From: a virus | Lineage: Duplodnaviria; Caudoviricetes | Length of the DNA: 38,322 nt | Strand: one strand, 5' to 3' | IMG/VR virus record: IMGVR_UViG_3300008255_000062 | Span: 1-38,322 of that record | In this document: in pieces, positions 1 to 38,322 of the stretch | How positions within the stretch are numbered: position 1 is the first letter of the stretch | Layout of the letters: the number at the start of each line of letters is the position of its first letter | Program-made: the position numbers and the translations under genes | Notes under the pieces: model-generated | Seen by the model: only the letters and a program-made list of their open reading frames with translations | Database searches by the model: none | Told to the model about the DNA's origin: nothing

Positions 1-123
1 GCAGCGTGAGGACGAGGCAGCCAAGATTGCTGGATTTGATGGAGTAGAAGACCGGACCCGGGCAGAGGCCCAAGGCATTACAGATGCAAACGAGTGGGGC
101 GTTCAGAAGAAATACGACACAGA
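1..123. repeat. Terminal overlap, identical to 38200-38322 (circular assembly)
   Basis: GCAGCGTGAGGACGAGG...ATACGACACAGA occurs at both window ends, and an ORF is continuous across the join. Confidence 0.97.
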
Positions 124-1726
124 TAGATCCAACTATCTACGCAAGCAGAATGCAGTTGACAACGCACAGATTGAGCAGTTCCAACAGCAACTAAGGGCAA
201 ACGGGGTTCTTGACGAGGGCGTTGGTGCGGCGGCAATGGCAATCCTCCGTGGCAAGCAGGCTCAGGGCCGTGTGGATGCACTAAGCCAGATCACCATGCG
301 ACAGATGGATGAAGCCATCAAGAACAAGGACGCAACCGGGCAGGGGCTTATGGTTATGTTCCAAGGACTGCTCAACACTAATGACGTTGAGGCAGCGTGG
401 AACTTCGCAGAGACAAATTCCGACATAGCTCCAGGACTTGCAGCTATTACTCGTAGTGGAAAAGAGTCGTTTATGAAGAGCATGGACCCCATTGTTCGTC
501 AGATGAATGATGACATGACAAGCGCATTCAGAGACGAAACCGCTAGGATTCTAACGAACGATCCGGACATGAAGAACTTCAACGCCAACATTGACAGCGT
601 GTTGAACACACTTGGAAAGCGCTCTGACTTTGGGCAACTGGTTGATACGTTCACAAGTGACTTAGAATCTGGTCGCCTTGACGAAAGCCTTTCTGAGTTT
701 GGTATGAACAAGGCCGACATCATGGCACTCGTTGGCAACCCTGAGATTATGAAGGAGGTCTATGCTGAGTATCGTCTGCATGATGCGATGAAGGCGCAGC
801 AGAAAGAGCTATTCATTAACGATATTGCGAACATTATCAACGAAGACGTGATGGCTGGAAATATCAACGCATTCGATGCCCAAACTATCCGTGATGCGGT
901 AGAGATGGCTCCGTCTGTTCAAGACCTTAATCAGATGTTTGCCAACATTGGAGACACTGGAGCTGGGTCAGTTCTTGTTGAAGACTGGGCTGGCAATCCA
1001 TACACAGATGCTTCTTATGAAAGTCGTGGTTTTGTCACACGGAACATGGACCAGCTTTGGGCTGCCTACAAGCAGAAGAATCCAGATGACACAATGAACC
1101 GCCTTGACTTCCTCAAAAAGTATGGAGGAGAGGTTGTTCTTCATCAGTCTGTTTGGCAGAGCGGTGACGGAAACATTCAGGCCGTGTTTGATGTAGTTGA
1201 TAAGCCAGAGGTTGGTCAGGCTGGATCTGTAGGGAAGACCGATGCCGCTCAGACTCTAGACGCAATTGCTACAGGACCAGACCCAGTTGCAGCAATTCTT
1301 AACGCAACTCCATCTGCATTGGCAAGTATTGCAGAATCCAATAGGTCGGATCTTACTGCCAAAGGAATTGGCGTGATGCCAGTTGGCGGGACAATCAGCG
1401 TTGCTTATGATGATAGCGTTGGAACCATGAAGAACAATATAAGCAAACTATTTGGTAGCGTTCCGATTGTTGCGGATGTTGAAGGAAATACAGGCTCTGG
1501 GCAGGTAATTTCAAAGGGGCTTGGGACAAAGGGAGGAACTACTACTACTGGTTCATCTCTTGCTGGAGCTGGCGATGGAAACGGAACGGTAGTTATTTGG
1601 GACGGGGTTCCTTATAGAATTGTTCAGATTACTAGCAACATAAGCCATGGATCTAGAACAGAGTCTGCTGTGATTCTAAAGAACCTGACTAATGGAGCAA
1701 TCGTCCATTATGGGAGCACGAACTAA
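1..1726 (+). CDS. 3' part of putative ejection protein 1 (true start at 37685)
   Basis: Frame open from position 2 through ORF 236..1726; A/Q/G-rich helical composition; first of four coupled genes in the podovirus ejection-protein position. Confidence 0.75.
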   Translation, partial: QREDEAAKIAGFDGVEDRTRAEAQGITDANEWGVQKKYDTDRSNYLRKQNAVDNAQIEQFQQQLRANGVLDEGVGAAAMAILRGKQAQGRVDALSQITMRQMDEAIKNKDATGQGLMVMFQGLLNTNDVEAAWNFAETNSDIAPGLAAITRSGKESFMKSMDPIVRQMNDDMTSAFRDETARILTNDPDMKNFNANIDSVLNTLGKRSDFGQLVDTFTSDLESGRLDESLSEFGMNKADIMALVGNPEIMKEVYAEYRLHDAMKAQQKELFINDIANIINEDVMAGNINAFDAQTIRDAVEMAPSVQDLNQMFANIGDTGAGSVLVEDWAGNPYTDASYESRGFVTRNMDQLWAAYKQKNPDDTMNRLDFLKKYGGEVVLHQSVWQSGDGNIQAVFDVVDKPEVGQAGSVGKTDAAQTLDAIATGPDPVAAILNATPSALASIAESNRSDLTAKGIGVMPVGGTISVAYDDSVGTMKNNISKLFGSVPIVADVEGNTGSGQVISKGLGTKGGTTTTGSSLAGAGDGNGTVVIWDGVPYRIVQITSNISHGSRTESAVILKNLTNGAIVHYGSTN

Positions 1727-2292
1727 TGGATAGATCACAACAATACTTTACTGGTGGGTCAAATGGACCATCTCCAATTCAATTTGATGGAGGCAGGGCT
1801 GCGTTTGAAGCAAGTCCGAATCCAATTAGTCTAGTACAGCCATCCCAAAGCGTTACTGGAACACCTATTCCTAGAAACCCAACTCCAATTGTAGGTGGAT
1901 CGTTCATCGCTACGGGAGCAGGCCTTGGGTCTATGACTCCTCTTGGTCCAGGACTTGGAACCGTTGCTGGGGCAGGCGTAGGGCTGCTGATGGACGGAGC
2001 GTTACTTTGGTGGCAGAAGTCGGAACAAGACAAGGCCGCACGCAAACAACTTCGTGAGGCCCGTAGGCTGAACGCAATCCAAGCGGAGCAGGATAGAAAG
2101 GACAGGCTAGAGCAACGTAGGCAGTTTGAATTGAACTACGGACTACAGGCCGAGGGCCAGCAGTTCAACCAAGACCAAGTTTTGCGTTCAGAGCGTGTTG
2201 CCAAACTACAACGGCTGAAGCAATCTATTGTTGACCGCATTGCAACGAAAGCACAAATACAAGACAGGTTTGTCCAGAAGGGATATATCTAA
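1726..2292 (+). CDS. Putative small ejection/pilot protein
   Basis: Gly-rich hydrophobic segment GAGLGSMTPLGPGLGTVAGAGVG followed by a Q/R/E coiled coil; TAATG coupling at both ends. Confidence 0.6.
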   Translation: MDRSQQYFTGGSNGPSPIQFDGGRAAFEASPNPISLVQPSQSVTGTPIPRNPTPIVGGSFIATGAGLGSMTPLGPGLGTVAGAGVGLLMDGALLWWQKSEQDKAARKQLREARRLNAIQAEQDRKDRLEQRRQFELNYGLQAEGQQFNQDQVLRSERVAKLQRLKQSIVDRIATKAQIQDRFVQKGYI

Positions 2293-3689
2293 TGGCTGCT
2301 TACATTGATACCTCGTCCATGATGGGCGCAAGCAATCTATCCACGGCAGAACTACTAGGCAAACTTGGATCTGTTGCACAGGGCGGTCTTCATGCCGTTG
2401 GCAATGACCTAAAGATCAAGGCATTTGAGCAGGCACTAGACAGCGGTGCTGACACCTTGGTGCAGACTGCCAAGCAGATGGGCGTTGACAACCCAGAGCA
2501 GTTCAAGGCATACGGAACCGACAGACAGACTCTTGCCCTTGGATACCAAGCGCTGATGAAGAAAGTAGAATCCAAGAAACAGCAAGAAAGTCGCATGGCA
2601 GGAATTGGTGCTGCACTAGAGCCAGTGGTTGATGGGAAGACAGATATGTTTTCTGCTGGACTTGGGCCTATCTCTCCAGAGACAATGGACAGCATTGGAA
2701 TACCACAGAGCGGTGAGATTATTGAGACAAGAGAGTCTACATTCAATGATGCCATCAAGAAGCCAGAAGTACAGAAGCTTATTGCCTCTGGTGATATTGA
2801 TACTATTAAGTCTCTGTTCTCAGGGGAGGGTAAGCCACTTAATGCGTACCAAGAAGAACTCCTTAAAATTATGAAAGATCGTGAGGACAGACATGCAGAG
2901 GGAGAAGAAAGGAGAAAGACAAAGCAAGAACTAGATCGCAGAGGAGATATTCTAAAGATCCTGAAGCTTGATAAAAACACTCCAGACATTATGTCTTCTT
3001 TCAGGGGATTGTCAGAAGAGCTAGAGTCACAATATCCGGTTATCGCTAAGATTGATGCCGCATTGTCTAAGTCCGGAATAACTGCATCTACTATTCAGAA
3101 GGCAATTCCACAGTTGCTAATGAATTTGGCAGCAAAGAACAACGTTGTTATTTCTCCAGAAGACCGTAAGGCGCTAGTTGACATGGAAGCATCTAGGATG
3201 AGATTCCTTGCTGACTACATCAAGGACATATCCGGAGCACAAGCGTCAGATAGAGAAGTTGTAAGACTTACTGCTGGAGTTGCGGCGGGAGCATTCCATA
3301 CTATGGATGACTTCATGCGTCAGGCATCTCGTCTTCTCAACAAGAGGATACTCTCTCTTAGAGAAAGCGAGAGAGCTGCTGCGGGGAAAGACCCCTTGGG
3401 GTATAAAGAGTTTCTTGCAGATTACGGCAATCCACCATCTAAGATGATTGAGAGGTCGAGAGACAAGATTTTACAAACATTTAATCTTGATCCTCAGGAT
3501 ACCGCACTTTCTATTGAGTCGGAGGATCTTATAAATAAGGCAATTAGTGGAGGCAAGGCGCTTGGCTCTAAGATCGTAGATAAGGCTGGATCATTGATCG
3601 ATTATACTACTGCTCCAACCAGTCTTCCTGAACTTCCATCTCCAGATAGAACCATTATTAACGAGGACGATTTCTGGGGAGCACAGTAA
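2292..3689 (+). CDS. Putative ejection protein
   Basis: 465-aa helical ORF with an ISGAQASDREV segment resembling motifs in podovirus DNA-transfer proteins; TAATG-coupled. Confidence 0.6.
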   Translation: MAAYIDTSSMMGASNLSTAELLGKLGSVAQGGLHAVGNDLKIKAFEQALDSGADTLVQTAKQMGVDNPEQFKAYGTDRQTLALGYQALMKKVESKKQQESRMAGIGAALEPVVDGKTDMFSAGLGPISPETMDSIGIPQSGEIIETRESTFNDAIKKPEVQKLIASGDIDTIKSLFSGEGKPLNAYQEELLKIMKDREDRHAEGEERRKTKQELDRRGDILKILKLDKNTPDIMSSFRGLSEELESQYPVIAKIDAALSKSGITASTIQKAIPQLLMNLAAKNNVVISPEDRKALVDMEASRMRFLADYIKDISGAQASDREVVRLTAGVAAGAFHTMDDFMRQASRLLNKRILSLRESERAAAGKDPLGYKEFLADYGNPPSKMIERSRDKILQTFNLDPQDTALSIESEDLINKAISGGKALGSKIVDKAGSLIDYTTAPTSLPELPSPDRTIINEDDFWGAQ

Positions 3690-6600
3690 TGAGGAAATTT
3701 CTAGTTGACATCGAGCGTGGAGTATCTCTTGAGATAACTCCCAAAAACAAGGCCCGGGCAAAAGCAGAGTATGATAAAAACCCAAGCAAATATCGCCTAG
3801 AGGAAGAGCGGGACGAACCAACTCCAACCACGACAGAATCTGTCGCACCTAAAGCAGTTGCTTTACGTCCTGCACTGGTTGAGGTTGCACCAGTTGATGC
3901 TCTCACTCCAGAGCAGAGACAGATTCAGGCAATGGAGTCTGGGACAAAGACTCTATATGATGAGGCAGCACCGAACCAAATTGCACAGGAGCCAGCAAGG
4001 ACTAAGTCTCCTTGGACAAGTACAGAAGCTGATACCGCATCTGAGCAGACCGCTGCGCTGGGACGCATACAAGAGTCACAGAAGCAAGATAAGGCTGTTG
4101 GCGTGTTGTATGGTTCCGCAAGAAAAGAAGATGCTGAAGCACGCAGGCAGGCCATCCTTAGCGATATGGAGACCAAGATAGGATTTGAGCCTACACCAGA
4201 TCTGTTCAAAGCAAAGATGATTGAGTTCTCCAATCTTGAGCAAAAGAAGAGATCAAGTCCATCTGCTGAAACAAACAAGCTATTCATCAAGGCAAAGAAA
4301 GACATTGATGTTATGAAGGCATACTTCGATGTGAAGTCTGCAAAGTATAACGAAGAGCTAGGAGATATTGACCCAACTTCTGCTGACGCAAAGGGAATAG
4401 TCAGGAGATCACGCAGACGGGAGGCACTAGATGCCAATAAGAACGCAACTTCCGGAGAGATCTTATTTCCAGAACTTGCGGCTGTTGTATCTAGAAACCC
4501 AGAGTGGTATCAGAACATTGGAGAAAAGGCGTGGTCTGTAGTTGAAGATGCCACAAATATTCCAGGCAATATTATCATCGCAGCAATTGAGGCAGGAGCA
4601 AATGGCAATGTAAGCGATTTCTTTAAGAGCATGGCGCTACGTGGCGTAGACAGGGGTGGAGCAGAAAAGATTCTTCAGGCTGTTGCTGATCCAGTGCTTG
4701 GAGCAGGAATGAAGGCATCACGGCTAAAGAAAACCACTGGTCCGCTATCTGGCCCAGTTAAGGCAGAAAGCGGAATACTTGCCAGCACAATAAAGAGCAT
4801 AGACGAATACGCATTTGGCGTTGGGAAGTCAGACGTTCTAATGGAAGAGCTAAAGCTGCAAGAGGCTGCGTTTGAGAGGATGCTTCGGATGCGTGCTGGA
4901 CGTGGATCAAACAGAGCAAAGGCGCTAATTAAAAAATACAAGTTTGACAAGGCTGCTCGTTCTGGAGCAGAGACGGCTCTAAGGCAGACCCCTTACACAA
5001 TAAAAGAAATCGGGTTTGCCCTTTCAAATGACGAGGAGGAAGACAAGGGTCTAACGGCAATTCTTGAGCTTTCCGCTCTAGGTGCAGGAGCCGCTATTGG
5101 CGGGTTGATGAAGTATCGTTCAGTAGCAAAAGAGCCAGCCGCCGCTATAAAGTCTGGCACTCCAACAAACATCAAGGTTGTAGAGAACGAGTTTCGGAAA
5201 GGTCTTGACGCTATAGACAGGGCAGTCACCAACAACTATGAAGAACTTTCTGCATTGCTTACTGGAAAGAACATTGAAGTATCTGATGTCTTTGTCGCAA
5301 TACAAAACAAAATATCAGAACTTGAGGCTCTTGGCACGCAGCCAACAACAGTTAATGCGCTAAAGAAACAACTTAGCAACCTAAAGTCAAAGGCCATAAA
5401 TACTCAAGAGGTAGAAGTTCTTGCCGGTAAACCAGACATAGGGCCAGCAGAGGTTAAGCGTGTTGGACTTGACCAGATAAAGAGATCCAAAGATATTGAG
5501 TCGGCTGCTATTGCAGAGAAGAATATTGCCGCTCAAGCAGCCAGTGAGAAACTTGCAAAGACTACTGATCAGGCGGCAGAAACCGCAAAGCAGGTTGACG
5601 AACTATATCAGGGTCAGTTATTGGCTGCTGAAGAGAAGGCTGCTGATGCACAACCAAAACAAATTATAGACCCGTCTACAGGGATTCCAATGAAGTGGAG
5701 TAAATCACAGATTGAAGCTGCTGATGCCGAAACAGCTAGGATAATTAGGGAAACTTCATCAGAAGTTTCTACTGCACAAAAGGCAATGGAGAGTTCTGCA
5801 TCTAGATCAAAAGCAGAGATTGATGCTGTTGCACAGCGCCTTGCAAATATTGAGGAAACCGAAATTCCAAAGATCTTCAATGTTATTGATGGAACCATTA
5901 ACTCGGACATACCAGCACTAGAACTAAAGGCTCTATCAGAAGCGTTCGGAAAACTTGGAAACTTCGCAAAGAACGTAGAGAAAACTCCTCAGATGGCAGA
6001 GGCATATGAGTTCTTGTGGAAGGCGGTTAGAAATAAGTTGAAGGATATGGCTCCAGCAGATAGGGCTAGGTTCAACGGGATCATGCAAGAACAAAAAAAG
6101 TTCCTAGACGCAAGACGGGCCGTTGAAACTAACCTTCGTGGAGAAAAGGTATTTGAGGACATAAAGCTTGAGGGGCTTCTCAGGAAGTGGCAGAAGGTTG
6201 CAATGGACCCTCGTACTGGTGGAGAGTTCTTGCGTGTAATAGGAGAGACGCAGAAAACACTATACGAGGCAGCAAAGAAGAATCTTGAGAAGCAACTTGC
6301 AGATACTAAGGCTAGGGCAACTTTGGGAGAAAATGCGATCTCGTCAAAGAACAAGGCTTTCAGGATAAAGGTTATAGAGGATCGAATTTCTGCTCTAAAC
6401 GCATCCAACATACAAAAGAGTCTTGAGGCTCAGAAAGTTCTAGAGGACGCAATAAAGAAGATTGATCCTTCTATATCTGATGCAGTTCTTGAGTTTTCTA
6501 CCGCTAAGATAATTTCATCTATTTACGGAAAGGCCAAAGGGTCTATCCCTCTGTTTAATGAGATTTCATCAATTGCTGGCACTGCAATGCCAAAGGTTCC

Positions 6601-7336
6601 TACTAATGAGTTTGTGCAGCAGATGGCAACGATTCTTTCTGACGAAGAAAAGAAAAGAAAGTTCTTTAGTTTATTTACGGAAGCTGGTTCTGCGCCAGAT
6701 CAAGAAGTAAAAAAAAAGCCCAGTGATGGAGGCTTTGGAAGTGCGGTAGCTGGAGTTCTTAAGAGAGAAGGCAGTGCTCTTTCTCTAGCTAAGAGCGACA
6801 GAGGTAACTATAACTCAGACAAAGAGCTTGTCGGTTCTAAGTATGGGGTTACTCCCAATACATATGAGCAGTTTCTTGGAAGGGTTCCTACCAAAGAAGA
6901 TATGTCCTCTATCACAGAGGAAATGGCAATAGAGATCTACAAGAAGAACTATTGGTCACGCTCTCTTGAATCGATGAGCGAAAACAAGGTTGCAGAGTTG
7001 CTGTTTGACACGCGCGTTCAGCTTGGAACTGGTGGAAGCAATGAAGAGATCATTAAGGCAATGAAGTCGGCAGGAATTAAGGTAACAGGAAATTTTGATG
7101 CTAATGTGATGGCTATTAGCGCAGCCATATCTGACCAAGAGAAAGCCAAGGCTTTTGTAGCTGCTCTTGAAGAGAACCGCATTGCCAGGGCAATAAAGAA
7201 AACTCCAAGCGATCTTCTTGACGGAGTTAAGAATAGAATACGAGATATAGCTTCTGAGGCACTTACTGAATTAGCTCAGGGTGCAGTCAAACAAGTAGTA
7301 GATGAGAATATTCCCAAGAATCTTCAATCGAAGTAA
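3689..7336 (+). CDS. Large ejection protein with C-terminal GH108 muramidase domain
   Basis: 1215 aa, coiled-coil rich; C-terminal VLKREG...DRGN...SKYGVT...EDMSSITEEMAIEIYKKNYW...LLFDTRVQLG fits the Glyco_hydro_108 pattern. Confidence 0.75.
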   Translation: MRKFLVDIERGVSLEITPKNKARAKAEYDKNPSKYRLEEERDEPTPTTTESVAPKAVALRPALVEVAPVDALTPEQRQIQAMESGTKTLYDEAAPNQIAQEPARTKSPWTSTEADTASEQTAALGRIQESQKQDKAVGVLYGSARKEDAEARRQAILSDMETKIGFEPTPDLFKAKMIEFSNLEQKKRSSPSAETNKLFIKAKKDIDVMKAYFDVKSAKYNEELGDIDPTSADAKGIVRRSRRREALDANKNATSGEILFPELAAVVSRNPEWYQNIGEKAWSVVEDATNIPGNIIIAAIEAGANGNVSDFFKSMALRGVDRGGAEKILQAVADPVLGAGMKASRLKKTTGPLSGPVKAESGILASTIKSIDEYAFGVGKSDVLMEELKLQEAAFERMLRMRAGRGSNRAKALIKKYKFDKAARSGAETALRQTPYTIKEIGFALSNDEEEDKGLTAILELSALGAGAAIGGLMKYRSVAKEPAAAIKSGTPTNIKVVENEFRKGLDAIDRAVTNNYEELSALLTGKNIEVSDVFVAIQNKISELEALGTQPTTVNALKKQLSNLKSKAINTQEVEVLAGKPDIGPAEVKRVGLDQIKRSKDIESAAIAEKNIAAQAASEKLAKTTDQAAETAKQVDELYQGQLLAAEEKAADAQPKQIIDPSTGIPMKWSKSQIEAADAETARIIRETSSEVSTAQKAMESSASRSKAEIDAVAQRLANIEETEIPKIFNVIDGTINSDIPALELKALSEAFGKLGNFAKNVEKTPQMAEAYEFLWKAVRNKLKDMAPADRARFNGIMQEQKKFLDARRAVETNLRGEKVFEDIKLEGLLRKWQKVAMDPRTGGEFLRVIGETQKTLYEAAKKNLEKQLADTKARATLGENAISSKNKAFRIKVIEDRISALNASNIQKSLEAQKVLEDAIKKIDPSISDAVLEFSTAKIISSIYGKAKGSIPLFNEISSIAGTAMPKVPTNEFVQQMATILSDEEKKRKFFSLFTEAGSAPDQEVKKKPSDGGFGSAVAGVLKREGSALSLAKSDRGNYNSDKELVGSKYGVTPNTYEQFLGRVPTKEDMSSITEEMAIEIYKKNYWSRSLESMSENKVAELLFDTRVQLGTGGSNEEIIKAMKSAGIKVTGNFDANVMAISAAISDQEKAKAFVAALEENRIARAIKKTPSDLLDGVKNRIRDIASEALTELAQGAVKQVVDENIPKNLQSK

Positions 7337-7694
7337 TCAAAATGGACACCCCAGGATTCCTATTGTCAATGCGTGACTCTAGGATAATGGGGTTGCAAAC
7401 TTGCCAGCAGTCGTCAGTAATGATGTCAGTGTGCTGGAGCATATCCATGAGAGACTTCATCTGGTTGTCCATGTCTCTTCTTCGGTTGGAGTCTTGATAG
7501 AAGCGGATGTGAAGCGCACACCTAGAGAATGCTTCTTCCTTGTATTTCATCTTGTTGTCTAGCTGGTATTGGCACTGCACTCCCCAGTCCTTATATCTCT
7601 TAGACATGAAGAATGTTCCGTTACGCATCTTCTTGCGCTCTGTCTGGTATGATGGTACTTGCCCGAAGAATCTGAACTCTGCTTTTCTAGACAT
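7287..7694 (-). CDS. rusA: RusA-like Holliday junction resolvase
   Basis: RRDMDNQMKSLMDML...ITDDCWQV matches the RusA D-x-D-N-x-x-K / DD motifs; ends ...RIDNRNPGVSILI. Confidence 0.85.
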   Translation of the reverse strand: MSRKAEFRFFGQVPSYQTERKKMRNGTFFMSKRYKDWGVQCQYQLDNKMKYKEEAFSRCALHIRFYQDSNRRRDMDNQMKSLMDMLQHTDIITDDCWQVCNPIILESRIDNRNPGVSILITSIEDSWEYSHLLLV

Positions 7695-7740
7695 CGAATT
7701 AAACCACCTTATCCTTTTAGATTTATCGGCACTGGTGGCA

Positions 7741-7767
7741 GGTGCACATATATTCTAGTTAGCATTA
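7741..7767 (+). other. attI-like recombination site A
   Basis: GGTGCACATATATTCTA|GTTAGCATTA; near-identical copies at 13234 and 17508; marks the abrupt switch to AT-rich DNA. Confidence 0.65.
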
Positions 7768-7804
7768 ATATTTTTAATAATTTTTGCCTACGCACGTTGT
7801 TTTT

Positions 7805-8437
7805 TCAAAACAATTCAGTTTGCACCTGTGGTTTATTATTAATGATTCCTAATGCTGTTTCAAGTATAGTTTTTCCAGCTTCAAAGTCTACTAAATTACG
7901 TGCAATCTTATCTTTTCCTTGCTCTCCTTTGTAACTTCTTAAATCTATTTCGTGAAATTCACACCATTTGTCAACCTCCTTTTCACTTTCCATAAAATTA
8001 GATTTTCTATTGCTTAATATATTTGGTAAATTAAAGTTAGTCCAGTATAAATGTCTACCCCTTTTCTTTGCAGGTATTAACGGCTCATAAAATGGTATCA
8101 CATTCTCAACACAATATTTACCATTAAAATAGTGTTGTAAAAATAAAATTTCTTGATATAATCTCATATCGGGGTATTCAGTTGTTGTTGATTCGTGCCT
8201 TGCAAAACGTGCCTTACTATGTGTTGGGCAAGGTGGCGAAGTCCATATAAAATCAAATTCTTTGTAATGGTCTAATAAATATTGGTGTGCATCAGCAACT
8301 ATAACCGTATCATTTGAAAATCTTTCTTTATACATTCGTGCAAGTTCTTCATCTAATTCTACTGCTGTAATTTCGTGGTCATTACCTCATTTATAACGGT
8401 TGCCACCCAAACAAGCATATAAGTTTAATATCTTCAT
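7805..8437 (-). pseudogene. C5 cytosine DNA methyltransferase with an in-frame TGA at codon 17
   Basis: ATG 8437 gives MKILNLYACLGGNRYK*GNDHEITAVELD (motifs I/II), in frame with ORF 7805..8335, which has IWTSPPCPTHS (motif IV) and VENV (motif VI); TGA at 8387-8389. Confidence 0.85.
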
Positions 8438-8493
8438 AGTTTTCTAATTAATAAATACAAATACCCTCCCTAAAAAATTAAAAAATACATAAT

Positions 8494-8552
8494 GCTAACA
8501 AAGTATATATTTCAGTTGAGTACAACCGAAAATATATACTCGGCACGTTAGC
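8494..8552 (+). other. attC-like site A (59 bp)
   Basis: GCTAAC-AA-AGTATATATTTCAGTTG-AGTA-CAACCGAAAATATATACT-CGGCAC-GTTAGC: imperfect palindrome with inverted cores, asymmetric spacer and one extra base. Confidence 0.8.
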
Positions 8553-9228
8553 GTTGTTTGTCTTCCCATGCTTTGTGAGCCTTCATAATGGACTCCACTA
8601 GAATTTTTGGAATAGTGCCATATTTCTTTTTGAGTTCTGCTTTGATTTTAGAGAAATCCTCCGTGCTATCGAACGCAGAACACCGCTCGTCTAGCAAGAT
8701 CGCCTCTTTCTCAAGATCTTCTATTCCTCGGTTTTTCTGTTCCTGCAAAGGGTCTTTTGCGTCATCGGTGATATGCAGGTCGCCTTTATGCCAGAGTTCT
8801 AAAGCAGCACCGAAGCGCATAGCCGCATTGCGTAACGCATCACCTATTACCTCTTTTTCCCTGGAGCCTACCTCTTTGTATTGAGACTCTTCAGCATTTC
8901 CGTAGCCTAGCCTAGTGATCCCGCAGACCGTGAGCTTGATCCACAAGCCACCCGAAGCGTCAAAAAGAGGCAGGCCGTCAGGCCCAAAAGCAAGAGGCTC
9001 CCACGACCACATAGGATCTACATCCAGCAGGCGGTCTGTGAGTGCAGCATGGCCTACAAAGTCAAGATGGACCAGCTTGGGGTGATGCCAGCCTCCGCAT
9101 ACCGAGCAGTTTTTTTTCTCAGTAGCAGGACACTGCATCTGCGCCTTGCTTCCCTTGGCGAGTTTGCCAATCTGGTGCGCTGGGAAGGAATCTCTCATGA
9201 GCTGGACTCTGAGTTCGTTGTCGATCAT
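8548..9228 (-). CDS. Rad52/Sak-like single-strand annealing protein
   Basis: LDFVGHAALTDRLLDVDPMWSWEP...LTVCGITRLGYG...KEVIGDALRNAAMRFGAALELW; CxxC insert near the N-terminus. Confidence 0.75.
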   Translation of the reverse strand: MIDNELRVQLMRDSFPAHQIGKLAKGSKAQMQCPATEKKNCSVCGGWHHPKLVHLDFVGHAALTDRLLDVDPMWSWEPLAFGPDGLPLFDASGGLWIKLTVCGITRLGYGNAEESQYKEVGSREKEVIGDALRNAAMRFGAALELWHKGDLHITDDAKDPLQEQKNRGIEDLEKEAILLDERCSAFDSTEDFSKIKAELKKKYGTIPKILVESIMKAHKAWEDKQR

Positions 9229-9455
9229 TGCACTACTTCTCCCTCAAGAATTGTATGGCACTCCTCTCCTACGTCTGCTTCTTGCTTCAGGGCTGCAAGT
9301 TCTTTCTTAAGAAGATCATTTTGCTGGACATAGTACATTATGGAATTTCGCACACCATCGCCACACTCTCTGATATAGTCTTGGGAGCATGAGACAAACT
9401 CCTCTGCATGATCGAATCCGATTGCCGACACGAATGTCATAAACCTTTGCTTCAT
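9225..9455 (-). CDS. Hypothetical protein
   Basis: Likely start MKQRFMTF at 9455; ATGA overlap with the next gene. Confidence 0.55.
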   Translation of the reverse strand: MKQRFMTFVSAIGFDHAEEFVSCSQDYIRECGDGVRNSIMYYVQQNDLLKKELAALKQEADVGEECHTILEGEVVQ

Positions 9456-9468
9456 CGTGTTGCGTCTT

Positions 9469-9681
9469 TTACCCTTCATCGGTGTCTCCCATAGTCCAGT
9501 GTGCGGACCAGTTTGTTTTGTTCTTCTCACCATCGTAGTTAACTTCAATAGACATATAGTTCTGTCCACACTCTGGGCATCTATTGCGTCTGTATGTAGC
9601 TTCATCAGCAGGCACGAAGTTCGTCTGAACTACCAACCGGTGAACCATGGTGCTACAATATGGGCAATAGCCTTTGCTCAT
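9469..9681 (-). CDS. Zinc-ribbon protein (similar to the NrdR N-terminus)
   Basis: MSKGYCPYC...YRRNRCPECGQNYMSIE resembles CPxC...RRRxCxxC...TxE. Confidence 0.6.
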   Translation of the reverse strand: MSKGYCPYCSTMVHRLVVQTNFVPADEATYRRNRCPECGQNYMSIEVNYDGEKNKTNWSAHWTMGDTDEG

Positions 9682-9718
9682 TAGTAGCCACCGCAATTCT
9701 TGTTGAAAGAAAACGACA

Positions 9719-9967
9719 TCAGAATGGAAGATCGTCTTGGACAAGATTTATTTTTTGTTGACTATCTCCGCCACCATTTGACATTGGGATAGATGCAGTT
9801 CCAGATAAGAACTTCTTACCTGACTTAGATTCCTTGATCCACAAGGCAACCCTTAAGTCTGTTCCGTCAAGAGCTGTCATCTTTCCTGTGTAGTCCGGCT
9901 GATTGTCCTTTGTCTTGTCTTCATTCTTGAATATTGTGATGTCGCCTGGTCGTGGTTCGTAAGCCAT
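9719..9967 (-). CDS. DUF736-like small ssDNA-binding protein
   Basis: IFKNEDK...QPDYTG...VALWIKESKSGKKFLSG with acidic DDLPF tail; GGAGG RBS. Confidence 0.75.
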   Translation of the reverse strand: MAYEPRPGDITIFKNEDKTKDNQPDYTGKMTALDGTDLRVALWIKESKSGKKFLSGTASIPMSNGGGDSQQKINLVQDDLPF

Positions 9968-10158
9968 TATTGGCCTCCTTCTGAATCGGACTCTGTTTCT
10001 TTCTTGTCCGTGGTTGTGACAACCTCAACCATTGATGATAGATCATCAATGATCTTTGATGCCGTGTTGTAAGTGATGTTGTTTGTGATAAAGTCAACAA
10101 GCCCAATCAGCCTATCCCCCTTAATCGCATAGAACTTATCTTTGTCTGCTCGTGCCAT
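9967..10158 (-). CDS. Hypothetical protein
   Basis: Start MARADKDKF after GAGG; TAATG coupling to the SSB-like gene. Confidence 0.55.
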   Translation of the reverse strand: MARADKDKFYAIKGDRLIGLVDFITNNITYNTASKIIDDLSSMVEVVTTTDKKETESDSEGGQ

Positions 10159-10234
10159 TTTATTCCTCAATTTGATAGTGTTGTTTGTCGATCCCAATCT
10201 TTCATGTCTTTTGATCTATCTGAAAACGAATTTC

Positions 10235-10738
10235 TCATACTTCAAATCCAAAGTGGTTAAGGATATACGTGTCGATTAGTTTTCCAAGTTTTGTGCAGTA
10301 GTAAATTTGTTCGTCTTCTGGTCGTGATCCATTAGACAGGTTAGTCCGGTAGGTGATGGCGTACCTGGTATCGTCTGACTTTGCAGCAGCTGTCTTTACC
10401 TCGATTGAAAAGATCTTGATAGGAACGCAATTCCTTTTGAATCTGCCCTTTACTCTCAGGAACTCGTATGGTCTTTTGATCTTTCCGTTTCTACGAAGGA
10501 AGACAAATCCCTCAATCCCCTCTGCTACAGATGCTCTTGAGTCCTCATGGTACTGGCGTAGCTTCAGGGCTGCAAGACCCTTAGCCATAATCTCCCCAGT
10601 CAAATGGCCCCTACTTCGCATCATGTCGAACGTGTACCAATCGGCATTGGACATTGTTACCCAAATTCGCTTGGATACGCCATCACCTATTAGATTGATC
10701 CCTTCTCTCATTATACCAAATGTAGTATTATTCTTCAT
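10235..10738 (-). CDS. Hypothetical basic protein
   Basis: Likely start MKNNTTFG at 10738 within ORF 10235..10852. Confidence 0.55.
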   Translation of the reverse strand: MKNNTTFGIMREGINLIGDGVSKRIWVTMSNADWYTFDMMRSRGHLTGEIMAKGLAALKLRQYHEDSRASVAEGIEGFVFLRRNGKIKRPYEFLRVKGRFKRNCVPIKIFSIEVKTAAAKSDDTRYAITYRTNLSNGSRPEDEQIYYCTKLGKLIDTYILNHFGFEV

Positions 10739-10895
10739 CGTCCGCAATAAGTTTCTCGTAGAAATCAGAGTCATCAACAAGCATATTGCAGTGCTCCACT
10801 CCAAGCATTGTACACTCTGGACAATCCAGTCCAGATTCAGACGCTGGCGCACGATATGTCGTTTTGCACTTGCTACATCTCCAAAGCAGGTTCAT
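10728..10895 (-). CDS. Small zinc-ribbon protein (55 aa, not in ORF track)
   Basis: MNLLWRCSKCKTTYRAPASESGLDCPECTMLG...DDEE*; ATGA overlap with the upstream gene. Confidence 0.65.
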   Translation of the reverse strand: MNLLWRCSKCKTTYRAPASESGLDCPECTMLGVEHCNMLVDDSDFYEKLIADDEE

Positions 10896-11185
10896 AGGTC
10901 AGACTCCCTCACCCACTCAGCGTGGGTTTTGATGTGACGATTTGGTTTCATGTGTTCATTGTCTCCTGTCAATATCAGATCTCTAAACATCTTCTGGATT
11001 GCAGGCTCTTTGCTTATCTTTGGGTTTCCGTTTAGCAACACCCCGCCAAGAGCCACACGCTCCCCCCATTTGTTGCGATGGGTCTCAGCTGATAGCGTGC
11101 ACATCTTTCTTGGCAACCACTTGTCCTGCGGAGTCCAATCATAAGGATCAATGCAGTGAGCGTGTTGTTGCTTGTGCCAATCCAT
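10892..11185 (-). CDS. Hypothetical protein
   Basis: 97 aa, AGGA RBS, follows DnaB in the operon. Confidence 0.55.
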   Translation of the reverse strand: MDWHKQQHAHCIDPYDWTPQDKWLPRKMCTLSAETHRNKWGERVALGGVLLNGNPKISKEPAIQKMFRDLILTGDNEHMKPNRHIKTHAEWVRESDL

Positions 11186-11199
11186 TCTATCCTGCTTAC

Positions 11200-12456
11200 C
11201 TACTCAACGTCAAACCCGTCCTCGTTTACATAGTCTAGGTCGTTGATTGTGAAGTTCTTAGCATCGGTCTGTAGGATGAATGCTGGATTTATCAAAGTTG
11301 GGTCGTGTGGGCTGCGGTGTTTGTCGATCTTGCCAGCTACCACATCACCTTCCTTCCACATACAAATGCACAAGTCGCTTGCGTTGCTGATAGAGTTTCC
11401 ACCAAGCGCATCAAAGCGATTGAGAGGACGTTGGACGGCCTTACCGCCTGGATCATATTGAGTCCTTGAGGCAGACTTATCAACTTGGGTCAGGAGGATC
11501 GTTACCACTCCAACTCGCTTAGAGAGTTCCTTCAGCCCATTGGCAATCCTGTCTACTCGCTGAACTCCGCTAAGTCCTGGGGTTGCTATGAAATCAAGAT
11601 AGTCGATGCCTATCAATCTGAGAGACGGATTGTCCTTCTTCTTTACTTTAATGCAGGTCTCTATTTGGTCTAAATTCATAGGCTTATAGACTCTGTGAAG
11701 TCTAGAAAGATGTGAGCCGGAGATCCGTCTTTTTGTTTCCTGCCACCTATCTGGAGCGTTGTAGATTTCGTAACCAAGAGCCTTGAGAGATCCCTGCTTT
11801 GCATAGCTCAGAACTTCTCTTCTGCCCTCGTCATCTGCCGACATCTCGAACGAGAAGAACATTGCCTGTAGATCTTCGTTGATGGACAAGGCGTTTGAGA
11901 TCATGTTCTGCAACAGGGTTGTCTTAAATGTTCCGTTGGTAGCAATGATTGTGATAAGCTGTCCCAGAGAGCATCCTCCAGTGATCCTGTCTATTATGTC
12001 GTAGCCGAATCTGATGCCTCCGGTAGTTGCCCGAAGCATCGCCTCTTCCTCAACCGCTTGCAACATTTCGTCAACGCTCATAACGTCAGTATTTGACGCT
12101 ACTAGGACTTCAACGCTCTGGTCCATTGCCATCACTATAGCCTTTTCTGCGTCCCGAATCATCTCCCTTCGTTTTGACAGGCTACGGAGCCGTTTAAGAG
12201 CCTCTAAGAACTGGGTAATGTAGAGGTCTACACCTTCCTCGATAAATCGTCTAGCGTAGCCTGAGACCTCATAGCGGACTGCTACGTCATCGAACTGGGG
12301 AAGCTCTCCCATCCTTGTTGCCTTCAGTGCATTTATGCTGTCCCTGTGGAAGAAAAGATCATCAGAAAGTTCAGATAGGCTAGACTCCATCGTTAGGCAA
12401 TATCCGATGGCTCGTAGCTCTGTCTCTTTGTCGGATGGAAGCTCGTATTGGATCAT
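11200..12456 (-). CDS. dnaB: DnaB-like replicative helicase
   Basis: Start MIQYELP overlaps the initiator stop (ATGA); ATNGTFKTT (Walker A), FFSFEMS, IGIDYLD, LKELSKR...LLTQ, NASD, DKHR. Confidence 0.9.
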   Translation of the reverse strand: MIQYELPSDKETELRAIGYCLTMESSLSELSDDLFFHRDSINALKATRMGELPQFDDVAVRYEVSGYARRFIEEGVDLYITQFLEALKRLRSLSKRREMIRDAEKAIVMAMDQSVEVLVASNTDVMSVDEMLQAVEEEAMLRATTGGIRFGYDIIDRITGGCSLGQLITIIATNGTFKTTLLQNMISNALSINEDLQAMFFSFEMSADDEGRREVLSYAKQGSLKALGYEIYNAPDRWQETKRRISGSHLSRLHRVYKPMNLDQIETCIKVKKKDNPSLRLIGIDYLDFIATPGLSGVQRVDRIANGLKELSKRVGVVTILLTQVDKSASRTQYDPGGKAVQRPLNRFDALGGNSISNASDLCICMWKEGDVVAGKIDKHRSPHDPTLINPAFILQTDAKNFTINDLDYVNEDGFDVE

Positions 12457-13067
12457 TGTGATGCCTTGTTGCTTTCTGCCTTGCTTCTGATTGCTTTCTG
12501 GAGAGGAGTAAGCGATTCTGCATTCTTCTGTACATTGGAATGTCTGTCCCAAGTTAGGAGCTTCTGCTTCCAGCTTCTAACCTTGTTCCCGTTCGAGTCA
12601 ACCCAGTTCCCAACTTCAAAGTATGAATGAAACTTCATAGGGTCCACGGAGTAACCCTTCTCAGCTACGTATGCCCTGACCTCTTCAAAAGTAGGGTGTG
12701 TAGTCTCTTCACTCTTTCTGCTTCTGTACTGCTTCTGCTTCTGCTTCTGGCTAGAGTTTGCTAGAGCACTGCTAGCTTTTGCTATAGCACTGCTAGGATT
12801 TGCTATAGCACTGCTAGCTTTTGCTATAGCACTGCTAGCTTTTGCTATACCTCCACTAGATCCGGCAGCTTGCTTTTTCGCTCGGAAATCGTGCGCCTCT
12901 TCGATCAGAGATCGAGCGTATGGCATCGAAGACGAATCAGGATCTGCTCGGATAAGCTCAACAGCTAGCCTCATCACCCACTCGCCGCGAGCAGAATCAT
13001 TTGGTAGCTGCACCAACTCAGACAGCAAATCGGCTGGCTGGATGCGGTAAAAGAACGGTTTTTTCAT
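12453..13067 (-). CDS. Lambda-O-like replication initiator
   Basis: Start MKKPFFY; AGSSGG linker, translated iteron block, C-terminal PTFEEVRAY...FHSYFEVGNW...VRSWKQKLLTW; directly upstream of DnaB. Confidence 0.8.
   Translation of the reverse strand: MKKPFFYRIQPADLLSELVQLPNDSARGEWVMRLAVELIRADPDSSSMPYARSLIEEAHDFRAKKQAAGSSGGIAKASSAIAKASSAIANPSSAIAKASSALANSSQKQKQKQYRSRKSEETTHPTFEEVRAYVAEKGYSVDPMKFHSYFEVGNWVDSNGNKVRSWKQKLLTWDRHSNVQKNAESLTPLQKAIRSKAESNKASQ
12757..12860. repeat. Iterons / probable replication origin
   Basis: Four 21-bp units with consensus TTTGCTATAGCACTGCTAGCT plus one degenerate unit, inside the initiator gene; adjacent CTTCTG repeats. Confidence 0.8.
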
Positions 13068-13107
13068 GGATGGTAGGCCTAAAAAAGATTGCGGAATTGC
13101 GCTGTCA

Positions 13108-13215
13108 TCATAGCAGGCCAGCCATTCCAACAAAACCCGTCACCACCAAAAGAATGATAACGCACCATTCCCATGCAACGTGGGCCTTTTCTGATTTTGT
13201 GAGTGGTCTAGTCAT
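13108..13215 (-). CDS. Small membrane peptide (35 aa, not in ORF track)
   Basis: MTRPLTKSEKAHVAWEWCVIILLVVTGFVGMAGLL*; AAGG RBS; one hydrophobic helix. Confidence 0.5.
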   Translation of the reverse strand: MTRPLTKSEKAHVAWEWCVIILLVVTGFVGMAGLL

Positions 13216-13233
13216 GATTTCGCCTTGTTTTGT

Positions 13234-13260
13234 GGTGTACATATATCCTAGTTAGCGGTA
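13234..13260 (+). other. attI-like recombination site B
   Basis: GGTGTACATATATCCTA|GTTAGCGGTA at the boundary of an AT-rich insert. Confidence 0.65.
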
Positions 13261-13261
13261 A

Positions 13262-13489
13262 TTAACCCCACCGAAACGGATTGATTGCTTTTTCAAATGA
13301 GCCAACAAAGCCGTACATAAGTAATATAACGGGAATAGTTACTACTACAAGAATGTAACTTAGTGGATTAAATGGATTAAGTCGATATGCTTTGGAATAT
13401 CCTTTCCCTAATCTTTTTAATCCACCTTTATGTCGTTGCTCATTTGAAACGACTTGCACTATTTTAAATTTGCTAAATAATTCTTTCAT
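13262..13489 (-). CDS. Cassette-borne small membrane protein
   Basis: 75 aa, AT-rich, no Shine-Dalgarno; RLNPFNPLSY followed by one transmembrane helix, ends NPFRWG. Confidence 0.7.
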   Translation of the reverse strand: MKELFSKFKIVQVVSNEQRHKGGLKRLGKGYSKAYRLNPFNPLSYILVVVTIPVILLMYGFVGSFEKAINPFRWG

Positions 13490-13517
13490 AACAATTTGAT
13501 TTTAAGGTAATAACTAC

Positions 13518-13612
13518 CGCTAACCGCACCTATAAGCAAGTTTGCGGACAGGTTTTCTGCAACTTGAAACGTGGTGCAACGCAACCCTGCTCATAGCTGC
13601 AAAACGTTAGTG
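13518..13612 (+). other. attC-like site B (95 bp)
   Basis: CGCTAAC-C-GCACCTATAAGCAAGTTTGCG...CGCAACCCTGCTCATAGCTGC-AAAAC-GTTAGTG; 21-nt arms with 17/21 complementarity. Confidence 0.8.
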
Positions 13613-13625
13613 ATAATTTGGTGCG

Positions 13626-13769
13626 TCATGCTTTGACTCTGCCTTTGAGGTACTTCCTTTCGTCCTCTTCAATCATCTCTGCAATCGCTTCCACAGGCCG
13701 TGTCTGTGGTGCGAGTTTTGCCCCCTCTCGCATTATCTTGCGGATGGATGCTGTGTCCAACTTCTTCAC
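13626..13769 (-). CDS. Hypothetical protein (47 aa, not in ORF track)
   Basis: GTG start, MKKLDTASIRKIMREG...KGRVKA*; fills the gap in the operon. Confidence 0.45.
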   Translation of the reverse strand: MKKLDTASIRKIMREGAKLAPQTRPVEAIAEMIEEDERKYLKGRVKA

Positions 13770-13772
13770 TTC

Positions 13773-14051
13773 TCACACATACATCACCAAACTGCCGTCA
13801 TCAAAGTCAACACCGCATCTATGTAGGTCGATTAGCTCTTCTTCCGTGGCATCGAGCATTTCGCAGTCAACATCGAGGAAAATTTTGTCCTGCTCGGCCA
13901 TGCAAATCATTTTCCAGCTATCGTTTGGGTACAGCTTATCCAGCATCAGGAAAGCACACAGGTCTGGCCTTGGGTGCATCTTTTCCTCCACTCGGTCAAA
14001 TTTATTGAATTCATTTGACCATTCATTAAATACTTTTTCTATGTGTTTCAT
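13773..14051 (-). CDS. Hypothetical acidic protein
   Basis: 92 aa, GGAG RBS, HPRPDLCAF...LHRCGV; shares the MKHI start with the repeat genes. Confidence 0.7.
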   Translation of the reverse strand: MKHIEKVFNEWSNEFNKFDRVEEKMHPRPDLCAFLMLDKLYPNDSWKMICMAEQDKIFLDVDCEMLDATEEELIDLHRCGVDFDDGSLVMYV

Positions 14052-14054
14052 TTT

Positions 14055-15062
14055 TCATTCTCCTTTTTCCCTGTGGTCCCATGAGTCAGGGTGCAGTGGA
14101 TCTCCTGCATAGGTGCGTGATGTCTGGTTTCCCTTCTCGTCAAAGGTGGATACCATTGACCACTGGTGCAGTGGATCTCCTGCATAGGTGCGTGATGTCC
14201 TGAAACCCTGACCATCGTAGGTGGCTACCATTGACGCATTGTGCTGTGGATCTCCTGCCCATGTGAGTGATGTCCTGCAACCCTGACCATCGTAGGTGGC
14301 TACCCATGACCACTGGTGCAGTGGATCGCCTGCCACTATTTGTGATGTCTGGGTTCCCTTCTCGTCAAAGGTGGCTACCCATGACGCATTGTGCAGAGGA
14401 TCTCCTGCATAGGTGCGTGATGTCCTGCAACCCTGATCATCGTAGGTGACTACCCATGACCACTGGTGCAGTGGATCGCCTGCATAGGTGCGTGATGTCC
14501 TGCAACCCTGATCATCGTAGGTGTCTACCCATGACGCATTGTGCAGAGGATCGCCTGCATAGGTGCGTGATGTCCTGCAACCCTGATCATCGTAGGTGGC
14601 TACCCATGACGCATTGTGCAGTGGATCTCCTGCATAGGTGCGTGATGTCCTGCAACCCTGACCATCGTAGGTGGCTACCCACGACCACTGGTGCAGTGGA
14701 TCGCCTGCCACTATTTGTGATGTCTGGTTTCCCTTCTCGTCAAAGGTGGATACCCATGACGCATTGTGCTGTGGATCTCCTGCCCATGTGTAGGATGTCG
14801 GGAATCCCTGATCATCGTAGGTGTCTACCCATGACGCATTGTGCAGAGGATCTCCTGCCCATGTGAGTGATGTCCTGCGACCCTGACCATCGTAGGTGTC
14901 TACCCATGACGCATTGTGCTGTGGATCTCCTGCATAGGTGCGTGATGTCTGGTTTCCCTTCTCGTCAAAGGTGTCTACCCATGACGCATTGTGCAGAGGA
15001 TCGCCCTCGTGTGCATGGCTGATATGTCTTCCTTGTTCGTCATGTTTGTCAATGTGCTTCAT
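14055..15062 (-). CDS. YD-like 25-aa tandem repeat protein 1 (12 repeats plus N-cap)
   Basis: 75-bp units encoding T(Y/F)DxxGxxTSxxxAGDPxHxxSWVx; GGAG RBS. Confidence 0.85.
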   Translation of the reverse strand: MKHIDKHDEQGRHISHAHEGDPLHNASWVDTFDEKGNQTSRTYAGDPQHNASWVDTYDGQGRRTSLTWAGDPLHNASWVDTYDDQGFPTSYTWAGDPQHNASWVSTFDEKGNQTSQIVAGDPLHQWSWVATYDGQGCRTSRTYAGDPLHNASWVATYDDQGCRTSRTYAGDPLHNASWVDTYDDQGCRTSRTYAGDPLHQWSWVVTYDDQGCRTSRTYAGDPLHNASWVATFDEKGTQTSQIVAGDPLHQWSWVATYDGQGCRTSLTWAGDPQHNASMVATYDGQGFRTSRTYAGDPLHQWSMVSTFDEKGNQTSRTYAGDPLHPDSWDHREKGE

Positions 15063-15105
15063 TTTTCATTCTCCCTTTTTTTGGTTGTTCTTCATAACTG
15101 GTGTG

Positions 15106-15444
15106 TTAGCCTCTAAACTCCAACTCCCCAACCAGCGGAGCCATTGGAATACAAGTGTTGTCATTTTCCAATGACCAGCGCCCTTTTTCTGCATCCCAAA
15201 CAATACTGTATGTCTCGCTGTTCCACCTCACAGTATCGTGCTCCCAAAACTCGTTGCCTTCACCGTCATAGAATCCGGTGAACATCTCAATATCCAACAG
15301 TATCGCCTTTTCAGTCACTGCATCGTACCCGGCAAAACCCATCAAGCACCCGTCTTTGACGTTGTGGTACAATTCTGCAATCGCGTTGTGATAAAACAGG
15401 TCCTCCCCATTCTCACGACTTCTGCCCCTCAGTTTAATTTCCAT
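15106..15444 (-). CDS. YopX-family protein
   Basis: MEIKLRG start and MFTGFYDGEGNEFWEHDTV, a variant of the YopX QYTGLKDKNGKEIYEGDI motif. Confidence 0.7.
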   Translation of the reverse strand: MEIKLRGRSRENGEDLFYHNAIAELYHNVKDGCLMGFAGYDAVTEKAILLDIEMFTGFYDGEGNEFWEHDTVRWNSETYSIVWDAEKGRWSLENDNTCIPMAPLVGELEFRG

Positions 15445-15649
15445 TGTCTTCACCTCGCCAGTATGCATCATCAAGTTTATTAAATAGCCGCGCCAGTTCA
15501 GGTTTTTCGCTGTCTCCGATCATTTTGCGAACTTCTTTTCTGCAACACGCCACCGCCTGGTTCCATGCGGCAGTCATGTAAATTTTATTCTCCTTACTTA
15601 TTTCTTCTGGGTACGCAAATTCTGTTTTAAGAAATTCATCAAATTTCAT
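15434..15649 (-). CDS. Hypothetical protein
   Basis: Start MKFDEFLK, ATGA-coupled; contains AAWN. Confidence 0.55.
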   Translation of the reverse strand: MKFDEFLKTEFAYPEEISKENKIYMTAAWNQAVACCRKEVRKMIGDSEKPELARLFNKLDDAYWRGEDNGN

Positions 15650-15930
15650 CTTCCCCCCCCTAAATAGTTGCTTGTTACTATCTCCTCTAACTTTTCTAAA
15701 GCACGCAAAGCCGGAATCCAATCAACGCTATCTGGTTTTTCTTTAAGCTGATTCCAATCCCAGGCCAAAACATTCAACACGGTTTCTTTGTCAATAAGCA
15801 CCATATCTTCGCGCATAATCCTTTCCTCCCACCATTCGTTGTTTGACGCTTCTTCTTCGCTAATTGGTGGTGGAACTGGCTCATTGTCGCTGTGGCAATC
15901 ATGAGTTGTTTTTCCAAAGCATCCGGTCAT
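15646..15930 (-). CDS. Hypothetical protein
   Basis: GAGGA RBS; tightly packed in the early operon. Confidence 0.5.
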   Translation of the reverse strand: MTGCFGKTTHDCHSDNEPVPPPISEEEASNNEWWEERIMREDMVLIDKETVLNVLAWDWNQLKEKPDSVDWIPALRALEKLEEIVTSNYLGGGR

Positions 15931-15931
15931 T

Positions 15932-16234
15932 TTATCCTCTCAGAGTGGTTAGGATGGACGATTTCAACTCTTTGGCCATGTTCTTAATACATGACTCGGA
16001 AAATACGACCTCTTCTGCCCATGCGACAAATTCTGTTTTATCGGCTTGATAGCGGATCTCTAATCCGGTAGACGATTCATTGATAGGCTGCAAAAGCTTG
16101 AAATCATCTTCATAAACACGACTCAAGAATGCTATCGTGCTCTCAAGTGCCTTTTTTTCACTTTCGTGGATTGATGTAGCGACATCGAATATTCTTGTTT
16201 TTGCTTCCATCTTATGGCATTGGTAGAATTTCAT
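15932..16234 (-). CDS. Hypothetical protein
   Basis: 100 aa; GAGGATAAA before the ATG. Confidence 0.6.
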   Translation of the reverse strand: MKFYQCHKMEAKTRIFDVATSIHESEKKALESTIAFLSRVYEDDFKLLQPINESSTGLEIRYQADKTEFVAWAEEVVFSESCIKNMAKELKSSILTTLRG

Positions 16235-16332
16235 TTTATCCTCTTTGTTGTGTGGTGTAAGATTGTGGGGTAGGCCTGCCCACCACAGACATCCTACCCC
16301 TGCACTGTGGTCCGAGGGACTCTGCCCAGTGC

Positions 16333-16590
16333 CTAAAGCTCCTCTTCTAGCAGGTTTTGGAAGCCAGTCATGTCTCCATATTGCCCTTTTTCGGCTTCAT
16401 TCAGGTAGTACATGAAATCGCTATAGGCTCCAGACACGAAAGAATATCTTATGCTGGCTCTGACAATTTTTGCCAGTTCTACCAGATAATGGGCCTGTTT
16501 GTCCATTCCCATTTGCATAAAATAGCGTGACTGCTTGAGAATTTCCCTGGTTGCAACCGCAGATATTCTTGTTTTAAGTGGTTTTTTCAT
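16333..16590 (-). CDS. Hypothetical protein
   Basis: 85 aa; GAGGG RBS. Confidence 0.6.
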   Translation of the reverse strand: MKKPLKTRISAVATREILKQSRYFMQMGMDKQAHYLVELAKIVRASIRYSFVSGAYSDFMYYLNEAEKGQYGDMTGFQNLLEEEL

Positions 16591-16617
16591 GCTGTCCCTC
16601 TTTTTCGTGGTGTATTG

Positions 16618-16782
16618 TTAAATATAGCTACCAAATATGGTATTTAAAAGTCTTTTCATCACATTGGGTCTTTTTGTTGATCTTTTGTAGTCCGCTCTAA
16701 TATATATGCTGCTTTCGTCCAGAACATACCGGCCTTTTTTCAGCACATACCAGTGAGTACCCCATTTTTCACGTGTTTTCAT
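16618..16782 (-). CDS. Hypothetical basic protein
   Basis: Likely start MKTREKW after GAGG. Confidence 0.4.
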   Translation of the reverse strand: MKTREKWGTHWYVLKKGRYVLDESSIYIRADYKRSTKRPNVMKRLLNTIFGSYI

Positions 16783-16845
16783 GCCTCTATCCAATCCGTT
16801 TCTCGCTGGCCGCCAAATGCATTGCATAGCTCTCTGACAGTTTTC

Positions 16846-16986
16846 TCAGGCATTTATTTCTACCCTGTAGCAAGCCTCACACCACTGGTGATGGCGAGAT
16901 ATTTCTGCTCCGCATTTGCACCTTTTGGACTCTGCGCTTATGCAGTAGATTTTGTGCTTGATTTTTGGCGTTGGTTCTTGTGGCAT
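16846..16986 (-). CDS. Small Cys-rich (zinc-finger-like) protein
   Basis: MPQEPTPK...CKCGAEI...WCEACY; GGAG RBS at the end of repeat gene 2. Confidence 0.55.
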   Translation of the reverse strand: MPQEPTPKIKHKIYCISAESKRCKCGAEISRHHQWCEACYRVEINA

Positions 16987-16987
16987 C

Positions 16988-17470
16988 TTATTCTCCTTTT
17001 TCCCTGTGGTCCCATGAGTCAGGGTGCTGTGGATCACCTGCCCATGTGTAGGATGTCGGGAATCCCTGATCATCGTAGGTGGCTACCCATGACCACTGGT
17101 GCAGTGGATCGCCTGCCCATGTGAGTGATGTCCTGCAAAACTGATCATCGTAGGTGGCTACCCATGACCACTGGTGCAGTGGATCGCCTGCCCATGTGAG
17201 TGATGTCCTGCAACACTGATCATCATAGATGGCTACCCATGACCACTGGTGCAGTGGATCTCCTGCATAGGTGCGTGATGTCTGGTTTCCCTTCTCGTCA
17301 AAGGTGTCTACCCATGACGCATTGTGCAATGGATCTCCTGCCCATGTGAGTGATGTCTGGTTTCCCTTCTCGTCAAAGGTGGCTACCCATGAGTCAGTGT
17401 GATGTTGGTCACCATTATGTGCATGGCTGATATGCCTTCCTTGTTCGTCATGTTTGTCAATGTGTTTCAT
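16988..17470 (-). CDS. YD-like 25-aa tandem repeat protein 2 (5 repeats plus N-cap)
   Basis: Same N-cap (MKHIDKHDEQGRHISHAH), C-cap (HPDSWDHREKGE) and repeat unit as 14055..15062. Confidence 0.85.
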   Translation of the reverse strand: MKHIDKHDEQGRHISHAHNGDQHHTDSWVATFDEKGNQTSLTWAGDPLHNASWVDTFDEKGNQTSRTYAGDPLHQWSWVAIYDDQCCRTSLTWAGDPLHQWSWVATYDDQFCRTSLTWAGDPLHQWSWVATYDDQGFPTSYTWAGDPQHPDSWDHREKGE

Positions 17471-17507
17471 TTTTCATTCTCATTTCGGATTTGGGTAACT
17501 TGTCCAA

Positions 17508-17550
17508 GGTGTACATATATTCTAGTTAGCGGTAATTAATCCCACCGAAA
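17508..17550 (+). repeat. attI-like site C plus cassette-B-like stub; 41/43 identical to 13234-13276
   Basis: GGTGTACATATATTCTAGTTAGCGGTAATTAATCCCACCGAAA; no partner attC found downstream. Confidence 0.75.
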
Positions 17551-17622
17551 TGATACTGCCACGCAATGAGGGCCTGTTCGCCCGGGCAGCACTTGGTGAT
17601 ATTTTTGAAGAACATTTTTTTC

Positions 17623-18111
17623 CTACTTGATTTGGATATTTTGGTTTTCGACCACCTCAGCGATCTCAACAGCCTCGTCTGCAATATATGCACCTGCCTC
17701 GCGACCATACGTCCTGTTGCCATCAGCCAACATCAATGCGTGTTCCCAGGCGCTATTCTCCTCGTCGGAGCTAAATTGGGCGACGTAGTCGTCAGGATCA
17801 GGTGTATCCCACCCGGCTACCATCGTGGTGATTTCGTCACGCAGTTTCGCCGCCGCTGTCTCAGCCTCACTGATGGTCTCGAACATCTCTGCACACGCAT
17901 CACCCAGGCTCTCGAATTTCTGGCGAATCACGTAGCTCCTGCGGATGTTTGTTTTGGTCAGGATATCGTGCGCCTCCTCGACCTCGTCCTGAGTCCAGTC
18001 CTGAGTAGCGAGATACGCTCCGTCCTCCAACGCATAGAGTGCGCTCTGGATGTTACCATCTGTCTCTGCGAGTAGGTTCTGTGCGATCTGATGTGCTGTG
18101 GTCTGTGTCAT
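17623..18111 (-). CDS. Acidic early protein, first gene of the early operon
   Basis: Start MTQTTAHQ after GAGGG; D/E-rich; directly downstream of a sigma70-like promoter. Confidence 0.7.
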   Translation of the reverse strand: MTQTTAHQIAQNLLAETDGNIQSALYALEDGAYLATQDWTQDEVEEAHDILTKTNIRRSYVIRQKFESLGDACAEMFETISEAETAAAKLRDEITTMVAGWDTPDPDDYVAQFSSDEENSAWEHALMLADGNRTYGREAGAYIADEAVEIAEVVENQNIQIK

Positions 18112-18163
18112 GGTGGTTCCCTCGGTGTGGTGGTGTGGGGCGTTTCCCCTGTTGTCTGATATA

Positions 18164-18192
18164 AGAATACATACCACGAGACACAAAAGCAA
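18164..18192 (-). promoter_or_regulatory. Sigma70-like early promoter
   Basis: TTGCTT-17 nt-TATTCT with an A/T-rich upstream tract. Confidence 0.6.
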
Positions 18193-19174
18193 TTGTTTTT
18201 TTAAGGGGGATTCAATTTAGATGAAAAATCAGAACGGACTCTAACTAACCGTCAGACAGGGTACATTGTATATAGATACAGGCAAAAAGGGTAATAAGAC
18301 AATATCGCCGAGAAATCCATGCGCCTATGCTCATATCAGCATTAGGATAATCAGACCTCAGATGGCAGATAGGGAGATATATGGTATAGATATATGCTCA
18401 CCTCCCTCCCTCCTCTATGCCCCCCCCTATGCCCCCAGATGCAACATACATATACCATGCCAAGACCCTGTTTTCTACTGAATTTCGTATAACTGATAAT
18501 ATGTAAACAAGTAGCCAGCACTATGCTATGGACAGAGGAGGCTATCGACCCCCCTAGTCCCTCGAAGGGGAGCCTTATTTGTGTGCATGTGCATCTACTC
18601 ACATCTCCCTATATTGTGTCTTGTAAAAGGTATCAGACAAGATCATCTATTGATCTATGCGTAGTTGTGTTAGATTGTCTACTGACTCTCTTATTGAAGC
18701 CCCTTCCTAGAGGTCAGAAGTGGTTGTAGATGTAGCCCCCCCCAAACCCCCCCCACTCAGCGATAGAGTGAGGGTAATTTGAGGTTGCTAATACCCCACC
18801 TGTCGGTCGTCAGGTATGCGTCTTGTGCCCCGAATTGCTTGTTGCCAGGGATGCTTAGTCGTGTCTGGATGCAATTCGTGCCGTGGTTGGGTTTGCCCCT
18901 CTCTTGGTCGATTCCTAGACTTGCTAGGCTTTGAGGACCAAAAGATGCCTGCCTATTGGGCGCATTCCGTTCCACAGCCCCCCCCCGATGGTCTGCGGGA
19001 GTCAGTAGTATTGTAAATATACACAATCTGCTGATAGATTGTTTACAGGTTGTTATCAGATTTTGTTAAAATATGTTAAGATTCTTTGAGACTTAGTCTC
19101 ATAGAAGTCTGTAGATTCCTATAGCCTTGATTGAATCGACCCCTTGGTCTAATCATAGGTCTTCACACAGCTCG

Positions 19175-19381
19175 CTATTGTCGTCCTGTGTTGCGTTTAA
19201 CAGAATCTGGACAGCGCGGATTATCATTCATGCCCTTTTGGCGAATGGATATTGCCCAATAGAAGGCGTTCCCCTTGCAGATCATGTTTTCCATGTACTT
19301 TCTCGGTCTGGATTCCTTTGGCTTTTCGTAATCTAGACGCAGAGTCCCAGTGTAACCCCAGTCACTTGGATAGTCAGCCAT
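19175..19381 (-). CDS. Hypothetical protein
   Basis: 68 aa, GGGGA RBS, last gene of the glycosyltransferase operon. Confidence 0.4.
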   Translation of the reverse strand: MADYPSDWGYTGTLRLDYEKPKESRPRKYMENMICKGNAFYWAISIRQKGMNDNPRCPDSVKRNTGRQ

Positions 19382-19601
19382 CGTCTTGTTCCCCGTACTG
19401 AGTTTCGATCATCTTGAGCAGAAAGTCCTCGCTAGTCATCTTTGCTTATGCGTTCATTGCAAATGCGTCTGAATAGGTGGTTGCGCTAGTCACGGCTGCA
19501 ATGTATCCGTCTTGGGTGATTGCCACCACGAAGAATGCCTTTGAGGTCGTGATTGCGTGTTGGGCCGATAGAATAGCCTCTTCCTCTGTTGGTTTATGCA
19601 A
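19374..19601 (-). pseudogene. Small gene split by an in-frame TAA, or two short ORFs
   Basis: TTG start, HKPTEEEAILSAQHAITTSKAFFVVAITQDG...AMNA*AKMTSEDFLLKMIETQYGEQDDG*; stop at 19446-19448; overlaps both neighbours. Confidence 0.35.
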
Positions 19602-21159
19602 GATGCTGCTTCCATATGCTAAGGATTTCTTCGTCTGTTCTTATGTCTGGTCCGTCGGTATGGTGAAGAGCAACGTAATTTACCCCTGTAACAGCACATT
19701 CTGCCTCAACAAGAGATGCACACTCAGATTTGGATGCGCTGTAAATTGCGCCAACACGGCTATAAATCTCTTCTTTTTCCGTATATCCAACTAGGCTTAC
19801 CTCTGGATACTTCTCTATTAGCGGTAACACCTTCTTTATGAAGTAGGTCTGGTCCTCGATTGTGCCGAAAATGAGAACCTTAGAGAATCCATCTGCCAAA
19901 GCTGCACCAATTGAAAGGTGTGTTCTCTTGTGAGGTTCGACCCTACCCACCACACCAGCCACTCCCTGAGTGTCGTTTTGTGGATCTATCGTGATCTTTG
20001 GAGCTGCGTTAGGGCAAATAAACGACTTGGTGCTGATTCCGTGCCACCGCCTGTGAGATTCGTTCAGGAAATGGACTTCGTCTGCCCAGGGGATGTCTTT
20101 CTTCGATAGATCCCAGTATTCTTTTTCATGACTGGTGATTATGATCTTGCGTGCCGGTGGTATGTTGGCGAACTCTGTTCTTCCAACAATCAGAAAGGCA
20201 TCCTCGCTGAACTCTAGCGTGGAATGATGCCCATAGTTACACTTTCCCTTGGGGTATGCGTGTGGCCCGTATAGGCAACAGTCGTATTCATCGCATGAGT
20301 TCAGGAGATCCGTAAGGCTAATCAACGCATCTGTTGCTCCGCACTGAAGTGTGCTTGGCATGAGGATGTTTACCTTCTTGCGCTTAAACGATGCAAGGTC
20401 TAGGCTCATAAGCTTTAAGCGTTCTATTTCCGACTTGTAGCTAGTTTCCTCGAATCCATTAAGCCGGAGCAGCCGTTTCTTTAGCTCATCATGCTTCTCT
20501 CTGGCCTTAGACAGCATTGATTCGCTTCTAATACGGTAGTTGAACAGCGGTCCGCCCTCTATTCTTACAGACTTTGCTCCTAGCCTAGCTGCTCTAAGCC
20601 AGAACTCCCAGTCTTCGTACCCCTCGTTCATAGATGTTGAGAACCCGCCAATCCTACTAAATAATGACCGTTTCATCAGAGAGCAGTATGGTACGTTTGA
20701 CTTCTCCTTTAGAGCGTCAATGGTCATTGGCCCCGTATCCCATTGTCTGCATACATCCCCGAACATATACGCAGTTGGATATGCAATATCAGCCAATGTT
20801 ACTGAAAGAGTTTCCACAGCAGCTGTTAGGTATCCTGGTGCGATAGTATCGTCTGAGTCTAGGAACAGCAAGTATTCGTAGTTACCATCTAGGTTTGCTC
20901 CGAAGTTTCGAGCCTCAACTAATCCTCTGTTGTGGCAAGAATATGCGGCAATGCGGTTATCCTCGTTGCAAAAGCCGATGGCAATATCTGTTGTGTTGTC
21001 GGTAGACCCATCGTCTATGATGATGACTTGAATGTTGGTATGTGTCTGCGATAAGACAGATTCCACGGCCTCAGACAGATATTCAGCCTGATTGTAGCAG
21101 GGAATTACTACTCTGACTCTTTTTTTAGGGTCGGTAATTGGCAATGCTCCACTTAGCAT
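19594..21159 (-). CDS. Fused glycosyltransferase (GT2/GT-A plus GT4-like GT-B domain)
   Basis: VVIPCYNQAEYL, IIDDGSTD, FLDSDD, YEDWEFW; C-half VGRVEPHKR...SECASLVEAEC. Start may be 21159 or 21216. Confidence 0.85.
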   Translation of the reverse strand: MLSGALPITDPKKRVRVVIPCYNQAEYLSEAVESVLSQTHTNIQVIIIDDGSTDNTTDIAIGFCNEDNRIAAYSCHNRGLVEARNFGANLDGNYEYLLFLDSDDTIAPGYLTAAVETLSVTLADIAYPTAYMFGDVCRQWDTGPMTIDALKEKSNVPYCSLMKRSLFSRIGGFSTSMNEGYEDWEFWLRAARLGAKSVRIEGGPLFNYRIRSESMLSKAREKHDELKKRLLRLNGFEETSYKSEIERLKLMSLDLASFKRKKVNILMPSTLQCGATDALISLTDLLNSCDEYDCCLYGPHAYPKGKCNYGHHSTLEFSEDAFLIVGRTEFANIPPARKIIITSHEKEYWDLSKKDIPWADEVHFLNESHRRWHGISTKSFICPNAAPKITIDPQNDTQGVAGVVGRVEPHKRTHLSIGAALADGFSKVLIFGTIEDQTYFIKKVLPLIEKYPEVSLVGYTEKEEIYSRVGAIYSASKSECASLVEAECAVTGVNYVALHHTDGPDIRTDEEILSIWKQHLA

Positions 21160-21259
21160 TGCAGATACCACATCGACAGCTGGATTTGCTGATTGAGATT
21201 CGGTATTGCCGATCATTCAGACATCCAGGGCAGATTGCTATCTTCGTTGAGCCAATCAT
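21125..21259 (-). CDS. Small zinc-ribbon protein (44 aa, not in ORF track)
   Basis: MIGSTKIAICPGCLND...CRCGICNAKW...; GGAGG RBS. Confidence 0.6.
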   Translation of the reverse strand: MIGSTKIAICPGCLNDRQYRISISKSSCRCGICNAKWSIANYRP

Positions 21260-21325
21260 TTTTGGCCTCCGTTGAATTTGCGCCCTCTACGCTACTCATA
21301 ACTATCATTCGCCCTCCTAATACTA

Positions 21326-21354
21326 AATGTAGTTTATGGTGTTGATAGATGCAA
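21326..21354 (-). promoter_or_regulatory. Leftward sigma70-like promoter of the glycosyltransferase operon
   Basis: TTGCAT-17 nt-TACATT, with a TGTTGATAGAT motif lying across the spacer. Confidence 0.5.
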
Positions 21355-21391
21355 CAGAAACATCACCTTAGAGACATTTACGTGTATAAGA

Positions 21392-21422
21392 TGTTGATAG
21401 ACTGTTGATAAAAGTGTATTAT
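21392..21422 (+). promoter_or_regulatory. Late promoter 1 (terminase)
   Basis: TTGATA-17 nt-TATTAT with two tandem 11-bp TGTTGATA units. Confidence 0.65.
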
Positions 21423-21428
21423 TAGACA

Positions 21429-21788
21429 ATGGAAGAGGATCTACCAGTAAAAGTCTATATGGGACGTAATCTTACGAACCCAGACGTGTCCAAGAGATTG
21501 TGTGAGATTGACAAGAAGGACGCAAAAGCAATAATGACGAATGCTTCTGCACCTATTACTTGGCTTCTGACGCAGGATATACTTGAGAACTACCACAGCG
21601 ACAATGCCGAATTGAGGCGTGAGGCAAAGACACTTGCGGTAAAATTCTTGCCATACATCTTGAAGCAAAAGGGCGTAGAGATGGAAACAAAGAAGTCTGC
21701 CGCTGGTGGAATCAGCAATGCTCTTGCAGACCAGTTTAGCAAACTCATAGGAAGAGACATTACAGACGAAGAATCTGATGGATCTTAG
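21429..21788 (+). CDS. Putative terminase small subunit
   Basis: 119 aa, immediately upstream of and overlapping TerL. Confidence 0.6.
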   Translation: MEEDLPVKVYMGRNLTNPDVSKRLCEIDKKDAKAIMTNASAPITWLLTQDILENYHSDNAELRREAKTLAVKFLPYILKQKGVEMETKKSAAGGISNALADQFSKLIGRDITDEESDGS

Positions 21789-23274
21789 GTCATTCCTATC
21801 AAAGATTACTCTAGCAGAGTATATCAACCACTTTGGGTCTTATTGGGACCAAGAGCATTTTGAGGTTAAACCACTAAAATTGTGGCCAATGCAGGCCGCA
21901 TACTGCGATTGGCTAGAGAAAAACCCATATGCCCTAGTTCCAAAGGCAAGACAGCTTGGAATGTCTGAGGTCATGGCAGAGCGAATCGTAAGGGATTTGC
22001 TTAGATTCCCCCAGTGCGAGGGCGTAGTTATATCTAAGACTGACCCAGATGCCCAGTATTTTCTTAAAAAGCGTGTATTGCCGAAACTACAGAACCTCCC
22101 AGTCATCGAAGGACTTGACTGGCCCGCAATCAAGAAGTCTACAAAAGACTCAATCGAGCTTGAAAACGGATCTATTGTGTCTTCTCTGCCAGCATCTAGC
22201 GGATCTGCCGCATCTAGAACTGGCAACTTCCTTGCTTTTGACGAATGTGGCCTTATTGACAAGCAACCCAATGCCTCCTTTGAAGAAATGCTCAATAACG
22301 CACTTCCAACGATTGAAAAGGCAGGAGATAGGGGTTGGATGATGGGAGTTGGTACTTCTGAGCCAGGTTCATACTACAACGAGATGATGCGGAAGGTTGT
22401 TGCTGGCAAAATGTCTCGTTACAAGTATTTCTTCCTGCCTTGGTCTGCTGATCCAACCAGAACACAGCAGTGGAAGAAAGAAACGCTAGAGACAATGACA
22501 GACGAGACGGAGTTTCGGCTGAAGTTCCCCGAAACCATTGAGGATTTCTTTGCCGTTAAAGAAGGGCTTGTTCTTCCTAACTTCGACCCGAAGTCAGGTG
22601 GCAAACACGTCAATTACTTCACACCAAACTACAAGCTGAAGCTAATTTGTGGCTACGATCATGGATATAGGCATCCTGCGGTGTTCTTGGTTGCTCTTTA
22701 TGACCCCTACAAGGATCATTTGTATATTGTGTCCGAAAAATACTGGTATGAAACTCCGGTTGAGGATATTGCTCCTCAAGTGAACGATACCATACGAAGG
22801 ACAGGTAAGATACCTTGGAGACTTGTAGCGGATACTGCAATTTTTGCCCAAACTGGAGTGCGCTCTGTAGCAGAACACTTCAAGACACTGGGGGTTCGAT
22901 TCAACAAATCGGACAAGTACAAAGGTCTGACCGGGGAAGCGGGATCGCTTTCGTTGTTGTCAGAGAGGTTCACAAAGGGAACGATCACCATCTCGCCAGA
23001 GTGCGTGAACTTGATCGAGCAGCTATCGTCTTGGAAGTGGAACGACAAGCGAAAGGGAGAAGTGCCAGAGGACATCAACGATGATGGCCCCGATGTACTC
23101 CGCTACTTGGTTGCAGAACTCAGGCAGCAATTCAGGGGGGAGGTTCATTCTCCGCCACAGCCGTATTCACCAGAGGCGAGAGAAGCTAAGAGAAGGCTCA
23201 ACAGAAGACCGCAGCCGTCTCATCCAGGAGATAGCAAAGATTCGGAAGGTCTTTTCTCTTGGATGAGTATGTGA
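21778..23274 (+). CDS. terL: Terminase large subunit
   Basis: LWPMQ (Q motif), KARQLGMS (Walker A), LAFDE (Walker B), GYDHG and DDGPDVLRY nuclease motifs. Confidence 0.93.
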   Translation: MDLRSFLSKITLAEYINHFGSYWDQEHFEVKPLKLWPMQAAYCDWLEKNPYALVPKARQLGMSEVMAERIVRDLLRFPQCEGVVISKTDPDAQYFLKKRVLPKLQNLPVIEGLDWPAIKKSTKDSIELENGSIVSSLPASSGSAASRTGNFLAFDECGLIDKQPNASFEEMLNNALPTIEKAGDRGWMMGVGTSEPGSYYNEMMRKVVAGKMSRYKYFFLPWSADPTRTQQWKKETLETMTDETEFRLKFPETIEDFFAVKEGLVLPNFDPKSGGKHVNYFTPNYKLKLICGYDHGYRHPAVFLVALYDPYKDHLYIVSEKYWYETPVEDIAPQVNDTIRRTGKIPWRLVADTAIFAQTGVRSVAEHFKTLGVRFNKSDKYKGLTGEAGSLSLLSERFTKGTITISPECVNLIEQLSSWKWNDKRKGEVPEDINDDGPDVLRYLVAELRQQFRGEVHSPPQPYSPEAREAKRRLNRRPQPSHPGDSKDSEGLFSWMSM

Positions 23275-23275
23275 G

Positions 23276-23317
23276 TGTTGATAAAATGTTGATAGATCTA
23301 CTGCAACAGAGTATATT
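23276..23317 (+). promoter_or_regulatory. Late promoter 2
   Basis: TGTTGATAAAA-TGTTGATAGAT; TTGATA-17 nt-TATATT. Confidence 0.65.
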
Positions 23318-23347
23318 TCTTTTGTACGCCTATTCGTAGAGGCTATT

Positions 23348-23542
23348 ATGCGTCATATATGTGACGGAGTTGTAGAAACAAGGGGCGAGAGTCGGACTTG
23401 TGGCAGATTTCTAGCAGAGCAGACCTCTACTGAAATTGTGTTGCGCTGTCCGAAATGCAAAAAGGAAACTCGGTTTCCCAAAAGCGTTCAAATGACGGCT
23501 CAACATTTCATTAGCTTCCTACAGGAAGCGCACAAGGAGTAG
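23348..23542 (+). CDS. Mu Com-like zinc-ribbon protein
   Basis: C...CGRFLAE...IVLRCPKCKKE; GAGG RBS. Confidence 0.6.
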   Translation: MRHICDGVVETRGESRTCGRFLAEQTSTEIVLRCPKCKKETRFPKSVQMTAQHFISFLQEAHKE

Positions 23543-23546
23543 TAAA

Positions 23547-23777
23547 ATGGCATCTGATGTAGCAGCAGATTCAGGCAAGAACGTAGAACTCTACGTTAAG
23601 ATTGGTGGCGAAGGCGTTTGCGGGGATCTCTATACCCCAGATAGCGTCTATGGCACGTGGTCAAATTTCATCTCTGGAACCGAGGCTACCTTGGCTTTGG
23701 CGGCTTATGGCGCAGGACGTATTTCCGTGAAGGCCAATGGGGCCGAGTTCTACGTTCCAATCCTTGCCAATACCTGA
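23547..23777 (+). CDS. Hypothetical protein, possibly virion-associated
   Basis: AAGGAG RBS, beta-rich 76 aa, followed by a terminator. Confidence 0.6.
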   Translation: MASDVAADSGKNVELYVKIGGEGVCGDLYTPDSVYGTWSNFISGTEATLALAAYGAGRISVKANGAEFYVPILANT

Positions 23778-23786
23778 TGAATAAAT

Positions 23787-23820
23787 CGAGGGGGAGTGCC
23801 TAGCTCCCCTTCGTATTTTT
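23787..23820 (+). terminator. Rho-independent terminator
   Basis: CGAGGGGGAG-loop-CTCCCCTTCG-TATTTTT. Confidence 0.7.
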
Positions 23821-23837
23821 GCCTAGGCGGAGATGTT

Positions 23838-24056
23838 ATGAAAGGTGAATTTATGTTCAAGAAGCGGCGTTCGATCATGCACGAAGTTCCAGAGCGAGAA
23901 GAGAGTGAAGTCTCCAAAGAAGTATTTATTCGGTCTCTAGATGATGGCACTTATTCTATATCTTCTGGACCTCTCACTTTCTCTGCAAAAGATCTTGATG
24001 AGCTTGTAGAGAAACTGACCAAATGGGCAGACGAGCGAAAGAAGTCTAAGGACTAA
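23838..24056 (+). CDS. Hypothetical protein
   Basis: ATG 23838 (GGAG) or 23853 (AGGTG); precedes the portal gene. Confidence 0.55.
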   Translation: MKGEFMFKKRRSIMHEVPEREESEVSKEVFIRSLDDGTYSISSGPLTFSAKDLDELVEKLTKWADERKKSKD

Positions 24057-24058
24057 TC

Positions 24059-26122
24059 ATGGAAGATACCGCTGAGTTCAAGCTTGACAACGATAGTTTG
24101 TCCAAGGTTCGAGATGTAAAGCGTCAGTTCGAGTCTTGGATTACTGGCGCACAGAGTTCAAAGTTTCGAGCTAGAATGGAGCGGAATTTCCAGTATTACT
24201 CCGGTGTTGACGGATCTCAGTGGCCTAAAGAGGCTAAAGAGGCTCTAAAGGAACAACAGCGTCCCCTGCACACGTTCAACTTCTGCCAAGGGATTGTCAA
24301 GACTACCCTTGGCCAGCTTGAACAGCAGCCGTTTGAGACTCACTTCGACCCAATTGATGCAGACAAGGTAGACGAGACAGGCACTCTACAGGAGTTGTTC
24401 GACTACAACTACGAACGTGGTGATTGGGAGTTTGCCAAGCTCCAGATGAAGCGGGACGGACTGATCATTCAGGGCGTTGCCCAGATGTTTGTTGACTACA
24501 AGCATGATCCGCTTGGCGATGTTGGACTGAAGGCAAAGAATCCGTTCTACACAGTGTTTGATCCATATTGGCAGACAAACGACATGGCAGATTGCCGTGG
24601 AATTTACAGCATGACATGGATGACGGCAGCACAGATCAAGCGTGACTATCGAAAGAAGAACGCACAGATTATCAACGCAATTGAGCGTGATAAGTGGGCA
24701 GATAACGAGACTCAGGTCATTGAGAAGGCTTACGACCGCACCCCAGAGTATTTCGATACTATCAATACTCTCTACAAGGTGATTGAGTTTATCTACACAG
24801 AGCGCCAGAGCGTGAAGAGAGTTTTCAACACATCTAGTGGTAAGTTCGAGTCTGATTTTGACGCACCTGACGTGCAGTCTCTCAGCGATGACAACTTTAA
24901 TGCTATGATGCGTATTCAGGGATCTTCTTTGATCCTTAAGAAAGAAGAGCGCACCATCTGTAAGATCATTACGATTTGCCCTGCTCTTGGGATGGATTTG
25001 ATACTTGAAGAGGGTATGTATCCTCTCCAGCTTGGTCGCCTTCCGTTTGTAACTTGGTCGGCAGAGAATGTCTATGGAGAGCGTCAGGGAGTTATTGACC
25101 TGATTGCCGATGCCCAGAGCGTTCTCAACAAGCGTGAGAGTGTTGCCACCTATATCCTTGGGATGCAGGGCAATCCTAACTACTGGATTGAAGAGGGTGC
25201 TTTTACTGAGCAGGCTGAAAAGAAAAAGTTTAAGAGCACACAGTCAAATGGTGGCCAGGTATTTGACTTGGCAGAGGGCGGAATCGGCAAGATCCAGCTA
25301 ATGGATCGTGGCGCTCCTCCGAATGAAATGTGGGCTGCAAGTGATCGTGCGGAACGCCATATTCGGGAGCTGTCTGGGGTAGTTAGTGCCTCTCAGGGCC
25401 GTGGCGAAGGTGCAAACGAGTCTGGTATTTTGTTTGATGCCAAGCGTGAGCAGGCTCTTGTCCAACTTGAAATGATGAGCCGCACTTTGAAGCGTGTTGA
25501 TCAAGAGTTAGGCGATATGTTCTTCTATGCTGCAAAGCAGATCTATTCTGGCCCAACACGCCAGTTCAAGAACAAAAAGACCGGAACTCTGACCACAATC
25601 AATAAGTTCGGAGTTGGTGCATTTGGCGAAGTATCTGTAGAGAAGAATATTGCTGAACTCAGTAGGCACAATGTTCTGATTTCAGAGGCTCCTATGGGAA
25701 CTACGAAGAAGCGTGAGTTCTTGTCCAAGTACATCGAGTTGATTGGGACTATCAGCAACCCAATGCTGAGAGCCATGATAGAGCCGCAGGTGCTTCGCTA
25801 TGCGGATCTCCCAGAGGATATTACTTCCCAGATGCAACAGGCCACAGACAAGTTCCTAGAGCTTCAGAACGTACAAGCAGATCTCCAGATCGCCACTGCA
25901 AACCAGCAAATACAACAGCTTGGAGCACCGCCTCCACAACAGGCTGAAGGCGGTGGCTTTCTGGGATCTCTTGAGAGTGCTTTGAGTGGTGGGGCAGATG
26001 CAGTCGATGTTAGCAAGATGAAGGGGTTGGGCAATCTTCCAAACAACGCTGGCATCGCTGGTGGTGAGAGTGCGGTGAACAACTCCAAGTCTCAAGCACC
26101 GTCTGACTTAGGTCGAAGATAA
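24059..26122 (+). CDS. Portal protein (P22-like)
   Basis: 687 aa; YYSG...QW...RP...TFN, GVIDLIADAQSVLNKRES, ESG motif and Q-rich tail; position after TerL. Confidence 0.88.
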   Translation: MEDTAEFKLDNDSLSKVRDVKRQFESWITGAQSSKFRARMERNFQYYSGVDGSQWPKEAKEALKEQQRPLHTFNFCQGIVKTTLGQLEQQPFETHFDPIDADKVDETGTLQELFDYNYERGDWEFAKLQMKRDGLIIQGVAQMFVDYKHDPLGDVGLKAKNPFYTVFDPYWQTNDMADCRGIYSMTWMTAAQIKRDYRKKNAQIINAIERDKWADNETQVIEKAYDRTPEYFDTINTLYKVIEFIYTERQSVKRVFNTSSGKFESDFDAPDVQSLSDDNFNAMMRIQGSSLILKKEERTICKIITICPALGMDLILEEGMYPLQLGRLPFVTWSAENVYGERQGVIDLIADAQSVLNKRESVATYILGMQGNPNYWIEEGAFTEQAEKKKFKSTQSNGGQVFDLAEGGIGKIQLMDRGAPPNEMWAASDRAERHIRELSGVVSASQGRGEGANESGILFDAKREQALVQLEMMSRTLKRVDQELGDMFFYAAKQIYSGPTRQFKNKKTGTLTTINKFGVGAFGEVSVEKNIAELSRHNVLISEAPMGTTKKREFLSKYIELIGTISNPMLRAMIEPQVLRYADLPEDITSQMQQATDKFLELQNVQADLQIATANQQIQQLGAPPPQQAEGGGFLGSLESALSGGADAVDVSKMKGLGNLPNNAGIAGGESAVNNSKSQAPSDLGRR

Positions 26123-26152
26123 CTCCAGGGGTTTCCCCTCCTCTTCCCCTGG

Positions 26153-26188
26153 TGGCCTCTCTTCTTCGGAAGTGGGGCCATTTTGTTT
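26153..26188 (+). terminator. Rho-independent terminator
   Basis: TGGCCTCTCTTC-TTCG-GAAGTGGGGCCA-TTTTGTTT; a second hairpin CCAGGGG/CCCCTGG lies just upstream. Confidence 0.75.
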
Positions 26189-26193
26189 ACATC

Positions 26194-26246
26194 TGTTGAT
26201 AGATTGTGAATAAAATGTTGATAGATGTACTAGAATTGGTTATTTT
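26194..26246 (+). promoter_or_regulatory. Late promoter 3 (scaffold/capsid)
   Basis: Three tandem 11-mers TGTTGATAGAT-TGTGAATAAAA-TGTTGATAGAT; TTGATA-17 nt-TATTTT. Confidence 0.65.
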
Positions 26247-26319
26247 AGAGTAGTCGGCTGGACGCTCCAGTTACGGCGCAGGGCTTTTGCTAAAAGCTAC
26301 CTAATCAAGGATAAATGGG

Positions 26320-27321
26320 ATGATCGAGATCCAAACCGAAGAAGGAACCCAAGAGAACCCAACCATTGAACAGTTCTATGCTGGAACGGTTGAATTTTCC
26401 GCATTATCTGAAGCAGATCAGGAAACTGCGCTTCAGAAAGAAGGTGGAGAACAGGTTGAAGAAACTCCTGCTGAGGAGCAAAAGGCTGAAGTTGTTGAAA
26501 AGCCTGAAGAACCGCAAGACGAACTTTCAATATTGAAGAAACGTCATTACGAGAAATCAAACGAACTCAACACTTTCGTTCAAGTACAGCGCAACCACGA
26601 AAAAAGGCTTAAGGAAGATCCGATTTATCGGAAAGAGTGGTTGACTCAGATCGGCATTCAAGAGAAAGAATTGCAGAAGGCAGAAGATTCAGACGCAGTT
26701 GATGTGTATGATGAGAACTACCTCCGGCAGATTGAAAGCTTGAAGCGTGAGGTCTCAGAACTTAGGCAGAGTAGAGTCTCTGAAATGGAGCAGGCCAAAC
26801 AGCAACAGCAATTCGATGGCATCTTTCGTGAGATTGAAGGTTTGCAGGCAGAAGTGCCAGCACTCAAGACATCCATGAATGTCAGAGAGTTGAACGAGTT
26901 GTTTAAGCAAGCTCACATGAATGGGAATGCAACTGCTGAAGCAATGGCGCAGATGGGGGTCTCAAGGGAAGATTTTGACAAGCTTAGCGTGATCCTTAGT
27001 GTTCATGGAAAGCGGGAATCTTATCCATCACTTCGTGCTGCATTTCGGGATTCCGAACACTTTGACAACTTGCAGCGATCTACGGTGAGTGCCGTAACGC
27101 AGGCTAGTCAGCAAGCGCTGGCTAACAAAATGCAAGAGGTCGGCAATCGTCCTCATGTCGTAGATTCTACTTCTGGAGTTGTTGGCGTACAGCAAGGTGG
27201 TTGGACTGAAGAACGGCTTCGTTCTTACTTCAAGTCAAACCCAGATATCTCGAAGTTTGGTGGGAACCAAGCCTTGATTGACGAGTACAGATCAGCAATG
27301 AAAGCAGCTGGAATTGACTGA
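26320..27321 (+). CDS. Capsid scaffolding protein
   Basis: Acidic, E/Q-rich coiled coil between portal and capsid genes. Confidence 0.75.
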   Translation: MIEIQTEEGTQENPTIEQFYAGTVEFSALSEADQETALQKEGGEQVEETPAEEQKAEVVEKPEEPQDELSILKKRHYEKSNELNTFVQVQRNHEKRLKEDPIYRKEWLTQIGIQEKELQKAEDSDAVDVYDENYLRQIESLKREVSELRQSRVSEMEQAKQQQQFDGIFREIEGLQAEVPALKTSMNVRELNELFKQAHMNGNATAEAMAQMGVSREDFDKLSVILSVHGKRESYPSLRAAFRDSEHFDNLQRSTVSAVTQASQQALANKMQEVGNRPHVVDSTSGVVGVQQGGWTEERLRSYFKSNPDISKFGGNQALIDEYRSAMKAAGID

Positions 27322-27343
27322 GGCTTATTCGAGGTAATATACC

Positions 27344-28531
27344 ATGTTGAGAACTGATGCAAATACCCGGATGCTGGCTTGGGATGCTAAGCTCCGTGAA
27401 GATTCCCAAACCGCTGACATTTTCTCAGATTTTTCTGGAACTATGTCTGAAACCATGAAAGTCATTCCTGAAGCCGTTCGTGTGAAGGTTTCTGGCATTA
27501 CACGTGGTGAAGCCAAGCGCACGATCACTATGGTGAAGGCTTTGAGTGGTGCTGGCGTAGCTGGTCGCACATCGCAGATGGGCAACGAGGAAGAGCAGAC
27601 TCAGAAGAGCCTGACCGTGCAGGCTAACAGCTATTCCAACGCTGTTGACTTGGAGACCTATGGCATTGACGCTTGGGAGATGTCGTTCTACGATATTGCC
27701 AAGATCGTTCAGCCACAGCTTTCCCGATGGCACAAGGAGACGGAAGGCAAGCATATTCGTGAGGCTCTGTGCGAACGCTACAGCAGCAATCTCGAAGTTG
27801 CCCCTGCTTCCCTGACACCTTCTCTGCACCCCAACATCTTCATCGTTGATAGCGATACGAATGATGGAACGGGTGGCGTGTACCCTACATATTCCGCAAC
27901 TGCTGGAACCTACAACACCAATGTGGGAACTGCTATTGAGGCAATCACTTGGGGCGCAACCAATCGCCTTACGCAGAAGACCTTGAACGACTTGATCGCT
28001 TGGATCACAGTCACTAAGGAAATCGAGCCTCTGAACATCGGTGGAAAGGATCGCTACATTCTTACGGTTCCTAGCCGTCAGAAGCGTTTCTTGATGGACC
28101 CAACGGTCACCACCAGCTTTGGTGGAACGATGCTTCAGGCAGACGTTCGTGGAGCTGGCAATCGCACAATCGCATATGAAATGCGTGAATACGGCTGCTT
28201 GCTCTTGGTCGAAGACCCACGGTCTCCGATTGCTTCTAGCTCAACTACGGTGACTATCACCTATAAGGGGGCTGGATCTACGGACGGACGTTCGCTCACA
28301 GGCGCAAGCGATGTGTGTGATGTCGGATTTGTGCTTGGTAAGGGTGCTCTCTTCTCCTTTGATGCGGAGCCTCTCCACTTCGAGGAAGAGATTCAGGATT
28401 ACGGCAAGAACAAGGGAATTGGCGCTTTCCGCACCTGTGGTGAGATCCGTGCTGACTTCGATGATGTGACACCTGGAGCAACTACGATTCACAACAAGTC
28501 TTCGGCTATGGTTCTGTTCGGTACTCTCTAA
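27344..28531 (+). CDS. Major capsid protein (N4-gp56/DUF4043-like)
   Basis: 395 aa; LSGAGVAG...MGNEE and FEEEIQDYGKNKGIG motifs; GAGG RBS; strong terminator after. Confidence 0.82.
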   Translation: MLRTDANTRMLAWDAKLREDSQTADIFSDFSGTMSETMKVIPEAVRVKVSGITRGEAKRTITMVKALSGAGVAGRTSQMGNEEEQTQKSLTVQANSYSNAVDLETYGIDAWEMSFYDIAKIVQPQLSRWHKETEGKHIREALCERYSSNLEVAPASLTPSLHPNIFIVDSDTNDGTGGVYPTYSATAGTYNTNVGTAIEAITWGATNRLTQKTLNDLIAWITVTKEIEPLNIGGKDRYILTVPSRQKRFLMDPTVTTSFGGTMLQADVRGAGNRTIAYEMREYGCLLLVEDPRSPIASSSTTVTITYKGAGSTDGRSLTGASDVCDVGFVLGKGALFSFDAEPLHFEEEIQDYGKNKGIGAFRTCGEIRADFDDVTPGATTIHNKSSAMVLFGTL

Positions 28532-28538
28532 AGTAGAA

Positions 28539-28570
28539 GGGTGGCTCTTTCGGGGGCCACCCACTTTTTT
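28539..28570 (+). terminator. Rho-independent terminator
   Basis: GGGTGGCTCT-TTCG-GGGGCCACCC-ACTTTTTT. Confidence 0.85.
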
Positions 28571-28595
28571 AAAGGTTCAAAAAAAAGGGAACGAG

Positions 28596-29054
28596 ATGAA
28601 AATTACGATTGTTTACCAAAGGCCAACTAGGGGCGTTAGTTGCAACCAGTATCCTCAAGGTGGTATTGAGGTCAGCAAAGATGTACGCACAGAAGGTCTC
28701 CACGAAGTTGGGTTTGGAACTGTTACCGAAATGACTCATGTGTTCCGTTTGCCAGGAAACGGAGAATACGAGCTTGAGGTAACACCACACAACATGGAGT
28801 GGTTTAAAAAGGCATCTGTTGACCGCACACTGGAGTGTGGCAAGGTTATTCCTGCATCCTTCAAGCTAAAGTGGGAACAGCAGATGCAGTATGTAAACCA
28901 ATTTGATCCACCAACTCCTGTGGAGAAATTGGTAGAAGAGGCTATATTTACTAAGGTAGAAGATGCTCCTATGGCCAAGAAAAAGGGCCGTCCGGCAAGA
29001 GCAGTGGCAAAACCCAAGGTCGATGTAGCGACTCCTATCGGTGCTGATGCATGA
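28596..29054 (+). CDS. Hypothetical protein
   Basis: 152 aa with KKKGRP tail, as often seen after capsid genes; ATGA-coupled. Confidence 0.65.
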   Translation: MKITIVYQRPTRGVSCNQYPQGGIEVSKDVRTEGLHEVGFGTVTEMTHVFRLPGNGEYELEVTPHNMEWFKKASVDRTLECGKVIPASFKLKWEQQMQYVNQFDPPTPVEKLVEEAIFTKVEDAPMAKKKGRPARAVAKPKVDVATPIGADA

Positions 29055-29746
29055 CCACTAGCCAATTCATAGACCTCTTGGTCAAACTCGCTAATTCTTC
29101 CCTAACAAGGACGCAGTTGCTGGCAATTACCAATATTGCTCAGAATGAGATTCTTGACCACGACTCTCCTCTGACTAGGCTGCGCCCTGACCCTGTGCTT
29201 CCAACCACAGACGGAACGTACGCTTATACGCTCGATGCTGCGACTATTGCGGCTATTAGCACAGATGGAAGGCTTGCTCGTAGAGCTAGAAAGGTCTATG
29301 TTCGTGGCGATAATCTGAACAACTACAACTACAGCAATAACCCGCCCATGTATCGCACAGATGGCGGTGTTAATGCAGTAGGAATGGCAATGTATGATGC
29401 TCATGCGTCCTTGCAGGAGTCTCCAGAGCCTATCAATTCTAGCGCATACTTTCCAACGGTCAGGTTTGACGAGGATGACAATCCAGGGACAACAACGGAT
29501 GTGTTCAGCCTTGAACTATATATGTGGCCTCTTCAGCTCACTTCTGAGTCTGTCCAGATTACAATCCCTGCCGCACACCAAGGTCGTGTGTTGCAGAGTC
29601 GTGTTATGATGACGATTGAGCAAGCTGAGTATGGTCGTTCCGACTATTGGGAAGAGCGTTACTGGAAATATCTGAAAGAGTTCAATTCTTCTATGGACAG
29701 GAACTTAACCTCTGACAGGGCTGATATGCAGTTCAGGGACTTCTAA
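29051..29746 (+). CDS. Putative head-tail adaptor
   Basis: MTTSQFID...ITNIAQNEI helical N-terminus, beta middle, IPAAH...YLKEF helical end; position. Confidence 0.65.
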   Translation: MTTSQFIDLLVKLANSSLTRTQLLAITNIAQNEILDHDSPLTRLRPDPVLPTTDGTYAYTLDAATIAAISTDGRLARRARKVYVRGDNLNNYNYSNNPPMYRTDGGVNAVGMAMYDAHASLQESPEPINSSAYFPTVRFDEDDNPGTTTDVFSLELYMWPLQLTSESVQITIPAAHQGRVLQSRVMMTIEQAEYGRSDYWEERYWKYLKEFNSSMDRNLTSDRADMQFRDF

Positions 29747-32412
29747 TGAGTGGACGGCTGAGGAGGACAAGCAGATCGCAGGGAGAGCGTGAGATCATAA
29801 GGAAGCAGGAAGGTTTCCTTGGCGGATTAGACAACACGCACCCAGCCGGATCTATTGATGCTACTCAGCTTGCTGACTTGGAGAACTTCATCCCATATCG
29901 TGACAGGCTAGAGGCAAGGTCTGGCTGCGTAGAACTTAGTGCTACCACATTCCCAGCTGGGACAATGGATATTTTCCAGTATGTTGGAGGAAGCTTCGGG
30001 TATATCTGCGTTGTGGCAAATGTTGTTTATTACTCTGGTGACTTGGGAACTTGGACAAGTGCTGGAAGCGTTGGGTCAGTAGTTACCTCTGTCCATGCTC
30101 TTGGTGAAGAAACGGTGATCATCATTGGCTATGATGCCAAGATTTGGAGACTTTACTATGGGACAAGTTCAAAGTCTCTACGTCAGGTAAATACAACTAC
30201 TCCAATATGGACAGAAGCGCATGACGCTACTGGTGCATATACATACCACTATGCGTTCTCTTGGGTAAGAATTACCAGCGCAGCCAATGTAACGCTTGGA
30301 ACAGGGACAAACAGAAAGACATCGGGATCTGTTGTTAGGGCTGAGTCTGGTGGCAACACAAACGCATCGCAGCTAGAGACATACCATATTGATACTACTG
30401 CAAATCCAATAGATAGCACAAACACAAACACAGTATTCTCGTATGGGACACAGATTGCTACCGCTCCACCTGCTGGTTCTTGGACCCATGTCGGTGTATA
30501 TAGAACTCTGAATCTTGGAACCGCAGACGTTGATGAACATAGTGAGTTCACGTACTATTGGGTAGGAGATCTGCCATTTTCTGATACTACGTTTGTTGAT
30601 AACAGATCTGATGAGGACATATCAGCAGAAGTGAACTTTAAGAGTCGTAGGTATGTCCCTATATCAAACGGATACAACGCTACCGTAACTCCAGCTCTGT
30701 TTTTCTCTACGACTAATACTAATCAGAATATGATCGCATACTCTGAGAATGATGAGACCATTGGGTATCATAATCCTCTAATGTCAGAGGAACTTGATGA
30801 TGCAGTCATTAACATAACTCCTATTACTGACAGGGTTCTCATAACCGCCAATGGAAAGACATACACAAAGGCTCTCTATGGTGAGACTAACGCAGGCATT
30901 GCTGAGTCTGGAGAATACGCACCGGTGTTCCCTGCTTCATCTCTCATAGATAACAATATTGGAGTTGTAGGAACTCAGCGTTTGTGTAGTGCTGGCGATG
31001 GAATGGCATTTGCACTATGCAACGACAAAACTATCAGACTATTTGATGGAGAGCGTTGGGGTAACAGCCTTTCTGATGACATCAGTGCCTTTGTAAATAC
31101 AGCTGTTTCAGTTCTGATGTTTTATAGTCCTAGCGGCTATCTGATGCTTTGGGCAAGCACTTCTGGTGCAGATCCACAAATGACCAATTGCTATAGACTT
31201 GGCCTTAGAGAAGATGTTGGTTTGGGTTGGACTAAGCTCACAGGCGATGGGTTCCCTGACCTAGAGGCCCAAGGATACGGAAAAACCGCTACGCTTTCTG
31301 GCACTGGTCTTATCTATGTTGCTAATGATGACACCGGAACCCCGTATGCGATTGAGACCGTTGGATCATCTCGCATAGCAAGCGACAATAACGCAACTGA
31401 TATTGTGTGCAAGGCAAAGACAAGGGAGATGACTGGTGCTTACGAATCCTATACTTGCCGCCATTTGGAATCTCATGCATACTGGCGGCCGTATGGAAGC
31501 TCGTTTGAAACAGGGCTTGAGGTTACTGCTAGGGCTTATGTTGACGGCTCTTCTACTGCTAGTGCTGTGGCACTTATTTCTCCTAAGAAGCGTGATATAT
31601 CGTTTGACAAGGTGGTTAGCGGAAATCGCTTCCAGCTTGAACTCGAAACTAACAAAGGCAATATATCTCTTCTAGGAACAGACACCTATCTGTCTGTTCA
31701 GGACCGCAATACATTTGACCAAGACCCAACGGAAGACACTTATCAAGGTGAGTTTTCTTCTCCTGCATTTTGGCTTGGGTCCAATAGTCTGTATGGGGTT
31801 TCTTCTAGCACGGCTCCGGTAAACATGGCCGATGGAAGTGTACCATCAACCGCTTCTGGAACGATGACAGGAATCTCAGACGTTGTTTCGTCTACCGGTG
31901 CTTTTGATATGGGAGCTGGAACTCCAGATTTCAAGTGGGCAGGAGGGACTACGTTCTCTGACTTCACCGCTATGTTCTGGATAAAATACCAGTCCTTTTC
32001 AAACACCGGAGTAATGCCACAAATTCAGTATGCCAATAACTCGTTCTCGTTCTCGATCAGCATGTCTAGCGCAACGAATCTACACATACGGATAGAGCCA
32101 TCAACAGAAATAAACACTGCGGTTTCTAATTGGACAACTGGTGGAACAAGCGGATGGCATCACTTTGCGATGACTAGGGCATCTGGCGTTATCAAGCTAT
32201 ACCAGAATGGAAGTTTGGTTGGAACCCTTGGAACGGTCTCTGATTCTATTGGTGGTGGAGACTTTATCGTAGTTGGGCTTGGTGCTGGTGGATCTGACAA
32301 TCTATTGTTTGACCTTCGGTTCTTTGGGTATTCAATTAACGCAGAAGCAATCACGTACTACTACAACAACGTGGTGAGTTACGAAGGGGCGGCAGTCTTG
32401 CCGAGCAGATAA
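29746..32412 (+). CDS. Putative tail nozzle/stabilisation protein with C-terminal LamG-like domain
   Basis: FLGGLDN...DLENF...LEARSG N-terminus, beta-propeller-like body, FTAMFWIK...WHHFAMTR...LYQNG...DLRFF. Confidence 0.7.
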   Translation: MSGRLRRTSRSQGEREIIRKQEGFLGGLDNTHPAGSIDATQLADLENFIPYRDRLEARSGCVELSATTFPAGTMDIFQYVGGSFGYICVVANVVYYSGDLGTWTSAGSVGSVVTSVHALGEETVIIIGYDAKIWRLYYGTSSKSLRQVNTTTPIWTEAHDATGAYTYHYAFSWVRITSAANVTLGTGTNRKTSGSVVRAESGGNTNASQLETYHIDTTANPIDSTNTNTVFSYGTQIATAPPAGSWTHVGVYRTLNLGTADVDEHSEFTYYWVGDLPFSDTTFVDNRSDEDISAEVNFKSRRYVPISNGYNATVTPALFFSTTNTNQNMIAYSENDETIGYHNPLMSEELDDAVINITPITDRVLITANGKTYTKALYGETNAGIAESGEYAPVFPASSLIDNNIGVVGTQRLCSAGDGMAFALCNDKTIRLFDGERWGNSLSDDISAFVNTAVSVLMFYSPSGYLMLWASTSGADPQMTNCYRLGLREDVGLGWTKLTGDGFPDLEAQGYGKTATLSGTGLIYVANDDTGTPYAIETVGSSRIASDNNATDIVCKAKTREMTGAYESYTCRHLESHAYWRPYGSSFETGLEVTARAYVDGSSTASAVALISPKKRDISFDKVVSGNRFQLELETNKGNISLLGTDTYLSVQDRNTFDQDPTEDTYQGEFSSPAFWLGSNSLYGVSSSTAPVNMADGSVPSTASGTMTGISDVVSSTGAFDMGAGTPDFKWAGGTTFSDFTAMFWIKYQSFSNTGVMPQIQYANNSFSFSISMSSATNLHIRIEPSTEINTAVSNWTTGGTSGWHHFAMTRASGVIKLYQNGSLVGTLGTVSDSIGGGDFIVVGLGAGGSDNLLFDLRFFGYSINAEAITYYYNNVVSYEGAAVLPSR

Positions 32413-32720
32413 TGGCTAGTGGAGTACCATCAATCCCAGGTAGAACCCGTTCTCCGGTAGAACTCTGGAGAGCCATTCAGGATCTTCAGAGGAGGATTGG
32501 AACTGGTGGCGTAAGCATTCTTGTTTCTGGTGGTGGAGGTGGTGGGAGCAGTGGAGGAGGAACGGCAGTCACGTCTACTTACAGCAGCGTGCTTAAGCCT
32601 TGGAATGTAACCGCCCCAGACACAGTTACTGCTGGAGAGACTTGGTGTGTTTCAGAAGTTAATCTTGAACCTTATGGCGAGCTCACGCTTGATGGCGAAC
32701 TCGTACTCTTGGGGGGCTAA
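32412..32720 (+). CDS. Small tail protein
   Basis: Short coiled coil, poly-Gly linker, LTLDGELVL end; coupled to neighbours. Confidence 0.55.
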   Translation: MASGVPSIPGRTRSPVELWRAIQDLQRRIGTGGVSILVSGGGGGGSSGGGTAVTSTYSSVLKPWNVTAPDTVTAGETWCVSEVNLEPYGELTLDGELVLLGG

Positions 32721-35195
32721 ATGTCCAGTGGTCTAGTACTTACCGAGCAAGCAACCCCAGCAACGCCTGCGTCTGGTAGGCTTAAGCTTTACGCAAAGAA
32801 CGATAGTCTTCTGTATATCCTAGACGATGCAGGATCTGAGACGCAGATCCCTGTTTCTACAAGCTATCTACCACTATCAGGCGGGACTCTTTCTGGATCA
32901 CTGACTATTGGTGCTACCCAAGGTCAGTTCTTTGATTTCGTTGCATCTGGATACGCACTATCTAGAAACAACTACGATGCCAACAACTACTTTCGCTCAT
33001 ACCTAACTGCTGGAAGCAACACGACAGAGTCCTACTTTGACGCGACGCATTACTGGAAGGCGTACGCTGACGCAAATAATTGTTATGTGAACTACATCAA
33101 TGGTTCTGATAAATCCATTGCGATCAATACTAACTCCGGTGGTAATGTCCTAGGAAATTGGAAGGCATCTGCAGCAGCTAGCACACTAGAGGCAACGATC
33201 ATCGCTGGCTCTGGACAGACAGGATTCCTCGCTCTAAATGACGCTACCCATTCGGGCTTGCTATACGCCACATCAAGCCTTTCTGCTATGTATCTGGCTC
33301 AGGGATCTGCGAGCGCAGGGATGGATGTAGGGTCTACTGACGCTGGAATAGACCTAGCATTTGGAACGTCCTTGATGGCTGTGAGTGTCAACGCTACGGA
33401 CTCGACACTGACTCTTACTGCCAGTGGAAATTCCATTTTGCTCGATCCAAATGGAACGTCTAACTTCGATGGAAGTGTTTCGATTGCTGGAGATTTAGCC
33501 GTCCTTGGGACCACGGCCACAATAAATACTACAAATCTTCTGGTCGAAGATCCGCTCACACTTTTTGCTTCTGGGAACGCCACGGACGCAATCGACATTG
33601 GCCTGATCGGTCAGAGACTGAGTAACAATATCGGCTTGATCTGGGACGAGAGTGCAGACGAGTTCGCCTTCATCCTGACTACCGATGACGGGACGACATC
33701 TGGCAATGTGACGATTTCGTCCTATGCGGACTTGCGAGCTGGCACTATTTACGGAACACTCGGAACTGCCGCACAGCCCAATATCACAAGCGTTGGCACG
33801 CTAACTGGACTGACAATTTCTGGAGACATTATAGGGGTCGGTGGTACTACGATCACGGGTGGATCTGGAAATTCCGAAACGCTAACGCTAACATCTACAT
33901 CGGCAGGAGTGCTTGGCAATGTCATAGTGAATGCTGCTGATCTCATTTTTAACTCAGCTGTTCCAGACTTTATCATGGTTGACACTAACGCCACCACTGA
34001 GACAGAAGTACAAGCTCTGATTATTGCTGGATTTACTACTGGGTCTTCTGACTGGGCATGGTCGATTGGCACAGAGACAACTACAGATGCTCATGTATCG
34101 ATTCGCAATCGGGAAGCTGGCGGAAATGTTGAAATTATCGGATCTGGCGGTGGCGCAATTTTCGATATCCTACTGGACACAGCAGTAACAGGAACTCTTA
34201 CTGTAACTGGTGATCTAGTAGTAAATACAAGCGCATTGTTTGTTGATGTTTCGCAAAATAATGTCGGCATCGGAACTGCATCGCCTGTCTCGGCTAACCG
34301 TCTGCAAGTGGCTCCGATGACCGACACTGGCAATGACAAAATTGCCTATTTCGGCAAGGCATCAGGTGGTGGCTCTGGTGGTCTTCTTTTCCGAAATGTG
34401 TCTGGTATTCCGACAATTACTGGCGCAGACGATGCGGGTTATGTAGGTGCTCACGACTGGCAACTCCAGAGGACTACCACTTTTCTAAAGCTGACAACCA
34501 CTGGAGTAGAGATTACTGGCGCGCTCTCTGTGAGTGGGAACCACACCATCGGTGGCGGGGCTTCTGCATCAGAACTTAGACTACTAGAGCCCAGTGCGGG
34601 TGGAACGAGTTACACCGGATTCAAGGCTCCTGCCTTGGCTGGGAATGTGATCTACACGCTACCTACAGCGGACGGAGCCAGTGGAGAAGTCCTCTCGACA
34701 AACGGAAGTGGAGCGCTCTCATGGACTGCGGGTGGTGGTGGTGGATTATCCAATCCATGCCAGTCGAATGGACACATATCAGAACAGACTGGGTTCACAT
34801 CTGCGGTTGATACCGACTACTGGGTCAGGTGGATCTGCCCTTTTGATTTCACAGCAACGAGCATGAATTTCTTTATCATCAACGCCGGAACTGACACTAT
34901 ACATCTCGGTGTGTATGATGACTCTGGTAATAAGCTGCAGGCGACATCAAAAAGCGTAACGACTGAAACAGGCATTCAGTCTGCTACAATCACATCTCAG
35001 GCTCTAACGGGTGGGTCCGCCTATTGGCTTTGCCTCAAGACCGAGGTCAATGCGGCAACCCTTGCGGGTCATGACAATGGGGGCTCCCATGTGCAGATAG
35101 CAAGAGCGCTTTATGATGTTGCAAGTAGTTTGCCTGCAACTTACGCAGGGTCTACGGTATCTAGCGTGATTCCGTGGGTGGGGATTTGTGGATAA
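32721..35195 (+). CDS. Tail fibre / receptor-binding protein
   Basis: 824 aa, G/S/T-rich; YLPLSGGTLSGSL, AAQPNITSVGTL, NVGIGT and YTLPTADG...VLSTNGSGALSW fibre modules. Confidence 0.8.
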   Translation: MSSGLVLTEQATPATPASGRLKLYAKNDSLLYILDDAGSETQIPVSTSYLPLSGGTLSGSLTIGATQGQFFDFVASGYALSRNNYDANNYFRSYLTAGSNTTESYFDATHYWKAYADANNCYVNYINGSDKSIAINTNSGGNVLGNWKASAAASTLEATIIAGSGQTGFLALNDATHSGLLYATSSLSAMYLAQGSASAGMDVGSTDAGIDLAFGTSLMAVSVNATDSTLTLTASGNSILLDPNGTSNFDGSVSIAGDLAVLGTTATINTTNLLVEDPLTLFASGNATDAIDIGLIGQRLSNNIGLIWDESADEFAFILTTDDGTTSGNVTISSYADLRAGTIYGTLGTAAQPNITSVGTLTGLTISGDIIGVGGTTITGGSGNSETLTLTSTSAGVLGNVIVNAADLIFNSAVPDFIMVDTNATTETEVQALIIAGFTTGSSDWAWSIGTETTTDAHVSIRNREAGGNVEIIGSGGGAIFDILLDTAVTGTLTVTGDLVVNTSALFVDVSQNNVGIGTASPVSANRLQVAPMTDTGNDKIAYFGKASGGGSGGLLFRNVSGIPTITGADDAGYVGAHDWQLQRTTTFLKLTTTGVEITGALSVSGNHTIGGGASASELRLLEPSAGGTSYTGFKAPALAGNVIYTLPTADGASGEVLSTNGSGALSWTAGGGGGLSNPCQSNGHISEQTGFTSAVDTDYWVRWICPFDFTATSMNFFIINAGTDTIHLGVYDDSGNKLQATSKSVTTETGIQSATITSQALTGGSAYWLCLKTEVNAATLAGHDNGGSHVQIARALYDVASSLPATYAGSTVSSVIPWVGICG

Positions 35196-35278
35196 GATGA
35201 CTGAGATCAAAACAAGGAGCCTAAAATGGCATACGCAACCGCACTAGAATTTAAAACCGCCATCACAGGAGAATAGTC

Positions 35279-35605
35279 ATGGCAATCGAACAGGGACAAC
35301 TCTCGGCAACAGCCACAGCAATCGTAACCGTATCTGCGGGGCAGAACCCAAAGATCGTAACTAATGATTGGTGGTACAATACTGACGCTTCTAGTGCGTA
35401 TGGAATTGATGTACACATCGTGAAGTCTGGCGGTGCATATGGCACAACTAACCAGATTGCTGACATTGTTGGCACTTCTATTGCCGCCAATAGCACGGTA
35501 GAGCTTGGCATGAAGGACATCAGGCTTGATGTTGGCGATAGCATTGTTGCCAAGAGCGATCTTGCAAACACCATCACTTACACTATCGCAACCAAGGAAA
35601 TGTAA
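35279..35605 (+). CDS. Small beta-rich virion/tail protein
   Basis: 108 aa, AGGAG RBS, IAANST...LDVGDSI pattern. Confidence 0.6.
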   Translation: MAIEQGQLSATATAIVTVSAGQNPKIVTNDWWYNTDASSAYGIDVHIVKSGGAYGTTNQIADIVGTSIAANSTVELGMKDIRLDVGDSIVAKSDLANTITYTIATKEM

Positions 35606-36381
35606 TGATTGCGCTTCCACAGACTATGGGTTCCATGACCAAGGGTCTTGGGAGCCTTCCTATTCCTCGTCCAAGTGGTGGACATACCACACTTTCTACA
35701 ATCTTTTCAACAGACGAATCTTTCAGCGCAGCGCCTCTTCCTGCAACTGAATATTGGGACGTGTCTTGTTGGCTTTATTTGCCTTCTGGTGCACCTGGTA
35801 GATCGTTTGTGTGCATCACGAAAGCAAGTGCAGTAACTTTCTGGACAATAGCAAGCGGAGGTAGCGGACAACTTTATGTTGAGATCGGAAACCAATCAGC
35901 TACATCTCGGAGATATATTTTTCCGTCTGGTGATTATCGTGGTGCTGGATGGACTCATGTAATTGCAAGCAAAGATGACCAAGGTGTCAGACTGATGATC
36001 AATGGTGTGGAGAAAACTGGACAAGTTAATGTCGGTGCTTTGCCAGATGTAACTGCTCCTTCGCATTCTTTTATTGGTGCTTTTTCATACAATGGTGTAA
36101 TTACAACCTATTTGACAGGCCAAATCTGTGAGCCTGCATACCACTTTACGGATACTCTTGGAGACTTGTGGGATGCTACAGAAAAGGCAGAAATTTACAA
36201 TGGTGGAAAGACTTGGGACATGAGTACAGCAACCGCTCCGATCACTAGATATTTTCACGCTGGTTCTGATACAAGCGGTGGTGCTAGTGCTTTAGTATGG
36301 ACCGATACCAAAGCCGTTGGAAACATTACAGCCACAAACATGACTCAGGACGATAATGTCATAGAAAGTGCTCTACCATGA
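35605..36381 (+). CDS. LamG/concanavalin-A-like tail protein
   Basis: VSCWL...WTHVIAS...LMING...FIGA...GQI...AEIYNGG. Confidence 0.65.
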   Translation: MIALPQTMGSMTKGLGSLPIPRPSGGHTTLSTIFSTDESFSAAPLPATEYWDVSCWLYLPSGAPGRSFVCITKASAVTFWTIASGGSGQLYVEIGNQSATSRRYIFPSGDYRGAGWTHVIASKDDQGVRLMINGVEKTGQVNVGALPDVTAPSHSFIGAFSYNGVITTYLTGQICEPAYHFTDTLGDLWDATEKAEIYNGGKTWDMSTATAPITRYFHAGSDTSGGASALVWTDTKAVGNITATNMTQDDNVIESALP

Positions 36382-36749
36382 TAGACTCACTAATTTCGAG
36401 CAAAGTAGCAACTCCTGCAAATGATGCCCAGTATATCATGTATATTTTAGTTATTGGGGCTTTGTGCGCTTGGTTCTTGTGGCTCAAATGGGGTCAGAAG
36501 AAGTACACGGGCGAAGAGAGAAGGAGCGAATGTGTGACTCACTCGGAGGAAATGCTGGCTATGAAAAAAGACATCGAGCATCTCCAAGAGGGCCAGACTC
36601 GAATTGAGACCAAGGTAGACAAGGGGTTTTCTTCTGGTGATGCCCGCATGAAGGCCCTAGAGGACTCTGTGCAGGCTCTAGCTGTTCGGATGGCCAGCAT
36701 CAAATGCGGTGTGCTAGAGGCTATCCAACAGGCTCTAAAGGATAAATGA
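36378..36749 (+). CDS. Putative holin-like membrane protein
   Basis: One transmembrane helix (YIMYILVIGALCAWFLWL) then a coiled coil; upstream of the endolysin. Confidence 0.5.
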   Translation: MIDSLISSKVATPANDAQYIMYILVIGALCAWFLWLKWGQKKYTGEERRSECVTHSEEMLAMKKDIEHLQEGQTRIETKVDKGFSSGDARMKALEDSVQALAVRMASIKCGVLEAIQQALKDK

Positions 36750-37177
36750 TGACCCGCATACGCTACCGAGACCTGACTATAGAGCAGAGGCTTTTCGTCT
36801 GCAACGGATGCGGTGGGAAGGGTGGGATTAAAGTGCCGTCCTTTGTCTGGAATACGGCCTGCCATCACCATGATTTCAATTATTGGCTTGGGTGGCGTGA
36901 GCAAGATCGAGAGAAAGCAGACGGCCAGTTTCTATCGGAGATGCGGAGAGAGATTCGGTCTGATGCTCATTGGATCAGATGGCCTCACTTGTACGCCATT
37001 GCTCAAGCCTACTATTGGGCTGTGAGGATAAAAGGATCAGGCTATTTTCATTTAGGAGATAGAGAGCAGACGCTAGAGGATCTGATAATGCAGATGCAGG
37101 CCAATGAGCCTAAGCGCAGTGGGATGAAATTCACAGGCAAGCCGTGCGCTCCTTGCGATGAAAGGGTGATGGGTTAG
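36746..37177 (+). CDS. Phospholipase A2-like / DUF1353-like protein
   Basis: CNGCGG...ACHHHDFNY...REKADGQF...YYWAVR, containing the CxxHDxxY motif. Confidence 0.7.
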   Translation: MMTRIRYRDLTIEQRLFVCNGCGGKGGIKVPSFVWNTACHHHDFNYWLGWREQDREKADGQFLSEMRREIRSDAHWIRWPHLYAIAQAYYWAVRIKGSGYFHLGDREQTLEDLIMQMQANEPKRSGMKFTGKPCAPCDERVMG

Positions 37178-37247
37178 GGCCAAAGCCCGCTCCAGCGGTC
37201 AGTCAACGGACTCCGAGTGGCCGCTGGAGACTACTTTAGAGGTGAAA

Positions 37248-37652
37248 ATGTACGCATGGGGATCGAGAAGCCGAGAGAGAATGACGGGCGTAAACCCGAA
37301 TCTGATCCGAGTAGCGAACCGAGCGCTAGAGATCAGCAGCCAAAAGAAGAAGGGCTGTGTGGACTTCAGCATTCCGCACCTTGGCGGCAGGCGGTCGCCA
37401 TTGCAACAGATCGAGCTTTACGAGGCGAGAGTGAGTAGATGCGATGGGGTAGACAAGAGATCGCCTCACCAGGACGGCATGGCTCTAGATGTGGTCCCTT
37501 GGGTCAATGGCGGTGTGCCGTGGGATGACGAGTTCTACTTCCACCGAGTGGCTGTGTGTATGCTACAGGCAGCCTCAGAGCTTGGGGTAAAATTGAAGTG
37601 GGGCGGTAACTGGAGGAGCTGGACAGATTTGCCTCATTATGAGATTTTGTAG
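37248..37652 (+). CDS. Endolysin, M15 (L-Ala-D-Glu) peptidase
   Basis: GVNPNL, GRRS...Q, SPHQDGMALD, WGGNW...DLPHYE; ATG 37248 after GAGGTG. Confidence 0.9.
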   Translation: MYAWGSRSRERMTGVNPNLIRVANRALEISSQKKKGCVDFSIPHLGGRRSPLQQIELYEARVSRCDGVDKRSPHQDGMALDVVPWVNGGVPWDDEFYFHRVAVCMLQAASELGVKLKWGGNWRSWTDLPHYEIL

Positions 37653-37684
37653 GATAATGTATTTTTAAGGCTGAGGGATAGAAA

Positions 37685-38322
37685 ATGGCTAATGGAGCAT
37701 ACGATCAAAAACTAGGCTCTGGCGGAGTTGGTGCACCAGCGACAAATCCTGTCGCACCTATTGGTGTAAACTCCGCAGGAACTTCCTATGTGAAGCCTGC
37801 TGGCATTGCTGAAGCGATCAAAGCACCTGCTGTAGATAATGCTGGGTTTAACCGGTATGCTGGGTCAGCACAGCCAATTGCGCCCATTGGGACAAATGTC
37901 TTTGGTGTAAAGGTGGCTAGTCTTGTTGGCCTTCAACAGACTCTCAAGGCAATCCAAAGCCAGATTGGGACCGACAGCGCCGGTGTGAACCGGTTTGCTG
38001 GTTCCGCACAGCCTATTGCCCCTATTGGAGTAAATGTATCTGGTGTAAAGGTCGCATCTCCCATTGGGATACAGCCGATCAAGTCTACTGCTGGAGCAGA
38101 GATTTCTAATAAGTCTGACCAACAGAAGCAGGCCGAGGCTGGCTTTGGACCATCAGGGATTAACAATACCGGAGCGCCTACACAAACCAAGTCCGATCAG
38201 CAGCGTGAGGACGAGGCAGCCAAGATTGCTGGATTTGATGGAGTAGAAGACCGGACCCGGGCAGAGGCCCAAGGCATTACAGATGCAAACGAGTGGGGCG
38301 TTCAGAAGAAATACGACACAGA
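37685..38322 (+). CDS. 5' part of putative ejection (internal virion) protein 1; continues across the join to 1726 (746 aa total)
   Basis: ATG 37685 (MANGAYDQKLG...) after GAGGGA; translated by hand with no stop, in frame with ORF 236..1726; internal duplication AGxNRxAGSAQPIAPIGxNVxGVKVAS. Confidence 0.8.
   Translation, partial: MANGAYDQKLGSGGVGAPATNPVAPIGVNSAGTSYVKPAGIAEAIKAPAVDNAGFNRYAGSAQPIAPIGTNVFGVKVASLVGLQQTLKAIQSQIGTDSAGVNRFAGSAQPIAPIGVNVSGVKVASPIGIQPIKSTAGAEISNKSDQQKQAEAGFGPSGINNTGAPTQTKSDQQREDEAAKIAGFDGVEDRTRAEAQGITDANEWGVQKKYDT
38200..38322. repeat. Terminal overlap, identical to 1-123
   Basis: Exact 123-nt duplicate of the window start. Confidence 0.97.

Follow-up and report, generated by a model that had tools for sequence, protein, structure and literature searches.

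The window analysed here, the whole 38,322-nt stretch of viral record IMGVR_UViG_3300008255_000062 (a groundwater phage, Caudoviricetes), bears terminal repeats and is rated 100% complete. Scanning it for GGTGYACATATATYCTA|GTTAGC returned three exact matches, at 7741, 13234 and 17508, all on the plus strand and spaced 4-5 kb apart in the early arm. The 23-mer gave no match in 100 shuffles even with 3 mismatches allowed, bearing out the three repeat copies reported in the initial annotation. These repeats, referred to as pads, and the features around them are as follows.

7741..7764, plus strand: pad 1, attI-like site with L box ACATATA, 5-bp spacer and crossover G|TT, its G at 7758
7759..8547, plus strand: cassette 1, 789 bp, GC 0.31
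7805..8437, minus strand: C5 cytosine methyltransferase-family gene, GC3 0.22, no Shine-Dalgarno motif
8493..8553, plus strand: attC-like hairpin 1 of the Bacteroidota type, stem in +4 register
8548..9228, minus strand: gene for a single-strand annealing protein (phrog_3290), a native flank
13234..13257, plus strand: pad 2, attI-like site with its crossover G at 13251, 35 bp upstream of a 35-codon ORF
13252..13606, plus strand: cassette 2, 355 bp, GC 0.37
13262..13489, minus strand: 75-aa gene, C-terminal half hydrophobic
13518..13612, plus strand: attC-like hairpin 2 of the Bacteroidota type, stem in +4 register, then an entry-like 12-mer
17508..17550, plus strand: pad 3, crossover G at 17525, then 26 bp of the cassette-2 entry

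The three pads share their left edge and 15-16 of 17 upstream bases, while their cargo differs. As far as anatomy goes, they are simple sites of the attI kind, with an L box, a 5-bp spacer and G|TT but no hairpin, and a folding test found the pad-ending DNA unfolded (z 0.35, 1.12 and -0.42). It is likely that the three repeats are attI-type docking sites. Pad 3 holds a fragment rather than being cleanly empty: no hairpin lies behind it, and its 26 bp of cassette-2 entry correspond to the 75-aa gene's 3' end. We infer that one pad was acquired and then copied.

The anatomy of the two loaded sites is established. Each pad heads a single AT-rich gene and a hairpin, as the initial annotation had described (insert GC 0.31 and 0.37 vs 0.47), and at both sites the first 10 nt of the insert are the inverse of the hairpin's left core at 10 of 10 positions. 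Both cargo genes lie on the minus strand, as does the early arm; they are reversed within their cassettes and run along the early transcript. Folding both strands showed that each hairpin is more stable on the minus strand (hairpin 1: -14.6 vs -11.1 kcal/mol, z -6.7 vs -4.3; hairpin 2: -18.8 vs -12.6 kcal/mol, z -2.9 vs -0.3); the right core of hairpin 1 overlaps the annealing-protein gene's stop codon. The two inserts are likely single gene cassettes, and the view of them as opened cassette circles beside attI-like repeats is supported. An arrangement as standard minus-strand cassettes was rejected, since the pad would then be half a hairpin, yet it has no partner arm. The cargo is foreign, as GC3 and the missing Shine-Dalgarno motif indicate. 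The methyltransferase gene carries an in-frame TGA at codon 17 (8387-8389), where homologues have Trp; reassignment of this codon was rejected, as 15 of 38 genes end in TGA. Neither this TGA nor the partial cassette-2 entry at pad 3 figures in the initial annotation. The 75-aa gene has 82 database matches, itself counted, and no family in Pfam or PHROGs.

Given that the pads lie 35-63 bp ahead of minus-strand early gene starts (RusA starts 63 bp beyond pad 1) and that a stretch of hairpin 1 receives a terminator-like score, the repeat might serve the phage as a promoter or operator, and the hairpins might be terminators or chance neighbours. We regard this as highly improbable: no pad bears a minus-strand promoter-like site, the region holds 19 such sites vs 19.7 expected, and two 10/10 inverse cores, the drop in GC and the family match described below would be left unexplained. 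The pads could nonetheless have a second, regulatory role.

A tyrosine recombinase was found neither by PHROGs nor by Pfam among the 50 ORFs, PF00589 giving no match at E<=1, which establishes that the phage lacks the enzyme, as had been claimed. That it must have acted in trans is supported. The same enzyme-less, dispersed layout is present in the cultured Polaribacter phage P12002L and in another viral record (G004). As to which enzyme this is, pad-like sites lie 36-51 bp before an Xer-like recombinase gene at five loci; all 9 Xer-like recombinases adjoining such sites (~270 aa) lack the IntI insertion, with 61-67 residues in that region vs 108 in IntI, and all four enzymes adjoining related sites fall under the TIGR02249 cut-off. 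On these sequence comparisons, the inserting enzyme is likely a compact Xer-like tyrosine recombinase, presumably supplied by the host or a co-infecting phage.

The pads and hairpins belong to a family of sites in Bacteroidota and their phages. Both hairpins combine an AAC/GTT core with a stem shifted into the +2 to +4 range, the Bacteroidota-type arrangement; the +4 register of these two recurs in 11 of 14 phage sites, vs +2/+3 in 8 of 8 plasmid sites and 0 in 5 of 9 canonical-type sites, the last a noisy control, and the two hairpins thereby depart from canonical attC geometry, with its near-symmetric spacer and extrahelical bases. A profile of 22 outside sites, chosen by our own filter, ranks the two hairpins top of the window (31.2 and 30.9; next 20.4), and two weak Rfam matches were below threshold and not relevant. 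The pads likewise show the TATAW-NNN-W|GTT docking site with reversed genes found in phages of this system, and they agree with the family outside the search motif (T-15 in 12/14, G-14 in 10/14). Of the sites outside this phage, the closest matches the pads at all but 2 of 17 bases, and a Chryseobacterium plasmid site has an identical L box and spacer length; Bacteroidota hosts are represented here by plasmids (8 loci), in place of chromosomes. With a relaxed junction motif, the inverse core lies downstream in 16 of 67 viral loci and upstream in 3 of 67 (those with enough flank, of 118), and the longest ORF is reversed in 13 of the 16; this count supersedes an earlier hairpin scan (11/114) judged too strict. 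Judging from their genomes, isolates of the Polaribacter phage Freya, which diverge exactly at G|TT, exchange cassettes at precisely that point, establishing such exchange in other phages.

Taken together, we consider it rather probable that the locus holds attI-type sites and single cassettes of a Bacteroidota/phage integron-like system, and that their insertion was the work of a compact Xer-like tyrosine recombinase not encoded by the phage. By analogy with integrons, a circular cassette would form its hairpin from the strand that codes for the gene and would be joined to the double-stranded pad at G|TT by the borrowed recombinase; the cassette gene would then face along the early transcript without needing a promoter. 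Flavobacterium phage stinky9-1 and one further locus (L246) carry the methyltransferase family as a reversed cassette. However, this family is cassette-borne at just 1 of the 80 nearest viral loci, or 0 of 80 by a stricter scan, and so lies mostly outside cassettes, which counts against this reading, as does the fact that canonical attI L boxes may also have TAT/TAA.

The initial annotation had instead proposed that a canonical host IntI loads the pads at present. The RYYYAAC/GTT-like cores, the TAT/TAA L boxes next to true intI genes, the activity of 5 of 6 phage attC sites as IntI1 substrates in PMC9892861 and a Shine-Dalgarno-using host, which could carry IntI, would all fit; nevertheless, the geometry of the hairpins, together with the recombinases found beside related sites, indicates an Xer-like enzyme without the IntI insertion, and we hold loading by IntI to be quite improbable. 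The +4 register is unlike that of canonical-type sites, and P12002L_attC1, the only tested site of the present hairpin type (+3 register on the other strand), was the sole site failing to integrate in that IntI1 assay, although the strands tried are not plain from the text. No match to the pads was found beside intI, either in 151 genomes of one phylum or in a genome collection, and eight sequencing runs showed no polymorphism.

A possible, though less probable, account is that the pads moved with their cargo, a block of pad, cassette and hairpin from a Bacteroidota phage landing at a native G|TT through the same recombinase acting at the pad's left-edge G|GT, or through short-homology recombination; the pads would then never have served as landing sites in this phage. 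All three begin with GGT, and IntI1 needs a match at the triplet's first base only, according to PMC2811028. Once pad 2 and its cassette are both excised, a 49-codon ORF is restored, where removing the cassette alone leaves 8 codons, and the restored ATG overlaps the upstream stop, a coupling shared by 11 of 18 neighbouring genes; yet the 35-codon downstream ORF may be a separate gene, so that a restored frame would arise by chance about one time in three. Similarly, hairpin 1 is followed by the native annealing-protein stop codon with no entry-like sequence, while hairpin 2 does have an entry-like 12-mer behind it, a pattern seen in 12 of 19 family entries vs 44 of 573 background sites. Pad 3 as a partial copy of a loaded pad, the foreign cargo with one gene broken, and the fixed-length attI fragments that accompany cassettes in integrons of classes 1 and 2 (PMC12901181) also suit joint movement. 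Against it, the family shows no enrichment of G at -17 (3/14), and near-identical pads with differing cargo require a site-specific swap somewhere. The evidence that the pads were in place before their cargo is split.

Regarding recent exchange, a metagenome search for the pad gave 25 matches, of which 3 were the contig itself, 1 (L099) was a copy of site 2 bearing the same cassette and the other 21 lacked one; among viral sequences the exact pad had no match, and two matches to a looser form were discarded as lying within a coding region. Two further matches in the genome collection, in one genome with eukaryotic-looking flanks, were judged chance. The hairpin-2 arm had no viral match, and blastn on phages or plasmids gave nothing useful. 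No close relative was found with annealing-protein, capsid, helicase or pad searches: annealing-protein matches were at most 79% identical, with one pad-like match (3 mismatches) among 80 loci; the capsid search gave a single fragment outside the early arm, the helicase search one 59% match and the 48-aa gene adjoining hairpin 2 one match. The empty alleles that the initial annotation suggested looking for did not appear, no joint skipping a cassette being seen in 8 of 14 listed runs, 7 of them thinly covered; runs with small shares or uncovered bins count neither for nor against exchange. With no empty allele in these runs, a nonsense codon in the methyltransferase and just 26 bp of cassette 2 at pad 3, the sites look static and decaying in this lineage, and they may be fossils, which reduces their worth as a test case.

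Portal, annealing-protein, terminase and glycosyltransferase searches named no host. Shine-Dalgarno motifs precede 15 of 37 starts in this phage, vs 24 of 222 internal ATGs, and 1-7% of starts in eight other carriers. Thus, the cassettes probably crossed over from another host lineage. The same usage speaks against a typical Bacteroidota host, in which case the recombinase may be absent. It is tempting to speculate that this small phage infects a host outside the Bacteroidota that relies on Shine-Dalgarno starts, that all three pads in the early operon are functional, and that a borrowed Xer-like recombinase lets the phage take up reversed cassettes one at a time from those circulating among Bacteroidota phages, but we consider this unlikely.

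The closest published parallel is the CALINs of virulent phages, above all P12002L, a lytic-type phage likewise reported with attC-like hairpins, methyltransferase cargo and no integrase (Qi et al. 2023, PMC9892861). Its genome (NC_028924), re-read here, has two identical 62-nt docking-type sites 8 kb apart with different reversed cassettes and no PF00589; in the present phage, by contrast, each pad holds a single cassette and Shine-Dalgarno starts are in use (2 of 49 in P12002L). As in classical integrons, a simple attI-like site, inverse cores flanking each cassette and a strand-biased hairpin are present, but intI is missing, the enzymes that go with such sites are without the ~42-residue IntI insertion, the stem is displaced by 4 nt, the three sites are separate, and both genes are reversed where classical ones lie upstream of attC and co-oriented with it. 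CALINs are defined by at least two clustered attC without an integrase; here, two hairpins 5 kb apart accompany no integrase, but neither is canonical and an attI-like site belongs to each. Short fixed-length attI fragments repeated away from the integrase also characterize delta-attI cassettes, which, according to PMC12901181, remain functional there but replace the cassette attC inside a mobile integron, whereas the pads precede complete cassettes. Finally, attG insertion (bioRxiv 10.1101/2022.09.11.507474) also places lone cassettes away from any integrase gene, with crossover at G|WT, but its targets have GWT alone in common. We found no published description of a Bacteroidota Xer-like cassette system; phage CALINs were all that we found in print (PMC9892861).

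Parts of this system now reside in a phage whose translation signals differ from those of all eight other carriers checked; were its pads indeed in use, this would amount to cross-lineage gene uptake requiring just a 24-bp site. The finding points to integron-like gene capture by an enzyme without the IntI insertion, in systems that IntI-based tools would miss and that the cultured phages Freya, P12002L and stinky9-1 make testable. It also offers a mechanism by which lytic phages may acquire methyltransferases and further small genes in an orientation that already follows the transcript.

The record of this tailed phage is complete (38.2 kb, with terminal repeats); the runs that contain it are labelled aquifer or groundwater metagenomes, and none of the collections searched yielded a close relative. 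Its main features are:

Terminase, P22-like portal and capsid genes, + strand.
Early arm with RusA, annealing protein, SSB and DnaB, minus strand.
7741, 13234 and 17508, + strand: pads 1, 2 and 3, copies of a 23-mer attI-like site with its crossover at G|TT.
8493-8553: hairpin 1, forming cassette 1 with a reversed C5 methyltransferase-family gene, behind pad 1.
13518-13612: hairpin 2, forming cassette 2 with a reversed 75-aa gene, behind pad 2.

Elsewhere, two paralogous genes (14055-15062 and 16988-17470) share a start region and 75-bp (25-aa) RHS/YD-like repeats, whose copy number seems variable (joints in metagenome runs X2 and X5). A 21-bp tandem repeat in the gene preceding DnaB (12750-12859) is one copy shorter in X2 and X3, and 19594-21216 holds a family-2 glycosyltransferase gene; 36746-37177, adjoining the endolysin, holds a gene resembling prokaryotic phospholipase A2 (below cut-off).

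The cassettes and attI-like sites of the window are real. All coordinates and motifs of the initial annotation were correct on recheck, and its statement that no tyrosine recombinase is encoded was borne out by a PF00589 profile search, which matched nothing in the genome and 14/14 genomes in the positive control. Hairpins 1 and 2 have the two highest scores in the window for a profile trained on sites from our own filter and with a noisy canonical control. Folding favors the gene-coding strand for both hairpins, and the pad sequences form no fold. GC3 is 0.22 in both cargo genes, and neither has an SD motif. Codon 17 of the methyltransferase gene is TGA, at a position where its homologues encode Trp; since this codon is identical in X1, X4 and X6 contigs and TGA is a normal stop in this phage (15/38 genes), the gene is likely dead. 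Its nearest cultured homologue (62%) lies within a five-hairpin reversed array, and such a hairpin occurs at only 1 of its 80 nearest viral loci.

We somewhat favor the reading that the pads were docking sites already in place, onto which the cassettes docked: they share one left edge and are identical at 15-16 of 17 positions, the intact cargo behind them differs, and hairpin 2 is followed by an entry-like 12-mer. That the pads instead travelled in together with their cargo is rather unlikely, even though a 49-codon ORF reappears once pad 2 and its cargo are taken out, hairpin 1 is followed by the native stop of the annealing-protein gene, and all pads start with GGT, a tolerable crossover for IntI1. 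Pads 2 and 3 have 43 bp in common, the last 26 of which come from the end of the 75-aa gene, an end that its homologues share; pad 3 is what is left of a loaded pad.

The exact pad had no match elsewhere in the collections searched. A relaxed junction motif yielded about 210 viral loci, of which 118 were taken; among the 67 with enough flank, an inverse core lay downstream in 16 and upstream in 3. These 16 loci (14 distinct sites; reversed ORF in 13) match the pads at the unsearched positions -15 and -14 and partly at -13, with no match at -12. One record (G004) has four pad-like sites, one differing from the window pad at 2/17 bases. The stem adjoining the core is shifted by 4 nt in the window hairpins and likewise at 11/14 phage sites; the Bacteroidota repeat layout was expected beforehand and then tested. 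Single canonical-type attC hairpins, reversed relative to the annealing-protein gene, also occur in unrelated phages (L005:3854-3909, L014:12737-12795, L025:16863-16922 and L036:18743-18798). Two further loci (L084, L085) are contigs of a 16-Mb bacterial genome record with eukaryotic-looking DNA, probably contamination.

The initial annotation had named a host IntI as the enzyme, which was not borne out, given the 4-nt stem shift and the lack of the IntI insertion in 9/9 site-adjoining recombinases (present in 5/5 true IntI proteins). The recombinase behind the window cassettes is likely Xer-like and borrowed. A tyrosine recombinase is encoded in 4/41 relaxed-motif records and 1/9 near-complete ones; where one adjoins a site of pad type (L240, L251, L279, L329 and Freya), it starts 36-51 bp away, with NF040815 as best family match, below cut-off like TIGR02249. 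In Bacteroidota plasmids, the site has the same enzyme type upstream and is accompanied by forward genes; 5/8 loci show the hairpins. In a Flagellimonas plasmid (L331:2904-5816), such a recombinase adjoins erm(F) and one shifted-stem hairpin, and the Xer-like recombinase at L251:2269-2973, beside an array, is truncated at 234 aa, directly past the HxxR motif.

Contigs join pad 1 to cassette 1 (X1, X2, X4) and hairpin 1 to the backbone (X1, X3, X6), and span hairpin 2 (X1, X7) and pad 3 (X1, X5). The empty alleles proposed for a read search were not found, nor was any joint skipping a cassette, in contigs of 8 of the 14 listed runs, where cover is thin outside X1 (which may be the source) and rare variants are lost. 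SD motifs precede 15/37 starts in this phage vs 24/222 internal ATGs; their share is 1-7% in seven other carriers and 2/49 in phage P12002L. Since Bacteroidetes and Chlorobi are described as lacking SD signals (PMC3155529), and the cargo lacks them too, we infer a host outside typical Bacteroidota and cargo from Bacteroidota phages.

The window system would work as an integron does; it is not a member of the classical integrons. Our literature search, which took in few subscription papers, brought up no account of a Bacteroidota Xer-like cassette system, of cassettes reversed in phages or of attI sites dispersed in phage genomes; related work comprises PMC4889954, PMC8138268, PMC8618304, PMC2727003 and the attG preprint. 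Qi et al. report 17 CALINs in 10,705 phage genomes, with methyltransferase cargo, and recombination of 5/6 sites by IntI1. The failing site, P12002L_attC1, is a hairpin of +3 register when read on the opposite strand. P12002L, without a PF00589 match, carries one 62-nt site in two identical copies, separated by 8 kb and followed after G|TTA by different reversed cassettes:

L403:29175-30060: docking-type site with reversed cassettes.
L403:37200-39250: docking-type site with reversed cassettes.

Because attC2 of Qi et al., which did recombine with IntI1, overlaps a docking-type site, that reaction may have been attI-like.

Comparison of isolates shows that the system works in other phages. The Freya isolates compared (5 of the 10) share a common site and diverge directly after G|TT; the first cassette is the same in Freya_8 and Freya_10 and different in Freya_6 and Freya_5, and 3.2 kb are absent from Freya_5. 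In L330 and L341-L344 (Freya), an annotated "integrase" heads the reversed array, and isolates differ exactly at G|TT. The isolation paper (PMC8776804) interpreted this integrase as pointing to lysogeny, and the term integron does not occur in its available text. Polaribacter phage Freya is a ready cultured model of a cassette array.
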